Origin: a virus
Length of the DNA stretch: 64,000 nt
Reading direction: 5' to 3' (one strand)
IMG/VR virus record: IMGVR_UViG_3300040807_002082
Coordinates: 13,681 to 77,680 of that record
In this document: positions 1-64,000 of the stretch, piece by piece
How positions within the stretch are numbered: the first letter of the stretch is position 1
Layout of the letters: every line of letters begins with the position of its first letter
Program-made: the position numbers and the translations under genes
The notes under the pieces: generated by a model
Told to the model about the DNA's origin: nothing
Seen by the model: only the letters and a program-made list of their open reading frames with translations
Databases searched by the model: none

Positions 1-702
1 TTTCTTGAGGTTGTTGACCTTAATGCGTTTACGGTTAAACGAAAAAGCAATTTCAGGAAATGCCATTTGAAGACTGATAAGGCGATCTTCAATCAAAGAA
101 ACAGTATCAAGTTCTGAAAGACTATCAACTTCAAACAAATCAAAGTCAGGAGTAAACCAAACCTCAGTGCCGTTACCTTCTTTAGGAGTATTCTTTTCTC
201 GAATATCCTCAGCGCCATTTTTACATTCAACCGTAAGCATTGTTCCATTTGACCAAGTCTTACCTACAAATTTTGCCGACAAGAAATTAGTTGCCGCAGA
301 ACCGACACCGTTGGTACCAATTGTTACGCGGTTATCATCAAAGCTTGTGCCTGCGTTTACTCTTGTCCATGCAGCAGTTGCTCGTGCAATCTTGCTGTCG
401 GTTGTTTCATCATAAACTAATTCTTGCGGAATGCCACGACCGTTGTCGGATATGGTTACCTTATTATTATCTACGGAAACATTAATCTTGTTTGCGTATT
501 TGAAATTAGTGCGGATTGCCTCGTCAATTGAGTTATCAAGGATTTCGTCAATCATTTTTGACAAAGCAGGCACATACGTTGCGTTTGTCCAAGTACCTAA
601 GACAAACCGCTCAACCTGCTCTCGAGCACTTGAACCCATATACATGCCGATACGCTCACGAACGTGTTGGCGTGCTGTTAAAATTTTGAAATCTTCACTC
701 AA
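1..702 (-). CDS. 39: DNA topoisomerase II large (ATPase) subunit, N-terminal part, runs off window start
   Basis: Manual translation from TTG at 702 (GGAG RBS): MSEDFKILTARQHVRERIGMYMGS...EILDNSIDE...ISDNGRGIP...GTNGVGS (GHKL motifs); absent from the ORF track. Confidence 0.93.
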   Translation of the reverse strand, partial: MSEDFKILTARQHVRERIGMYMGSSAREQVERFVLGTWTNATYVPALSKMIDEILDNSIDEAIRTNFKYANKINVSVDNNKVTISDNGRGIPQELVYDETTDSKIARATAAWTRVNAGTSFDDNRVTIGTNGVGSAATNFLSAKFVGKTWSNGTMLTVECKNGAEDIREKNTPKEGNGTEVWFTPDFDLFEVDSLSELDTVSLIEDRLISLQMAFPEIAFSFNRKRIKVNNLKK

Positions 703-734
703 GGTATCTTCTCCATTTGAGATATTACTAAACC

Positions 735-763
735 ATTCTATACCACTTTTGCGGATATGTCAA
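735..763 (-). promoter_or_regulatory. sigma70-type promoter for gene 39
   Basis: Minus strand TTGACA-17-TAGAAT. Confidence 0.75.
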
Positions 764-766
764 TAG

Positions 767-841
767 TTAAATGAAACCTATCCAATGTGTGCAGTCGTCG
801 CAAGGATCATCGAATTGATAACATCGATAATCTTCTGTCAT
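767..841 (-). CDS. 24-aa Cys-containing peptide MTEDYRCYQFDDPCDDCTHWIGFI
   Basis: ATG with GAGAGG RBS, downstream of a minus-strand TATAAATA, fills the intergenic gap. Confidence 0.5.
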   Translation of the reverse strand: MTEDYRCYQFDDPCDDCTHWIGFI

Positions 842-870
842 TGTACTGACCTCTCGGTATTGTTGTCTCT

Positions 871-882
871 TATTTATAAATA
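871..882. promoter_or_regulatory. Bidirectional T4-type late promoter
   Basis: Palindrome TATTTATAAATA gives TATAAATA on both strands between divergent genes. Confidence 0.7.
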
Positions 883-925
883 GATACTATAACAGATTTA
901 AAAGATTGTCAATAGGAAATATGCA

Positions 926-1411
926 ATGATTACAAATTATTTAGCGCCTACGTCGTTTATCGTCACGGTGTCAAGACTGCCAAAGGTTGAGTTTTTTACT
1001 CAAACCACGTCAATTCCTAGCATCTCAATTAGCCCAGTAACAAACAACACTCCAATCCAAAATTTTTACTCGTCTGGTGACCGTATTGAGTATTCTGATT
1101 TTGACCTTGGGTTTATTGTAGACGAGCGCATGGATAATTATATTGAGGTCCTACGTTGGATGGAAGGACTAGGTTCTCCTGAAACAACTGACCAATACAA
1201 GGACATCGAGAACAGCAAAGATGGCATCACATCAGATATCACAATAACAATTCACAATAGCCACAAGAACCCAAATATTCGAGTTATCTATAAAAATTGT
1301 TTCCCAACTGCACTATCGCAAGTTGACCTCAGCGTCACTTCAACAGACGTAGCATATCCACAGGCAACAGTCACATTTAGGTACGATACGTTCGTAATAG
1401 AACAAATTTAA
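926..1411 (+). CDS. 3: Tail tube terminator/completion protein (gp3-like)
   Basis: NYLAPTSF...LPKVEFF...FIVDERMDNY...CFPTALS...ATVTFRY; T4-like synteny with uvsY/uvsW. Confidence 0.85.
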   Translation: MITNYLAPTSFIVTVSRLPKVEFFTQTTSIPSISISPVTNNTPIQNFYSSGDRIEYSDFDLGFIVDERMDNYIEVLRWMEGLGSPETTDQYKDIENSKDGITSDITITIHNSHKNPNIRVIYKNCFPTALSQVDLSVTSTDVAYPQATVTFRYDTFVIEQI

Positions 1412-1414
1412 CCA

Positions 1415-1443
1415 TTGACATTTTTGTTAAACTGTTGTAGAAT
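1415..1443 (+). promoter_or_regulatory. sigma70-type promoter for uvsY
   Basis: TTGACA-17-TAGAAT. Confidence 0.75.
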
Positions 1444-1474
1444 AGATTATAAAATGATTTAGTGGAGCTACTTA

Positions 1475-1912
1475 ATGAGCACAGATGACATTAGTGAATT
1501 GTGGTCAAAAGACTGTAAGATTGATGAAACAAACCTTGGGCGCGAATCACAACGTATTCCTGAGTTGCACGCAAAGTATTATACCTTATTTTATAGGGAA
1601 GCACTCAAGGTTAAGAAACTTCTACACGATTATAAAGAGCTTGAACACGCAAAGCGTGAGTGGTATGATGGCAGCATGGCTGAAGAAGATTTGAGAGATC
1701 GTGGGTGGAAACCGTTTCAAAAGAAAGTCCTTCGCAACGATCTTGATAAGTATATCCAACAAGATCAAGAAATCATTAACCTAAGTCTTAAAATTGACTA
1801 TCACAAAACAAGAGCAAGTTTTCTTGAAGATATTGTTAAGACAATCCATTCCCGCAATTTCATCATCAAGAACATGATTGATGTGATGAAATTCCAAGCT
1901 GGTGAGTATTAG
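1475..1912 (+). CDS. uvsY: Recombination mediator UvsY
   Basis: W.KD.KID...IPELHAKY...I.SRNFIIKNMID; 145 aa; synteny. Confidence 0.9.
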   Translation: MSTDDISELWSKDCKIDETNLGRESQRIPELHAKYYTLFYREALKVKKLLHDYKELEHAKREWYDGSMAEEDLRDRGWKPFQKKVLRNDLDKYIQQDQEIINLSLKIDYHKTRASFLEDIVKTIHSRNFIIKNMIDVMKFQAGEY

Positions 1913-1952
1913 ATAAATAAACAGTATATAATGCTATACTGGAGACTTTGTC

Positions 1953-3440
1953 ATGGACGTTATCAATGTAGAACCACTTAACGCAGTACATATGAAAATT
2001 GATACTGAATCTGGCGTTAAGATGGAGCTACAAGAATATTTCTCATTTAGACCAACAGGATACCAATTTGTACCTGCATACAAGAATCGTGTGTGGGATG
2101 GTTGGGTACGTTTGTTTTCTCCGTTAAGACCTGTCTTATATGTTGGGTTACTACCGTACTTACGCAAATTTTGCGAGAGTCGAGGATACGAACTAAACGT
2201 CGGTGGCGAAATGTATGCTGAAGAAAACGTGCCTGACAATTATGGATACGAAATTGCAGAAGAAATCAATTGCAAGTTTAAACCTCGCGATTATCAAAAC
2301 GAGTACGTTGTTAATGCAATTCGTAAAAATCGCTCGCTTTCTTTATCTCCAACGTCTTCAGGTAAATCATTAATCATATATTTAATTCAGCAACATTATT
2401 ATCAGGCATATGGACATAGAACACTTATTATTGTGCCAACGATATCATTGGTACATCAAATGGCTGGAGACTTTGTTGATTACGGCTGCACCGACGAGAT
2501 CTACAAGATTCAGGGTGGTGTTGACAAGAATACGAATGCGCCTATTGTTATCTCAACTTGGCAGTCCTTGATTAAACAACCAAAGCAATGGTTTGACCAA
2601 TTCCGCGTTGTCTTAGGGGATGAGGCGCATCAGTTCCAAGCAAAGTCGCTTCAGAAGATTATGGATTCGTTAGTTAATTGTCAATATCGCCACGGGTTTA
2701 CAGGTACCTTGAAGTCAGACGAAAGCAAAACACACCGTCTTGTTCTTGAAGGTTGTTTTGGCGAAGTAAAAAGATACGTCAGTACGAAGGATCTAATGGA
2801 CTCAGGTACAGTTGCCGATTTCAAAGTAAAAGCAATTGTGTTAGGATATGACGACGCAATCAAAAAAGAATTCAGAACAGCATTCCGCAAGATTGCCGAA
2901 CCATCAAAGAAATATCCTGCTGAACGCGAGTTCTTAATCAACAACCATAAACGAAACGTTTTCATTCGTAATTTATTGTGGTCTCTTGAAGGTCAAAACA
3001 ATCTTGTCTTGTTTGATTTGGTTGAGAAACATGGTAAGGTATTGGAACCTCTCCTTCGGAGAGACGATCGTCAATTACATTTTATATATGGTGGAACAAA
3101 AGGTGATGAACGTGAAAGGATTAGAAATTTGATTGAGAACGACCCTGTTAAACAACACAACATTCTTGCGTCTTATGGCGTTTTCTCAACTGGCGTCAAC
3201 CTTAAGAAATTGGATAACGTAATCTTTGCTTCAGGTTCTAAATCTGAAATTAAGGTTCTGCAATCAATAGGACGTACCTTGAGGAAAGGTAATGATGCAG
3301 ACAAAGCGACCCTTTATGATATTACCGATGACTTATCTCACGGGTCTTTTGAAAATTATACTTTAAAGCATTTTAAGAAACGCATTGAAATCTATGGGAA
3401 TGAACAGTTTCCATTCAAGATCTACAATGTTTCAATCTAG
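1953..3440 (+). CDS. uvsW: RNA-DNA/DNA helicase UvsW
   Basis: PRDYQ, SPTSSGKS, DEAH, GFTGT, LQSIGRTLR SF2 motifs. Confidence 0.95.
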   Translation: MDVINVEPLNAVHMKIDTESGVKMELQEYFSFRPTGYQFVPAYKNRVWDGWVRLFSPLRPVLYVGLLPYLRKFCESRGYELNVGGEMYAEENVPDNYGYEIAEEINCKFKPRDYQNEYVVNAIRKNRSLSLSPTSSGKSLIIYLIQQHYYQAYGHRTLIIVPTISLVHQMAGDFVDYGCTDEIYKIQGGVDKNTNAPIVISTWQSLIKQPKQWFDQFRVVLGDEAHQFQAKSLQKIMDSLVNCQYRHGFTGTLKSDESKTHRLVLEGCFGEVKRYVSTKDLMDSGTVADFKVKAIVLGYDDAIKKEFRTAFRKIAEPSKKYPAEREFLINNHKRNVFIRNLLWSLEGQNNLVLFDLVEKHGKVLEPLLRRDDRQLHFIYGGTKGDERERIRNLIENDPVKQHNILASYGVFSTGVNLKKLDNVIFASGSKSEIKVLQSIGRTLRKGNDADKATLYDITDDLSHGSFENYTLKHFKKRIEIYGNEQFPFKIYNVSI

Positions 3441-3465
3441 TATTGTTTTGTTCTCGATAAATCGA

Positions 3466-3493
3466 ATTATAACCTAGTTGAAAGAAATGTCAA
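3466..3493 (-). promoter_or_regulatory. Antisense sigma70-type promoter pointing into the uvsW 3' end
   Basis: Minus strand AAAAAAGTTG-TTGACA-16-TATAAT; same upstream context as the sense promoter at 12920. Confidence 0.6.
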
Positions 3494-3521
3494 CAACTTT
3501 TTTCAGTTAAAGGCAAAAAAA

Positions 3522-4127
3522 TTGTTTATAGACTTTGGGGCAGGATATGATCTGCCAGTAATTGCTAATAAATTCAAACACATACCAGAATTCGAGCAAA
3601 TGGTCGCTATTGATAGAAGACCTGATTTTAGAGATCGATATCCTGAATTCTTTGACCTTATGGACAAGCATTATACAAAGGTTGATAATATGTGGATCAA
3701 GAAGTCAGATCCAGGATTCAAGTTCTATGACTGTTACATACAAGACGATATACGCAATGACATTGACGTCCTTGAGCCGGCTGATGTGTGGAGATGTGTA
3801 TCAACTCTTGAACATGTGTACGATGAGGAAGTTGAAGACTTTATGAAAGGCCTGTTAGCAAAAATTCAACCGTGGTCAAATGGGTATATACATATTGATC
3901 TGACCGATCACCGCAAATACCCACCAGATCCTGATGATTGTTTTTATCATTATGAAAATGAAGAATGGGGTAGAAACAAAGGAAAATACTATACTGGATT
4001 GTATTTAAATAGAATTCGTAAAGAAGAATGGGTTGACATGCTAAGTCAGTGGTTTACATACAGACCCGCGCCAGCTGATAATCACATGTCGCTATCCTGG
4101 GCCAACGTTCGATTAAAAAATGGTTGA
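3522..4127 (+). CDS. Putative class I SAM-dependent methyltransferase
   Basis: N-terminal IDFGAG, STLEHV and IHIDLTDH motifs. Confidence 0.5.
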   Translation: MFIDFGAGYDLPVIANKFKHIPEFEQMVAIDRRPDFRDRYPEFFDLMDKHYTKVDNMWIKKSDPGFKFYDCYIQDDIRNDIDVLEPADVWRCVSTLEHVYDEEVEDFMKGLLAKIQPWSNGYIHIDLTDHRKYPPDPDDCFYHYENEEWGRNKGKYYTGLYLNRIRKEEWVDMLSQWFTYRPAPADNHMSLSWANVRLKNG

Positions 4128-4172
4128 CATTTGAAGAAAATTGGTTATTATTAATTATAGGAGGTACTTTAT

Positions 4173-4679
4173 ATGGCACGCAAACGTAACTATGTTAACA
4201 ACAAAGACTTCCTGGACGCACTAATCGTATACCAAGCCGCTTGTAGGGAGGCAGAAGATCAAGGAGAAAGAACTCCTCGAGTCCCTGACTACATCGGCGA
4301 ATGTATTTACAAGATTGCAACCAGGTTAGCAACTAAACCAAATTTTTCAGGTTATTCGTACAAAGAAGATATGATTAGTGACGGCATTGAAAACTGTCTA
4401 CAATATATTAACAACTTTAATCCTGAAAAATCACAAAACCCATTTGCTTACTTTACTCAAATCATTTGGTACGCATTCCTGCGCCGAATTGCTAAAGAGA
4501 AAAAGCAAATGTACATCCGATACAAGTCATCCCAAAATATGATTGCCCAAGGTAATACATATGATACGATGGCAGGAGAAGAAATTCAGCTTAACCTTTC
4601 TTTAAACGCAGATTATATCAATGACTTTATTAAGGACTTTGAAAATAAACTTGCTAAGGATAAAGAAAAGTCAAAATGA
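4173..4679 (+). CDS. 55: Late-transcription sigma factor gp55
   Basis: NYVNNKDF...NFSGYSYKEDMISDGIENC...NPFAYFTQI. Confidence 0.97.
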   Translation: MARKRNYVNNKDFLDALIVYQAACREAEDQGERTPRVPDYIGECIYKIATRLATKPNFSGYSYKEDMISDGIENCLQYINNFNPEKSQNPFAYFTQIIWYAFLRRIAKEKKQMYIRYKSSQNMIAQGNTYDTMAGEEIQLNLSLNADYINDFIKDFENKLAKDKEKSK

Positions 4680-5737
4680 AAATAGCAATTGTAACCGACA
4701 TGCATATAGGAGTGCGCGGTGATTCGAAGATATTTGCCGACCATCAAGAAAGATTCTTTTCAGAAGTATTTTTCCCTCATTTGGACAAACACAATATTAA
4801 AACTGTATTTGATCTCGGTGACACTTTTGATCGTCGTAAGTATGTTAACTTCGTTTCTTTAAAACGCGGCAAGGAATTCTTCTTTGACCAAATGGAGAAA
4901 CGCGGTATTGAATACCACGCATTAGTTGGAAATCATACAACTTATTATACAAACACAAATGAAGTTAACAGCATGGATCTGTTACTTCGTGAGTACTCAA
5001 ACTTCCACATTTATGAGGATGAAGCAAAAGAGTTGACATTTGGGTCAACTAAGTTTATAATGGTACCATGGATTAACAAAAGCAATGCTGAGAAGATCTT
5101 TGAACAGATTGACTCGTCGGATGCAAATGTTCTTGCAGGACACCTCGAGGTCAAAGGCTTTGAGATGATGAAAGGACAATTGTGTACTCACGGCGTTGAT
5201 ATGAAAAAGTTTGGACAATTTGAACAGGTTTGGTCTGGTCATTTTCACCATCCTTCTCATCACGGCAACATTCGTTATCTTGGCGCACCTTATGAAATGA
5301 CTTGGTCAGACTATCAAGGACGCCGAGGATTCCACGTATTTGATACAGAAACAAGAGAACTTGAAAGAATTGAAAATCCTTTTCAGGTTTTCCATAAAAT
5401 TGAATATGACGACAGTGATATGACTATTGATGACGTAGCAAATCTTGATACCTCAAACATCAGAGATGCGTACATCAAGGTAATTGTAAAGAATCGCACA
5501 AATCCATACATCCATGATTTGTTCCTAAATCGTTTGGCAAATGAAGGTGCAGCTGACGTGAAATCAATTGAGGATACTCTTAACTTTGAAAGCGAAGGCG
5601 TTGAAGATATTCTTGATGAAACTAAGGATACAAAAGAGATCCTACATGGTTACATCGACTCTCTTGAGACCAAGGCAAACAAAGTAAGTATCAAAACAGT
5701 AATTGACGATTTATATAATGAGGCACTAAGCGTATAG
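4676..5737 (+). CDS. 47: Recombination endonuclease subunit gp47 (Mre11/SbcD-like)
   Basis: DMH.G, LGD.FD, GNH, SGHFH metallophosphoesterase motifs. Confidence 0.95.
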   Translation: MKIAIVTDMHIGVRGDSKIFADHQERFFSEVFFPHLDKHNIKTVFDLGDTFDRRKYVNFVSLKRGKEFFFDQMEKRGIEYHALVGNHTTYYTNTNEVNSMDLLLREYSNFHIYEDEAKELTFGSTKFIMVPWINKSNAEKIFEQIDSSDANVLAGHLEVKGFEMMKGQLCTHGVDMKKFGQFEQVWSGHFHHPSHHGNIRYLGAPYEMTWSDYQGRRGFHVFDTETRELERIENPFQVFHKIEYDDSDMTIDDVANLDTSNIRDAYIKVIVKNRTNPYIHDLFLNRLANEGAADVKSIEDTLNFESEGVEDILDETKDTKEILHGYIDSLETKANKVSIKTVIDDLYNEALSV

Positions 5738-7450
5738 ATGAAAATTGTTTTTAAGAAACTGAGTTATAAGAACATCCTGTCCACGGGTAACGCATTTACC
5801 GAAATTGAATTGAACCGCAGGTCAACAACCTTGATTAGTGGAACGAACGGTAGCGGAAAGTCAACTGTACTTGATGCTATCGTATTTGCATTATACGGTA
5901 AAGCATTTCGCAAAATCAATAAGAACCAACTTATTAATTCTATTAATAATAAAGGATTACTTGTTGAAATTGAATTTTCAATTGCTCAAACCGAATACCT
6001 TGTGCGGCGTGGAATTAAACCCAACGTGTTTGAGATTTTTCGTAATGGCACTTTAGTTAATCAAGATGCTGCGGCACGAGACTATCAATCTTATCTTGAA
6101 CAAAACATTCTGAATTTAAATTATAAATCATTTAATCAGATTGTGGTTTTAGGATCGGCAACCTACGTTCCGTTTATGGAATTGCCTGCTCATACGAGAC
6201 GTGAAATCATTGAAGATCTTTTAGATATTCAGGTTTTTAGTACAATGAATACTTTACTTAAAGATAAGGTATCAATGAACAAAGAACAGATATCCGAAAA
6301 TAGTTATCAGCGTGATTTGACTGAAAACAAGATTGAGTCTGCAGAACAACATAACGCGTCAATCCGAAAAATTCGACAGGATGAAGTTGATAAAATTAAG
6401 GAGAAGATGAGTGAGCACATATCAAAGATTGAAACTGAGAAAGCAGAAATTGAAAGCGCTCAGGATGCTATCCAAGAAAAACTCACAACTATTAAAGATA
6501 AAGCGGAAGTTAAAGCAAAACTAGATAAGGCTAAACACCTTCATTCTGAAATCAATGCAACACTTCGCAACTATATGAAGGAACTTGCATTTTACCATGA
6601 TAACGATAACTGTCCTACTTGTAAGCAAGGTATTGAGCATGATTTCAAACAGGCAAAGATTGAAACTGGAGACCAAAAGGTAGCGGAACTTGAGAAAGGT
6701 ATTGCTGACTTGTTGTTGAAAGTAAATGGTTATGATTCAAGACTTGAAGAAATCTCAGCAGTTGAAGATGAGATTGCAGCACTTAACCTGCAAATTAGCG
6801 AGCATAGAGCAACAATTAAAATCTCAAAGAATGCTCTTGTTTCATACAAGGCTGAACTTGATAAGGCTGAAGAAGAAGTCGAGGCTGTTGACCAAACGGC
6901 TCTTAATAAGCTAAAAGAAGCAATGACAAGTTTAAACAAAGATCAGACTGAACTGTTTGACTTTAAAGAAGTACTTGGCGTTGTCTCAACAATCCTTCGA
7001 GATGGCGGTATCAAATCTAAAATCATTGCGCAATATATTCCTGTAATGAATAAGCTTATTAACAAGTATCTGACGGCGTTTGATTTGTTTGTAGATTTCC
7101 AATTGGATGAGAATTTCAATGAGCAAATCAAGTCTAGGTTTCGTGACACATTTTCTTATGCCTCATTCTCTGAAGGTGAAAAGCTACGGATCACATTGAG
7201 CATTATGCTTGCTTGGCGTACTGTTGCTAAATTACGTAATTCAGTATCAACAAACTTGCTTATCCTTGACGAAACACTTGACGGCGCATTGGATGGCGTC
7301 GGTATTGATAACCTAATCGACACGTTGCATAATTTGAATGCTGACGATAACATTTTCGTTATCAGTCACAGAGGAGATCAGTTCGGTGAGAAATTCCACA
7401 GTCACATCCGATTCCAAAAGGTCAAGAACTTTTCAGAAATGGCCGCATAA
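5738..7450 (+). CDS. 46: Recombination ATPase gp46 (Rad50/SbcC-like)
   Basis: GTNGSGKS, CPTC hook, FSEGE signature, LILDE. Confidence 0.96.
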   Translation: MKIVFKKLSYKNILSTGNAFTEIELNRRSTTLISGTNGSGKSTVLDAIVFALYGKAFRKINKNQLINSINNKGLLVEIEFSIAQTEYLVRRGIKPNVFEIFRNGTLVNQDAAARDYQSYLEQNILNLNYKSFNQIVVLGSATYVPFMELPAHTRREIIEDLLDIQVFSTMNTLLKDKVSMNKEQISENSYQRDLTENKIESAEQHNASIRKIRQDEVDKIKEKMSEHISKIETEKAEIESAQDAIQEKLTTIKDKAEVKAKLDKAKHLHSEINATLRNYMKELAFYHDNDNCPTCKQGIEHDFKQAKIETGDQKVAELEKGIADLLLKVNGYDSRLEEISAVEDEIAALNLQISEHRATIKISKNALVSYKAELDKAEEEVEAVDQTALNKLKEAMTSLNKDQTELFDFKEVLGVVSTILRDGGIKSKIIAQYIPVMNKLINKYLTAFDLFVDFQLDENFNEQIKSRFRDTFSYASFSEGEKLRITLSIMLAWRTVAKLRNSVSTNLLILDETLDGALDGVGIDNLIDTLHNLNADDNIFVISHRGDQFGEKFHSHIRFQKVKNFSEMAA

Positions 7451-7455
7451 ATCGG

Positions 7456-7484
7456 TTGACATTTTGTTTCTTTTAGTATACAAT
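7456..7484 (+). promoter_or_regulatory. sigma70-type promoter for gene 43
   Basis: TTGACA-17-TACAAT. Confidence 0.75.
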
Positions 7485-7515
7485 GGTCTATATATGATAC
7501 AGTTAAAGGATATCC

Positions 7516-10050
7516 ATGTCTAAATTCTATACATCGGTTGAACGCTTTATGAATGAGATCCGTTGGCGCGGATATGATAACGGTCGGCCGTTTCAACGTA
7601 AGGTTCGGTTCAAACCAACTTTGTTTGTTCGTGCTCGTGAAAACGCAACGCACAAATCATTGCTAGGCAATATTCCTTTAGGTTCGGTCAAGTTTGATAC
7701 TATGTCCGAAGCAAAGCAATACATTGACCAATACAAAGATGTCCATGGATTTGAGGTTTGCGGCACAAGCAATTACGTGACGCAGTTCATTCAAGAAAAC
7801 TATCCTGACGATATTAAGTTTGATATTACGCAAATCAATATTGCTTCATTTGACATTGAGGTTGACATCAGTAACGGTTATGCCGATATTGATACTGCTG
7901 ATAAAGAAATCACATCAATTGCTTACAAATCTTCAAAGTCTGATACTTATCATCTACTTGGCCGCAAGGATTACGACAAGACGCAAACGGTTACAAGTAT
8001 CAATCCTGAAGATATTCAGTTTATGAAATTTGACACCGAGGAGGCATTACTTCGTCGGTTTATTGATATATGGGTTTACGATTACCCGGATGTTGTTACA
8101 GGATGGAACGTTGAATACTTTGACATTCAGTATATTGTAACTCGTATCATTCGTTTGCTCGGTGAAGAAGCGGCTAAGAAGCTGTCTCCTTGGGGTCAAA
8201 TCACGCAACGATCAAGAACGTTTTTCGGTAAAGAACAGTCAACATATCAGATTTCAGGTATGTCGGTAATTGACTATATGGATGCGTTCAAGAAGTTTGG
8301 TTATAAGTACGGTCCTCAAGAATCGTATAAACTCGACCACATTGCTCACGTTGTCCTTGGTGAAAAGAAATTGGATTACTCTGAATATGGAAACCTTACT
8401 CAGTTGTATGAACAAAATCCTCAGTTATATTTGGACTATAACCTCAAAGATACCCAGCTCATCCAACGCATGGAAGATGAGTCTGGTCTGCTTTCTCTTG
8501 TGCTTACTGTTGCTTACGGCGGAGGTGTTAACTATAATGATGCGTTCGGTACCGTAGGTATTTGGGAAACAACAATCTATCGTCGGTTAATGAAAGATAA
8601 GGTTGTTCCTCACTTAAAAGGTGGTCCTGGTGCTCGAGCTGGTGATCTTGTTGGCGGTTATGTTAAGGATCCTAAGGTTGGTATGCACCCTTGGGTTGTT
8701 TCGTTTGACCTTAACTCACTGTATCCGCACTTGATGTTACAATATAATCTGTCGCCTGAAACGTATGTTGAAAACGAACGTGAATACGTATCCCAAGATA
8801 TGGTACTTGACGGCAAATACCAAAACAACACCGAGTACGCAGTATGTGCTAATGGTGCCTGCTTCAGTAAGGCCAAGGTCGGTATTATTCCTGAAATCAT
8901 TGACGAATACTATAACCGCCGTTCTCTGATTAAGAAAGATATGCTTCGAGTTGAACAAGAAATTGAAAATGAAACCAACCCAATGCGTAAGAAGGCGTTA
9001 CAGGCGCAGCAGGTTCAATTACATAACAACCAAATGGCTATCAAGATTTCTATGAACAGCCTTTACGGTGCAACTGCTAATATTTACTTCTTATACTATA
9101 TTAACGATATGGCTGAAGCGATTACTACTTCAGGTCAGTTATCAATTCGTTATGCTCAAAAATCAGTAAACGCATATCTTAACAAAATCCTTAAGACTGA
9201 TAACAAAGATTACATTATCTATATTGATACTGACTCTATCTATGTTGACTTCGGTCCGTTGGTTGAGGCATCTTTCGGTACTGTTGATATTGACCGTAAG
9301 AAAGGTGAAGAATTCCTTGATAAGGTTTGCTCAACTAAGATTGAAGAAGTAATTGAAAAAGGTTATGTTGAACTTGCTGAACGTATGGGTGCTTATCGCC
9401 AAGCGATGGTAATGAAACGTGAAAAGATTACTGACAAATCTGTATTCATTGCTAAAAAGCGGTACATTATGAATACGCTGAACTCTGAAGGTGTTCATTA
9501 TGAGGTTCCTAAGATTTCGGTAACAGGTCTTGAATCTGTTCGGTCTTCGACTCCTGAGGTTTGCCGTGACAAACTCAAAGAAGCGTTCAAAATTATTATG
9601 AACGAAGGTGAAGACGCAACTCAGGCATTCATTGCTGATTTCAAAAAGGAATTCCGTAATCTTAATCCTGAAGACATCGGTCGTAACAGTGGCACTGACA
9701 ATATTGAAAAGTATCAGAACAAAGGTACGATCTATAAGAAAGGTTGTCCGATGCACGTTCGTGGCGCATTGCTATACAACCATTACCTAAAAGAAAACGG
9801 TTTGGATTCAAGATACGAAACAGTCAAATCTGGTGACAAGATCAAGTTCGTATATTTGAAGGTACCAAATCCGATTCGTGAAAACATTGTCTCGTTTCCT
9901 GGCGCATTGCCAAAAGAAATGAACTTGAATGATTATGTTGACGTTGACTTGCAGTTTGAAAAGGTATTCCTATCTCCACTCGAGTCAATCCTTGAAGCAA
10001 TTGGATGGTCTGCTGAAAAGCAAATGACGTTGGAAGGATTCTTTGGATGA
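7516..10050 (+). CDS. 43: Family B DNA polymerase gp43
   Basis: FDIEV exo [11 protein letters not shown]...NSLYG, YIDTDS, C-terminal clamp-binding QMTLEGFF. Confidence 0.98.
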
Positions 10051-10304
10051 TTATGAATAACCGTGAAATACTTGAAATTCTAACAATCACAATGGAGGAA
10101 TGCTCTGAGGTGATAAAAGAATGCGCAAAAATCCAAAGATTTGGATTGACAAAAAATCAAGATATGTTAGAATTAGAAATAGGTGATCTAATGTGTATGA
10201 TTGAGATCCTTGAAGAATATGGTCTGATTGATCATGAACAAGTCAAAATGGCCTCAAAAGGTAAAAGAGAAAAACTTAAACAATGGAGTACTTTGAATGT
10301 CTGA
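10047..10304 (+). CDS. MazG-like nucleotide pyrophosphohydrolase
   Basis: EECSEV...ELEIGDL all-alpha NTP-PPase motifs. Confidence 0.7.
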
Positions 10305-10707
10305 TTGGGCAAATGATATTATGATGATGCACAACAAGTACGGCGTGCGCGAATGGTTTGAAGCAAATAAAGATAATAAAGAGCTTATGGACAAATACTT
10401 ACGATTCCGCTTGTCTATGTGTAAGGAAGAACTGTATGAAACTATGGATGCAATTGATAACAAAGATCCTGAAGAGGTCGTTGATGGTCTTATTGACCTT
10501 TGCGTTTTTGCTATTGGCACTCTTGATGTATTCGGTGTTGACGCTAATAGTGCTTGGGATCGTGTGTATAGTGCAAATATGGCTAAAAGTCCTGGAGTTA
10601 AAGAAGGCCGTCCTAATCCGTTTGGGTTACCTGACTTAATTAAACCTGAAGGTTGGGAGGCTCCTAATCACGAAGGTAATCATGGCGATATTGCGAAAGC
10701 ATTCTAA
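10297..10707 (+). CDS. All-alpha NTP pyrophosphohydrolase (PRA-PH/MazG-like)
   Basis: KEELYE...EEVVDGLIDL...V.SANMAK...KPEGW..P. Confidence 0.75.
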   Translation: MSDWANDIMMMHNKYGVREWFEANKDNKELMDKYLRFRLSMCKEELYETMDAIDNKDPEEVVDGLIDLCVFAIGTLDVFGVDANSAWDRVYSANMAKSPGVKEGRPNPFGLPDLIKPEGWEAPNHEGNHGDIAKAF

Positions 10708-10935
10708 ATGGCAGGGCTTATTCGGATAACCGATATTATCGAGACTAAGCTCCGCAAAGAAAAAGAACTGGAGTATTATCAGCAGGAACTTGATAAACTC
10801 CAGCAAAAAATGTTCTTTATTAAAAAGGAAATTGATATAACTAATCTTATAATAAATATGATTGAGAAAGAGCAAGTTTACGATATTAAACAACAAATGA
10901 TTGAGAGAAAAGATGAAACAGACCGAAATGTTTAA
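10708..10935 (+). CDS. Hypothetical coiled-coil protein
   Basis: Abuts the upstream stop; heptad-rich. Confidence 0.7.
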   Translation: MAGLIRITDIIETKLRKEKELEYYQQELDKLQQKMFFIKKEIDITNLIINMIEKEQVYDIKQQMIERKDETDRNV

Positions 10936-11134
10936 CGAGGATGAGATGGGTTCTGGAAAGGCTCCAGAAGCCTTAAGTGATGAAGCCATTATCAATATCC
11001 TTATTACGCAGGCTCACTGGACGACCCGTCAGCCCTGGATTCAGATAGCTCGTAGATTTGCTGAATTGTCTGATATAACAAAAAGTTCTAACCATATAAA
11101 AAAATTGTATAACAAATACGAAAAAAATGGTTGA
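10913..11134 (+). CDS. Hypothetical protein
   Basis: In operon; resembles 54191..54364. Confidence 0.6.
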   Translation: MKQTEMFNEDEMGSGKAPEALSDEAIINILITQAHWTTRQPWIQIARRFAELSDITKSSNHIKKLYNKYEKNG

Positions 11135-11159
11135 CACGGCGGTCAAACTACGATAGAAT
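11131..11159 (+). promoter_or_regulatory. sigma70-type promoter
   Basis: TTGACA-17-TAGAAT. Confidence 0.75.
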
Positions 11160-11184
11160 AGCTCTATCAAATAGGAGATAGCCA

Positions 11185-11610
11185 ATGGCAAAGAAAGATA
11201 TCTTTATCTGCGTTTCTGGTGGCACCCGCCGCGAAAAGGAGTTAATTACTGAAGTTGCTTATTTAGCTCAAAAGAAATTAATGCCTCGTATTCGTAAATT
11301 AGAACTTGTCATTAACGTCAAAAAGCTTGATGTATACGCTGACGTATTAAACCTTGAAGAACGCTTATTTGAAATGAGAATTTGTCGTGGTATGAATCTA
11401 TATGATATTATTACTACTGTATGCCATGAAATGGTGCATATTAAACAATACGTCCGTGGCGAACTTAATGCCTGTGGTACTCGTTGGAAAAGCCGTAAGA
11501 TATCGGATAAAACTCAATATATGGATTTACCTTGGGAAAAGGAAGCATTTAAATTAGAAGAAAAGCTTGCCTTAGAAGTATTCAAGGAAATCAAGTTTAT
11601 ACCAAAATAA
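11185..11610 (+). CDS. Putative zincin metallopeptidase
   Basis: HEMVH (HExxH) and PWEKEA. Confidence 0.7.
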   Translation: MAKKDIFICVSGGTRREKELITEVAYLAQKKLMPRIRKLELVINVKKLDVYADVLNLEERLFEMRICRGMNLYDIITTVCHEMVHIKQYVRGELNACGTRWKSRKISDKTQYMDLPWEKEAFKLEEKLALEVFKEIKFIPK

Positions 11611-11706
11611 AGGTAACAAATAGTAACAATTAATGTTGTTACCGTTAACATTATTACATATCTGTTATATATATCATTATAGGAATATATAACAGGAGGT
11701 CCCACC

Positions 11707-11955
11707 ATGTGCAGTCCATTTGTGCGTAAAGAAGCCAACCGAATGAATTGGATTATCAAAGGCAAGTTAATTGATAGATCCTGGTCTGATAAAGATATTG
11801 AAGCAACCTACAATTCATATATGAAACGACTGTGGGGCAACAACGAAAATTACATCCATGAAGATGGATTCCAACAAGCATGGAAAGCTCGTGAAGCTGA
11901 AATCTATAATGAGGAAAACGATCTTCAAGGAATTGCTGTTTTAGGTTACGACTAA
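11707..11955 (+). CDS. Hypothetical protein
   Basis: Strong AGGAGGT RBS. Confidence 0.75.
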   Translation: MCSPFVRKEANRMNWIIKGKLIDRSWSDKDIEATYNSYMKRLWGNNENYIHEDGFQQAWKAREAEIYNEENDLQGIAVLGYD

Positions 11956-12054
11956 AACTTTTTTCATTTTATTTCATATTTTCTTAATTTTCCTATTGAC
12001 ATTTGGTTCCGAATAGTATAGATTGTTTATATAAGGTAAACAAAGGAACAAAAC

Positions 12055-12327
12055 ATGTCACGTATTATTCACCTAGATAACGGTTCAACAATCAAAGCTG
12101 ACGTAGTTGAGTCATTCGACCGCGCAGTTGCAAATCCTGAAAACATAAACAACGATGGTTCTATCAATTGGAACTTTGTTGATGCGGATATGAACCTTGA
12201 CTGTGGTTACTGGTCAGCATCATATATTGCTGAATGTTTTGATAAGTTGGCTGATGAGTACGATCTTAGCGTAGCCTGGGATCGTTTGCAAGTTCTTAAA
12301 ACTGATTTTCTTGGTATGGAGGCGTAA
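12055..12327 (+). CDS. Hypothetical early protein
   Basis: AAGGA RBS, follows TTGACA promoter at 11996. Confidence 0.75.
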   Translation: MSRIIHLDNGSTIKADVVESFDRAVANPENINNDGSINWNFVDADMNLDCGYWSASYIAECFDKLADEYDLSVAWDRLQVLKTDFLGMEA

Positions 12328-12329
12328 GT

Positions 12330-12518
12330 ATGAAAAAGCAACAGTGGATCATGGTGATGTCAAAAGCACCAGCTCAAGACGAGTTTGGTATGACTATAAG
12401 CTATAGCATCGATGAACTTGGTGCTGAGAAGGCGATGGAAAAAGCTCAATCATATATAACAGAGCAATCCAAAGTTTTTCGTCAAGTTGAATTTAAACTC
12501 CAAGGAGGTGCTTGGTAA
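12330..12518 (+). CDS. Hypothetical protein
   Basis: GGAGG RBS. Confidence 0.7.
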   Translation: MKKQQWIMVMSKAPAQDEFGMTISYSIDELGAEKAMEKAQSYITEQSKVFRQVEFKLQGGAW

Positions 12519-12766
12519 TGAGCGATCTTAAATTTACAACTTGTGGTGATTATATGTCTCAATATGATGAACGTCACGGCGGCCCTTACGATCGCGGATC
12601 TGCCGATAGCTACTATGGCCGTGGCTACAACCCTCATTATTACACCGGTGATACGTACCGATCTGTTCGTGTTGAGCTAGCTGATATGACTCCTGCAGAA
12701 ATTGTTGAATACACGAAGGGTTATAATGATAATGAAGAAGATGGTAACTTCAAAGACTGGGGTTAA
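12518..12766 (+). CDS. Hypothetical protein (RHGGPYDRG.ADSYY motif)
   Basis: AGGAGGT RBS, TAATG coupling. Confidence 0.75.
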   Translation: MSDLKFTTCGDYMSQYDERHGGPYDRGSADSYYGRGYNPHYYTGDTYRSVRVELADMTPAEIVEYTKGYNDNEEDGNFKDWG

Positions 12767-12863
12767 AGTCAACGGTAAACTATTCACTTGTATTTTAGAT
12801 GCAATTGAATATCGTGACTATTTAGATGCTCATTATGTAAAGGTTGTGTGGGAATATGTCTGA
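12732..12863 (+). CDS. Small hypothetical protein (43 aa)
   Basis: Manually read ORF filling the gap before the next promoter; start uncertain. Confidence 0.4.
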   Translation: MKKMVTSKTGVKVNGKLFTCILDAIEYRDYLDAHYVKVVWEYV

Positions 12864-12993
12864 TTTCAATCCCACGTTTACTCCATATGAAATAATTTCA
12901 CATTTTGTGAAAAAAGTTGTTGACATATCTTTTAATTTAGATTATTATAGTTATATCAAATGGAAAAACACATACACACTAGGAGAATTCCAA

Positions 12994-13353
12994 ATGGCTA
13001 AAATCAAATCTTTCGACAAAGCAACTCTTCGCGCACTTCGTACTGAAATGGACGCATTGCTTGAAAAGTACGGTAAGAAAACCGGCCTTGATTTTGAAGT
13101 AGGTAATATGCGTTTCAGTGATACTGAAGTTGACATTAAGGTTAAAGCAAAAGTTAGTGGCGTAAAAACTCGTACTGACTCAAACCTTGAACTGTTTGCT
13201 AAAATGGCAGGCATTACAAATCTTACCAACAGATCTGGAGACCGTTTGGTTGAGTACAAGACTCGTTCTCCCGTGTATCCGTTTGTCTTCGAGCGTGGCG
13301 GTAAGCGTTACAAGTGTTCAGAAGCACAGGCTCGTTCGTTGTTCGCAGCATAA
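12994..13353 (+). CDS. Hypothetical early protein
   Basis: AGGAG RBS, promoter TTGACA-17-TATTAT at 12920-12948; start moved from the ORF track. Confidence 0.75.
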   Translation: MAKIKSFDKATLRALRTEMDALLEKYGKKTGLDFEVGNMRFSDTEVDIKVKAKVSGVKTRTDSNLELFAKMAGITNLTNRSGDRLVEYKTRSPVYPFVFERGGKRYKCSEAQARSLFAA

Positions 13354-13532
13354 TGCTTCTACACCTTTTCGTTTCTCCCATGGCTGCCTACTTCATGACT
13401 TTGGTGTGGGCAGCCATTTTTGGTAATACTGCAGGTACATCTGAGCTTATGATAGAAGAATGGATCATATGTATACAGTTATACCTTGGTGTTGCACTTA
13501 TGATACAATTTAAGAAATCTTCAAAAGAATAG
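13353..13532 (+). CDS. Small membrane protein (2 hydrophobic segments)
   Basis: TAATG coupling; hydrophobic. Confidence 0.55.
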   Translation: MLLHLFVSPMAAYFMTLVWAAIFGNTAGTSELMIEEWIICIQLYLGVALMIQFKKSSKE

Positions 13533-13567
13533 TTGACATTTCCGTGTTTTTGTATTATATATAGACT

Positions 13568-13876
13568 GTGGACGTTGAAACAAAATAAAGACGGATCGGA
13601 CTCGGGTGCGATTCCCGACGCCTCCACCAAAAGCACACAGTCTACTGGTGAATGAGATAACAATGCTCATAATAAAAGTCCAAACTGTGTGTTTTTGATG
13701 GGGGCGAATTAGGATCGACGGACGTAATAGTTGAGTGGAGTTCACCGTGTTGACCTACGTTATTCGGTCAAACAAACTAAATGCAAACGATAACTTTGCA
13801 CCATCTGAATCATTTGCTCTAGCAGCATGATCACAGGGGGCTGGCCACTTGCCTAGCAACAGAAAAGTGGTTTTTT
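13568..13876 (+). ncRNA. ssrA: Permuted (two-piece) tmRNA, tag ANDNFAPSESFALAA; outer ends approximate
   Basis: T-arm plus CGCCTCC-ACCA ending 13629 lies BEFORE GGGGGCG at 13700 (7-bp acceptor stem with G3-U70); tag ORF 13783-13830; TTGACA at 13533. Confidence 0.93.
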
Positions 13877-13903
13877 ATGCACATAAAAAAGAAAGGACAA
13901 AAG

Positions 13904-14692
13904 ATGCGTAAACTACTAGTAACAACAGCACTTGTTTTTACCGCGGGTTCAGCAATGGCCGCAGAATTGGGTGGAGAAATTTCCGTAGATATCGCAGAGA
14001 CAGCTGCAGGAGATTGGGGTGCAACCACATCTTTTGACTTAGGTATTGCGTCAATGGGTTCAGCTGTTCCAGCATTTGGAGCGATTGAACTTGATATGGA
14101 CGAAGAAGGAGATATTACTCTTGACGAATGGAAAATCGGTACTGTCATTAATGGCGATGCTGTAATTTCAATCGGTGACCAAGGTAATATTTGGTTGGAT
14201 CGCGAATCAGATGCTGCACACGCAACAACCGCGGATCCAGCAATGAAGGAATCAGTACAAGTAACGGCTTTAGGAGCGTCTATGGCAATTGGCTTTACTG
14301 ATGTCGAAGCGGACGTAACTGATATTGAAAACGTCCAAGGCAAATACGAAATGGGAGTAGGTGCGAATATTAATGTTGCCGCAGCAGGCGATTACAATAT
14401 GAACTCTGAAGAATGGACAATCGGCGGCCGCGCAGAAGTAGGTGTTAACGATATGTTCGCTATCGGTCAAATGGTAACATACGGCTCAGCTGATGAGAAA
14501 ATCGGTTATGAATCCGATATCTCAGCATTTGGTGTTACTGCATATTTGAACGGTGATGCTGATGAGCTTGCACAAAACGTTGGTGGTTCATATACATATG
14601 ATCTAAACGGTATTGAACTAGGTGCTGGTGTTAACTATAACATTGACACTGAAGCAACTACACCATCTGTATCTGCATCATTTGCTTTTTAA
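13904..14692 (+). CDS. Outer-membrane beta-barrel/porin-like protein
   Basis: Signal peptide MRKLLVTTALVFTAGSAMA, amphipathic beta strands, C-terminal VSASFAF. Confidence 0.8.
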   Translation: MRKLLVTTALVFTAGSAMAAELGGEISVDIAETAAGDWGATTSFDLGIASMGSAVPAFGAIELDMDEEGDITLDEWKIGTVINGDAVISIGDQGNIWLDRESDAAHATTADPAMKESVQVTALGASMAIGFTDVEADVTDIENVQGKYEMGVGANINVAAAGDYNMNSEEWTIGGRAEVGVNDMFAIGQMVTYGSADEKIGYESDISAFGVTAYLNGDADELAQNVGGSYTYDLNGIELGAGVNYNIDTEATTPSVSASFAF

Positions 14693-14723
14693 GCAAGATA
14701 TACTTATAGAAAAATCTAAGTTG

Positions 14724-14748
14724 AGGGGCGGTCTTGTACTGCCCCTTT
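14724..14748 (+). terminator. Stem-loop terminator
   Basis: AGGGGCGGT/ACTGCCCCT stem followed by T residues. Confidence 0.65.
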
Positions 14749-14757
14749 GGTCTTCTG

Positions 14758-14765
14758 TATAAATA
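14758..14765 (+). promoter_or_regulatory. T4-type late promoter for heme oxygenase
   Basis: TATAAATA. Confidence 0.65.
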
Positions 14766-14790
14766 AAACTGATTACGTATGGAGGATGAC

Positions 14791-15342
14791 ATGTCTTTGA
14801 AATTAAAAGAACTTACGTGGGCTCATCACCAAGCAGCAGAAAGAAGAGCGTTTGCTAAACAGCTTTTAAGTGGTAAAATTGAACCAAAGCTGTATCATAA
14901 GTTCTTGTGTTGCCAATATTTGAATTATCAAATTCTTGAGTCATACACAGAAGTACCATCGCATTTATTACCGATAAGAAGAGAATCACGTATCTGGACA
15001 GACATCCGTGAGCTTGAGGTAGAATACGATTTAACACCCGATGGAAATTACCCTCAATCCGTCGAGGATTATAACAAACATATTAAGAGTCTTGCTGAAA
15101 AAGGAGATCAACACGGTCTTCTTGCGCATATGTATGTACGTCATTTTGGCGATTTACATGGCGGTCAGATGATTAAAAAACGAGTTCCTGGTTCTGGTAA
15201 AATGTATGAGTTTGAACTCGAAAAAGAATATCTCATTGAGGAATTTCGTAAATATCTTGATGACGATATGGCTGAGGAAGCGAAAATATGTTTTGATTTT
15301 GCATCTCAGCTTTTTGATGAATTGTCTAAAGAAATAGATTGA
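14791..15342 (+). CDS. hemO: Heme oxygenase
   Basis: Proximal-His helix LKELTWAHHQAAE; distal helix AHMYVRHFGDLHGGQ. Confidence 0.92.
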   Translation: MSLKLKELTWAHHQAAERRAFAKQLLSGKIEPKLYHKFLCCQYLNYQILESYTEVPSHLLPIRRESRIWTDIRELEVEYDLTPDGNYPQSVEDYNKHIKSLAEKGDQHGLLAHMYVRHFGDLHGGQMIKKRVPGSGKMYEFELEKEYLIEEFRKYLDDDMAEEAKICFDFASQLFDELSKEID

Positions 15343-15395
15343 CATTTCATTAAACTGTTATATTATTAAATTGTAGCAAACAAACGGAGGGTAAC

Positions 15396-15569
15396 ATGGA
15401 ACAAGCAATTCCTGTATACGAAGATGTTGAAGTTAAACCTGTAGTACGCGGAGAGCGTATGCTACGTAGTGAAGCTGCACGAACTAGGCGACGAGAATTG
15501 AAGACCGTTCGTGAGAATCGAGTCATTAACGAATGGGCACGTGCTCGGCGCGCAAAGAAGAAGAAATAA
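15396..15569 (+). CDS. Small Arg/Lys-rich protein (57 aa)
   Basis: GGAGG RBS, promoter at 15339; below the ORF-track cutoff. Confidence 0.7.
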   Translation: MEQAIPVYEDVEVKPVVRGERMLRSEAARTRRRELKTVRENRVINEWARARRAKKKK

Positions 15570-15772
15570 TGACAAGTTATTTGACAGAAGTAAAGGAGGA
15601 TCCCCTTAACGGGGACCTCTACATCGAGTTCCCACCAGAATTTTTAGAAGAATTAGGATGGGGAGAAAACGACGAACTGATTTGGGAACAAACCGATCTT
15701 GGTTGGTCAATAAGGAAAAATGAAGATGCATCCATTATGGATCAGGCTCGAAAAACTGGCGACCAATCTTAG
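15569..15772 (+). CDS. AbrB/MazE-like small DNA-binding protein
   Basis: GDLYIEFPPEFLEELGWGENDEL pattern. Confidence 0.6.
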   Translation: MTSYLTEVKEDPLNGDLYIEFPPEFLEELGWGENDELIWEQTDLGWSIRKNEDASIMDQARKTGDQS

Positions 15773-16409
15773 CAAAAAATTTGACGAGCATTTTACAAAA
15801 TGGGATAATCCAAAATACGATGATAGTCTAAAGTTTCCTGGATGGAAAGACGATTTTTGGTTATCTCCTTTAATTCGTAAAGCGCATTTAAAAACAATCG
15901 TACCTGAGGACGGTAAAGGATTGTGGCTAATGCATGTGAATGTATTTCCACGCGAAGGTATTGAATTGCCAATCCTTGGGTTTGATATTGTAGCAGGTCC
16001 TAAAAAGATTACAGGATCTTTTATGGATTTTAGCCCATTACACGGTCATCCACATCCGTACCATGATTATATGGAAATGGTAGTTAAAAATCTTGAATGG
16101 GTTAAAGCAAGAGAATTACCACCTTGGGCAAAAGAAATCTTTTCAGAGGATATGATTGCAGTTGGTAACATTAATACAGACGAAGAATTAAATCAATTCA
16201 TTGACGTCACGACAGATCTTACAGATTATTATTTAGATAACATTGTAAAAAATGCGTTCAGGTCAAATCGCGATACAAAACCAATTCTAAACAAATATTG
16301 CTTTAATCAAAAAATGAATCCACATTTACATCGTTCAATTGAAGCAATGGGCATCTCAAAACAAGATAAGAATCGTTACGTTGATACTATTTTATTTGAG
16401 GAGATATAA
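15720..16409 (+). CDS. Ferredoxin-dependent bilin reductase (PcyA/PcyX-related)
   Basis: IRKAHL...LWLMHVNVFP...LPILGFDIVAGPKKITG.F.DFSP...RELPPWA.IFS; near hemO. Confidence 0.88.
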   Translation: MKMHPLWIRLEKLATNLSKKFDEHFTKWDNPKYDDSLKFPGWKDDFWLSPLIRKAHLKTIVPEDGKGLWLMHVNVFPREGIELPILGFDIVAGPKKITGSFMDFSPLHGHPHPYHDYMEMVVKNLEWVKARELPPWAKEIFSEDMIAVGNINTDEELNQFIDVTTDLTDYYLDNIVKNAFRSNRDTKPILNKYCFNQKMNPHLHRSIEAMGISKQDKNRYVDTILFEEI

Positions 16410-17086
16410 TGGCATTTCTTGTACACCCTTTGCCGCCAGTGAGTGTATACGTACGTAAAGAATATTTGTATGATTTGGAAAAAGGACATGGTGAATTCAC
16501 TCCAGGTATTTGGATAAGCCTTAAGAGCACTAAATATAAAGCTCTTTATTTTGAAACCTTGTTAACCGATTATGGTGCACTCTATGATAAACTTCCTATC
16601 TCGGCTTTCGTTTGGAAAACAGATCATGGCGAGCTTCTTCCTCTTGATGTGCTTCAGCTATGGGATTGCTTTGACTATGACATCACTGTCGTACAAAAAC
16701 CACTCTTGTCACGCTGTGAATTTTTCGGAAAGGATCGAAGAATGCATGCAGGAGAATACGAATTCACAGTGGATAATTGTCACCGCGATACTTCCATCAT
16801 TGACACCAACTTCAGTGAACACGATCCCGAACACAAATCCTTCAACGTCATTAGGCTTGACAACGGTCAATTCGCTGCTCAGCCTAACAATCGGGTTATC
16901 TGGCGTGATAGCTCCTTAACTCCTGATAAATTACTACAGCCTGACTTTAAAGTATGTACTCAAAACTACGCAGTAGAAACAGAACCTAAATGGTCTGTTG
17001 GCCACACTGACGAATGGCAATATAAGACAGAAGAAGAGTACGAAATTTACCAATCAAAAGAATTGAAGAAAGGAAAAAACAGTTGA
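16409..17086 (+). CDS. Hypothetical protein
   Basis: 225 aa, translationally coupled, GAGGAG RBS. Confidence 0.8.
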   Translation: MAFLVHPLPPVSVYVRKEYLYDLEKGHGEFTPGIWISLKSTKYKALYFETLLTDYGALYDKLPISAFVWKTDHGELLPLDVLQLWDCFDYDITVVQKPLLSRCEFFGKDRRMHAGEYEFTVDNCHRDTSIIDTNFSEHDPEHKSFNVIRLDNGQFAAQPNNRVIWRDSSLTPDKLLQPDFKVCTQNYAVETEPKWSVGHTDEWQYKTEEEYEIYQSKELKKGKNS

Positions 17087-17301
17087 CAGTATTGCATTGC
17101 TGTGATAATATTAATATAACTAATGGCACTACAAGCGTTATGTTTGGTCGCCATCGTTATGAAGTAAATGTGGTATTCTGTAAAGAGTGTGGATCACAAA
17201 AAGCAACTTCACATATTAAACATATAAAGGAGGGTACGTATAATGACGACGTTCGTCAACCAATTCCTGGGAGAACGGGACGGGCAACAGCTACGAGCTG
17301 A
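17083..17301 (+). CDS. Possible small Zn-binding protein
   Basis: HCC...CKEC; TTG start coincides with a TTGACA -35 element. Confidence 0.45.
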   Translation: MTVLHCCDNINITNGTTSVMFGRHRYEVNVVFCKECGSQKATSHIKHIKEGTYNDDVRQPIPGRTGRATATS

Positions 17302-17449
17302 AATCCACTCGGCAGGGCAAGGCTACACAATTAACTATTACATTAATGGAAACTTTATTAAAGAAGAAGCTATTATTGGTCGCAGCGTACATTACGTTGA
17401 AGATGCAGCGAATAATTGGATTAGCGGGATTAAGGTGTTAAACGGATAA
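17243..17449 (+). CDS. Hypothetical protein
   Basis: AGGAGG RBS. Confidence 0.7.
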   Translation: MTTFVNQFLGERDGQQLRAEIHSAGQGYTINYYINGNFIKEEAIIGRSVHYVEDAANNWISGIKVLNG

Positions 17450-17688
17450 TGATTACGCCGCCTCGATCCCCTGAAAAAATACATCATGAAATTTCTCATA
17501 TGCTTGCAGCAGGTATTAACTATATTGATGCTTTGTGTGAATACGCACGAGCAAACGATTTAGAAATTGAAACTGTTGCAGACATTGTGAAAAAGTCTTC
17601 AATCCTTAAAGAGAAAGTAAGGAGTGAAGCGGTTGACTTGAAAATGGTAAAACGAGATGAGCCTGATATCACACGGATATGCGACTGA
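17449..17688 (+). CDS. 33: Late transcription coactivator gp33
   Basis: NYIDAL.EY...EIETVA.IV...LKEKVRSEA; upstream of 59/32. Confidence 0.85.
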   Translation: MITPPRSPEKIHHEISHMLAAGINYIDALCEYARANDLEIETVADIVKKSSILKEKVRSEAVDLKMVKRDEPDITRICD

Positions 17689-18259
17689 GGAATCTTTCCG
17701 TCTGTATGTAAATTACCTTGCTATGAAAAAGCATTTTACTACAGACGGATATGATTATCAAAAATATAACGGTAAAGTACGAGCAACATACGAAAAGTAT
17801 ATGACTCGGCCTGACGTTTATTTCTTTCACAAACTGTCAAAGATGGACGATCCTCAAGGGGTTATGCTTTCTAATATGATTGTGAAACCTGATATATGGA
17901 TCCGTGATATTGTTGAAGAAACAGGAGAATCTCGTTATCTTGAGTGGCGCAAACGCATTGAGTCGTTATCATATCTTTTTAAAAATGACTTAAACAAACT
18001 CGACGATAACTATCAAGCCAACTTTGCTGTTCATGACGGACAGCACCCACATATCATGTCGCTTTATTTGCAGCGGCAAATCAGTTTGGAGACATTGTCT
18101 ATTATCGCATCGGCATCAAAAATATTTGCCTATTGGGAGAAAGAAATTGTTGACAAATTCGTTGCACGTGATATAATTAGATTATCAAAGAAGTACAGAC
18201 CCTTCCTAGATATTTCAGAAAAAAAGTTTAAAGATCTGATCCGTGAACGGTTTTTCTGA
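17657..18259 (+). CDS. 59: Helicase loader gp59
   Basis: YLAMKKHF...YDYQKYNGK...ISLETL...KYRPFL. Confidence 0.9.
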   Translation: MSLISHGYATEESFRLYVNYLAMKKHFTTDGYDYQKYNGKVRATYEKYMTRPDVYFFHKLSKMDDPQGVMLSNMIVKPDIWIRDIVEETGESRYLEWRKRIESLSYLFKNDLNKLDDNYQANFAVHDGQHPHIMSLYLQRQISLETLSIIASASKIFAYWEKEIVDKFVARDIIRLSKKYRPFLDISEKKFKDLIRERFF

Positions 18260-18336
18260 TATAAATATATGGTCGGTTAATCCGATACATATTATTGCAT
18301 ACTACGAAAATATAACGCTATACAAGGAGAATACAT

Positions 18337-19263
18337 ATGGCAATGTCATTTGACGCACTTAAAAAATCTCGTTCATCTTCGCTTGACAAGTTGAACGCGC
18401 AGCTCGAAAAAGTATCACAAAAGAGCTACTCTGATCCCAACGAAGGCAAATTCTGGAAACCAACCCGCGATAAGGCAGGTAATGGTTTTGCTATTATTCG
18501 TTTCTTACCTGCATCTGAAGGTGAAGAAATGCCTTTCGTACGCATTTGGGATCACGGCTTCCAAGGTCCAACAGGATTGTGGTATATCGAGAATTCTCTT
18601 ACAACCCTCAACCAGGATGACCCGGTTTCAGAGTATAACTCTAAACTATGGAACTCAGGTATTGATTCCGACAAAGAACAAGCACGCAAACAAAAGCGCC
18701 GCTTGAAGTACGTTGCGAATATCCAGGTTATTAAGGATGGGGCAAATCCTGAAAATGATGGTAAGGTATTCCTTTACCAATTTGGCAAGAAAATCTTTGA
18801 TAAGCTGAACGATTTGATGAATCCTCAGTTTGAAGATGAAACGCCAGTCAACCCATTTGATCTATGGGAAGGCGCAAACTTCCGTCTAAAAATTCGCCAA
18901 TTTGAAGGTTACCCAAACTACGACAAGTCTGAGTTTGATTCTCCTTCTGCATTGTCCGATGATGATGCTGAGCTCGAACGTATTTGGAAACAGCAGCATT
19001 CGCTACAAGAATTGCTTGATCCAAAGAACTTCAAGTCTTATGCTGAATTGAAGGCAAAGCTGTACCGTGTATTGGCAATGGATGAAGAACCATCCACGCC
19101 GACTCAGGCAACAGACGATTCCGATGATTTGGATCTCAGCTCAATGGGTAATACTCAACAAGCTGCTCCTGCACCATCGGCGCCTGCAGCACCTGCGGCA
19201 GCAATGTCAATGGATGATGACGATGACGATCTCTCAATCTTTAAGGAACTAGCGAATGGATAA
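18337..19263 (+). CDS. 32: ssDNA-binding protein gp32
   Basis: GNGFAIIRFLP, WYIENSLTT, NYDKSEF, acidic C-tail. Confidence 0.96.
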   Translation: MAMSFDALKKSRSSSLDKLNAQLEKVSQKSYSDPNEGKFWKPTRDKAGNGFAIIRFLPASEGEEMPFVRIWDHGFQGPTGLWYIENSLTTLNQDDPVSEYNSKLWNSGIDSDKEQARKQKRRLKYVANIQVIKDGANPENDGKVFLYQFGKKIFDKLNDLMNPQFEDETPVNPFDLWEGANFRLKIRQFEGYPNYDKSEFDSPSALSDDDAELERIWKQQHSLQELLDPKNFKSYAELKAKLYRVLAMDEEPSTPTQATDDSDDLDLSSMGNTQQAAPAPSAPAAPAAAMSMDDDDDDLSIFKELANG

Positions 19264-19582
19264 GAAGGTCTACGAAGAAGTCTTGGATTTTGACTTTGGT
19301 TTTAGTTTTATTGATGAAGAAATTCAGGAAAAAGAACAACAAGCCAATGAGCAAATCGAGGCGGAACGTAGAGCTAAAGAGGAGCTTGAAGACAAGGTAA
19401 CTCAAGCCAAAGTATCGGCTGAAGAATATGAATACCGTCTTGAGCTCCTCTATAAATCCATTTCGCCATTTTTGGATAATCTTTGTAAAAACCCGGACAA
19501 GTCAACAATTTATTGGCCTGACCGGGTCGCAAAGATTGAAGCATATAAAAGCAAGTTGCTTAGGATTGTAGAGGGGACCTAA
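19256..19582 (+). CDS. Hypothetical protein
   Basis: Overlaps the gp32 stop; DFDFGFS...IYWPDR. Confidence 0.75.
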   Translation: MDKKVYEEVLDFDFGFSFIDEEIQEKEQQANEQIEAERRAKEELEDKVTQAKVSAEEYEYRLELLYKSISPFLDNLCKNPDKSTIYWPDRVAKIEAYKSKLLRIVEGT

Positions 19583-20647
19583 ATGAGTCTATTAGATAAA
19601 TTAGTTAAAAACAGTACCATCAAGATGACTGCTCCTATCACGGAGTCGAAGGTTTATGGTAAAAAGGATATGGCACCTACGCCTGTTCCGATGGTAAACG
19701 TTGCATTATCCGGTCGTGTTGACGGTGGGGTAACGCCAGGACTACTTGTACTCGCAGGTCCGTCCAAACACTTCAAGTCTGCATTCGCATTACTTATGGC
19801 GGCGGCATACATGAAGAAAAACAAAGATGCAGTTTGTTTGTTCTATGATTCTGAATTTGGTACGCCGCAGGCATACTTTGAATCATTTGGTATTGATATG
19901 GAACGTACTGTTCATACACCGATTACCAACGTTGAAGAACTTAAGTTTGATATTGCTCAGCAGCTTGACCAAATCGACAAGAGTGATGATGTGATTATTG
20001 TTATTGACTCGGTTGGTAACCTTGCTTCTAAAAAGGAAGTTGAGGATGCCCTTGATGGTAAATCAGTTGCTGATATGTCTCGAGCTAAAGCACTCAAATC
20101 TTTGTTCCGCATTGTAACACCACACTTGAACCTAAAGGATATTCCGTTGATTGCGGTTAACCATACTTACCAAGAAATTGGTTTGTTTCCTAAGGCAATT
20201 GTTTCTGGTGGTACAGGCATTTACTATTCAGCCGATGCGATTTGGATTATCGGCCGCCAACAGGATAAGGTTGGTACTGAAATCCAAGGTTATCACTTTG
20301 TTATCAACATTGAGAAATCTCGCCATGTTAAAGAGAAATCCAAAATCCCGATTTCAGTATCTTGGGATGGAGGAATGGTCAAATGGTCAGGTCTCATGGA
20401 TGTTGCTGAAAAAGGTGGTTACATTCGTAAGCCAAAGGTTGGATGGTATGAAGCTGTTAATCCAGCCACCGGCGAAATCATCTCTGAAAAACTACTTCGA
20501 GCAAAAGAAATTGTTGACAATTCCGAGTTTTGGGATATAATGTTTAAACAAACAGATTTTGAAGATTTCATCAAAAACGCTTTCTCTGTTGGTGGCAATG
20601 CCATCTTGAAAGATGATGAAGAAGTAGCAGAGGTTGATGCCGTATAA
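19583..20647 (+). CDS. uvsX: RecA-like recombinase UvsX
   Basis: AGPSKHFKS, YDSEFG, IDSVGNLAS, SGGTGIYYSAD. Confidence 0.96.
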   Translation: MSLLDKLVKNSTIKMTAPITESKVYGKKDMAPTPVPMVNVALSGRVDGGVTPGLLVLAGPSKHFKSAFALLMAAAYMKKNKDAVCLFYDSEFGTPQAYFESFGIDMERTVHTPITNVEELKFDIAQQLDQIDKSDDVIIVIDSVGNLASKKEVEDALDGKSVADMSRAKALKSLFRIVTPHLNLKDIPLIAVNHTYQEIGLFPKAIVSGGTGIYYSADAIWIIGRQQDKVGTEIQGYHFVINIEKSRHVKEKSKIPISVSWDGGMVKWSGLMDVAEKGGYIRKPKVGWYEAVNPATGEIISEKLLRAKEIVDNSEFWDIMFKQTDFEDFIKNAFSVGGNAILKDDEEVAEVDAV

Positions 20648-22065
20648 TGATTGAGAAAACAGTTTTAACTAACCTTATATTTAATGAAGATTATTATCGT
20701 CGAGTGTATCCATACATTAAGTCTGAATACTTTGATGATATTAGTCATAAGAAAATCTTTGATACTTATTCACATTATGTTGAAGAATTTAAGGAGCCTC
20801 CGTCAATTGAGGCTCTGAAAATTTCTATTGATAAACGCAAAGATTTGAATGAAGATGCCTATAAGAATGTAATGGATCAAGTTTCCGAAATGAAACGAGA
20901 TCCTGATACTAATCTTGATTGGCTGGTTAGTGAAACTGAAAAGTTCTGTCAAGACAAGGATTTGTTTAATGCTATTCGCAAAGCAATCCTTGTTATTGAT
21001 GGAGAAGATAAAGAACTGGATAAAGGTTCATTACCTGAGCTTTTATCTAATTCGCTCTCAATTAGTTTTGATACTTCTATTGGTCATGATTATCTTGAAG
21101 ATTATGAAGGCCGATATGATTTCTATCACAAGAAAGAAGAACGCCTTCCGTTTGATATTGACCTTCTAAACAAGGTCACTAAAGGCGGCTTACCACGCAA
21201 GTCAATGTCTGTGCTCCTTGCAACAACCGGCGGTGGTAAGTCGCTCGTCAAATGTCATATGGCTGCAAGCTATTTGATGCACGGTAAGAATGTTCTTTAC
21301 ATTACAATGGAAATGGCCGAAGAACGTATTGCTGAACGTATTGACGCCAATATGATGGATGTTACCATTGACGAATTAAAAGAACTCCCCAGAGATGTTT
21401 ACGAAAAAAGAATTGGTCGTATTCAATCAAAAACAACGGGCAAGCTTGTCGTTAAGGAATATCCAACAGGTTCGGCACACGTCGGCCATTTCCGCCATTT
21501 ATTAAATGAACTACGTATGAAACGTGGTTTTACCCCTGATGTTGTCTTTATTGACTATCTAAATATTTGTGCAAGCGCTCGAGTAAAAGGTGCCGCTGCA
21601 GCTAATTCATATACACTTGTAAAATCAATTGCGGAGGAAGTTCGTGGCCTTGCTATGGAGTATAATTGCGCTGTCGTTACTAGTTCTCAGTTTAACCGCG
21701 ACGGCTACGGGAACTCAGACGTTGACCTTACTAACACTTCTGAGTCTATGGGGATCACTCATACTGCTGACTGTATCCTCGGCTTAATTACATCAGAAGA
21801 TCTTGATAATCTTGGTCAACTTATGATTAAGCAACTTAAAAATCGTTGGGGCGACTTGAGTTATTACCGTCGGTTTGTTGTCGGTATTGACCGAGCAAAA
21901 ATGAAAATCTATGACCTTGAAGATTCAGCTCAGAACGGAGTTTCTCAAGACGGACCGCAGGCAGGCAAATTGCCAAAGCCTGATAACGATGCTCCGATAT
22001 TTGACAAAGGTTCATTTGGTACAAAAAGTAAGAAAGGACTGTTTTCTGCAGGAGATTTAATGTGA
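20647..22065 (+). CDS. 41: Replicative helicase gp41
   Basis: Walker [31 protein letters not shown]. Confidence 0.96.
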
Positions 22066-22406
22066 CGTATTTAGTTACGGACAACTGTATAAAATGTAAA
22101 CATACCGATTGTGTTGCAGTTTGTCCGGTTGATTGTTTTTATGAAGGTGACGATATGCTTGTAATTGATCCAGACGAATGTATTGATTGCGGTGTGTGCG
22201 TTCCTGAATGTCCTGTTGATGCTATCATTGCAGATGTAGATTTGCCCGAACCTGATAGATCTAAATGGATTGAAATTAATACTGTGTATAGCGACAAGTG
22301 GCGCTATAACAATATTACCGAGCAAAAAGATCCGTTACCCGATGCTGAAGATTGGGACGGAGTACCAAATAAGTATGAAGCGTTCATGGATAAGGAGATA
22401 AAATGA
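22062..22406 (+). CDS. fdxA: Dicluster Fe-S ferredoxin (FdxA type)
   Basis: [18 protein letters not shown]...[13 protein letters not shown]. Confidence 0.92.
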
Positions 22407-22642
22407 GCTACGTTGTTGTTGACGATAATTACATTCTTGAAAAAGAATCAAATCATAAGCTTTATTTCAACGAGACAAAGCACCAGCTTAACAAAATTAC
22501 ACGTAAGTTAAACCTTGGGGCAGGATTTCAAGGATTTACTCCACTCTTTATGTGCAGCCCTCTCAGATCAACTTTTATAAATAACTGTAAAGAAACACAG
22601 TTAGAATCAGGGTTAACATGCAAACGTTTAAGCAGCACCTAA
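22403..22642 (+). CDS. Hypothetical protein
   Basis: AGGAG RBS, ATGA overlap. Confidence 0.6.
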
Positions 22643-23724
22643 ATGAAGCCACTGGCGGCTATATACATTTTCCTAAATCAGATGATGAGGTTGATGCTCT
22701 CGACTTTATACCTGACGAAAAGAAAGATGCCTTAAAAGATCTTCTCAAAACAATTCAAACAAACAAGTCAGGAGTTAAAGATCCTATTGCGTTGGATGCT
22801 TCAAATCCAAACAACGTAAAGGTAATGAGAACACTTGCTCTCGACTTTGATCTTAAAGCTCTATCAACAAATTACGGGTTTAAGGTATCGGCAGGTAACG
22901 GATCCCGTGGAGGTGGTGGTTCTAAATCAAAAGGTTTTGCATTTGAAGATCAAATCATTCAAGACGTTGAAAAGTATATTGCGCAAGGTCCTGATGCTGA
23001 TTTCCAATTCCCAGACATGATGTCAGCAATGCATAATTCCTTTCTAAAGGATGCGCAATCAATTAGTGTACGATCTGACGGCGCAGCAAATACAAAACGT
23101 CCATTGCAGGTTACAGACGCTTCATTACTAATCGGCGGAAGAGATTTAAACGTTGGTCCACGAGTTACTGATGTAACTGTTACGGCTGACGGTGTTCCAT
23201 ATTATCTATCAGCAAAATTTGGTGGTACGGTTACTTTCTTTAACGTAGGAGTAACGAAGGTATTCCCTGCATCTGAATTTGAAGCAGGCAAATTCAAATC
23301 GCGTGAAGCACTTAGTATTTTAAAGGCATTCGGAATTGACGAGAAAGAGTTTATTAATATCTTTACGTCATACGATCCTAGAGCGGCAAAGCGCGGCGGC
23401 AAGAAAACACGCATTGACGTAACAAAGAAAATCAATAAAAGAATGCTGCAGCAAATGCTGTTAACTGGTGTTGGATACGGTTATTGGATGGTGCACCAAA
23501 AAGGCAAGAAGGTTGAGTTTTACGAAATGACTAAACGTAAAATGATGCAGTCTGCAAAAATACAAAAGGTCACAATCTTATATCCTGAACCAGGCTCTGC
23601 AAAGCGTTTGGATATTGAAGTATTAACTCCTCGTTATGAATTTAAAATAAATATTCGTAATAAGCAAGGTGGATTATATCCATCTCATATTATGGCAGAC
23701 TATAAATATAGAAGTAATGATTAA
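22618..23724 (+). CDS. Putative head-internal protein with possible PD-(D/E)xK-like fold
   Basis: Late promoter 22576-22583; leader [10 protein letters not shown]; AFE...TDV...YLSAK. Confidence 0.55.
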   Translation: MQTFKQHLNEATGGYIHFPKSDDEVDALDFIPDEKKDALKDLLKTIQTNKSGVKDPIALDASNPNNVKVMRTLALDFDLKALSTNYGFKVSAGNGSRGGGGSKSKGFAFEDQIIQDVEKYIAQGPDADFQFPDMMSAMHNSFLKDAQSISVRSDGAANTKRPLQVTDASLLIGGRDLNVGPRVTDVTVTADGVPYYLSAKFGGTVTFFNVGVTKVFPASEFEAGKFKSREALSILKAFGIDEKEFINIFTSYDPRAAKRGGKKTRIDVTKKINKRMLQQMLLTGVGYGYWMVHQKGKKVEFYEMTKRKMMQSAKIQKVTILYPEPGSAKRLDIEVLTPRYEFKINIRNKQGGLYPSHIMADYKYRSND

Positions 23725-24010
23725 TTTTCGCAAATATCTTTCTGAAGGCATTAAGCTCAAATTGATTCGTGGTAAGGATCAAGATGTTTTAAAGATGTGG
23801 GATACGAAAGAAAAGAGTTGGGTAGAACTAAGAGGAAAACCAGATTTTGAGCGAAGATACGATCCAAAAGATCCATTACACAAAGCAATTGCTGCTATTG
23901 GCAAGTCGGCTAACATTTCTGATTTTGTTAATGGAGACGAGGTCAGCATTAATCCGAACCATCCAGATGGTAAAAAGGCATTACAGACAATTAAAAAGTT
24001 GATGAAATGA
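23717..24010 (+). CDS. Putative head-internal protein
   Basis: Late promoter 23701-23708; leader MINFRKYLSE. Confidence 0.6.
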   Translation: MINFRKYLSEGIKLKLIRGKDQDVLKMWDTKEKSWVELRGKPDFERRYDPKDPLHKAIAAIGKSANISDFVNGDEVSINPNHPDGKKALQTIKKLMK

Positions 24011-25236
24011 AACGATTTAAGCAATACATAGCCGAAGAAAAGAATCTTCATATGACTCACGCCGAGGACGCAATCATCGACGGCGGGGTAACTGGTACAC
24101 GTAATGTAATTAACCATTTACGTGATCTACGCGATATGCTAAAGGGTAATTCAAAATCCTCAGTAAACGTTAGTGTTAAATGGGACGGTGCTCCTGCGGT
24201 ATTCTGTGGTATAGACCCAAGCGATGGTGAATTCTTTGTAGCCAAGAAAGGCATCTTTAATAAAAATCCCAAGGTATATAAAACATATGCCGATATTGAT
24301 GCCGACACTAAAGGGGATTTAAATGCAAAATTGAAAGTTGCCTTGGACGAGTTTAGCAAACTTGGAATCCAAGGTGTAGTTCAGGGTGATTTTTTATATG
24401 AAAGAAGTGATATTAAAGAGGATACAATTGACGGGGAACCGCATATTACTTTCCATCCTAATACGATTGTTTACGCGGTACCTAAAAACTCAGACCTCGG
24501 TAAGGAAATACTCGGATCCAAGGTCGGAGTGGTCTGGCATACAGTATACCGAGGACCAAGCTTTGAAGAAATGTCTGCAAGTTTTGGAGAGGAGATATTA
24601 CCTAATCTCAAAAAAGTAAGCTCGGTATGGCAAGTAGATGCTGTCTTTAAAGATCAGTCAGGTACAGCAACAATGACTGCTAAAGAAACCGCAAAGCTTC
24701 AAGGTATTTTATCAAAGGCAGGTAAATTATTTCGTTCTATTCCAGCACAAGTATTAAACGATATGGGCAAGAACGAAGATCTTAATATGAGAATCAATAC
24801 TTATATTAATAAAAAGGTTCGTGCTGGAGAACGTGTTGGTAAGCCAACGGTATTTGTTAATGGATTGGAAAAATATCTTAACGATTATTTTGCTGCTGAA
24901 ATTGCCGCAAAGAAATCAGCAAAAGGTAAAGCCAATTGGACAAAGAAACAAGACGAAGCAATGGAATTCTTTAAAAGAAATAAGAAGGCTGATATTGCTC
25001 GAGCATTTGAAATGTATAACCTCATCGTTGACGCAAAGCATATGATTGTTCGTCAACTCGAAAAGGTCGGTGGCCTAAAAACATTATTGAAAACGGCAGA
25101 CGGTTATGAAGTAACCGGGCAAGAAGGATTCGTTGCTATTGACCGTTATGGAAAGAATGCTCTTAAATTGGTAGATCGTTTACAGTTTTCTGCTGCAAAC
25201 TTTTCAGATACATATATCAAAGGATGGCAACGATAA
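24007..25236 (+). CDS. Putative head-internal protein with ATP-dependent ligase-like motifs
   Basis: Leader MKRFKQYIAE; KWDG, VQGDF, EGFV and LK motifs in order. Confidence 0.6.
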   Translation: MKRFKQYIAEEKNLHMTHAEDAIIDGGVTGTRNVINHLRDLRDMLKGNSKSSVNVSVKWDGAPAVFCGIDPSDGEFFVAKKGIFNKNPKVYKTYADIDADTKGDLNAKLKVALDEFSKLGIQGVVQGDFLYERSDIKEDTIDGEPHITFHPNTIVYAVPKNSDLGKEILGSKVGVVWHTVYRGPSFEEMSASFGEEILPNLKKVSSVWQVDAVFKDQSGTATMTAKETAKLQGILSKAGKLFRSIPAQVLNDMGKNEDLNMRINTYINKKVRAGERVGKPTVFVNGLEKYLNDYFAAEIAAKKSAKGKANWTKKQDEAMEFFKRNKKADIARAFEMYNLIVDAKHMIVRQLEKVGGLKTLLKTADGYEVTGQEGFVAIDRYGKNALKLVDRLQFSAANFSDTYIKGWQR

Positions 25237-25514
25237 TGGCTTGGGTAGTAGTACCGGGATCAAACGGTGTATGGGAATACGATAACGCGCCTACACTGGA
25301 AACATTAGCTCCTGGCGCAAAAGTACATCCTGACGACCAATATTACCGCGAGGCTAACGGCACGGTAACTGCTGGAATTAGATCATTTACTCCTTCGGGC
25401 GGTAATACACAAGAAACATACGTCAAATGTCGTAAAGTTGGAAATGACTATCCAACTAGAACAGTTGGCCCTTGGGGCGAACTAAATAAAAACTATTACG
25501 ACGAGAGGATTTAA
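25224..25514 (+). CDS. Hypothetical, probably virion, protein
   Basis: Beta-rich ORF in a late operon. Confidence 0.6.
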   Translation: MATIMAWVVVPGSNGVWEYDNAPTLETLAPGAKVHPDDQYYREANGTVTAGIRSFTPSGGNTQETYVKCRKVGNDYPTRTVGPWGELNKNYYDERI

Positions 25515-25517
25515 TAA

Positions 25518-26825
25518 ATGGCACAGTTTAATACCAGCACAGGCGAACTACTAAACAACAATAAAACACTTTACGAAGTTGTTATGACATCTGGGCAGGC
25601 AGGCCCTTCCACATATGTTCCTGCTGGTAATCTAAACTCTGGTTCGGACGCATTTGGTAGAACCAGAATTTCGCAACCACTAACACTGTTTGATAGTTCA
25701 CATAGATATGCTGATAACGATTTGTGGGCAGAGGGTACTACTGGAACTGCAAGTAGCACATTTAACTCAAATGCTGGTTTGGTTGAACTTGATGTTGGCA
25801 GTGCAAGTGGTGATGAGATCATTCGTGAAACAACAAAGGTTTTCGCATATCAACCAGGCAAATCATTGTTGATTATGAATACATTTGCTTTTGATGCACC
25901 CAAAACAAACCTAAGACAACGTGTGGGGTATTTTGGCACAGATAATGGTATTTACTTAGAACAAGATGGAACTGATGTTAATATTGTTGAAAGAAGTCTT
26001 GTCACTGGTTCTGTAACCGAAACTAGAATTGCACAATCTAATTGGAATGTTGATACAATGGATGGAACTGGACGTTCCAACTTAACACTAGACTTAACTA
26101 AAGCACAAATCCTTTGGATGGATTTGGAATGGTTAGGACTTGGTAGTGTAAGAGTAGGATTCGTTATCAATGGACAATTTGTTTGTTGTCATATCTTCCA
26201 TCACGCAAATTTGGTTGACTCAACGTATATCACAACTGCATCTCTTCCTCTAAGACAAGAGATTACGAATACTGGATTAACCTCTGGTGCGAGTCAAGCG
26301 AAACAAGTTTGTGCTACTGTTATATCTGAGGGTGGTTATGAACTAAGAGGTAGACAACACGCAGTTGGAACTCCAATTACAGCCGCATATGAAATGGCAT
26401 CTGCTGGAACATATTATCCTATAGTCTCATTGAGATTGAAGTCTGCTAGACTAGATGCTATTGTTATTCTTACAGCAGTATCAATGTTGGGAGTTGGTAA
26501 TGGAGTGAACTTCTCTTGGAGAATTGTTGCTGGTGGAAATGTTACTACTGCATCTTGGACTAGTGCTGGAACAAATTCATCTGTTGAATATACAACATCT
26601 GGAACAGCACATGATGGTGGTGGTAGAGTTCTTGCACAAGGTTACTTGAACTCATCTAATCAAGGTTCGCCATCAATGGATATTCTCAAAGAAGCGTTGT
26701 TCAAATTTCAGTTAGAAAGAGACACATTCACATCAACAGCAGAACCTATAACATTCTTGGTTGCTCCAGGCACTGCCGATGAAGATGTATTTGCATCAAT
26801 GGATTGGGAAGAGATTACTCGCTGA
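25518..26825 (+). CDS. Probable virion structural protein (beta-rich)
   Basis: G/S/T-rich, 435 aa; DAFGR.R.S.P.TLFD motif familiar from T4-like virion proteins. Confidence 0.65.
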   Translation: MAQFNTSTGELLNNNKTLYEVVMTSGQAGPSTYVPAGNLNSGSDAFGRTRISQPLTLFDSSHRYADNDLWAEGTTGTASSTFNSNAGLVELDVGSASGDEIIRETTKVFAYQPGKSLLIMNTFAFDAPKTNLRQRVGYFGTDNGIYLEQDGTDVNIVERSLVTGSVTETRIAQSNWNVDTMDGTGRSNLTLDLTKAQILWMDLEWLGLGSVRVGFVINGQFVCCHIFHHANLVDSTYITTASLPLRQEITNTGLTSGASQAKQVCATVISEGGYELRGRQHAVGTPITAAYEMASAGTYYPIVSLRLKSARLDAIVILTAVSMLGVGNGVNFSWRIVAGGNVTTASWTSAGTNSSVEYTTSGTAHDGGGRVLAQGYLNSSNQGSPSMDILKEALFKFQLERDTFTSTAEPITFLVAPGTADEDVFASMDWEEITR

Positions 26826-26979
26826 CATAATGTCACTGTTGCATTATAAGCAATCCGGCTATATCAAATTGGTAAGGCTTATTTACCTATTTTCCTAATA
26901 AATATGATTGTAAAAGGGTTAATCTTTAGAATAGACTAAAGACCGGATCACATACATACATATACATTAGGAGAGTAAA

Positions 26980-27234
26980 ATGACACAAGTAATTCTTGCA
27001 GCAACTGATGCGTTGCACATTCCAGCGGTACTAGACTTCTTCCGCGATTTAAAAAGAAGTTATAAAAAAAGACAAGATCGAAAAGAAACAATCAAACAAT
27101 TATCAGCACTTTCAAATAGAGAACTCAATGATATGGGTATTTCTAGAGGTGATATTTGGGCAATTGCAAATGGTGATCCTTCATATAATCGCAGAAAAGT
27201 TTCAGAAAATGATAACTTGAAGGGTTGGGTGTAA
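26980..27234 (+). CDS. DUF1127/YjiS-like small protein
   Basis: R.TIKQLSALSNRELNDMGISRGDI signature. Confidence 0.88.
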   Translation: MTQVILAATDALHIPAVLDFFRDLKRSYKKRQDRKETIKQLSALSNRELNDMGISRGDIWAIANGDPSYNRRKVSENDNLKGWV

Positions 27235-27410
27235 TGGATACGGTAATGAAATACACATTCGCGCCATTGTCCGGTTTCTGGGATCGCTTTATGAAAGTTA
27301 CAGAAATCATGGGTTATAGTAGAGCAGCAGCTCATCTTGCTTCAATGGGTTTACACGAAGAAGCAAAAAACTGTATGATGCAAATCAAAGAACTCAAAAA
27401 TAACCATTGA
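27234..27410 (+). CDS. Small hypothetical protein coupled to the DUF1127 gene
   Basis: TAATG coupling; GYSRAAAHLASMG. Confidence 0.65.
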   Translation: MDTVMKYTFAPLSGFWDRFMKVTEIMGYSRAAAHLASMGLHEEAKNCMMQIKELKNNH

Positions 27411-27483
27411 CATTTTGGTTATAACCTGATATAAATAATAGGGTAGGAGTAATTCTGCCCTTTATTTATGAACAGGTGAGGTT

Positions 27484-28095
27484 ATGCATATACACAACTT
27501 ATTCCCAACTCCAATTGGAGAATTTTCTTACGGGGAAGATATGGCCCCGTTTTCAGAAATTGTAAAATCTGAAGGTTATCAAAAACATATTAAAAACGGT
27601 AGCGGTAATAGATATTCTGACCACAACGTATTATCGTATGATTCATTTGGCCCATTAAGGGAATGGATTGATAAATGCCTTCAAGAATATTATCAACACA
27701 CCTTTGTCCCTCTCGAACAGCAACACCCACAAGAACTGTACATTACAGAGTCTTGGGTTAATTATGCAAATAACTCTGAATCGCACGAGTGGCACAATCA
27801 TACTAACTCTATAATATCAGGTGTGTTTTATATTGAAGCAACTGATGATGCAATTGAGTTCAAATCACCAAAGCCTTATAATCAAATCATGCCCGAGCCA
27901 GATTACTTTAACGAGTATAACTCGTCTCAATGGTGGCTGCCTGCAAGAACAGCAACTTTATATTTGTTCCCATCTTGGCTACATCACGGCGTTCCTGTAT
28001 TTGAAAACCGAGAAGAAGATAGGATCAGTATTGCATTTAATACATTCTTAAAGGGCATCGTCAGTCGAAGATTGTCTTCAAGATTAGAGATATAA
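27484..28095 (+). CDS. 2OG-Fe(II) oxygenase-like protein
   Basis: LFPTPI, SWVN, H.H.NS.ISGVFY, LFPSWL.H.V, RISIAFN. Confidence 0.85.
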   Translation: MHIHNLFPTPIGEFSYGEDMAPFSEIVKSEGYQKHIKNGSGNRYSDHNVLSYDSFGPLREWIDKCLQEYYQHTFVPLEQQHPQELYITESWVNYANNSESHEWHNHTNSIISGVFYIEATDDAIEFKSPKPYNQIMPEPDYFNEYNSSQWWLPARTATLYLFPSWLHHGVPVFENREEDRISIAFNTFLKGIVSRRLSSRLEI

Positions 28096-28116
28096 ATAGT
28101 TTTAAAGGAGTATATA

Positions 28117-28692
28117 ATGGATTTATCATGGTTACCTGATGATGGTGGAACTGGGCATATGCCACCTTCCGATGAAGTTATCAGTTTTTGGCAAACAGTC
28201 AAACAAAAGACAGGCTTTAAAAAATTAGTAGAAATTGGATTTAATGCTGGTCATAGCAGTTCTATTCTATTAACCTTGTTTGATGATATCACAATTCAAT
28301 CGTTTGACATTGGACAGTTTGACATCACGCACTCGAACGGAAAGCTGGTAAAAGAAAGATTTGGCGACCGCTTTAATCTTACAATCAAACCATCAGAACA
28401 AATTACATACGGAGAAGTAAATGGATCTGACATTCTGTTTATTGATGGCGGACACGATTATCCTATCGTATCTGGAGACGTAGACTTGTGGGAAAACTCA
28501 AACATCCCTTACGTCATCATTGACGACCTCCAAATCAACGGAGTTAAAAGAGCGCATCGTGAGCTTGTTTCGCGGAATAAGGTAGAAGCAATTTATAAAC
28601 ATTATTATACCGCGGTGCTTCCATCTTGGATGAGAGACAATCCAAACAACCGTCCAGTTAATGTACCAATTGAGGTTTTGATGAGAAAATGA
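28117..28692 (+). CDS. SAM-dependent methyltransferase
   Basis: EIGFNAGHS, FIDGGHDY, IIDD; late promoter 28091-28098. Confidence 0.85.
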   Translation: MDLSWLPDDGGTGHMPPSDEVISFWQTVKQKTGFKKLVEIGFNAGHSSSILLTLFDDITIQSFDIGQFDITHSNGKLVKERFGDRFNLTIKPSEQITYGEVNGSDILFIDGGHDYPIVSGDVDLWENSNIPYVIIDDLQINGVKRAHRELVSRNKVEAIYKHYYTAVLPSWMRDNPNNRPVNVPIEVLMRK

Positions 28693-29384
28693 AAACGCTA
28701 ATATATCAGTACTATTATTCCTTACCACAGAATAAACGTACGCATCATATTATGGATGACAGTAACAATTACCACGAACTATCTGCGCACAGCATTAGGC
28801 GTTACGCGTTAGAACATGGACACGATTATAAATTCTTAGATCAAGAACATCCCGTGTCACCTTTTTATGGTATTTTCTTACCATTTACCGAAGGTTGGTG
28901 TCACGATTATGACGCGATTTGTTGGATGGACGCTGATATATTAGCAACAACTCACGCAAAAGATGTGTTTTCAAAATACAACGCAGGTAAGATATCGGCA
29001 TACTTCATGGAAACACAAAATCGTTGGAAAGGTAAACCTGACGATAGTCCTTGGGGATGGTTTAAAGATAAAGGCCATATTAATTCTGGCGTTGTTATAT
29101 TTCCAAAATCAACGTATCATTATATAACTAACTTTGTATCAGACTTACAGCATTTGCATGATACGAGAACAGAACTTGAAACATCGCTTGGGAATTTTGA
29201 CCAGGCAATTGTAAATAAGATCGTTCGTAACTTAGATTCATATCAAGAATTAAAGCGTGAATGGAATTATCATTTAGGACGGTATCCACAAGAGGATAGA
29301 TTTGACGCAAACCTTATTCACTATTGGCGTCAATTCAAAGGACAGATGAGAAAAGACTTTGAGGATGAAAGAATTTTAAAATGA
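28689..29384 (+). CDS. GT-A glycosyltransferase (GT34/GT8-like)
   Basis: WMDADI (DxD), INSGVV, DQA.VN, WN, IHY. Confidence 0.8.
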   Translation: MKTLIYQYYYSLPQNKRTHHIMDDSNNYHELSAHSIRRYALEHGHDYKFLDQEHPVSPFYGIFLPFTEGWCHDYDAICWMDADILATTHAKDVFSKYNAGKISAYFMETQNRWKGKPDDSPWGWFKDKGHINSGVVIFPKSTYHYITNFVSDLQHLHDTRTELETSLGNFDQAIVNKIVRNLDSYQELKREWNYHLGRYPQEDRFDANLIHYWRQFKGQMRKDFEDERILK

Positions 29385-29998
29385 AAAAAGTGATATGTAT
29401 GGGATCAGGCAAGAATATGGTCCTTATAAACGATTGGGATACAGATGGGATTAAAATTTGCGGGGTTAACAACACTTGGCGTGGCACTGATAAATGGGAT
29501 GTGCTATTACATGCTGGCGACTATCCCCATAAACGAGAAGTTCAAGCCGCTAGAAAAAGACAAGAACAGTTAATTGTTTCTCGAGAAGGTGTAATGGGAT
29601 TTAAGCAATCCTATATGGGAATGTCAAATATGCCTTGGGAACAGGCAAGAATCTTTTTAGGTTTGCCTATTTACTTTACTATGACGTATTGGGCTCTATG
29701 GCATTTAAAACCTGACGCAATTGGTTTCATTGGTTTTGACATGAATTATACCGCAGGTCCTAATGGTGAAACCGCATTTTATGGCGAAGGCTATGATATG
29801 AAAACGCGTGGAGTACCTGATCCTTTATATCAATTCCGAACCGTTCCTGAATATAAAAAGGAAGGTGAGAATATGATTAACATTCTTTTTGATAGATTAA
29901 AAGAACGCACCACCGCTCGCTTAGTCAATCTTTCAGACGATCCTACCAGTATTCTACCTTGGGATCAAGTAACCTTTGAGGAATTTAAATCATGGTAA
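29381..29998 (+). CDS. Putative Maf/GT42-like transferase
   Basis: VICMGSG...ICGVN...IGFIGFDM pattern. Confidence 0.4.
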   Translation: MKKVICMGSGKNMVLINDWDTDGIKICGVNNTWRGTDKWDVLLHAGDYPHKREVQAARKRQEQLIVSREGVMGFKQSYMGMSNMPWEQARIFLGLPIYFTMTYWALWHLKPDAIGFIGFDMNYTAGPNGETAFYGEGYDMKTRGVPDPLYQFRTVPEYKKEGENMINILFDRLKERTTARLVNLSDDPTSILPWDQVTFEEFKSW

Positions 29999-30663
29999 TT
30001 TGTGAAAAGCATAACTTCTTATATTTGCGTATTCCTAAAAACGCAAGCTCAAGTTTAGCAGCATTCTTTATTAAAAACTTTTGTGCAATGTCTGATCGTT
30101 GGACGGAAGTAAATGATGCCGCAATCCGAGATCATAAAGTTGACGTTAATGTAATTAACAAATATAGACACCAATACCGTTGGATTCATTTAACGTTGCA
30201 AGAACTTGTTGATAATAAGATCGTTACCACATATGATGCTCATAATAAAGATGTAATATCTGTTTTGCGCAATCCTTATATGCGTCAGCTATCTTTATAC
30301 TTTTTTCTAAAACGCGGTATGAGCAAATCAGCTGATGAGTTTCGGCATATCTTTAGAGAAGGCAAACATGAGTCTGATGTGTCAAACGCAATCCTTCAAA
30401 CAGAATATTCTTTATTAAATGGTGTTGACTGTGGTACTTGGTGGTTGTATAATAAATTAGATACACACGTTAAAAACTTTTGTAACGTAAAAGGCGTTAA
30501 TAGTTCTTTAGAATTGCCAAAGTATAAAGGCACATGGACTCCTAAAGACCAAGACTTGTTTGATGAATATTACGATCAGAAAACAATTGATGCTGTTCAG
30601 AAGTATTATGAAAAGGATTTTGAGAAATTATTTGAATTAGAAACAGGACTACAGGTGGCATGA
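29992..30663 (+). CDS. Sulfotransferase family 2
   Basis: LRIPKNASSS (5'-PSB), LRNPY.R.LS.Y (3'-PB), YEKDF. Confidence 0.8.
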   Translation: MVICEKHNFLYLRIPKNASSSLAAFFIKNFCAMSDRWTEVNDAAIRDHKVDVNVINKYRHQYRWIHLTLQELVDNKIVTTYDAHNKDVISVLRNPYMRQLSLYFFLKRGMSKSADEFRHIFREGKHESDVSNAILQTEYSLLNGVDCGTWWLYNKLDTHVKNFCNVKGVNSSLELPKYKGTWTPKDQDLFDEYYDQKTIDAVQKYYEKDFEKLFELETGLQVA

Positions 30664-31334
30664 AAGTTTACATCTTATATCATAACGACCCTTTATCAAA
30701 ACAATATGCGGACTTTGCGGCAAAATCGTGCCAGCAAACAAATATGAATTATGAATTGGTTGAAGGTTTTTCTGAACCAATGAATCCTAATGATGCTTGG
30801 AACAGTATTGGATTAAAGCGAAAAATTGAAAGAAACAACTTTGTTCCTAAAGCACAATTATGTTCAGCAGGTCACGCAAAAATTTGGAAAATGATTTCAG
30901 AAAGTGATGAGGAAGGCATTGTATTTGAACACGATGCCGTTATGTTACACGATATTAATGAGATTGAATTTCCAGATAATATGATTGTGGTCCTAGGCTA
31001 TAAAGTAAAAGATGCCAACAAATATTTACATGACCAGGCAGGTCCTCCTCAATATATTCGAGATTTGAAAGGACACGAAGGTGCACACGCATATGGGATG
31101 ACGCCAGCAACTGCAAGAAAACTACTCGATGAGATTGAAGAAATTGGAGTATGGTCTGCAGTTGATAACCAATTCTTTTTAGCAGATCAACGTAAAAGCA
31201 AGGTTCCTTTAGGCATTCTTGATCCAACACCAGCAATCGGTTGGTTGCGCCAATCAACAATTTGGGGTAACTCATCAGAAAAGAATTACGAATTTATAGA
31301 TTCATTTAAAAATAACTATTATGGAGACCAATAA
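30660..31334 (+). CDS. GT25-like glycosyltransferase
   Basis: CSAGH..IW, VFEHDA, GAHAY.MTP..A.KL, VD. Confidence 0.75.
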   Translation: MKVYILYHNDPLSKQYADFAAKSCQQTNMNYELVEGFSEPMNPNDAWNSIGLKRKIERNNFVPKAQLCSAGHAKIWKMISESDEEGIVFEHDAVMLHDINEIEFPDNMIVVLGYKVKDANKYLHDQAGPPQYIRDLKGHEGAHAYGMTPATARKLLDEIEEIGVWSAVDNQFFLADQRKSKVPLGILDPTPAIGWLRQSTIWGNSSEKNYEFIDSFKNNYYGDQ

Positions 31335-31336
31335 CA

Positions 31337-32089
31337 ATGTGGCAGCTAACCGACTCGACTCCACGCGAATTTAGATATTATCAGTTTGGGCTACAAAGAA
31401 CAGGCACGACAATTATTGACCGAATCATTAGGGATAATTGGAACTATTGGAAAGCAAATGATGCAGAACAAAATTTGCCAAAGCCTTTTACTTTGCAGCC
31501 TCAACCAGATACCGTTTGGAAACACGCGATTGATATTCCACCAAACTATGACCAAAACGCGCCGACAATTTTAGTATATAAAAGCCCATATACTTGGGCT
31601 GAAAGTATGGCATTCCGTAGAGGTTTGGGCAATGGCGCCTGGAACCAAAGTTGGGGTCACGAGCATTTGAATCTTTATCCTCAACCAAAGCCAGGTTGGA
31701 ATAACGTCACAATGCCAGGTCAAGGTACAGTTAACATTGGTCAGATTATGTACGTTTATAAACACTGGTTTAATACTTGGCTTCCATTTGTTGAAGAACA
31801 TCCTGACAATACAGTCTTGATTAAATATGAAGATTTGCTTGTTGATGAGAAACGCAATGAGATCTTTAAGGATATTACTACCAAATTTGGTTGGGATATT
31901 ATTGAAAATCCAACAATGCCAAAACACGTAGGTTCATCTCAGCCTATGGATCAAGAACGTATTGACTACTACCTAAAAGGCAGACCAACGCAAGAAATGT
32001 TCTATCAACACGGTAGAAGGTACTTAAATTCTATTAATGACATCCTTGGGCACGAATTAATTACACGCCTGGGATACGAATTCTTATAA
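31337..32089 (+). CDS. Sulfotransferase-like protein
   Basis: GLQRTGTT, WKH, KSPY.W.ES, IKYEDL. Confidence 0.7.
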   Translation: MWQLTDSTPREFRYYQFGLQRTGTTIIDRIIRDNWNYWKANDAEQNLPKPFTLQPQPDTVWKHAIDIPPNYDQNAPTILVYKSPYTWAESMAFRRGLGNGAWNQSWGHEHLNLYPQPKPGWNNVTMPGQGTVNIGQIMYVYKHWFNTWLPFVEEHPDNTVLIKYEDLLVDEKRNEIFKDITTKFGWDIIENPTMPKHVGSSQPMDQERIDYYLKGRPTQEMFYQHGRRYLNSINDILGHELITRLGYEFL

Positions 32090-32129
32090 ATAGAATTAAA
32101 TGTTTCCAAGTTAAAAGCACAGGATTTTC

Positions 32130-34568
32130 TTGATGTCAGAAGATGAGAAAAAAGAAAAAGAAAAGCGTAAAAGCTTCAAAGAATTTGATCCAACTAAGTA
32201 TGTGGATGTTGAGCCTACATTAGATGAGGCCGCAAAAGGAACTGCGGTTATTAGTTTTGGCCGAATGAATCCTGTTACTTCAGGACACGAAAGGCTTGTC
32301 AATAAAGTATTGGCGGTGGCTGCTCAAGCAAAAGGTACTCCACTCATTTATCTTTCTCATTCTGAAGATACAAGAAAGAATCCTTTATCATATAACGATA
32401 AAATCAAATTTGCCAAACAAGCGTTTGGTAGCGTTATTCAAAAATCCAAATCAAGAACAATTATTGAAGTAGCAAAAGAGCTATCTGGAAAATACGCAAA
32501 CCTTATCGTTGTTGTAGGTTCAGACAGAGTTGCTGAATTTAATTCGCTTTTAAGTAAGTATAATGGTAAAGAATATAACTTTCAAGTAATTGATATACAG
32601 ACCGCAGGTGCGCGCGATCCTGATTCTGAAGGCGTAGAAGGTATATCAGCATCTAAAATGCGTTCTTATGCCGCGGATAATGATCTTAATCAATTTAAAA
32701 AAGGTTTGCCAAAACGGCTGCAAAGAAATGCAGATGAAGTTATGAATGCAGTTAGACAAGGCATGAACATAAACGAGACACTAGAGATGGATGACTCAGA
32801 ATTAAATGAAGTATTAGATAGACAACAACGTCGTGCAAAAGCAATTGCTATGCGTCGTGTTAAGCATAAGTTAAAACGCGGCCGTGAAAAAATGAAACGC
32901 AAAAAGGCAACAACCGAGATCCTTAAGAAGCGTGCTACAAAGAAAGCCATAGCAACATTTAAAGATAAGTTTTCAAAGAATAAGCGTTATGCTGATATGG
33001 ACGTTGCGCAAAAGATTCAAATTGACAAAAAGATTGAGAAATTAGGCAAGGCTCGTATTGAACGCATCGCAAAGAAATTACTTCCAAAAGTTAAAGCGGC
33101 TGAAAGAGATAAGTTTAAGAAAAAGGCCATCGACAATCCTTTAACGCAAAAACAAGAATCTTATGAGATTAACGAAAAGATTAAGGTTGCGCAGGATAGA
33201 GATATTGATGATATGCCAGGTTCTCAGCCTGCAGGATATTACAAAGGTGTAGATAAAGATAAGAAAGATGATCGCGCCCGTCACTTTGCTCGTAAAGCAA
33301 AAATGGATGACGATAATCCTAAAGCATATACACCAGCACCCGGCGATAAAGAAGCAAAGACAAAACCATCAACATTTACGAAAAAATACAAAGCAATGTA
33401 TGGAGAAATGAACGAATGGGTTTGCGGTCAATGCAATTGCGATCCTTGTACATGTGATAGCGATTTACTTGAGATGTGGGGATCATACGTAACAAAACGT
33501 CCTCATATGCTAATGGATCGGAATAATAAAGTCAAATACGATAAAAGATTCAAGATGTATAAGCCTGCGCATAAACCTGAAGACGATGCTGCAATTGAGG
33601 ATGATACAATTGAAGAATCCGTATTCAGCGAGATTTCAAACCTAGAAGAGTTATTAGATTTAGTAGAATCTACTGAAGAAATGTTTGGCAATCTTGAAGA
33701 GAAACAGATTGAAGGTCTAAAGAATAAAGCTGACAAATCAGGAATGCCATATGGTATTTTGAAAAAGGTTTACGACCGAGGAATGGCAGCTTGGAGAACA
33801 GGACATCGACCAGGAACAACTCCACAACAATGGGGTATGGCTCGAGTTAACTCATTCGTAACAAAGTCAAAAGGCACGTGGGGTAAAGCAGATTCTGACC
33901 TTGCGGCAAAAATTCGTAAAGAAGGAATAGAAGAAATGAATGAAGCAGCAACACCTCAGATGAAAAAGGCGGCCTCTGAAATTGAAGCATATGCAAAGAA
34001 AAGCGGTGGCATTGATAAAGCAGACTTTATGAAAGCAGCAAAGATGCTATCAACTGGCAAAGCAGGTTCAAGCTTTATTAAATTTGTAATGGATCTTGAT
34101 ACAGAACCACGTGAATGGTTAATCGTTACTCTTGCTAAACATATGGGCAAGGAAACTGTTGAAAAAATGTTCAGAATTAAAATTCGCGAAGAAGTTGAGC
34201 TTGATGAAACTTTATCACCATCTGAAAAGAAACTTGTCAATCAAATGTATGATAAGAAAGGTAACCTTACTGCGATTGGTAAAAAGGTTATGAACCACGG
34301 TAAAAAGCCTGGTGATAAAGGTTATGTTGAATCAATTGACGAAATGTTTCCTGCGGTTGCAGCAATCGCTGGCCGTGCAGTTGCAGGCGCTGCGGCAAGA
34401 GCGATTGCCAAAAAGAAAAAAGATGAAGCTTCTGAATACGAGAAAACACGCCGTAAGACAATTAAATCTGTTGAGAGCTTTAAGCAATTCAGAGAAGAAG
34501 GCGGTGCTGGCGAAGAAGGTACTGACGAGCTTGTAAAGAATTTCAAAAAGGACACGCCAAATGCCTAA
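32130..34568 (+). CDS. HxGH-superfamily nucleotidyltransferase fused to a chain of small modules; putative head-internal polyprotein
   Basis: FGRMNPVTSGH, VVGSDR, SASKMR; late promoter 32085-32092; basic modules separated by acidic (L/I/M)xE linkers. Confidence 0.75.
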   Translation: MMSEDEKKEKEKRKSFKEFDPTKYVDVEPTLDEAAKGTAVISFGRMNPVTSGHERLVNKVLAVAAQAKGTPLIYLSHSEDTRKNPLSYNDKIKFAKQAFGSVIQKSKSRTIIEVAKELSGKYANLIVVVGSDRVAEFNSLLSKYNGKEYNFQVIDIQTAGARDPDSEGVEGISASKMRSYAADNDLNQFKKGLPKRLQRNADEVMNAVRQGMNINETLEMDDSELNEVLDRQQRRAKAIAMRRVKHKLKRGREKMKRKKATTEILKKRATKKAIATFKDKFSKNKRYADMDVAQKIQIDKKIEKLGKARIERIAKKLLPKVKAAERDKFKKKAIDNPLTQKQESYEINEKIKVAQDRDIDDMPGSQPAGYYKGVDKDKKDDRARHFARKAKMDDDNPKAYTPAPGDKEAKTKPSTFTKKYKAMYGEMNEWVCGQCNCDPCTCDSDLLEMWGSYVTKRPHMLMDRNNKVKYDKRFKMYKPAHKPEDDAAIEDDTIEESVFSEISNLEELLDLVESTEEMFGNLEEKQIEGLKNKADKSGMPYGILKKVYDRGMAAWRTGHRPGTTPQQWGMARVNSFVTKSKGTWGKADSDLAAKIRKEGIEEMNEAATPQMKKAASEIEAYAKKSGGIDKADFMKAAKMLSTGKAGSSFIKFVMDLDTEPREWLIVTLAKHMGKETVEKMFRIKIREEVELDETLSPSEKKLVNQMYDKKGNLTAIGKKVMNHGKKPGDKGYVESIDEMFPAVAAIAGRAVAGAAARAIAKKKKDEASEYEKTRRKTIKSVESFKQFREEGGAGEEGTDELVKNFKKDTPNA

Positions 34569-34662
34569 GAAGCCTTTAAAGGAAGCAATTAAAGAAGCTA
34601 CCGAAAAAGGTAAGTATGCGCCTCCTAGGCCAAAGAAAGTAACTGGCAGGAAAAAGAAATGA
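34561..34662 (+). CDS. 33-aa Lys-rich peptide
   Basis: AAGGA RBS; bridges both neighbours by overlap. Confidence 0.5.
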   Translation: MPKKPLKEAIKEATEKGKYAPPRPKKVTGRKKK

Positions 34663-34982
34663 AACGTTTTAAACAATACCTAGATGAAGATTGTTGGTCA
34701 GGATATAAACAGGTCGGCATGAAAAAGAAAGGTGACAAGATGGTACCTAACTGTGTACCTGAAGAAGCGGAGATTGAAGAAGGTTCTGAAACTTGGGAGC
34801 AAGGTTATAAACGCCGTGTTGTAAAAACAACTAAACCTGAACATAAAGAAAAAGGTTATAATTGGCGTATTAAAGGTAAAGATCGTCCTGAAATTTCAAT
34901 TAAACTTTATAAAGAAAAGCCATCTCAACAAGAGTTTAACAAACAAATGAAAAGAGTAGCGGGGCACGAGTTCGGTGGATAA
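34659..34982 (+). CDS. Putative head-internal two-module protein
   Basis: Leader MKRFKQYLDE; CW.GYKQ.GMKKKG...VPNCVP module; IEE linker. Confidence 0.65.
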   Translation: MKRFKQYLDEDCWSGYKQVGMKKKGDKMVPNCVPEEAEIEEGSETWEQGYKRRVVKTTKPEHKEKGYNWRIKGKDRPEISIKLYKEKPSQQEFNKQMKRVAGHEFGG

Positions 34983-35331
34983 GTTTAGTAAATATACAGA
35001 AGATCGTATTGATGCCATTTGTGAAGAATGCAGCATCTACGATGATTTGATTATTGAGGCGGCCGAATACGAAGGCAAGAAAGTAGAATTGAATAATCCT
35101 ATTCGTACCTCTGAGGTTCCTTCAAAGAAATTTAAAGTATACGTCAAAAATGAAAAGGGTAATGTTGTTGTTGTCCGTTTTGGCGATCCGAAAATGGAAA
35201 TTAAAAGAGATGATCCTGCGCGTAGAAAAAGCTTTAGAGCAAGACATAATTGTGCAGATCCAGGTCCTAAGTGGAAAGCAAGATACTGGAGTTGCTATCA
35301 ATGGCGTGCAGGCGCCAATGTAGATAATTAA
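34975..35331 (+). CDS. Basic viral protein (KKF.VYV...FGD...RKSFRARH.C...YWSC)
   Basis: GTG start; degenerate leader MDKFSKYTE; IIE site precedes the domain. Confidence 0.7.
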   Translation: MDKFSKYTEDRIDAICEECSIYDDLIIEAAEYEGKKVELNNPIRTSEVPSKKFKVYVKNEKGNVVVVRFGDPKMEIKRDDPARRKSFRARHNCADPGPKWKARYWSCYQWRAGANVDN

Positions 35332-35375
35332 ATAAATATAGTCGGATATTGATTAAACCTTAAAGGAAACAAACA

Positions 35376-35537
35376 ATGAAACGCTTTAAAGCACACCTCG
35401 AGGAAAAAGAGCCTGATACTCTTGCTATGTTAGCCGCCAAAGAAAAAGGCAAAAAAGACGCTGAGAAAAAGGACGACGAGGAAGAAAAAGAATCTCAACC
35501 TAAAAAAGATAAAGAGGAAAAACCAAATGAAGATTAA
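35376..35537 (+). CDS. Small charged putative head-internal protein (53 aa)
   Basis: AAGGA RBS; leader MKRFKAHLEE; missed by the ORF track. Confidence 0.7.
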   Translation: MKRFKAHLEEKEPDTLAMLAAKEKGKKDAEKKDDEEEKESQPKKDKEEKPNED

Positions 35538-36135
35538 TGTAGCAAAGGCATTCATCGAAAGACTTGATGAGGCAAAAGTTTTTATTCAAGTAACCGACCC
35601 TAAAGATGCTATTGCTGCATTGAAAAAGGCTGGGGTCCGTGCCACACCTGATAAGAAAATGGACGACGAAATTGTTGTTGATTCCAAAGATAAGAAAAAG
35701 GTTGTCGCATGGATGCTGAAGAGCGGTTGGGAAAAACAAGATATCGAAGATCTTTATCCTAAGTTGATGGAAGACAACACAAACGATGTTTCCGATGACG
35801 GCGACGAAATGGACAAAGTTCAGCCTAAAGCATTAAAGAAAAAATTCAAAGATCGTAAAGATAAAGATATTGATAACGATGGCAAGGTTGATGACTCAGA
35901 CGAGTATTTACACAACCGCCGCAAAGCAGTATCAAAGGCAGTTAAAGAAGAGACTGTAACTGAAGCCACTGATCTTTACGACAAAGGCGGCATCCAAATG
36001 ACTCGTTTCTCAATGGGAAAAGGAGCAATGGGTTTGCAGATTAATTATGGTGGTAAGTATATTCAAGTACCAGAAAAAGATATCAAGACTCTTGCAGGCG
36101 CTTTATCTAAATTGAAATTCCGCCAAGGAATGTAA
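35527..36135 (+). CDS. Modular protein with EF-hand-like loop
   Basis: DIDNDGKVDDSDE; LDE/LME/VTE linkers. Confidence 0.65.
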   Translation: MKINVAKAFIERLDEAKVFIQVTDPKDAIAALKKAGVRATPDKKMDDEIVVDSKDKKKVVAWMLKSGWEKQDIEDLYPKLMEDNTNDVSDDGDEMDKVQPKALKKKFKDRKDKDIDNDGKVDDSDEYLHNRRKAVSKAVKEETVTEATDLYDKGGIQMTRFSMGKGAMGLQINYGGKYIQVPEKDIKTLAGALSKLKFRQGM

Positions 36136-36174
36136 TAAATATAACTATAATAAACCCAAACAAGGAGAAAAGCA

Positions 36175-36492
36175 ATGGCACTTTGGGGAAAAACCGACGC
36201 AGTAGGATCAGTTCCAAAATATTTGGAAGACGATGCGAATAACACAAACAAGTCACACGACAAAGACAACGCAATCTTTGTAGACTTAACAGAGGCAGGC
36301 GTAGCAGCTAACCGTGCAAAAGGTATTAAAACACCTGGTTGGAACCTGTATAATACTTACACAACAGCTGACGGCCGTACACGTCACATTGTAGAACCAT
36401 TGGTAACAATGAAAGTATCACAGGCTGATGCAGGTGACTTAGGTGTAACAGGTAATACAGCGATTGAAGATACTATCGTGGCTGACAGCTAA
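36175..36492 (+). CDS. Probable virion protein
   Basis: MALWGKTD...GIKTPGW...E.LV.M; AGGAG RBS; ATAAATA upstream. Confidence 0.7.
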   Translation: MALWGKTDAVGSVPKYLEDDANNTNKSHDKDNAIFVDLTEAGVAANRAKGIKTPGWNLYNTYTTADGRTRHIVEPLVTMKVSQADAGDLGVTGNTAIEDTIVADS

Positions 36493-36509
36493 TACTTGGT
36501 TGATATATA

Positions 36510-36884
36510 ATGAAATTAACGGAAGCAACCTTTCTGTTATATGCTGCCCAACATTATGATAATCCTCAATGTTCAGACGTAACTGAGTTTGAAGAGGATC
36601 TGAAAAGATTTCAGTATTTGAGAAAATTGTTCGGTCGATATAGACAAGACAAGGATCTTAAAGAAAGGTTGATTCTGAACCACTTGATTATCATATATAA
36701 TGTATTTGGGCCTGATGCAACGAACCTACTTTTTATGAAGTTAGGCGAATACCATGAATACTTAAAACCATTTGTTGAATATTTGAACTTTATGCCATTG
36801 GAAATTCGTTATGATGATGTTGTTTTAAGTAAACATAATATTGTGTCAGACAAGCATATAGTGGAAAAACTTAAAGGAATTTGA
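36510..36884 (+). CDS. Conserved T4-like hypothetical protein
   Basis: YA..HYDNP.C...EF.EDLKRF.Y...RLILNH.II.YNVFG. Confidence 0.8.
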   Translation: MKLTEATFLLYAAQHYDNPQCSDVTEFEEDLKRFQYLRKLFGRYRQDKDLKERLILNHLIIIYNVFGPDATNLLFMKLGEYHEYLKPFVEYLNFMPLEIRYDDVVLSKHNIVSDKHIVEKLKGI

Positions 36885-37657
36885 CGATGGTCGTCGACTT
36901 ATTTTTAGTATATCAATTTATTCGTCGATTGGCAACACCTTTCGAGAACTGGGATGCCTACAAGTTAGGTATTATTGATAAAGACGGCAAAGTCTTAAAA
37001 CCTCGTAAAACACTCAAAACCAAAAAGGAAGAACAGGCGTGGGGTCTTTATGACATTATGCTTGCTAACATCAAAAAGTTGTTAGCCAAGGTTCCTGGTG
37101 GTAGTACAAAGTTGGCATCTTATGCTGCAGCGTTATTTCTAATTAAGGAATATAAACATTTTACAGATGAATCTTTAATTACAGAAGATATGGATGAATC
37201 TGATATTGACAATGTTCTATTAGAATTTCAAAACCGATATGGTTATTATAACACACTCGCAGAGAATGTCAATGGATTTAGTGAATTAAATGAGGCAAAA
37301 GTACGGTGGAAAAAAGCAGGATCTAACGGCGAAATCGAAGCAACCATCGGCGGAAAAAAATATCAAATTGAAAAGGCTTTAGATCATAACGAACGTCACA
37401 AAGGTGAATGGAAGGTTATGGTCTGGGATAAGCGTCGAGAAAGTTGGGAATGGGAAACTACCGAATACGGTAAGGCAAATGCTAAAGCATGGATTATGGA
37501 CAGAATGGAAGAAGATGTTTCTGTCGGAAGTGGTGCAATTGCAGGTTTAGGTGTAGGTCCTGATGGAGAACCTGGGGTAACTCCTGCTCAAGCCAAAAAA
37601 TACAAGAAAAAGAATAAGTCAAAAATGTTAAGCTTTAAGGAGAAAATGAAAAAATGA
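36881..37657 (+). CDS. Modular hypothetical protein
   Basis: PFE.WDAYKLGIID..G N-domain; LNE linker; C-terminal MLSFKE. Confidence 0.75.
   Translation: MTMVVDLFLVYQFIRRLATPFENWDAYKLGIIDKDGKVLKPRKTLKTKKEEQAWGLYDIMLANIKKLLAKVPGGSTKLASYAAALFLIKEYKHFTDESLITEDMDESDIDNVLLEFQNRYGYYNTLAENVNGFSELNEAKVRWKKAGSNGEIEATIGGKKYQIEKALDHNERHKGEWKVMVWDKRRESWEWETTEYGKANAKAWIMDRMEEDVSVGSGAIAGLGVGPDGEPGVTPAQAKKYKKKNKSKMLSFKEKMKK
37245..37272 (-). promoter_or_regulatory. Intragenic antisense sigma70-type promoter
   Basis: Minus strand CCA-TTGACA-16-TATAAT. Confidence 0.55.
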
Positions 37658-38511
37658 TTAGTTTGGAACAGTTTAGCGCAATGATTCCAAAGAACCGTAA
37701 CCCAGAAGAATGGTATGAGGCTGCGGTTCCTTTATTTGAGCAATATGAAATCAATACAGTAAATCGTATTGCTGGATTTATGGCACAATGTGCTCACGAG
37801 TCTATGGACTTTACACGTTTGGAAGAAAATCTAAACTATAGTGAAAAAGCATTGAATTCTGTATTTGGACGTTACTTTGGCGAAGGAAAAAGAGATGCCG
37901 CAGAATACGCAAGAAACCCAGAAAAAATCGCAAACTACGTATACCAAGACGAGTTCAGATCTAAGCGAGGACAGATGGGTAACACAGAACCTGGCGATGG
38001 CTGGTTATTTAGAGGTCGAGGTATCAAACAGCTTACGGGCCGAAATAACTACACTGCCTTCGGCAAAACCGTCGGTATGTCAGCCGAAGAAGCTGCTGAA
38101 TATGTAGCAACACCGCAAGGTGCTATTGAATCTGCTTGCTGGTTTTGGAAAACAAACAAATTAGAAAAATGGGCAGACGCTGGTGATAACGTAGGTCTTA
38201 CTAAAAAGATCAACGGTGGTACAATTGGATTAGACGATCGTAACCGTCGTTGGGAAGAAGCATTGGGCATTCTAGGTGGTGAATATACTCCTCCTGCTCC
38301 AAAAGCTGCACCGAAACCTGCCGGTAAAAGAACTCTTCGCCGTGGTATGAAAGGCGATGATGTTGCTGCAATGCAAAAGGTATTAGGAGTTGCTGCTGAT
38401 GGCGATTTCGGATTTGGTACATTAACTGCTGTTAAAAAATGGCAAAAAACAAACGGTTTGGCTGCCGATGGGATTGTTGGTCCTGCAACCCAAGCCAAAA
38501 TGTTCGGATAA
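37654..38511 (+). CDS. Endolysin: GH19 domain plus C-terminal peptidoglycan-binding domain
   Basis: FMAQCAHES, EENLNYS, FRGRG.KQLTGR.NY, INGG..GL; LRRG..G.DV...DGIVGP.T. Confidence 0.92.
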   Translation: MISLEQFSAMIPKNRNPEEWYEAAVPLFEQYEINTVNRIAGFMAQCAHESMDFTRLEENLNYSEKALNSVFGRYFGEGKRDAAEYARNPEKIANYVYQDEFRSKRGQMGNTEPGDGWLFRGRGIKQLTGRNNYTAFGKTVGMSAEEAAEYVATPQGAIESACWFWKTNKLEKWADAGDNVGLTKKINGGTIGLDDRNRRWEEALGILGGEYTPPAPKAAPKPAGKRTLRRGMKGDDVAAMQKVLGVAADGDFGFGTLTAVKKWQKTNGLAADGIVGPATQAKMFG

Positions 38512-38553
38512 TATAAATACAATATCCAAACCATTAAACAAAGGAGAAAGACA

Positions 38554-38754
38554 ATGTCTTTAGAAAAAATCATCGCTGAAGCGATTGACGGAAACCCTCT
38601 TAACGTAAAAGAGTTGTTTGAAGAAGAAATGCAAAAGCGCGTCGCCGCTGCCTTGGAAGAAAAGTACAAAAAAGCCAAGATGGACGAAGAAGACGACGAA
38701 GATGAAGATGATGATGACGAAGATGAAGATGATGAGGATGAAGACGAGGAATAA
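38554..38754 (+). CDS. Prohead core protein gp67-like
   Basis: IIAEAIDGN...KELFEEEM..R plus long D/E tail, as in T4 gp67; late promoter 38512-38519. Confidence 0.6.
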   Translation: MSLEKIIAEAIDGNPLNVKELFEEEMQKRVAAALEEKYKKAKMDEEDDEDEDDDDEDEDDEDEDEE

Positions 38755-38770
38755 ACTCGTTTTTTAAATC

Positions 38771-39271
38771 ATGCTTGCGTACATCAAAATTGGAATTGTT
38801 GTAGTAATTTTAGCAACCGGCGGTGTCGGCTATCTATACGTCCAAAAGCTGCAATCTGATTTGCAGACAGCCCGAGCAAACGTGGCAAAAATGGAAGTAG
38901 CAGTAGCGACCGCCGAAGCTAGTATTGCGACATTACAACAAGATGCCGCAAAGATGGCTGAACTCAACAATAAATTGTCTTCTGATTTACAAAAAGCTGA
39001 AGCGTACGGCGACGATTTGCGTGGTAAACTTCAAAGACATAATTTAACGGCTTTGGCTCTTAAAGAACCTGGCCAACTTGAAGGAAAGATGAATGGCGCG
39101 ACTGCAAAGTTATGGCGTTCGCTCGAGCAAGATACTGGCGGTGCTGGCGATGATCCTCTTCCTTCCTGGTTGCAGCGCTCTCCTCCTCGGGAAGCCGGAA
39201 CCGGAAGTGAAAGTGGTGACACAGATCCAGAAAACGACAGTACCGACGGTAGCTCGGCCGAAACCAATTAA
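38771..39271 (+). CDS. Inner-membrane spanin (Rz-like)
   Basis: N-terminal TM helix plus coiled coil, downstream of the endolysin. Confidence 0.75.
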   Translation: MLAYIKIGIVVVILATGGVGYLYVQKLQSDLQTARANVAKMEVAVATAEASIATLQQDAAKMAELNNKLSSDLQKAEAYGDDLRGKLQRHNLTALALKEPGQLEGKMNGATAKLWRSLEQDTGGAGDDPLPSWLQRSPPREAGTGSESGDTDPENDSTDGSSAETN

Positions 39272-39491
39272 TTTAACAGACACACGTTTATACGTTGTCA
39301 ATACTGGTAATCTTGAAGAATTCTTAACGGAATTTGAAGAGGTCAATGGCAACCGAGCGTTTATCGCGTTTAGTGTTAAAGATTATGAAAATCTTTCTCT
39401 AAACATTGCTGAATTACGTAGATACATTAAACAGCAAGGCGAGATAATTATTTACTACGAAGAGGCGGTTAAACCCGAAGAACCTGAATAA
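39093..39491 (+). CDS. Outer-membrane spanin lipoprotein (Rz1-like)
   Basis: Hydrophobic stretch plus lipobox LPGC; overlaps the i-spanin in another frame. Confidence 0.75.
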   Translation: MARLQSYGVRSSKILAVLAMILFLPGCSALLLGKPEPEVKVVTQIQKTTVPTVARPKPINLTDTRLYVVNTGNLEEFLTEFEEVNGNRAFIAFSVKDYENLSLNIAELRRYIKQQGEIIIYYEEAVKPEEPE

Positions 39492-39531
39492 ATAGTTATA
39501 TAAAATAACAAGCTTTAGACTATGAGAAAGT

Positions 39532-39557
39532 GGCCGCCTTATAAGTGGCCTTTTTTT
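39532..39557 (+). terminator. Intrinsic terminator
   Basis: GGCCGC/GTGGCC stem plus T7. Confidence 0.7.
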
Positions 39558-39577
39558 ATATACAAGGTAGCAAATAG

Positions 39578-40072
39578 ATGGAAGACCAAATAGTAGAAAT
39601 GAAGACAGACATAGCTCTTATTAAAGCCGATGTGCAAAACATTCAAAGGTTTTTCACAAAGGTAGAAGCGTCTTTAGATATGATGGCCGAATTGTCTAAA
39701 AAAGTTGCTGTTCAGGATGAAATAATCAAAAATACGGTTGACAAACTCGAAGATCTTGATACAATGGTACAAGAGCATAGGGTTGAAGACCAAGAACGTG
39801 CTCAGCGTATGATGGATCGCTTAGATGAATACCGCGCCGCGGCATATCAAGACCATCAACGTTTGGCAGATCATACTGCTACAAAAAGAGAAGCTCATAA
39901 TCGCATTATCATTGATGAGCTGCGTGAAATGAAACAAATGATGGAAGACAGGTTTGATGAACAAGATGAAAAGATTCAAGATCTTCAGCGTTGGAAGTAT
40001 TACGCAATGGGTGCGATTGGTGTAGCTATGTTTGTGATGGTAGAAATGAATTGGCAATTAATGTTTGGATAA
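39578..40072 (+). CDS. Coiled-coil protein with C-terminal TM helix (holin/XhlA-like candidate)
   Basis: Heptads then WKYYAMGAIGVAMFVMV. Confidence 0.55.
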   Translation: MEDQIVEMKTDIALIKADVQNIQRFFTKVEASLDMMAELSKKVAVQDEIIKNTVDKLEDLDTMVQEHRVEDQERAQRMMDRLDEYRAAAYQDHQRLADHTATKREAHNRIIIDELREMKQMMEDRFDEQDEKIQDLQRWKYYAMGAIGVAMFVMVEMNWQLMFG

Positions 40073-40085
40073 AGGAAATTAACCA

Positions 40086-40114
40086 TTGACATTTGGCCCT
40101 GATCCGATTATAAT
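40086..40114 (+). promoter_or_regulatory. Consensus sigma70 promoter for primase
   Basis: TTGACA-17-TATAAT. Confidence 0.85.
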
Positions 40115-40147
40115 CTAACAATAAGATTATAGATTGAGTTTTACATT

Positions 40148-41161
40148 ATGGTTGACTTTACAGATTTGAAGTATGCGCAGATGATGTCTGGCAGGTTGGA
40201 AAACTTCCGCATACGAAATCGCTCACCTTACAAAATTAACTTCAGATGTCCTATCTGTGGTGATTCCCAAAAATCAAGGTCTAAGGCCCGTGGATGGCTG
40301 TTAGAAAAGAAAGATAGTTTCCATTACTATTGCCATAACTGTGGTGCCAGTCAATCCTTCCAGTTCTTTCTGAAGTCCCAGGATCCTATGACGTATAATG
40401 ATTACGTCGCCGAAAAGTTTGTGAACAAAGCAAATAACTCAATTAAAACAACAGAGTCAGATGTTACACAGTTCCAAACAAAGCAACCAGTGTTCCAAAA
40501 AAATCCACTAAAAAAATTGAAAAAGGTAAGTCAATTACCCCATAATCATGCGATAGTGAGATATATAAAACAAAGGAGAATTCCAACTCATCATCATTAT
40601 AGGCTGTACTTTGCGCCAAAATTCAAAACCTGGATCAACGAAATCTTGCCAGGTAAATTTGAAAATGTTGGCAAAGATGAAGCTCGTTTGGTTATACCAT
40701 TCCTTGATGAAAAAGGTAAAGTCTTTGGCGTTTCAGCGCGTGGGTTTGACCCTAATGGCATACGTTATATAACGATTATGTTTGATGAAAGGCCAAAGAT
40801 TTTTGGTCTTGATAAAGTAAACTTCAGCCATCCATATTATATTGTGGAAGGTGCAATTGATAGTTTCTTTTTAGAAAATGCAGTAGCAATGGCAGGAGCC
40901 GAAGGAACAACGAAAGGAGTTCAACAACCCGAGAATGCGATTTTTGTATTTGATGCCGAACCTCGTAACAGAGAAATCCATAAGCGTATGGAAAAGGTTA
41001 TCAAAAATGGTTACAAGATCTGCATTTGGCCTAATGATTTACCAGGCAAAGATATAAATGAAATGTACCTCGCAGGTTTAAATCCTGAAAAGATTATTGA
41101 AGAAAATACACACAAAGGCTTACAAGCCGAATTGAAATTTGCCGAATGGCGAAAAGTTTAA
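40148..41161 (+). CDS. 61: DNA primase gp61
   Basis: FRCPICGDS...CHNC Zn finger; VEGAIDS; D.EPRN; KDINEM. Confidence 0.96.
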   Translation: MVDFTDLKYAQMMSGRLENFRIRNRSPYKINFRCPICGDSQKSRSKARGWLLEKKDSFHYYCHNCGASQSFQFFLKSQDPMTYNDYVAEKFVNKANNSIKTTESDVTQFQTKQPVFQKNPLKKLKKVSQLPHNHAIVRYIKQRRIPTHHHYRLYFAPKFKTWINEILPGKFENVGKDEARLVIPFLDEKGKVFGVSARGFDPNGIRYITIMFDERPKIFGLDKVNFSHPYYIVEGAIDSFFLENAVAMAGAEGTTKGVQQPENAIFVFDAEPRNREIHKRMEKVIKNGYKICIWPNDLPGKDINEMYLAGLNPEKIIEENTHKGLQAELKFAEWRKV

Positions 41162-41174
41162 GGAGCAATATAAA

Positions 41175-41861
41175 TTGAATGCACGTCTCATCTCACATAG
41201 TCAACCCTCAAATCGAATCCACGCTGGCGAACTTGCAGCGCAGGGGCTTGACAACATCCAAGACCTCATCGCCTACGCAGCCCGTGTCTCCAATCCAGCC
41301 AATCAGGCTAACACCAAAACAACAGCAAAACTACTTGACTATCTCATCAAGCACAAGCACTGGAGCCCCTTCGAAATGGCAAGCGCCTGCATCGAAGTTG
41401 ACACAACCCGAGACATTGCAAGACAACTCCTCAGACACCGTTCGTTTTCATTTCAAGAGTTTTCTCAGCGGTATGCTGATGTGCGCGATCTTGATGATTC
41501 TGTTGTAATTCGTAAGGCACGGTTGCAAGATCCAAAGAATCGCCAAAACAGCGTAATGACTGATGACGTAAGTCTACACCAATCGTGGGAAACACATCAG
41601 CGCTTAGTATGGAATGCTGCGATGAAAGCATATAGCTGGGCAATTGAAAATGGTATTGCCAAAGAACAGGCACGATCTGTTTTGCCCGAAGGAAATACCC
41701 CTTCACGTCTATACGTCAATGGTACTATTCGTTCTTGGATTCATTATATTGAATTGCGTTCAGCAAATGGAACACAACAGGAACATATGGATTTGGCAAT
41801 TGCTGTAGCTGAGGCTATATCCAAAATTTACCCAGATGTAACTAAATTTATTTCGGAATAA
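41175..41861 (+). CDS. thyX: Flavin-dependent thymidylate synthase
   Basis: HWSPFE, RHRSFSFQEFSQRY, E.ARSVLP; TTG start with AGGAG. Confidence 0.96.
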   Translation: MNARLISHSQPSNRIHAGELAAQGLDNIQDLIAYAARVSNPANQANTKTTAKLLDYLIKHKHWSPFEMASACIEVDTTRDIARQLLRHRSFSFQEFSQRYADVRDLDDSVVIRKARLQDPKNRQNSVMTDDVSLHQSWETHQRLVWNAAMKAYSWAIENGIAKEQARSVLPEGNTPSRLYVNGTIRSWIHYIELRSANGTQQEHMDLAIAVAEAISKIYPDVTKFISE

Positions 41862-41889
41862 GACATATATTGATGATGTGTACCAATAA

Positions 41890-41905
41890 ATACAATATGT
41901 TGTCT
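41890..41905 (+). promoter_or_regulatory. Putative NrdR box
   Basis: ATACAATATGTTGTCT vs consensus acaCwAtATaTwGtgt (13/16), 27 nt upstream of nrdA. Confidence 0.55.
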
Positions 41906-41932
41906 TAATAGATTATTAGAAAAGGAAAACCT

Positions 41933-44230
41933 ATGATTCAGGTAGTAAAACGTGATGGGCGTAAAGAAACACTAGATATCGAGAAATTTCACAAAGTTGT
42001 ATTCCATGCTTGTGAAGATGTCACTGGTGTTAGCCCATCGGAAGTGGAAATCAAAAGCCAAATCCAATTTTTCAATGGAATGTCAACAAAAGAAATTCAG
42101 GAAACATTGATTAAAGCTGCGTCTGATCTGATTTCTGAAGAGACTCCAAATTATCAATTTGTTGGCGGCCGTTTGATTAATTACGCTTTACGAAAAGAAG
42201 TCTATGGATCCTTTGAACCGATCCACGTTAAGGAATTGGTTGAACGTAATACTGAGCATGGCTTTTACGATCCTGAATTAATTACTTATTACAATGATGA
42301 AGAATGGGACAAGATCAATGGTTTCATTAAGCATCAGCGTGATGAACAACTAACATATGTTGCCATGGAACAATTGCGTGGCAAATATCTGTGCCAAAAC
42401 AGAGTTACAGGAGAAATCTTTGAAACACCGCAAATGTGTTATATCTTGATTGCTGCAACTCTTTTCAATAACTACCCAAAAGAAACCCGTTTGAAATGGG
42501 TTAAGGACTATTATGACGCCATCTCTCTTCACGATATCAGCCTTCCTACTCCTGTCATGGCAGGTGTACGTACTCCTCAACGTCAGTTCTCGTCGTGCGT
42601 ACTTATCGAAACAGGTGATTCCCTTGACAGCATTAATGCTACTTCTAGTAGCATCGTTAAGTACGTATCCCAAAAAGCAGGAATTGGAATTGGGGCTGGT
42701 TCAATCCGCGCTATCGGTTCACCTATTAGGAAAGGAGACGCGTACCACACAGGAGTAATTCCTTTCTATAAGCACTTCCAATCTGCAACTAAATCTTGTT
42801 CTCAAGGTGGTGTTCGTGGCGGTGCTGCAACTTTGTATTATCCTATTTGGCATTATGAAGTTGAAGATTTGGTTGTCTTAAAAAACAACAAAGGTACCGA
42901 AGACAACCGCGTACGCCATATGGACTACGGTGTTCAATTCAACAAACTAATGTATGAACGTTTAATCAAAGGTGAAGAAATTACATTGTTCTCTCCTAAA
43001 GATGTCCCAGGTTTGTATGATGCGTTCTTTGCGGATCAAGACAAGTTTCGTGAGCTATATGAAAAAGCTGAACGCGCCACGAGTATTCGCAAGAAGAAAA
43101 TTCCTGCGGCTCAGCTGTTCAGTATGTTTATGGAAGAACGCAAAAATACTGGTCGCATTTATCTACAAAACGTTGATAACGCAAATGATCATGGCGCGTT
43201 TTGGCCTGAGGTTGCGCCGATTCGTCAATCAAACCTTTGCGCTGAAATTGATTTGCCAACCAAACCATTGAATGATATTAATGATCCTGAAGGTGAAATC
43301 TCTCTATGTACTCTAAGTGCTATTAACTGGGGTAACGTTAAATCGCCGGCAGATTTTGAAAAGGCATGTACACTTGCTGTTCGTGGTCTAGATGCTCTAC
43401 TTTCATACCAAAATTATCCTATTTTGGCTGCACAGCTTTCTACTGAAAAGCGTCGTCCTATTGGTGTTGGTATTATTAACTTTGCATATTGGTTGGCTAA
43501 GCAAGATTTGACATATCAAGATATTACTCCTGAAGGTCTTGAGCTGATTGACGAATATGCCGAAGCATGGTCCTATTATCTGATTAAGGCATCAGCCGAT
43601 CTCGCGGTTGAGCAAGGCGCCATTCCCGGTGTAATGGAAACTAAATACGGTAACGGTATTACGCCAAACCAAACATACAAGAAGGATCTCGACGATCTTG
43701 TTCCTCACAAAGAGCGTATGGATTGGAATGGTTTGCGCCGTCAACTTAAAGATACAGGCATTCGTAATTCTACCTTAATGGCATTGATGCCTTCAGAAAC
43801 AAGTGCACAAGTTGCCAACGCTACGAACGGTATTGAACCACCTCGGTCGTTGATTTCCGTTAAGCAATCAAAGCACGGTGTACTCAAGCAGGTGGTTCCA
43901 CAATTCCACCATTTGAAAAATAAGTATGATTTGCTGTGGGATCAAAAATCTCCGCAAGGATACTTAAAGATTATGGCTGTTCTTCAGAAATACATTGACC
44001 AAGGTATCTCTGTCAATACAAGTTATAATCCGCAATTCTTTGAAGATGAAAAGATTCCAATGAGCGTGTTACTACAAGACCTTCTTATGTTCTATAAGTA
44101 TGGAGGTAAGCAATTGTATTACTTCAATACATATGATGGTCAAGGCGAACTTGATATTGATAAGATGACTGAAGAACCCCTTGCTCAAGGCGAAGTTGAC
44201 GATGACGATTGCGAGTCTTGTAAAATCTAA
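41933..44230 (+). CDS. nrdA: Class Ia ribonucleotide reductase alpha subunit
   Basis: ATP cone VVKRDG, FSSCVL, SNLCAEI, LYY, C-terminal CESC. Confidence 0.98.
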   Translation: MIQVVKRDGRKETLDIEKFHKVVFHACEDVTGVSPSEVEIKSQIQFFNGMSTKEIQETLIKAASDLISEETPNYQFVGGRLINYALRKEVYGSFEPIHVKELVERNTEHGFYDPELITYYNDEEWDKINGFIKHQRDEQLTYVAMEQLRGKYLCQNRVTGEIFETPQMCYILIAATLFNNYPKETRLKWVKDYYDAISLHDISLPTPVMAGVRTPQRQFSSCVLIETGDSLDSINATSSSIVKYVSQKAGIGIGAGSIRAIGSPIRKGDAYHTGVIPFYKHFQSATKSCSQGGVRGGAATLYYPIWHYEVEDLVVLKNNKGTEDNRVRHMDYGVQFNKLMYERLIKGEEITLFSPKDVPGLYDAFFADQDKFRELYEKAERATSIRKKKIPAAQLFSMFMEERKNTGRIYLQNVDNANDHGAFWPEVAPIRQSNLCAEIDLPTKPLNDINDPEGEISLCTLSAINWGNVKSPADFEKACTLAVRGLDALLSYQNYPILAAQLSTEKRRPIGVGIINFAYWLAKQDLTYQDITPEGLELIDEYAEAWSYYLIKASADLAVEQGAIPGVMETKYGNGITPNQTYKKDLDDLVPHKERMDWNGLRRQLKDTGIRNSTLMALMPSETSAQVANATNGIEPPRSLISVKQSKHGVLKQVVPQFHHLKNKYDLLWDQKSPQGYLKIMAVLQKYIDQGISVNTSYNPQFFEDEKIPMSVLLQDLLMFYKYGGKQLYYFNTYDGQGELDIDKMTEEPLAQGEVDDDDCESCKI

Positions 44231-44293
44231 TTGACATTTATTTAATTTGTGATATATTTGAAAATATATTAATCAAAAAAAGAAGGAAAACGA

Positions 44294-45421
44294 ATGAGTG
44301 TATTCGACGTACAAAACCGTGTTGACCATACAGCTGTTGCGGCATTTTTGGATCCTAGCGGTGGTCCTACAATTCAACGCTATGATACACTAAAGTATAA
44401 GCAATTTGACCAATTGACTGATAAGCAATTAGGTTTCTTTTGGCGTCCTGAAGAAGTTGATATTTACAAAGATGCAAAAGATTTCAAAAATTTAACTGAG
44501 CACGAACAGCATATCTTTACTTCCAATCTAAAGCGCCAAATCCTTCTTGATTCTGTTCAAGGCCGTGCACCTGCTGAAAGCTTTGGTTCTATTGTTTCGT
44601 TACCTGAACTTGAAAATTGGATTATCACTTGGACGTTTTCTGAAACAATCCACAGCCGTTCTTATACGCATATTATTCGTAACGTATATTCAAATCCGTC
44701 TAAGATCTTTGATGAAATGATGGATATTCAAGAAATCGTTGATTGTGCTGATTCCATTTCAGGCTATTATGATGAGCTCATTAAAATGGCAGGTTACTAC
44801 AATTTGTTGGGTGAAGGCCGTCACGCTATCAACGGCGACATTGTTGCTGTAGATCTATATGAAATGAAAAAGCTTTTATACCTTACGCTGATGAGCGTAA
44901 ACATTTTAGAAGGAGTTCGTTTCTATGTATCATTTGCGTGCTCGTGGGCGTTTGCCGAGCTCAAGAAAATGGAAGGTAACGCTAAGATTATTAAGCTTAT
45001 TGCTCGTGATGAGAATCTCCATTTGGCTTCAACGCAAATGATGTTAAAATTGCTTCGTAAAGAAGATCCTGACTTTGAAAAGATTGCGACTGAAACTGAA
45101 GAAGCATGTATTCAAATGTTTGTAGACGCAGTTGACCAAGAAAAAGCTTGGGCTGAATACCTATTCAAAGATGGGAGTATGATTGGATTAAATACTGAGC
45201 TGTTGAGTCAATACATTGAGTATATTGCCAATCGCCGTATGACCAATGTTAAATTAAAATCTCCTTACAATATTAAAAACAATCCATTACCGTGGACACA
45301 AAAATGGATTTCAGGCGCAGAGGTGCAGGTTGCTCCTCAAGAAACTGAAATTACTAGTTATGTACAAGGTGGAACTAAACAAGACGTATCAACTGACACA
45401 TTTAAAGGATTCTCACTATGA
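44294..45421 (+). CDS. nrdB: Ribonucleotide reductase beta subunit
   Basis: FFWRPEE, ETIHSRSY, LEG.RFY.SF, DENLH. Confidence 0.98.
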   Translation: MSVFDVQNRVDHTAVAAFLDPSGGPTIQRYDTLKYKQFDQLTDKQLGFFWRPEEVDIYKDAKDFKNLTEHEQHIFTSNLKRQILLDSVQGRAPAESFGSIVSLPELENWIITWTFSETIHSRSYTHIIRNVYSNPSKIFDEMMDIQEIVDCADSISGYYDELIKMAGYYNLLGEGRHAINGDIVAVDLYEMKKLLYLTLMSVNILEGVRFYVSFACSWAFAELKKMEGNAKIIKLIARDENLHLASTQMMLKLLRKEDPDFEKIATETEEACIQMFVDAVDQEKAWAEYLFKDGSMIGLNTELLSQYIEYIANRRMTNVKLKSPYNIKNNPLPWTQKWISGAEVQVAPQETEITSYVQGGTKQDVSTDTFKGFSL

Positions 45422-45672
45422 CCGTAGAAATTTGGGGTAAGGAAGCTTGCCCATCATGTAAATCAGCAAGACAGTTTTGTAGATCTCGAAACCTAGATTT
45501 TGATTATAAAATTCTAGGAACGGATTTTACTCGTGAAGAAGTGTTTGAAAACTTTCCTGAAGCAAAAACTTTTCCACAGATTAAAGTTAATGGTAGTATC
45601 GTTGGTGGTTATGAGGCATTTGTAAAATACGTTGAGGACACGGGATACACAGGAACTGGTCACTCATTATAA
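45418..45672 (+). CDS. nrdC: Glutaredoxin
   Basis: CPSC, TFPQI, VGGY. Confidence 0.9.
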   Translation: MTVEIWGKEACPSCKSARQFCRSRNLDFDYKILGTDFTREEVFENFPEAKTFPQIKVNGSIVGGYEAFVKYVEDTGYTGTGHSL

Positions 45673-45693
45673 ATAATTCGTAATAATAATTAA

Positions 45694-46902
45694 GTGAGTT
45701 ATATTATGGATTACTTGCAATATTTTGAGGATACGATAAAAGACTTTAAATCCGATGGACGATATAGAGTCTTTAACGATATCATTCGAGAAAAAGGAAA
45801 TTTTCCTAAAGCAATATGGTATGGTAAGTATGCTCCAAAAAATATTGTAAATTGGTGCTCTAATGATTATCTAGGTATGGGTCAAAACCAATATGTTATT
45901 GATGCCATGCACACTGCGTTAGACCAAACAGGCGCAGGTTCTGGCGGTACTCGTAACATCGGCGGGACATCCCAATATCACGTTACCCTTGAGCGGGAAC
46001 TTGCGCTGCTTCACAACAAAGAGGCGGCGCTTCTTTTTTCTTCGGCATATGTAGCAAATGAATGGTCGATTATTGCTCTTAGCCGTATTATACCAAATAT
46101 TTGTTATATTTCGGATACAAAGAATCATGCTTCTATTATTATGGGTGTTAAGCATAGCCGAGCACCGAAGCATTTGTTTGAACATAACAATATGCAAGAC
46201 TTGGAAGAAAAACTCGAAACCGCAGTTAAGAATAACCAAATCCCTTGTATTCTATTTGAGTCAGTTTATTCCATGGACGGTGATGTATCACCCATCAAAG
46301 ACATCTGTGATTTAGCAGATAAATATGGGGCAATAACTTATATTGATGAAGTTCATGCAGTTGGTTTGTATGGAGACACCGGCGCAGGTTATTGCGAACA
46401 GTTAGGTCTCCAAGATAGGATAACAATTATAAATGGAACATTGGGAAAAGCCTTTGGGGTTCAAGGTGGGTATATTGCTGGCGATCGCATTGTTACTGAC
46501 GCTATTCGGTCCGTGGCTTCTGGGTTCATCTTTACAACAAGTATCTCGCCCGCAATCTGCGCAGGTGCTATTGCCTCCATCAAATATCTCCGTGACCATC
46601 CTTCCCTCCGCAGAAGACATCAGAAAAAAGCAGAACAATTAAAGTATCTGCTCGGCCACGAAGATATTCATATTCATCAAAACGCGTGCACACATATCGT
46701 ACCCGTGATGGTTAACGATGCGTTTAAATGTAAAGCCGCGAGTGACCGTCTATTGAATGATTATGGAATTTATATTCAACCAATTAACAGTCCTACAGTT
46801 GATCCTGGTACTGAAAGATTACGTATTGCGCCAACCCCTTATCACGACGATATAATGGTTATTGAATTGGTTACTGCATTGAAAGAAGTACTATGTGGGT
46901 GA
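45694..46902 (+). CDS. hemA: 5-aminolevulinate synthase (Shemin pathway)
   Basis: [43 protein letters not shown]; late promoter 45668-45675. Confidence 0.95.
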
Positions 46903-47069
46903 TAAGAAATAAAGAAGGCGAATTGATTGGTATGTCTCCACGTAAAGAAGAAGCAATTAATATGGCTGAAAGAAACTATAAACGTGATGAATATATAATT
47001 GAAGAAGCGTTAGATCAGATTGAGTTGTTTCAAATCTATCGTTCTTATTATAAAACGAGGTCAATATGA
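46893..47069 (+). CDS. Small hypothetical protein (58 aa)
   Basis: Manually read ORF overlapping both neighbours. Confidence 0.6.
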
Positions 47070-47542
47070 ATCAACTTGAAGCCGCATTTTTCGGCAAAAC
47101 AATATGGAAGAAAGAGAATAAGATGACTAAATTGAAAAAAGCATTCTGGTTTGTACTTGGTATTTTGTGTTTGGGTATTGCATACCTAGGCGTAATTCTA
47201 CCAGGTATTCCGTGGAGTACCCCGATCCTTGGCGCAGCATTTTGCTTTGCTAAGTCGAGCGAAAAGTTCCACAATTGGATTATGAACCATAAACTGTTTG
47301 GACCATTCATTACCGAATGGCAAACGTATAAAGTATATCCACAAAAAGGCAAGTATATTATGATGGCGGTTATGTCAACATCACTTGCCGTAATGTGGTT
47401 TGGTACAGGCAATCCGATGGCAACGTTATACTTGTTTATCTTGTTTGCTTTGATTGTTACGTGGGCATGGAGATTTCCAGGTTCGAAAGAAGAAGCACAG
47501 CGTCGTATTGATGCAGGAGAGAAGCTTGGCTGGTTTAAATAA
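47066..47542 (+). CDS. YbaN/DUF454-like inner membrane protein
   Basis: G.ILPGIP.STP.L.AAFCFAKSS.KFHNW...HKLFGP.I..W. Confidence 0.85.
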   Translation: MNQLEAAFFGKTIWKKENKMTKLKKAFWFVLGILCLGIAYLGVILPGIPWSTPILGAAFCFAKSSEKFHNWIMNHKLFGPFITEWQTYKVYPQKGKYIMMAVMSTSLAVMWFGTGNPMATLYLFILFALIVTWAWRFPGSKEEAQRRIDAGEKLGWFK

Positions 47543-47713
47543 AGAAGAACATAAGGATTGGTGCGCTAGCTTAAATACACTACTTTTAAGCCATCCACCA
47601 AAACCTGCACCTTGTAATTGTAGATAAATAAAGATAATAACGCCCCTCAGGCCACGTATATCAGCTCTAACCGAGGGGTCACTTTTCACAATGATTTTGA
47701 TGACGGAGACATT

Positions 47714-48739
47714 ATGGCAAAACGAATTCTTATCACCGGTGGCGGTGGTTTCATTGCGCATCACTTAATTAATCAAGTACTTATCCGAACAGATTGGGAA
47801 ATTGTAACGCTTGATCGCTTAGATTACAGTGGCAACCTTAATCGCTTACACGATTTGCTACAAGACAGGACACCTGCTGAACGCAAAAGAGTACGAACAA
47901 TCTTTCATGATTTAAAAGCAGAAATCAACCCAATGCTCGAAGCAGACATTGGTCCTGTTGATATTATTGCCCATCTTGCAGCAGGTTCTCACGTTGACCG
48001 TTCTATTGAGCGCCCAATGGAATTTGTAATGGACAATGTTGTTGGTACTTGTAACCTATTAGAATATGCTCGACGTCAGGACAATCTTGAAAGATTCCTT
48101 TATTTCTCAACAGATGAAGTATTCGGCCCAGCACCTGAAGGAGTAAAATACGATGAGTATGATCGTTATAATTCAACTAATCCGTACTCTGCGTCAAAGG
48201 CGGGCGGCGAAGAACTTGCGGTAGCATTCCAAAATACTTATAATATGCCAATCTATATTACGCATACTATGAACGTATTTGGCCAACGCCAGCATCCTGA
48301 GAAATTTATTCCTTTATGTATCCGTAAAGCTCGCGATGGTGAAACGGTAACAATTCACAGTGATGAAACAAAAACAATTCCAGGAAGCCGTCATTATATC
48401 CATGCCGAAGACGTGGCTGATGCTACACTCTTTTTGTTAGAACATAACAATACTTTGGATATGACAAATAACACAGGAATCAAATGTCCTAAGTTTAATA
48501 TTTGTGGTGCAACCGAATTGAATAATCTTGAGCTTGCACAAATGATTGCTGATGCACAAGGAAAGGAATTGAAATATGAGTTTATGGACTTCCATAGCAG
48601 TCGTCCTGGTCACGATTTGCGTTATGCTCTTAGTGGGGATCGCATGTTACGTATGGGCTGGGGCCCACAACCAGTTGAACGACGAATTGAAGAAGTTGTT
48701 AGATGGACTTTAGATAACACAAGGTGGCTTGATATATGA
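47714..48739 (+). CDS. NAD-dependent sugar dehydratase (dTDP-glucose 4,6-dehydratase-like)
   Basis: ITGGGGFI, HLAA.SHVDRS, STDEV, YSASK, RPGHD.RY. Confidence 0.92.
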   Translation: MAKRILITGGGGFIAHHLINQVLIRTDWEIVTLDRLDYSGNLNRLHDLLQDRTPAERKRVRTIFHDLKAEINPMLEADIGPVDIIAHLAAGSHVDRSIERPMEFVMDNVVGTCNLLEYARRQDNLERFLYFSTDEVFGPAPEGVKYDEYDRYNSTNPYSASKAGGEELAVAFQNTYNMPIYITHTMNVFGQRQHPEKFIPLCIRKARDGETVTIHSDETKTIPGSRHYIHAEDVADATLFLLEHNNTLDMTNNTGIKCPKFNICGATELNNLELAQMIADAQGKELKYEFMDFHSSRPGHDLRYALSGDRMLRMGWGPQPVERRIEEVVRWTLDNTRWLDI

Positions 48740-49302
48740 AATGGGAAGAATACATTCAACGAGAATATGAAAAATCGTTGTATGCTGAACGATCTGATAT
48801 TAATGAACACTTGCCTATCTTGGCAAGCCTAGCTATTGAATGCGATCACGTCACTGAGATGGGAAGCCGTTTCGGTGACAGTACTCGAGCATTCTTAACA
48901 ACAAACGCAAAGTTTGTTGCATACGATTTAGAATTAGTTGATTCGGTTCAAGTTTTGTTTGATAAAGCAAAGGCTGCAGGTAAAGATGTATCATACATCA
49001 AAGCGGATACAAGACAACTTGAGATTGAAGAAACTGATATGTTGTTTATTGATACTTGGCACAGCGGTGTTCAACTTCAGCAAGAGTTGAAATTGCATGG
49101 AAATAAAGCACGCAAATACCTTGCATTCCACGATACTCAAACTTATGGGTTAATGGATGAAAGTTGGGACAAGCAACGCCAAATTCACCACGGTGAAGGA
49201 TTGCTACCTGCAATTATTAACTTTATGATTGTTAATCCGCACTGGCGGTTTAAACTTCACCGAACAAATAATAATGGATTGACTGTTTTAGAAAGAGGAT
49301 AA
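48736..49302 (+). CDS. SAM-dependent methyltransferase
   Basis: TEMG.R.G.ST, LFIDTWH, FHDT, NNNGLTVL. Confidence 0.75.
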   Translation: MKWEEYIQREYEKSLYAERSDINEHLPILASLAIECDHVTEMGSRFGDSTRAFLTTNAKFVAYDLELVDSVQVLFDKAKAAGKDVSYIKADTRQLEIEETDMLFIDTWHSGVQLQQELKLHGNKARKYLAFHDTQTYGLMDESWDKQRQIHHGEGLLPAIINFMIVNPHWRFKLHRTNNNGLTVLERG

Positions 49303-49303
49303 T

Positions 49304-50884
49304 ATGGCGGGAAAAGTTATTGACGTATTTCCATTTTTTGCACCTTACAACGAAGAGTTACTTTATCTTCGAGTAAACTTGCTAAAGGATCACGTTGACC
49401 ACTTCATTATTGTTGAAAGCAATAAGACTCATTCTGGGTTGCCTGTTGAGCGAAAGTTTGAAGAGATTGCTCGTAAGCAAGGTCTTCCGATGGAAAAGAT
49501 CATTTATATTCCACATGATATTCCTGAAACTGAAGATCTTGAAATTCGTAACATTGACCGTAAGAACGCGGGTGAGAACGGACGTAATGAAGAATCGGTA
49601 CAAGCACGTTGCCGTGAACGTCTACAAAAAGATGCGGCAATGTCTGTTATTGACCAATTTGATAATGATGACGTTTTCATTTATGGCGATATGGATGAGA
49701 TCATCAATCCTCGTCACATTAAATGGGTAGCAAATATTGCACGTAATAATGAAGATTGGATTCTAAAGATTCCTCTTGTATATTTACAAGGACGTGCTGA
49801 TTTGCGCATTCATCATCGCAATGGTAAGCCTGTTGTTTGGTGGCGTGCTATGTTCTTTGTAACACGAAATCAATTAAGAGAAACAACGTTTAACAATATC
49901 CGCTGTGGATATATTCCATTGAAGATTACTTGGCCTGCACAGAATGGCCAAATCATTCAAGATATGGGTTGGCACTTTGCTTGGATGGGTAATAACGAAC
50001 AGCGTAAAATTAAAGCTGACTCGTTTGCTCACGCACACGATAAATTCAAGTGGATGGCTGAAGGTGAAGGATACAATTCAGACGCATATCAAGCATATGT
50101 TTCAACAACCCAACCTGCAGAAGGTAAGGTTGCGCCAGATGGAAATGAAGATCATATTTTAAAACGGTATCCTATTGCCGAATTGCCTGATCTTATTTTT
50201 GAAACACCTATGGTTAAAGATTTCCTATTGCCTGAAACTAAAGTCGGTCAAGAGTTTGCCTTTAACGATTGCGGTTGTTATTGGTGCCAAAAACTTGAAT
50301 GGCCGTTAATGTACGATCTTGATGGCAAACGCAAATGGTTTGAAGTACCTCGCAGTTGTTCTGTTACAATCAAAGAAAGCTTTCCAAATCGTAAACAGAT
50401 TCTGCGCGAATCAGAAGAATACCAAGAATCAATTGATAATGGCGATAAGCCACTTGTTGTATTTACCGATCCTATTGAAAGGTTCTTGTCTTGTATGAAT
50501 GTATACTTGGTTGAAGGACAACGATATTACGATTATGGTAAAGATATCTTTGATTCGTTTGGTGTTAACTTAGACGAATGCACAACGGAAGAAAAGGTTT
50601 CGAGTTTCTTTGCTAATCTGCACAAGATTACGAACAACCACCAGGTGCACCACTTCCATCCACAATGCCGATTCGTTGATACACAAAGCTTTAAAGAGTT
50701 TACAGTTATCAATAAAATGGAAGTGTCAGATTTCCTGAAAACCGATAAACATTTGAATAGTACCGAATACGAAATTACACGTAAGGATTTATCGAGAGAC
50801 CAAATCGCTTGGATACGTAATATCTATCAAAGTGATTACGATTTCTTTAAAGAGTATGGCGATGGCAAAAAGAAGAGTAAATGA
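49304..50884 (+). CDS. GT17-like glycosyltransferase fused to a sulfotransferase-like domain
   Basis: VD.FIIVESN.THSG, GDMDEI, GWHFAWMG; C-domain EVPRSCS.T, DPIERFLS, HFHPQ, YQSDY. Confidence 0.75.
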   Translation: MAGKVIDVFPFFAPYNEELLYLRVNLLKDHVDHFIIVESNKTHSGLPVERKFEEIARKQGLPMEKIIYIPHDIPETEDLEIRNIDRKNAGENGRNEESVQARCRERLQKDAAMSVIDQFDNDDVFIYGDMDEIINPRHIKWVANIARNNEDWILKIPLVYLQGRADLRIHHRNGKPVVWWRAMFFVTRNQLRETTFNNIRCGYIPLKITWPAQNGQIIQDMGWHFAWMGNNEQRKIKADSFAHAHDKFKWMAEGEGYNSDAYQAYVSTTQPAEGKVAPDGNEDHILKRYPIAELPDLIFETPMVKDFLLPETKVGQEFAFNDCGCYWCQKLEWPLMYDLDGKRKWFEVPRSCSVTIKESFPNRKQILRESEEYQESIDNGDKPLVVFTDPIERFLSCMNVYLVEGQRYYDYGKDIFDSFGVNLDECTTEEKVSSFFANLHKITNNHQVHHFHPQCRFVDTQSFKEFTVINKMEVSDFLKTDKHLNSTEYEITRKDLSRDQIAWIRNIYQSDYDFFKEYGDGKKKSK

Positions 50885-51101
50885 ACCAGGTCTCAATTAC
50901 CTAAAACAGCAGGCCCAAACTTATCAAAGAACAGCTGGCGATTTACGGCGTGAAAACGAACAGTTGAGATCTGACCGCACGATGTTACTTGACGTTCTTG
51001 GCGATATCAGCGATGACGATAGCATATGGGTTGATACCGTTGAAGTAAGGACAATGAGATTTAGACTAAAAAATTTGCTAAATAACATAAAAAATGGTTG
51101 A
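50862..51101 (+). CDS. Hypothetical protein
   Basis: Coiled-coil ORF in operon. Confidence 0.6.
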   Translation: MAKRRVNEPGLNYLKQQAQTYQRTAGDLRRENEQLRSDRTMLLDVLGDISDDDSIWVDTVEVRTMRFRLKNLLNNIKNG

Positions 51102-51139
51102 CATTGGTTTTAAACTAGTTTATAGTAATTGTATAAACA

Positions 51140-51676
51140 ATGAGGCAAACCATGAAACTGAAAAATGTCATATCAGGAATACTTACAGGAACTTTAATTG
51201 TTGGCGGTATAGCAACAGCGGCAGCAGAAATTGAGAAAGAATTCCACGAAGAGCAACTTGAGTGTTTGGCAATGAATATATATTATGAGGCACGCGGTAG
51301 TAACTTAGCTGACAAAGCAGGAGTTGCTGACGTTGTTCTTAATCGTGTAAATGATGGTCGTTACCCAAATACAATCTGTGAGGTTGTTCAGCAAGGTAAA
51401 CAAAAGCCATCTTGGAAAGATCCAAACGTTATGGTGATGGTACGCAATGCTTGTCAATTTAGTTGGTACTGTGACGGAAAGGCTGACAATCCTCAGGATG
51501 AAGATCGTTGGCAGGAAGCTCAGTTGATTGCTTATAATATGATTACATATTCAAAATTCCGCGGCATCAGCGAAGGCGCAACGCATTATCATGCAACGTA
51601 TGTAAACCCATCCTGGGCTCGTACTCTTCAACAAGTAGGTCGCCTAGGTTCACATATATATTACCGTTGGGAGTAA
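51140..51676 (+). CDS. SleB-like cell wall hydrolase
   Basis: CLA.NIYYEARG, V.NRV...PNTICEVV, CQFSW, GATHYHA; N-terminal signal; promoter 51098-51126. Confidence 0.9.
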   Translation: MRQTMKLKNVISGILTGTLIVGGIATAAAEIEKEFHEEQLECLAMNIYYEARGSNLADKAGVADVVLNRVNDGRYPNTICEVVQQGKQKPSWKDPNVMVMVRNACQFSWYCDGKADNPQDEDRWQEAQLIAYNMITYSKFRGISEGATHYHATYVNPSWARTLQQVGRLGSHIYYRWE

Positions 51677-51678
51677 TT

Positions 51679-51876
51679 ATGAAACAACCTTCTGATGATC
51701 TTTTAATTGCATACGGTCGTGTTGCTTGGGGTTATAATCAAGTAAGAACGGCGCAATCTATTGGTCAATCTGATAAACCTGAATATCTTGAGATCAGGGA
51801 TCAGTTAAGAAAGGACCGTATTGAACTTGAAGTACTACAAAGAAAATATGATGACCCTGCGTATAAGCACAAATAG
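51679..51876 (+). CDS. Hypothetical protein
   Basis: GGAG RBS. Confidence 0.65.
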   Translation: MKQPSDDLLIAYGRVAWGYNQVRTAQSIGQSDKPEYLEIRDQLRKDRIELEVLQRKYDDPAYKHK

Positions 51877-51885
51877 GAGAATGAA

Positions 51886-52335
51886 ATGAGTGATGAACGA
51901 TATGTAGTTGTAACCTGCCTTAGCCAATTTCGACAGCGATATGTAATTCCTGCGAGTGAACTACAACAAATGTCTCCTGACGTTAAGTTGTTACCTCAAA
52001 CATTAGTTGACTACGCAAATGATTCGGTTACTTGTGAAGATGTAAAAGAATTCTCTCAGCAATGGCTTGGTGAAACTATTGTAGATACATTCATTGTTGA
52101 TGAACCTCGCATTCTTCATATGTTTAACCGAGATAACGACTATCTTGCAGGATGGTCTGATGAGAAAAAACTCGAGTGGATCAAAGATTGGGAAGAAGAT
52201 GTTGATGGTAAAAAGGCAGCCCAAAAGGCTCGAGAAACCGAAGAACGTTTAAATGCCACGTTTGATAGTAATTGGGTTGCGGAATCAAACTTAACATCAA
52301 CCAAAATGCAGGAAGGAAATGAGGATGACTCTTAA
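51886..52335 (+). CDS. Hypothetical protein
   Basis: AGGAG RBS. Confidence 0.75.
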   Translation: MSDERYVVVTCLSQFRQRYVIPASELQQMSPDVKLLPQTLVDYANDSVTCEDVKEFSQQWLGETIVDTFIVDEPRILHMFNRDNDYLAGWSDEKKLEWIKDWEEDVDGKKAAQKARETEERLNATFDSNWVAESNLTSTKMQEGNEDDS

Positions 52336-52537
52336 AGATACCTTTTTAACTTTTGAAATGGCATTAGTAAATGCCGAGCAAATGCTTCGTGTAAATGGGC
52401 CTAATCACAATAGCACAATTGAAGCTTTTGAAAAATCTAACTCATTAAAATCAGATATGATAACAAGATTAGAAGATATAGAAAAATACATTAAACTCGC
52501 TGAACGCGAAGCATCAAAGAAGACTACTGATAAATGA
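52319..52537 (+). CDS. Hypothetical protein
   Basis: Overlapping operon ORF. Confidence 0.6.
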   Translation: MRMTLKDTFLTFEMALVNAEQMLRVNGPNHNSTIEAFEKSNSLKSDMITRLEDIEKYIKLAEREASKKTTDK

Positions 52538-53280
52538 AAATACTTGTGGCGGGATACGGATTTGTTGGTGCAGCACACGCTTTATCTCTCGTAGGCAAAC
52601 ACGACGTCCGTATCCATGATCCTGATAAAGGATATAAATCAAATTATGATGAGGCTGAAGCTGTAATCTGCTGCGTTGCTACGCCACAGCACAAAGATGG
52701 AGCCTGCGACATATCATCGGTTGCCGATGTAATCGAACGTAGTCCGAATGTTCCTATTTTAATCAAAAGTACTATCAGCCTTGAAGGTTGGCGTACTTTA
52801 CTTGATATTTACCCAAACAAACAAATAACGTTTTCTCCTGAGTATCTTCGAGCAGAAAAAGCAATGCAAGATTTTAAAGATCAAAGCAACGTTCAGATCG
52901 GTGGAGGAGACGAATCGTTTTGGAGAAAGATTCTTAGTGAATCGCTTGACGTCAATGTTTACGTTAAAGATCCTGAGTCTTTGATTTTGGCTAAATATTT
53001 CGTTAACAGCTTCTTGGCAACGAAGGTTAGTTTCTTTAATCAAATATATGATTTTTGTGAAATAACTGGTGTTGACTTTAAAGACGTGAGTGGGTTAGTG
53101 GCAAGTGATCCACGTATTGGTTTCAGCCATACGGCTGTTACAGAAGAACGTGGCTTTGGAGGACATTGTTTTCCAAAGGATACTAATGCCATTCTGACAA
53201 CAGCAAGAAGATTTGGGACAAGGCTGAGCTTAATACGCGAAGCAGTGTTATATAATACAATTTTAAGAAAACCTAAGTGA
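52534..53280 (+). CDS. UDP-glucose/GDP-mannose dehydrogenase family, short form
   Basis: GYGFVG, CVATP, IKSTI, SPEYLR, K...NSFLA.KVSF.N, GFGGHCFPKD. Confidence 0.9.
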   Translation: MKILVAGYGFVGAAHALSLVGKHDVRIHDPDKGYKSNYDEAEAVICCVATPQHKDGACDISSVADVIERSPNVPILIKSTISLEGWRTLLDIYPNKQITFSPEYLRAEKAMQDFKDQSNVQIGGGDESFWRKILSESLDVNVYVKDPESLILAKYFVNSFLATKVSFFNQIYDFCEITGVDFKDVSGLVASDPRIGFSHTAVTEERGFGGHCFPKDTNAILTTARRFGTRLSLIREAVLYNTILRKPK

Positions 53281-53283
53281 GGA

Positions 53284-53613
53284 TTGTTTATGAGAGACAT
53301 TAAAGAACTCAAGGATTTTATCTTTGATAAAGCCAAATATGAAACCACAGGTGATCCTGAGCAATTGACTTGGGACTCTGTCTTTTCTGATTGGGTTGAT
53401 TCATTAGGTACTCAGATTATCTTAATGGATATTGAAGAAGATTTCTGTGATCCAGGATTTATGATTGAAGAAGAGTTTATTATGAACTTTTTCTCTAAAA
53501 AGCCAACGGTTCAGCAGACCTGCGATGTGATTACCGATTACTTACTCGGAAATATTGATCCAGCTGATGCAATGTGTGAGGATTACGAGTATGTCAAGCA
53601 GCACGACTGGTAA
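53284..53613 (+). CDS. Acyl carrier protein-like
   Basis: Acidic; LTWDS.F...VDSLGTQIILMDIEEDF resembles the ACP DSL site and helix II. Confidence 0.55.
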   Translation: MFMRDIKELKDFIFDKAKYETTGDPEQLTWDSVFSDWVDSLGTQIILMDIEEDFCDPGFMIEEEFIMNFFSKKPTVQQTCDVITDYLLGNIDPADAMCEDYEYVKQHDW

Positions 53614-54031
53614 TAAAAAAGTTGGATTTACCGCTTCGGCATTTGACTTGCTCCATGCAGGACACGTTCAAATGTTAAGAGAAGCAAAAGAACAATGCGA
53701 TTATCTGATCTGTGGTTTACAGATTGACCCAACGCACGATCGTAAAGAAAAGAATGCTCCGATCCAAACGATCGTAGAGCGTTATACTCAATTAAAAGCG
53801 ATAAGTTATGTTGACGAGATCATTCCGTATTTGACAGAATCAGATTTAGATGATATATTATCTATGTACCATATTGATGTTCGTGTACTTGGGGAGGAGT
53901 ATCGCGAGAAGGATTTTACAGGCAAGGATATTTGTAAGAAGCGAGGTATCCAGCTGTACTTTAACAAACGTGATCATCGCTTCTCCTCAAGCGATTTGAG
54001 ACAACGAGTTAAGAATCTTGAAAACACTTAG
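53591..54031 (+). CDS. Glycerol-3-phosphate cytidylyltransferase-like (TagD family)
   Basis: FDLLHAGH, ER...L....YVDE, R.H..SSS.LR. Confidence 0.88.
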   Translation: MSSSTTGNKKVGFTASAFDLLHAGHVQMLREAKEQCDYLICGLQIDPTHDRKEKNAPIQTIVERYTQLKAISYVDEIIPYLTESDLDDILSMYHIDVRVLGEEYREKDFTGKDICKKRGIQLYFNKRDHRFSSSDLRQRVKNLENT

Positions 54032-54194
54032 AATCATTGTCATTATACTTTTTCTTATTATGATGGCAATGGCTTTTTACAATTTATTAAGACCTGATGT
54101 TTGGCCTGACTGCAACACTTTGCTGTTAGAAGGATACAATACAGAACCAAATGATATTACAAAATGCGTTAACAAAATCAAGGATCTAAAATGA
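54018..54194 (+). CDS. Small membrane protein (58 aa)
   Basis: TTG start; N-terminal TM helix. Confidence 0.5.
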   Translation: MKTLRIIVIILFLIMMAMAFYNLLRPDVWPDCNTLLLEGYNTEPNDITKCVNKIKDLK

Positions 54195-54364
54195 CAAAAT
54201 TATTAACCGACGGCGAAATGGTTGTTTTGTTGCATAACATGGCACGAACAGTTGAACAAAATGGTTCTAAAGAGCAAGGATCTGAATTGCGACAGACCGC
54301 CGATAGATTCTCAGAATTATCAAAAGCCGCAAGTGTTGCGTATCATAAAGCACAGCAAGGGTGA
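54191..54364 (+). CDS. Small hypothetical protein (57 aa)
   Basis: AAGGA RBS, ATGA overlap. Confidence 0.65.
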   Translation: MTKLLTDGEMVVLLHNMARTVEQNGSKEQGSELRQTADRFSELSKAASVAYHKAQQG

Positions 54365-54365
54365 C

Positions 54366-55082
54366 ATGTACAGATTTATTTTTGATGTTGATGGAACTTT
54401 AACGCCGAGTCGTCAAAGGATTGATGATTCATTCCATGATCGGTTTTTACAATTTTGTAAAGAAGAACCTGTCTTTTTGGTTACAGGCTCAGATTATCCT
54501 AAAACCGTTGAGCAGTTAGGAGAAGATATCTGTTATCACGTTAAGCACGTGTTCAGCTGTTCAGGAAATGATGTTTGGATGCAAGGTAAAAATATCCAAA
54601 CAAACAAATGGGAAGTTCCTAAATCTGTTATGGAATGGCTTAGTGATGAGTTGATTCGTAGTCCATATCCTGAAAGAACTGGTAATCATATTGAGATACG
54701 GCCAGGTTGTTTGAACTTTAGTGTTGTCGGTCGTAACGCAACGCCTGAGCAAAGAAAGAGATATGCTAGGTACGATGAGTACAATAAAGAAAGGCGAGGA
54801 ATTGCCAGTACGTTTAATTATATCTTTGCTCAGTCAAACGCAAAAATTATAGCAAAGATTGGAGGAGAAACTGGATTAGACATATATCCTATAGGTAAAG
54901 ACAAGTCTCAAATCATTAGTTACTTTCGTCCATATGACGATCTTGTATTCTTTGGAGATCGCATGGAAGAAGGAGGCAATGATAAACCTTTTGCGGATGT
55001 TAACACAAAAGGAATTAACCACCATGTTGACGGTTGGCGTCATACAATGGAAATCTTATCGTCAAATTATGGGATGGCGTAA
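54366..55082 (+). CDS. HAD-IIB (eukaryote-type) phosphomannomutase
   Basis: FDVDGTLTPSR, VTGSD, NFSVVGR, GGETG.DI, FFGD...GGND; start moved from the ORF track. Confidence 0.88.
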   Translation: MYRFIFDVDGTLTPSRQRIDDSFHDRFLQFCKEEPVFLVTGSDYPKTVEQLGEDICYHVKHVFSCSGNDVWMQGKNIQTNKWEVPKSVMEWLSDELIRSPYPERTGNHIEIRPGCLNFSVVGRNATPEQRKRYARYDEYNKERRGIASTFNYIFAQSNAKIIAKIGGETGLDIYPIGKDKSQIISYFRPYDDLVFFGDRMEEGGNDKPFADVNTKGINHHVDGWRHTMEILSSNYGMA

Positions 55083-55129
55083 ACTTATAAATACCTTTAA
55101 GTTTTAGGCCATAGTGGAGAATACTATAT

Positions 55130-55402
55130 ATGTTTACAGTAGAGATGGATTGGGATGAAATTGCGATTACGGTTCTTGATGAAAGCGCTACGCACGAAGA
55201 TGTTCAATGTTTAATTTACGAAGATACGGTTTATATGCGACAGTGGAACGATAAAGAAAATCGTTTTAGTGTTATAGGATTGTCGCCTGAAATGTTTGAC
55301 GAATTGCGGATTTCTTTTGACCAAGGTGAAGGCGCCTATCGCCGTGAAACCATTCCGCTAGACGACGATGGCGAGTATGACTTTGGCGACGAGCAGTTTT
55401 AA
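55130..55402 (+). CDS. Acidic hypothetical protein
   Basis: GGAG RBS; late promoter 55086-55093. Confidence 0.75.
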   Translation: MFTVEMDWDEIAITVLDESATHEDVQCLIYEDTVYMRQWNDKENRFSVIGLSPEMFDELRISFDQGEGAYRRETIPLDDDGEYDFGDEQF

Positions 55403-55503
55403 AAAATTGGTACTAAGGCTACGGGGATTACCGCAAGGATCAACACGCAAAACGCTAATTCCCAACCACCATCATTTTGTAAAATATCAATGATTCTTTT
55501 CAT
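55399..55503 (-). CDS. 34-aa single-TM protein on the minus strand
   Basis: MKRIIDILQNDGGWELAFCVLILAVIPVALVPIF; AGGAG upstream. Confidence 0.55.
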   Translation of the reverse strand: MKRIIDILQNDGGWELAFCVLILAVIPVALVPIF

Positions 55504-55679
55504 TTAAGATTATACTCCTAGGATCTGATTCTGGGTGTTACTTGATGTAACATTTTAAACCCAAATCTATATATAAAATAAAACATTGAATTACAGAAAA
55601 ATTTCAAATTTTTTACAAATTATCTATTGACACAACCTTTTGTTTAGTATAATATGGTTATATCAAATGGAGGAAAACA

Positions 55680-55955
55680 ATGAAAGTTGTAGAAGTAAGC
55701 GCATTGAGAGATTACGAAGGCTGCCAATGGACTCGTTTGTTCACCACTGAAGAAAAAGCGTGGGAATTTGTACGTACTGCCGCCGCTGATGAGTGGTTGG
55801 GTGTTGATGACGTAAACGTTACCTGGGTTGGAGTTGATGAAGAATTCTACGATCGTGTTGAAAGTTTTGTAGTTACTTACGATTTGGAAAATGATAGTGC
55901 TACATTTCAGCGCTGGGATTTGGAAACAAAAGCGCATGTACCTTTTGAGGTCTGA
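55680..55955 (+). CDS. Hypothetical early protein
   Basis: GGAGG RBS; promoter at 55627. Confidence 0.75.
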   Translation: MKVVEVSALRDYEGCQWTRLFTTEEKAWEFVRTAAADEWLGVDDVNVTWVGVDEEFYDRVESFVVTYDLENDSATFQRWDLETKAHVPFEV

Positions 55956-55957
55956 TT

Positions 55958-56380
55958 ATGAGTATGCATATGATTCGTGGAGTTCAAGTCCACGGTAGCA
56001 AAAAACGTAAACCAAAAAAACTTGATATGAAAGCAGTTGAGTTAGAATGGCGTCGTTATAACAAGGATATGCGCCGTAAGAATATGCATTATCTTCAGTT
56101 TGAAGAACTTGATGATTACGTAGCATATATCTCAGGAAAAATGCCAAAACGTAAAAAGGAGTTTGTACCGTATGAAGTCCCGAAATCGAATGACCGCGAC
56201 GAACCGCGCTATCCTAGCGTCAAGACGTCGGACACGATTCCTGGAGGAACCCCAAGGAAAGAGCCAAACAAATACACAGGTGACCTCCTCGTCGGAATTG
56301 GAACAATGCACAAGTCAAACATGGTCCCAATTATGCGAGGAACAAATGAAGCAAAAGACATAGCTCGTATGCGGAGGTGA
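55958..56380 (+). CDS. Basic hypothetical protein
   Basis: YTG....GI.TMHKSN.VP...A.DIA.MRR. Confidence 0.75.
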   Translation: MSMHMIRGVQVHGSKKRKPKKLDMKAVELEWRRYNKDMRRKNMHYLQFEELDDYVAYISGKMPKRKKEFVPYEVPKSNDRDEPRYPSVKTSDTIPGGTPRKEPNKYTGDLLVGIGTMHKSNMVPIMRGTNEAKDIARMRR

Positions 56381-56381
56381 T

Positions 56382-56708
56382 ATGTCGACCTACTATCCTG
56401 ATAGCTGGGCTATCGTAAAAATTACAGGAACTGATCCACATTATAGAGTTTTTGGTTCTTGGTCTGGTGGATACCTTGATGGCGATTCTTGGAAACTTAA
56501 TAGTGGTATTACTGATGTAACTGAAACAGAAACTCATTATCATTTTAAAGGGCATTCTGGTTCAGAATATGTTTGCCACAAAGAATCTTATGGTGTAAGA
56601 TCAATTCATAATATTGGCGTACTTACTGATCTTTGTGAACGATCAGGTGGCAATGCAGAATACTTTAAAGATATGCCAGACGTTATGAACATGGATTGGA
56701 TTATATGA
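56382..56708 (+). CDS. Hypothetical protein
   Basis: GGAGG RBS; WSGGYL.GDSWKLNSGI. Confidence 0.75.
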   Translation: MSTYYPDSWAIVKITGTDPHYRVFGSWSGGYLDGDSWKLNSGITDVTETETHYHFKGHSGSEYVCHKESYGVRSIHNIGVLTDLCERSGGNAEYFKDMPDVMNMDWII

Positions 56709-57007
56709 TAACATATAGCACCAATTGGATGGGACCTGTCAATATGGATTGGTTTCGAGAGCGTGGACTTGTAAAAGATGATAAGATCACTATTAACTAC
56801 TGCGGTGGTCGTATCGACATTCGTGATAGCAACAAACAAGGTTATGACGGTTGGCATGAATACGCAGTAGCACCTATGCACGGCGAAGACTGGAATGCCC
56901 TTGGCGATTTCCTATGGGAATTTGAATCGGAAGAACTCATTCCATACGACGAATTAATCGAAACATTTGAAAAACATTATGGTAAGAAAATACGATGGTC
57001 GAAATAA
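56705..57007 (+). CDS. Hypothetical protein
   Basis: ATGA overlap. Confidence 0.7.
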   Translation: MITYSTNWMGPVNMDWFRERGLVKDDKITINYCGGRIDIRDSNKQGYDGWHEYAVAPMHGEDWNALGDFLWEFESEELIPYDELIETFEKHYGKKIRWSK

Positions 57008-57216
57008 CTGAAGAAGAGTACAAACAATTCGAAGCACTCAAAAAAGTTTGGATCCACCTTCAAGCAGAAAAAACAGGTGTTTACTTTATCTGTGGTGAAG
57101 GTGGAGAAAAAGATGATATGGGCCTTCCGGAATTCATTTCGGTTTGCCCAGCTTTTGGCCTTGACGGCTTTGCCTATTACAAAAAACATAAAGAATATTC
57201 AGCACCGGAGTGGTAG
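56995..57216 (+). CDS. Hypothetical protein
   Basis: Operon ORF. Confidence 0.65.
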   Translation: MVEITEEEYKQFEALKKVWIHLQAEKTGVYFICGEGGEKDDMGLPEFISVCPAFGLDGFAYYKKHKEYSAPEW

Positions 57217-57217
57217 T

Positions 57218-57475
57218 ATGACGTTACCTATTGAAAGAACAAATGCAGTTTTGAATGCTGAAAAGTTTCTTTTGAAACTATGCATTCCTAGCCTATCTCC
57301 TCGAGTACCAAAAGCTATTCGTGAAGAAGCTCGTAGATTACTAAGGCATTATCCTACTCAATACAATATGCGATATATTGAAGAAAGCTTTGAAGAGATT
57401 AAAGATCCACGAGCAGATGCACTTGATGAGCTGGCAAGACTAGGTCAGGAGATGGAAAATGAGTGGCCAACGTAA
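57218..57475 (+). CDS. Hypothetical protein (MT.P.ER..AV...PRVPK.IR..A..LLRHYP)
   Basis: GGAG RBS. Confidence 0.7.
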   Translation: MTLPIERTNAVLNAEKFLLKLCIPSLSPRVPKAIREEARRLLRHYPTQYNMRYIEESFEEIKDPRADALDELARLGQEMENEWPT

Positions 57476-57668
57476 ATATTTAAAATGGTGGGCAAGAACC
57501 GTTGGTATGCCGATAGGTATTACCGATGATGATAAACCAGAATTTTTGCCTATTTCCCAAAGAGCTGTTAAGAATGCGCTGGCGTTCAGGACCTTTTGGA
57601 TTGTACTTCACGTTGTAACTTGCTTTATGATTATCACAGGGAATGGTCGAACATTAGGTTGGTGGTAG
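57459..57668 (+). CDS. Small membrane protein
   Basis: AGGAG RBS; C-terminal TM helix. Confidence 0.7.
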   Translation: MSGQRKYLKWWARTVGMPIGITDDDKPEFLPISQRAVKNALAFRTFWIVLHVVTCFMIITGNGRTLGWW

Positions 57669-57695
57669 ACAATAAATAACTATATTAGTTATGGA

Positions 57696-58115
57696 GTGTC
57701 TACTATGTGGTATTATGAAGGTAAGGAATTTACCTCAGAAGATATCGGTGAATACATGGGATTTGTGTATATCATTACCGATAAGACCAACGAAAAGAAA
57801 TACGTTGGCAAAAAGCTTTTCAAATCAAAACGAAGATTGCCTCCACTCAAAGGTAAAACACGTCGTAGAACAAAAGTCGTCGAGTCGGATTGGCAGGATT
57901 ACTTTGGATCCTCAGAAGAAGTTAAGATGCTTGTTGAGGAACATGGCCGCGATAACTTCCATAGAGAAATTTTGCACTTGTGTAATACAAAAGGAGTTAT
58001 GAGTTACCTTGAAGCAAAAGAGCAATTTGACCGAAACGTCCTTCTTGACGATTCTTACTATAACGGTATCATCCAGTGTAAGATCCATCGTTCCCACGTA
58101 AAAAATTTAAAATAA
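57696..58115 (+). CDS. GIY-YIG family nuclease
   Basis: GFVYII...KKYVGKK, Y.GSS, F.REIL, YYN. Confidence 0.8.
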   Translation: MSTMWYYEGKEFTSEDIGEYMGFVYIITDKTNEKKYVGKKLFKSKRRLPPLKGKTRRRTKVVESDWQDYFGSSEEVKMLVEEHGRDNFHREILHLCNTKGVMSYLEAKEQFDRNVLLDDSYYNGIIQCKIHRSHVKNLK

Positions 58116-58186
58116 TTACATTTTTCTATTGACATTAGTGCAATCCTTTGATAGTATAGTAATATATTAAAAAAGGAGAAATACCT

Positions 58187-58429
58187 ATGCCTTATACTGT
58201 TGAACTTGACATTGCTGCTGATGCCGACCATTCTGAAGTTGTCCAATTCGCAAATGAACATGGGTGCCGAGTTGTATCTCGTATTGAAGAAGGTCCTGCA
58301 GGCGGAAATCCTTGCTACACATTTGCCTCTGATTCGTTTGATATGATTCAGGAATTGACCGAACAAGTCTTAGGACAAGGTCATGGATTTGATGAAGAAG
58401 AACTCAAAACTATGATTGTGGAGGTGTGA
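58187..58429 (+). CDS. Hypothetical early protein
   Basis: AGGAG RBS; promoter 58129-58157. Confidence 0.75.
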   Translation: MPYTVELDIAADADHSEVVQFANEHGCRVVSRIEEGPAGGNPCYTFASDSFDMIQELTEQVLGQGHGFDEEELKTMIVEV

Positions 58430-58430
58430 T

Positions 58431-58658
58431 ATGATTATTCGTCGTAAAAGTTCCATCTCAGGCATTGTCCGCACTAAGGATATTGAATGTAATCCTAAAG
58501 ATTACGAAATGTGGGAAAAAGGTTATCTCAATATGCAAGATGCGTTGGGATACCTAAAACAAGAAGACCGTGATTTTATTCTAGGAGGCATTACGTCTGA
58601 AGAATGGGAAAATATGTGGAAAGAAGAAATTTGTAATATAGTAATGGATCATGTATGA
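58431..58658 (+). CDS. Hypothetical protein
   Basis: GGAGG RBS. Confidence 0.7.
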   Translation: MIIRRKSSISGIVRTKDIECNPKDYEMWEKGYLNMQDALGYLKQEDRDFILGGITSEEWENMWKEEICNIVMDHV

Positions 58659-59269
58659 TAATACTTTTTAATGGCCCTCCTCGAGCAGGTAAAGATCTTG
58701 CTGCTGATTTCTTTAAAGAAAAAGGTTTCAAGCACCTCTCGTTTAAGTACCAATTATATAAAGAAACCATCAAATACTTTAACGTTGACCACGATTGGTT
58801 TATGGATGGGTATAACAATCGAGAAATAAAAGAAATGCCTACGAGTTTACTTGGTGGGTTTTCTCGACGTGAAGCAATGATTTATGTTTCAGAAGAAAAG
58901 ATTAAGCCTCGTTTTGGTTTAGATTATTTTGGCCAACAAGTCGCTAACGAAATTGATCTTACCAAAGATTACTGTATTTCTGATGGTGGTTTCGTAGATG
59001 AACTGATTCCTGTGATAAATACAATAGGTTCAGACAATTTTGTCTTGGTTCAACTTACAAGAAATAGGTGTGATTACTCTACAGATTCAAGAAGATATTT
59101 TGATGGCAACGTGATTGAAGAACATATAATCGGAAATGCCACACCTATTGAAAAGAAGTATATTCTCCCCCACAAATTCAACGTAAGAACGCACCGAGTT
59201 CATAATAATGGAACCATCGAACAATTTAACGAAACATTGGAAAAAATTTATATGAAGGAATTGAAATGA
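58655..59269 (+). CDS. dNMP kinase (gp1-like)
   Basis: NGPPRAGKD, SFK, R...I..SE, ISDGGF..E, DSR.Y, NNGT. Confidence 0.8.
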   Translation: MIILFNGPPRAGKDLAADFFKEKGFKHLSFKYQLYKETIKYFNVDHDWFMDGYNNREIKEMPTSLLGGFSRREAMIYVSEEKIKPRFGLDYFGQQVANEIDLTKDYCISDGGFVDELIPVINTIGSDNFVLVQLTRNRCDYSTDSRRYFDGNVIEEHIIGNATPIEKKYILPHKFNVRTHRVHNNGTIEQFNETLEKIYMKELK

Positions 59270-60219
59270 GTTGCATTTATAAAGGTCAGGTTATTGAGTC
59301 TGAGGTATCAGGCAATTCACGAGGTGGGACTGAAATGATGCGTGCACGTTTACTTGATAATGCACGTCACGATTTGCTAAAGAATGTGGCAATTCATTTT
59401 TCAAGACCGCGGCAAATGTACGATGACGTAAAGAATGTGTTGTATGCGCACGATCTTGCGGAAGATCCTGAAATGAACATTCTTACAAACGACGGTTGGA
59501 AAAAGTTTGACCATTTCGTTTTTGTAACCGCTTGGCAACGAGATCAATACATTACAAGATTCGGAATTCCATATTCGTTATGTAAAGTTATTCCTAACGC
59601 AATTGAAAAGAACTATTCGGTACCTGAAAAGGAATACGATAAAATTCGTTTCATCTATCACACAACTCCACACCGTGGTTTGGAATTGCTCGTACCGATT
59701 TTTGATGCGTTAACAAAAGATTTCCCAAACATCCATCTTGATGTATATTCTTCATTTGGTATTTACGGTTGGGAACAAAGAGATACTCCGTATGAAGGAG
59801 TATTCAATAACATACGCGGTCACGATAAAATGACATATCACGGCGCGGTAAATAATGATGAAGTACTTGAGGCACTTGATAAAGCACATATCTTTTTATA
59901 TCCAAACATTTGGAAGGAAACGTCGTGTATTGCATTGATTGAAGCAATTCGTTCTGGCGTACTTTGTATCCACCCAAATTATGGCGCATTATCAGAGACA
60001 GCAGCTAATGCAACCGTTATGTACGACTATTCAGAAGATACTCGTTACCACGCAAACTTTGCGTATTCAGTTGCAAGACAAGTTCTCGAAAACCAAAAAG
60101 CTGATCCAACGTTTTTAAAGAATCTGACAACATCAGACAGATATGCGTTGGGACGCAATAGTATTAACAGTTTCGCAAACAGTTGGAACAAACTACTGAG
60201 AGATTTGACCGATGGCTGA
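59266..60219 (+). CDS. GT-B (GT4-like) glycosyltransferase
   Basis: GGTE, IPNAI, P.RGL, YP..W.ETSCI..IEA. Confidence 0.85.
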   Translation: MSCIYKGQVIESEVSGNSRGGTEMMRARLLDNARHDLLKNVAIHFSRPRQMYDDVKNVLYAHDLAEDPEMNILTNDGWKKFDHFVFVTAWQRDQYITRFGIPYSLCKVIPNAIEKNYSVPEKEYDKIRFIYHTTPHRGLELLVPIFDALTKDFPNIHLDVYSSFGIYGWEQRDTPYEGVFNNIRGHDKMTYHGAVNNDEVLEALDKAHIFLYPNIWKETSCIALIEAIRSGVLCIHPNYGALSETAANATVMYDYSEDTRYHANFAYSVARQVLENQKADPTFLKNLTTSDRYALGRNSINSFANSWNKLLRDLTDG

Positions 60220-60559
60220 TATTATTGAATTTCCTAAGTTAAGAGTTGACGGACCGCCTCAATCACGGGAAGAGCTACAAACACAACTTGAGGAATTCAA
60301 ATCAGAATACTCTAATGAAATTGCTGAGTTTCTGTGGAGAAACATCCTTGGTGAATTAGTACGGTCGGGATGTGATTTTTCAGATATGGAAAAGTATTTC
60401 CCCGCCATGCTTTTGGTTTTAGAATCAATTAGATCATTACATCTTCAATCACAGGGCATTCATCATAATCTTCAAGATTTTGCTAAAGAAGCAATTTCAA
60501 TTGAAGAACTTGAGGAATTTGAAGAAAAAATGGTTGACATCGAGGACAATATAGATTAA
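60212..60559 (+). CDS. Hypothetical protein
   Basis: Operon ORF. Confidence 0.7.
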   Translation: MADIIEFPKLRVDGPPQSREELQTQLEEFKSEYSNEIAEFLWRNILGELVRSGCDFSDMEKYFPAMLLVLESIRSLHLQSQGIHHNLQDFAKEAISIEELEEFEEKMVDIEDNID

Positions 60560-60595
60560 TATAGTACTATATAAACTAAATGGAAACTTAACATT

Positions 60596-61456
60596 ATGGC
60601 AATCTTAGTAGATTATAACCAAGTGGTTCTTGCCTCGCTTTTCGCAAGTATTGGCAACCACACTAACCTTGACGTTGATGAAAACATCATTCGTCATATG
60701 TTCTTAAACTCTATTCGATATAACCGCAAAAAGTTTACTGACAAGTACGGTGAAATCGTAATCTGTGCTGACGGCAAAAATACTTGGCGTCGTGAAGCAT
60801 ATCCATACTACAAAGCAAACCGCAAAAAGTCTCGTGATGAGTCTGAACTTGATTGGACACACTTGTTTGGTATTATGAATACCATTCGTGACGAACTGCG
60901 TGAGTTCTTTCCTTACAAAGTAATTCATATTGAACGTTGTGAGGCCGATGATATTATTGGTACAGTAATCCATAATTATGGCACTGAACTCAATACAGGC
61001 AGCGAGCAATTCCTTGTTCTTTCAGGAGATAAAGATTACATTCAGTTGCAGAAATACGCAAACGTGGATCAATATGATCCGGTTCGTAAGCGTTGGATCC
61101 GCAATGACAATCCGCAGAAATATTTACAAGAACACGTTTTAAAAGGCGATGCTGGTGACGGTGTTCCAAACATTCTTTCTCCTGATAACTGTTTGGCTGT
61201 AGGCGATAGGCAAAAACCAATGACGCAAAAGCGTATTCATATGTATTCACAAGATACGTCTGAAATGGATGAAGAGACTTTACGTCGTTACCATCGCAAC
61301 AAGATGATGATTGACTTGTCTCAAATTCCTATGGAATACCAAAATCAAATCATGGAAGAATACGATCAAGACAAAGAAGTAGGTCGTGAACAACTGTTTA
61401 ACTTCTTTGTCAAAAAGAAACTTAAAAACTTAATTACGGACATTCAGGATTTCTAA
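60596..61456 (+). CDS. rnh: T4-type RNase H (5'-3' exonuclease)
   Basis: LVDYNQ, YKANRK, EADDII, SGDKDY.QL, GD.GDG.PN. Confidence 0.95.
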   Translation: MAILVDYNQVVLASLFASIGNHTNLDVDENIIRHMFLNSIRYNRKKFTDKYGEIVICADGKNTWRREAYPYYKANRKKSRDESELDWTHLFGIMNTIRDELREFFPYKVIHIERCEADDIIGTVIHNYGTELNTGSEQFLVLSGDKDYIQLQKYANVDQYDPVRKRWIRNDNPQKYLQEHVLKGDAGDGVPNILSPDNCLAVGDRQKPMTQKRIHMYSQDTSEMDEETLRRYHRNKMMIDLSQIPMEYQNQIMEEYDQDKEVGREQLFNFFVKKKLKNLITDIQDF

Positions 61457-61884
61457 TGGCAATTACACTTTCAATTTCTGAAATCATCGGCAAATTACCC
61501 GATATGAAAACAGAAGAAAAAGTAGAATGGTTAAAGAAGAACGATTCTTTACCATTGCGTATGATACTTCAAGCAACTTATGACAAGGAACGAGTTGAAT
61601 GGCTTTTGCCTGATTCTCCACCTCCTTGGAAGAAAAACGAATTTGAAGATGAAGCAAAGACTCTTCTTTATAAAGAGGCTCGACGCTTAAAGATATTCAT
61701 CAAAGGCGGTGGATACGATAATCTTCAACAAGCAAAAAGAGAATCGTTATTCATTCAGTTGCTCGAAGATATTGATAATGATGATGCCGAACTATTGGCA
61801 AATTATTGTATTGCACAGAAATCCTTTAAAGGATTGCAAAAGAAAACCATTAACAAAGCATTCCCAGGTCTGATTAAGGAGTAA
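61456..61884 (+). CDS. Conserved T4-like hypothetical protein
   Basis: W.LP...PP...F.KGG...KRE.LFIQLLE; coupled to rnh. Confidence 0.8.
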   Translation: MAITLSISEIIGKLPDMKTEEKVEWLKKNDSLPLRMILQATYDKERVEWLLPDSPPPWKKNEFEDEAKTLLYKEARRLKIFIKGGGYDNLQQAKRESLFIQLLEDIDNDDAELLANYCIAQKSFKGLQKKTINKAFPGLIKE

Positions 61885-61889
61885 GACAA

Positions 61890-62060
61890 ATGGCAAAATC
61901 GTTCAAGAAATTCCGCGAAAGTAAGTGGGATGATGATTGGGGCGATGATGACGATTACCGCGAACGTAAGAAAGCGGAAAAGATGGAAAGTCGTCGAAAT
62001 AAAAGAAAAATGAAACGCAACGAGCGAAATGAAAATTTTTCTGAAGATTACCGAAAATAA
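61890..62060 (+). CDS. Small charged protein (56 aa)
   Basis: AGGAG RBS; MAKSFKKFRE... Confidence 0.65.
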   Translation: MAKSFKKFRESKWDDDWGDDDDYRERKKAEKMESRRNKRKMKRNERNENFSEDYRK

Positions 62061-62117
62061 TGGTTGACATTCCTTTTCAATTGGTTTATATTAGTAATAT
62101 AAATTAAAAAGGAAAAT

Positions 62118-62708
62118 ATGATGAGTTTAAGTGAAAAAGTAATCTTAACAGATGTTGATGGTGTTCTACTCGATTGGGCATATGCCTTTACTCAATGGAT
62201 GGAACGCCACAACTTTGAGATGCTACCGGGTAGCCAAACCGAATATGACATCAATAAACGGTACAACTTGACAGTACCTGAAAAGGAACGTATTGTTCGC
62301 ATGTTTAACGAATCTGCTTGGATTCGCAAGTTGCCACCTTTGCGTGACGCAATCAAATATGTTAAGAAACTTCACGAAGAACATGGATATGTCTTTCGAG
62401 TAATCAGCTCATTGAGTGAAGATACGTACGCAGGTCACTTACGTACAAAGAACTTGATTGAACTGTTCGGTCCAACTGTATTTGAATCTTATGTGTATTT
62501 GGATACAGGTGCCGATAAAGATGAAGCAATGGAACAATACCGCGACAGTGGATGTTGGTGGATTGAAGATAAACCTGAAAATGCCGCTCTTGGTACAAGC
62601 TTAGGTTTGGAATCAATCCTCGTTGACCATCCATTTAACCAAGAGTTTCAAGCTGAATATCGGTGTAAAAATTGGAAAGAAATTTACGAACAAATCACAG
62701 GAAACTGA
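62118..62708 (+). CDS. HAD-family nucleotidase-like protein (T4 30.2-like)
   Basis: DVDGVLLDW, WIEDKPEN; promoter 62064-62092. Confidence 0.8.
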   Translation: MMSLSEKVILTDVDGVLLDWAYAFTQWMERHNFEMLPGSQTEYDINKRYNLTVPEKERIVRMFNESAWIRKLPPLRDAIKYVKKLHEEHGYVFRVISSLSEDTYAGHLRTKNLIELFGPTVFESYVYLDTGADKDEAMEQYRDSGCWWIEDKPENAALGTSLGLESILVDHPFNQEFQAEYRCKNWKEIYEQITGN

Positions 62709-62762
62709 GTTTGTCTGTAATAAATACAATTATGCACAGACCGATTATAGCATGATTCTTTG

Positions 62763-62794
62763 AGGCAATCTTCTGTGCAAGGTTGCCTTTTTTT
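62763..62794 (+). terminator. Intrinsic terminator
   Basis: AGGCAATCTT/AAGGTTGCCT stem plus T run. Confidence 0.75.
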
Positions 62795-62808
62795 GTTAAG
62801 GAGCATTG

Positions 62809-63060
62809 ATGCCCAATTACACATTTAGAAATAATGAAACAAACGAACAGTTTGACATTCATATGTCAATTTCAGAACGTGATCAGTACGTTCAAGATAA
62901 CCCTCACTTAACACAATTAATATTGGGAGCTCCTTCAATTGGTGATCCGCATCGTTTAGGTTTGAAGAAACCTGACGATGGCTTTCGTGATGTGCTTAAA
63001 CATATCAAATCCCATCATCCGGGATCACGATCAACCAAAAACACAATCAATGACTTTTAG
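62809..63060 (+). CDS. FmdB-like small protein (Cys-less)
   Basis: MP.YTF.N..T.E.F...M; AGGAG RBS. Confidence 0.65.
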   Translation: MPNYTFRNNETNEQFDIHMSISERDQYVQDNPHLTQLILGAPSIGDPHRLGLKKPDDGFRDVLKHIKSHHPGSRSTKNTINDF

Positions 63061-63076
63061 TCACATAGGAGGTTTC

Positions 63077-63826
63077 ATGGCAAAACAGCGTCGTTTATCA
63101 CGTAGGGAGAAGGCTAGACAAGCTCGAGAAATGGATCATATGGTAGGAATCTTAAACCAAAAATTTGGTATGAGAACTATTAAACCATTAACGCCAACGC
63201 AAGACGAGCTTTTCCAATCTTATCGTTCGGGTAACAACATCGCGGCCATCGGAACAGCAGGTACAGGTAAAACAATGTGTGCGCTCTACCTGGCGCTTCA
63301 AGACGTACTACAGAAAGGGGAGTATGAAAAAGTCGTCGTTATTAGATCTGCAGTTCAGACGCGAGAACAAGGTTTCATGCCTGGGTCAAAGGCTCAAAAA
63401 GAAGCAGTGTTCGAACAACCATACACAGATATCGTTAACGATTTATTTGGCAGAGGAGATGCTTATCAAATTTTAAAATCCAAAGGCATGATGCAGTTTA
63501 TGACTTCATCTTTTGTCCGAGGATTAACTTTTGACAACACAATCATTATTGTAGATGAGTGTCAGTCAATGACTTATCACGAATTAGATACGATCATAAC
63601 AAGAGTGGGAGAATCAAGTAAGATCGTATTCTGCGGAGATACCGCACAGGACGACCTAGGAATTTCTAAGAACCGGGCAGATGTGTCAGGTCTATGCGAT
63701 TTCTTACGAGTCCTCAGCACGGTTAATTCTTTTCAATGTATTAAGTTCACGCCGGAAGATATTGTTCGTTCGGGTCTCGTAAAAGAATATATAATTGCAA
63801 AAGAACGCATTTTAGAGGCAGCGTAA
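63077..63826 (+). CDS. phoH: PhoH-family ATPase
   Basis: GTAGTGKT, GF.PG, RGLTF, IVDECQ, GD..Q.D, DIVRS. Confidence 0.93.
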   Translation: MAKQRRLSRREKARQAREMDHMVGILNQKFGMRTIKPLTPTQDELFQSYRSGNNIAAIGTAGTGKTMCALYLALQDVLQKGEYEKVVVIRSAVQTREQGFMPGSKAQKEAVFEQPYTDIVNDLFGRGDAYQILKSKGMMQFMTSSFVRGLTFDNTIIIVDECQSMTYHELDTIITRVGESSKIVFCGDTAQDDLGISKNRADVSGLCDFLRVLSTVNSFQCIKFTPEDIVRSGLVKEYIIAKERILEAA

Positions 63827-63830
63827 GGAT

Positions 63831-64000
63831 ATGCCAGCAGCAGCAAGAGTTGGAGATTCAGTGGCAACAGGACACATTTGCGCAACGACTACAACTCTTG
63901 CGGCCGCAAACCATAACGTAAATATACAAGGAGCCAATGCTTTAGTTGTAGGTGATCTTACAGAATCACACGCATTCCCACCGTCACCTCCATGTGCCGA
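63831..64000 (+). CDS. PAAR spike-tip protein (gp5.4-like), truncated
   Basis: MPAAARVGD...TGH.C...V.I.G..A..VGD....H. Confidence 0.85.
   Translation, partial: MPAAARVGDSVATGHICATTTTLAAANHNVNIQGANALVVGDLTESHAFPPSPPCA

Follow-up and report, generated by a model that had tools for sequence, protein, structure and literature searches.

The open reading frame that the initial annotation placed at 24007 to 25236 of the window (the whole 64,000-nucleotide stretch of viral DNA analyzed here) is present on the plus strand and encodes a 409-amino-acid protein of family DUF6267, with the conserved motifs and the predicted fold of a covalent nucleotidyltransferase. We propose, putting the chances of the complete reading at about even, that DUF6267 is a previously unrecognized family of such enzymes (polynucleotide ligases) that is loaded into the phage head, injected, and used to seal strands. 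The protein, from an uncultured T4-like phage, matches the Pfam model PF19782 (DUF6267) with an E value of 4e-109 and a score of 365.9 bits, which exceeds the gathering cutoff of 27, over model positions 1 to 373 of 376. The family comprises 2570 clusters at 50% identity and occurs in 449 phage records; hundreds of sequenced marine T4-like phages carry the gene, as do most sequenced marine cyanomyophages, and it is still annotated in these phages as hypothetical or of "unknown function." The literature searched mentions neither DUF6267 nor Syn9 together with gp183, and an ESM Atlas search with the protein returned unnamed viral clusters only. The positions of the features discussed below are collected in Table 1.

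Table 1. Features of the DUF6267 gene and its surroundings, in window coordinates
Feature	Position	Strand	Basis or remark
TATAAATA, T4-type late-promoter-like motif	22576..22583	+	35 nt before operon's first gene
Leader-tagged 368-aa protein, phrog_8438 (unknown function)	22618..23724	+	Slot upstream of DUF6267
Leader-tagged 97-aa protein, MINFRKYLSE...	23717..24010	+	Leader pattern
DUF6267 gene, 409 aa	24007..25236	+	Pfam, AF2 model, ligase fold matches
Leader MKRFKQYIAE, residues 1-10, predicted prohead-protease site after E10	24007..24036	+	Likeness to T4 IPII/IPIII
KNLHMTHAED, residues 12-21, family-specific motif at predicted mature N terminus	24040..24069	+	Alignment
Motif I, K58-W-D60-G61, predicted AMP-accepting lysine	24178..24189	+	K58, D60, G61 invariant
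K81, invariant lysine within FFVAxK	24247..24249	+	83-sequence alignment
Motif III-like strand VVQGDFL, G127 and D128 invariant	24376..24396	+	Alignment; model strand 124-132
Helical module, residues 225-352, between motifs IIIa and IV	24679..25062	+	AlphaFold model
Motif IV, QEGFVA, E373 and G374 invariant	25120..25137	+	83-sequence alignment
Motif V, ALKLVDR, K387 invariant, R391 at least 90%	25159..25179	+	83-sequence alignment
TATAAATA	32085..32092	+	41 nt before adenylyltransferase partner gene
811-aa multimodule protein, DUF6267 neighbor/fusion partner	32133..34568	+	Pfam, AF2, Foldseek
Leader-tagged 107-aa protein, MKRFKQYLDE...	34659..34982	+	Homologous to part of C48C1 'cytidyltransferase' ORF

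Structure prediction followed by a fold search, the check proposed in the initial annotation, yielded an AlphaFold model (pLDDT, 93.9) that matches ligase adenylyltransferase domains almost exclusively. Nucleotidyltransferase (NTase) domains of RNA and DNA ligases dominate both VIA lists with 165 to 205 residues aligned, and in the fold search without Foldseek ranks 1 to 6, 8, and 9 are RNA ligases, whose alignments of 178 to 205 residues span both halves of the split domain. The Z scores run from 6 to 8.8 (NgrRnl, 8.4 for 5cot and 8.8 for 6vt3; REL1, 8.2 for 1xdn; T4 Rnl2, 7.4 for 1s68; 9do4, 7.0; T4 Rnl1, 7.0 to 7.2; a fungal tRNA ligase, 7.2; DNA ligases, about 6, below the RNA ligases), and values of 8 to 9 can also be attained by unrelated models. 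Foldseek of the model against the PDB gave nothing at an E value below 0.2, with ligases as the highest-probability rows. Judged by the model, the protein appears to possess the NTase-domain fold of the superfamily, and this predicted fold together with the conserved motifs supports the reading of the initial annotation that it is a covalent nucleotidyltransferase or ligase.

At the sequence level, no link to a known ligase family is significant. When the protein or the family profile was used to search the PDB, chance matches were all that came back, and in Pfam the window protein has no match to PF01068 or PF09511 at E values up to 1 and none to PF09414; by this measure, it does not appear to belong to the Rnl1 (PF09511) or Rnl2/Rnl5 (PF09414) family. 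Weak PF09511 matches are found in 4 of 83 DUF6267 members (best E value, 6e-4). The whole protein, its halves, and an insert-free version were also compared by hhalign with T4-like Rnl1 and Rnl2 profiles built from IMG/VR loci. E values against Rnl1 were about 0.01 to 0.2, the best being 0.011 over motifs IV and V and the rest not significant, and no alignment to the Rnl2 profile was significant. In the Rnl1 alignment, although it is not significant, K99, E227(-G228), and K240 of T4 Rnl1 stand opposite motifs I, IV, and V, and its K119 stands opposite K81.

Conservation was read from an alignment of 83 representatives that are 34 to 53% identical to the window protein. In these relatives K58-W-D60-G61, Q-G127-D128, E373-G374, and K387 are invariant or almost so, and K58, D60, G61, K81, G127, D128, E373, G374, and K387 are strictly invariant. 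The motifs that had been picked out by eye fall where and in the canonical order that was claimed: KWDG at residues 58 to 61, VVQGDFL at 124 to 130, QEGFVA at 372 to 377, and ALKLV at 385 to 389. Because the key columns are invariant at such low identity, the motif set is beyond chance. In the AlphaFold model, K58 sits at the end of strand 54-58; F149, N152, and Y156 (motif IIIa) are on or between strands 144-149 and 155-159; E373-G374 is at strand 374-378; and K387 is on strand 385-388. Based on the alignment and the model, motifs I, III, IIIa, IV, and V thus lie on β strands in superfamily order. DUF6267 deviates in that motif III has Asp as its acidic residue where Glu is usual and in that a single Lys takes the place of KxK in motif V. 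Motifs IV and V serve nucleotidyl-transfer steps. Beyond the ligase motifs, H18, N152, Y156, H178, T179, and N268 are family-specific invariant residues; H18 lies in KNLHMTHAED, in which H15 is conserved in at least 90%. The catalytic-type residues are invariant also in the cyanophage DUF6267 forms that lack a leader.

The helical insert that the initial annotation noted before motif IV is an all-helical module in the model, with the invariant N268 and the nearly invariant K344. The module is shortened in the cyanophage forms. It weakly resembles YqeY (Z score of 7.0 over 77 residues, within helical-bundle noise), and no recognized nucleic-acid-binding domain was found in the protein. In the model, K387 is followed by just 22 residues that form one short helix, with neither an OB domain nor motif VI, and the missing OB/motif VI domain disfavors the capping-enzyme reading that had been offered beside the ligase reading.

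The leader tag that gave the protein its first description is real: among window open reading frames of at least 60 aa, the pattern M-x-x-F-[KR]-x-[YH]-[LI]-x-E starts at 22618, 23717, 24007, and 34659, and a fifth leader-type start belongs to a 52-aa open reading frame at 35376. The leader resembles the N terminus of T4 IPII and IPIII, MKTYQEFIAE. Capsid targeting depends on residues 4 and 7 and processing on residues 8 and 10 (PMC9026906); these are F4, Y7, I8, and E10 here and Y4, F7, I8, and E10 in IPII and IPIII. Leader residues 1 to 10 have pLDDT values below 50 in the model. Of 194 relatives, 189 have an [ILMV]-x-E site among the 14 residues that precede the conserved core (background, 12%), and these include 15 of 16 fused DUF6267 forms; a leader is present on 59 of the 71 DUF6267 open reading frames in IMG/VR loci. 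A gp21-type protease was found in all four of the complete DUF6267-bearing relatives checked; it was not found on the phage's own contig, a 77.7-kb fragment at 37% completeness that lacks the head module. Leader-bearing partner proteins annotated as 'cytidylyltransferase' occur in virions (S-CREM2 gp154; T4-GC190 in S-SM1). Leaderless cyanophage DUF6267, by comparison, does not appear in the virion protein lists of S-SM1, S-PM2, Syn9, or S-CREM2; the core function of DUF6267 is therefore independent of packaging. Because of the T4-like leader, the [ILMV]-x-E site, the late-promoter motif described below, and the gp21-type proteases in relatives, we consider it plausible that the leader-tagged enzyme is packaged in the head and injected with the DNA.

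The gene overlaps the stop codon of the 23717 gene with its own ATG (ATGA), and the operon is headed by the late-promoter-like motif at 22576. Whereas 5.75 matches to TATAAATA would be expected in the window, there are 12, of which 11 are on the coding strand. In related loci it lies either 33 to 42 nt upstream of the DUF6267 gene (7 of 64) or farther upstream by one gene. A scan of 22000 to 27500, operon included, detected no sigma-70 promoter or terminator signal above chance. In 46 of 80 loci, as in the window, the DUF6267 gene follows UvsX and gp41. The constant neighbor is the 811-aa protein whose residues 30 to 220 (32220 to 32792; GRMNPVTSGH ... ISASKMR) are an adenylyltransferase domain and whose residues 523 to 589 are DUF5824. 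Its AF2 model (pLDDT, 90) matches a PPAT (1o6b; E value, 1.6e-5) and an NMNAT (1kku; E value, 5.5e-5) by Foldseek. This partner is downstream of DUF6267 in 62 of 80 loci, mostly immediately (7 kb downstream here), and fusions of the two recur in either order.

In the mechanism that we propose, late transcription would start from TATAAATA at 22576, within an operon whose genes, for leader-tagged proteins, are translationally coupled. The ten-residue leader would carry the DUF6267 protein into the prohead core, a gp21-type prohead protease would remove it after I-A-E10, and the mature enzyme would leave the head together with the DNA. In the cell, Lys58 of K-W-D-G would attack ATP to form enzyme-AMP, and the AMP would then be passed to a 5'-phosphate end so that a 3'-OH/5'-PO4 break, in either RNA or DNA, is sealed. 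We propose nick sealing because the closest matches are the nick-sealing RNA ligases NgrRnl, REL1, and T4 Rnl2. The helical insert may be a substrate-binding module that replaces the OB domain, and the enzyme probably works beside the PPAT/NMNAT-like adenylyltransferase to which it is fused in some phages. The analysis shows the family membership, the motif conservation, the predicted fold, the likeness of the leader, and the synteny; catalysis, packaging, cleavage, and injection are what we infer from them.

Two alternatives keep the ligase chemistry and change its setting. DUF6267 could be an intracellular DNA ligase for replication or recombination, standing in for T4 gp30, a protein missing from marine T4-like phages, with a leader that is incidental or loads few copies. 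The complete Kyanoviridae genomes S-CREM2, C48C1, Syn9, and S-PM2 contain no match to PF01068, PF01653, PF09414, or PF09511, in a search whose T4 control matched PF01068, PF09414, and PF09511, and DUF6267 is therefore their only ligase-fold gene. The listing of gp30 among the non-cyanophage core proteins (PMC5349666), the position after UvsX and gp41, and the absence of the leaderless copies from virion proteome tables point the same way. However, Stenotrophomonas phage DLP6 carries both a gp30-type ligase and a full-length leader-tagged DUF6267, AAY80_066, whose partner is AAY80_068 (phage C48C1 likewise has a DUF6267 copy with a leader), and because DLP6 has both genes simple replacement of gp30 is unlikely; moreover, the operon is headed by a late-promoter motif rather than a replication-gene promoter, the OB domain present in all DNA ligases of the fold list is missing, and RNA ligases outscore DNA ligases. 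On balance, we consider the DNA-ligase role unlikely. The second alternative builds on the analogy with T4 Rnl1 in the initial annotation: an injected ligase, working as Rnl1 does with Pnkp, would rejoin the ends of tRNA, or of another RNA, after cleavage by host defense nucleases and before phage expression. RNA ligases, including T4 Rnl1 and the fungal tRNA ligase, are indeed the top fold matches, and the weak PF09511 matches agree with them. In some relatives a HAD DxDxT phosphatase-like protein occupies the slot upstream of DUF6267 (6 loci), and in a 3-locus cluster the one representative scanned has an AAA_33 kinase there, joined to a Pol-beta nucleotidyltransferase. In one relative an AAA_33 kinase is fused to DUF6267; the T4 Pnkp kinase domain itself matches AAA_33. 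However, the content of this slot is hypervariable and includes unrelated cargo, for instance, a protease joined to a RimK ATP-grasp protein, and adjacency there may therefore reflect a mere cargo island. The window's own 22618 protein has a homologue in just 1 of 80 related loci and is unrelated to kinases or phosphatases. The T4-type Pnkp phosphatase domain (PF25109; T4 control E value, 8e-61) is absent from complete C48C1, DLP6, Syn9, and S-CREM2; PF25109 was used since PNK3P (PF08645) is a poor Pnkp probe that detects even T4 at just 2e-4. With no Pfam ligase family reached, the C-terminal tRNA-specificity architecture of Rnl1 absent, and the T4-type Pnkp phosphatase domain missing in these four relatives, the specific analogy with repair of anticodon-nuclease damage by Rnl1 is not supported, and we regard RNA repair of this kind as quite doubtful.

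The remaining alternatives move away from strand joining. DUF6267 might be a nonjoining Lys-NMP transferase: together with the PPAT/NMNAT-like partner, it would adenylylate a small molecule, a protein, or the end of a nucleic acid or give it a cap-like modification. Near-constant adjacency to the adenylyltransferase, repeated fusions in both orders, the six invariant residues outside the ligase motifs, and the lack of a recognized nucleic-acid-binding domain are consistent with such an activity, and ligase-superfamily and PPAT/NMNAT-type enzymes both make A(5')pp-X linkages. Against it, copackaged phage proteins can be fused without sharing a pathway, motifs IV and V are intact, and no precedent was found in the literature searched; it seems to us rather improbable. 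An extension beyond simple nick sealing, which we offer as speculation with little chance of being correct, is that the two proteins form a head-loaded, injected two-enzyme system. The adenylylated donor, an NAD-like or other A(5')pp-X compound, would come from the partner, and DUF6267 would either use it or adenylylate and cap a nucleic-acid end. Either action would take place as infection begins and might counter, for example, end-directed nucleases or defenses that deplete nucleotides or NAD. Finally, location in a cluster of leader-tagged, probably head-internal proteins would also suit a structural or scaffolding protein of the head that is catalytically dead and has kept no more than a ligase-like fold. 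Invariance of catalytic-type residues at 34 to 53% identity, with the leaderless cyanophage forms included, makes this extremely improbable.

Marine cyanomyophages rank with the most abundant viruses of the oceans, and placing DUF6267 in the ligase superfamily makes a hypothetical gene of theirs directly testable, through Lys58-dependent nucleotidylation and nick sealing. Known injected proteins of T4 are the ADP-ribosyltransferase Alt and IPI. If the packaging proposal is correct, a strand-joining enzyme delivered with the genome would stand alongside them, and the T4 capsid-targeting tag would be used widely beyond enteric phages for varied enzyme cargo.

Compared with known ligases, the best structural match is NgrRnl of Naegleria gruberi (Rnl5 type), aligned over 186 to 188 residues of its adenylyltransferase domain (140 to 339) at 11% identity. 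Both have K-x-D-G and a Lys 14 residues after a Glu (E312/K326 versus E373/K387), and the NgrRnl mutants K170 and D172 named in PDB titles have the same K-x-D spacing as K58/D60. NgrRnl, however, has an N-terminal domain that DUF6267 lacks, while DUF6267 has a 128-residue helical module before motif IV, its own N-terminal HxxHxED, and no PF09414 match. T4 Rnl2 (183 residues aligned) and Trypanosoma brucei REL1 (196 residues) share the fold, but the helical domain of Rnl2 is C terminal, whereas that of DUF6267 is inserted. T4 Rnl1 has the same fold, EG[FY]VA at motif IV, and a T4-like phage origin in common with DUF6267 and differs in domain order, in its C-terminal tRNA-specificity domain, and in the conserved Pnkp partner that DUF6267 is without; we know of no head-targeting leader on T4 Rnl1. 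T4 gp30 (PF01068) is of the same superfamily, from which DUF6267 is set apart by the missing OB domain and the lower structural scores of DNA ligases. The likeness to T4 IPII and IPIII is of another kind: a ten-residue tag that is aromatic at positions 4 and 7, with I or L at 8 and E at 10, is common to unrelated neighboring proteins behind a late promoter in both systems, but the mature parts are unrelated, and where the T4 cargo is a small basic protein, the putative cargo here is a predicted enzyme.

The source of the window is an uncultured T4-like myophage, represented by a 77.7-kb IMG/VR contig with an estimated completeness of 37%; nearly all genes lie on the + strand. The protein studied here is a clear member of Pfam family DUF6267 (E 4e-109) and also belongs to phrog_455, a phrog of unknown function. 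DUF6267 is very large, with 2570 clusters at 50% identity (E up to 1e-3), and is contained in 449 phage records, mainly of Synechococcus and Prochlorococcus myophages, with further carriers among Pelagibacter, Methylophilales, Vibrio, Pseudoalteromonas, and Stenotrophomonas phages. It is annotated as hypothetical in every case and is named nowhere in the literature searched.

Features of the window discussed in the text (positions in nucleotides of the window)
Feature	Position	Size or residues	Remarks
UvsX	19583		
gp41 helicase	20647		
TATAAATA copy	35 nt before ATG 22618		
Leader-tagged ORF	22618-23724	368 aa	phrog_8438
Leader-tagged ORF	23717-24010		
DUF6267 ORF	24007-25236	409 aa	leader-tagged
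KWDG (motif I)	24178-24189	residues 58-61	DUF6267 protein
VVQGDFL (motif III)		residues 124-130	DUF6267 protein
QEGFVA (motif IV)		residues 372-377	DUF6267 protein
ALKLV (motif V)		residues 385-389	DUF6267 protein
Virion structural protein gene	25518-26825		phrog_1645; in insert between DUF6267 and partner
2OG-Fe(II) oxygenase, methyltransferase, sulfotransferase cassette	27484-30663 and beyond		same insert
TATAAATA copy	41 nt before ATG 32133		
Adenylyltransferase partner	32133-34568	811 aa	CTP_transf_like, E 5e-4; DUF5824, E 3e-18
Leader-tagged ORF	34659-34982		
Leader-tagged ORF	35376-35534	52 aa	

The initial annotation had read the protein as an ATP-dependent ligase or capping nucleotidyltransferase from four motif strings, all of which occur where it had placed them. 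In an alignment of 83 cluster representatives with the window protein as the query (34 to 53% identity to it), the invariant columns are H18, K58, D60, G61, G68, P71, K81, G127, and D128 in the N-terminal part, N152, Y156, G174, H178, T179, G183, and N268 in the middle, and E373, G374, K387, F394, and N398 in the C-terminal part. Because K58/D60/G61, G127/D128, E373/G374, and K387 never vary, the defining residues of motifs I (KxDG), III (GD), IV (EG), and V (Lys) are precisely those that the family keeps. They are also retained in the short cyanophage proteins that have no leader (Syn9 gp183 and S-CREM2), from which parts of a helical module and two surface segments are missing. Weak PF18766 (SWI2_SNF2) matches occur in 11 of the 83 members (best E 3e-4), falling on part of the nucleotidyltransferase core and the helical insert in P0124, the single member where the match was located; these are probably compositional.

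An AlphaFold2 model built from this alignment has a mean pLDDT of 93.9 and a pTM of 0.90, with values below 50 at residues 1 to 10 only. K58 ends strand 54-58, G127-D128 lie on strand 124-132, E373-G374 lie at strand 374-378, and K387 is on strand 385-388, a placement that, as modeled, is that expected of a ligase fold; an all-helical module (residues 225 to 352) interrupts the domain. Foldseek against PDB gave no significant match with this model, and its top-probability rows, themselves nonsignificant, are DNA and RNA ligases. When 48,161 representative chains were searched independently of Foldseek, RNA ligases took ranks 1 to 6, 8, and 9, among them NgrRnl (5cot, Z 8.4, 187 residues aligned), Trypanosoma brucei REL1 (1xdn, Z 8.2, 196 residues), T4 Rnl2 (1s68, Z 7.4, 183 residues), fungal tRNA ligase (6n0t, Z 7.2, 205 residues), T4 Rnl1 (9do4, Z 7.0, 178 residues), and archaeal Rnl3 (5d1o, Z 6.7, 193 residues); a Z of 7 to 8 is by itself common in this search, and the case for the fold is therefore the consistent ligase identity of the matches, the extension of the alignments across the two halves of the split domain, and the invariant motifs. 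Many DNA ligases follow at Z about 6, and the nonligase rows align only 60 to 130 residues, mostly helical stretches of 60 to 105. A second fold comparison matched NgrRnl at up to Z 8.8 (6vt3), spanning the whole adenylyltransferase domain of NgrRnl, 140-339. The structure prediction and fold search that the initial annotation had proposed thus return a predicted ligase fold with RNA ligases ranked best, and we consider it highly probable that the protein has a ligase-superfamily fold and a catalytic lysine.

At the sequence level, no PDB chain was matched by the protein or by the family profile. Four of the 83 members weakly match PF09511 (RNA_lig_T4_1; best E 6e-4). When aligned by hhalign to a T4-like Rnl1 profile built from IMG/VR loci, K58 pairs with Rnl1 K99, K81 with K119, and EGFVA...K387 with EGYVA...K240, at E values of only 0.2 and 0.011; comparison with a T4-like Rnl2 profile gave nothing. 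Because these links are weak, DUF6267 appears from its sequence to be a separate family in the superfamily, outside Rnl1, Rnl2, and the DNA ligase family. The chain ends 22 residues after K387, so that there is no OB domain, and a classical DNA ligase or capping enzyme is therefore disfavored; the ligase-superfamily part of the original claim is well supported by prediction.

The protein had also been described as leader tagged, and the tag is real. Its N terminus, MKRFKQYIAE, resembles the MKTYQEFIAE of T4 IPII and IPIII (T4 record), ten residues that are sufficient for capsid targeting, with residues 4 and 7 as the main targeting determinants and residues 8 and 10 as processing determinants (PMC9026906, a review of T4 head assembly); the DUF6267 leader has F4, Y7, I8, and E10. 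The pattern M-x-x-F-[KR]-x-[YH]-[LI]-x-E begins four window ORFs of at least 60 aa and a fifth, shorter one, all otherwise unrelated. Across 80 related IMG/VR loci, a leader starts 59 of 71 recognizable DUF6267 ORFs, and the strict pattern is found on 99 of 1116 ORFs overall; in this phage group it seems to serve as a general tag for loading cargo. An [ILMV]-x-E site lies within 14 residues upstream of the conserved NxHxxHxED core in 189 of the 194 members whose core is preceded by 8 or more residues (many are related, and the count is not a probability), versus 12% of such windows elsewhere in the same proteins. Forms with a long N-terminal extension have the site in 15 of 16 cases, which fits protease release of a DUF6267 module. 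A gp21-type prohead protease is encoded in all four complete DUF6267-bearing phages checked; the window's own 37%-complete contig lacks the head module. The leaderless copies of Syn9, S-PM2, and S-CREM2 are absent from the virion tables examined, and therefore the basic function of the family is independent of packaging. As far as the data reach, virion presence and leader go together, and the leader-bearing window copy is probably packaged into the head.

The T4 late-promoter consensus TATAAATA occurs 12 times in the window versus 5.75 expected, 11 of them on the coding strand. Genes 22618, 23717, 24007, and 25224 abut or overlap, the ATG at 24007 overlapping the preceding TGA, and sigma-70 promoter and terminator signals within this stretch do not exceed chance. 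In 7 of 64 related loci the late-promoter motif precedes DUF6267 by 33 to 42 nt (versus about 1% of random positions), and in about 25 it lies one gene further, 0.8 to 1.5 kb upstream.

Gene order is kept in the 80 loci: UvsX and gp41 come first, then a variable region, then DUF6267, and finally a gene whose product has a cytidylyltransferase-like domain. The last is present in 62, mostly beginning 1.25 to 1.9 kb past the DUF6267 start; the loci without it are mostly truncated contigs. Elsewhere the usual immediate neighbor, in the window it is shifted about 7 kb by inserted genes (25224-32089). Fusions occur in either order (DUF6267-CTP_transf-DUF5824 and CTP_transf-DUF6267). A model of its residues 30 to 220 with 48 homologues (pLDDT 90) carries invariant GRxNPxTxGH and S-x-x-K-x-R, and by fold it comes closest to phosphopantetheine adenylyltransferase (1o6b, E 1.6e-5), followed by NMN adenylyltransferases (1kku, E 5.5e-5). 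The domain is thus predicted to be an adenylyltransferase of the PPAT/NMNAT kind, and "cytidyltransferase" is therefore a historical label. Leader-bearing homologues, in contrast to the leaderless DUF6267 copies, are virion proteins in S-SM1 (T4-GC190; PMC3037559) and S-CREM2 (gp154; PMC10665884), the N terminus of the latter being MKNFSSFLTE. The 811-aa ORF comprises the adenylyltransferase domain, Lys/Arg-rich stretches, DUF5824, and other modules with acidic (L/I/M)-x-E sites between them, and it may be a polyprotein cleaved by the prohead protease. In the S-PM2 record (L051, NC_006820, 4007-5786), the DUF6267 match is in two pieces, S-PM2p141 (192 aa) being the N-terminal half and the 5' part of S-PM2p142 ("cytidyltransferase") holding the remainder; a frameshift, a sequencing error, and a real fusion could each account for the split.

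The gene directly before DUF6267 is hypervariable (loci L058 to L137) and mostly leader tagged, with a strict leader on 31 of 71 and a near-leader on many more. Two unknown families fill this slot in 13 and 8 loci, and a HAD DxDxT phosphatase-like family (PF03767, E 8e-6) does so in six (L063, L072, L073, L075, L110, and L118). Other occupants include a RimK ATP-grasp protein linked to a Zn protease (L128) and a cluster from three loci, whose one scanned representative (L069) joins an AAA_33/Zeta-type P-loop kinase to a Pol-beta nucleotidyltransferase. The window's occupant (22618-23724) has no Pfam match and is rare beside DUF6267, with a homologue in 1 of 80 loci.

One rival reading is that DUF6267 stands in for the gp30 DNA ligase. 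PF01068, PF01653, PF09414, and PF09511 have no match in S-CREM2, C48C1, Syn9, or S-PM2 (the T4 control matches PF01068, PF09414, and PF09511), which leaves DUF6267 as the one ligase-fold gene of these four phages. However, in Stenotrophomonas phage DLP6 a gp30-type ligase coexists with a leader-tagged DUF6267 adjoining a "cytitidyltransferase," and therefore the two are not simple alternatives. Repair of tRNA in the manner of T4 Rnl1, the analogy first drawn, would use end healing: the T4 Pnkp kinase domain matches AAA_33, one family member is an AAA_33 kinase-DUF6267 fusion, and the AAA_33 and HAD occupants of the upstream slot hint at end-healing partners in some relatives, but they are sporadic and share the slot with unrelated cargo. 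PF25109, the family of the T4 Pnkp phosphatase, was not found in C48C1, DLP6, Syn9, or S-CREM2 (T4 control, E 8e-61); the analogy has no support there, and T4-style tRNA repair is improbable. The protein could also be a nonligase NMP transferase acting with its adenylyltransferase partner. From the modeled fold we somewhat favor polynucleotide sealing as its activity, and the more economical form, by analogy with the closest structural matches, would be a healing-independent ligase that seals 3'-OH/5'-phosphate nicks. The catalytic residues of NgrRnl, according to PDB titles, are K170, D172, E227, E312, and K326; NgrRnl and DUF6267 have in common the K-x-D pattern (K58/D60 in DUF6267) and the 14-residue spacing from Glu to Lys (E312/K326 in NgrRnl and E373/K387 in DUF6267).
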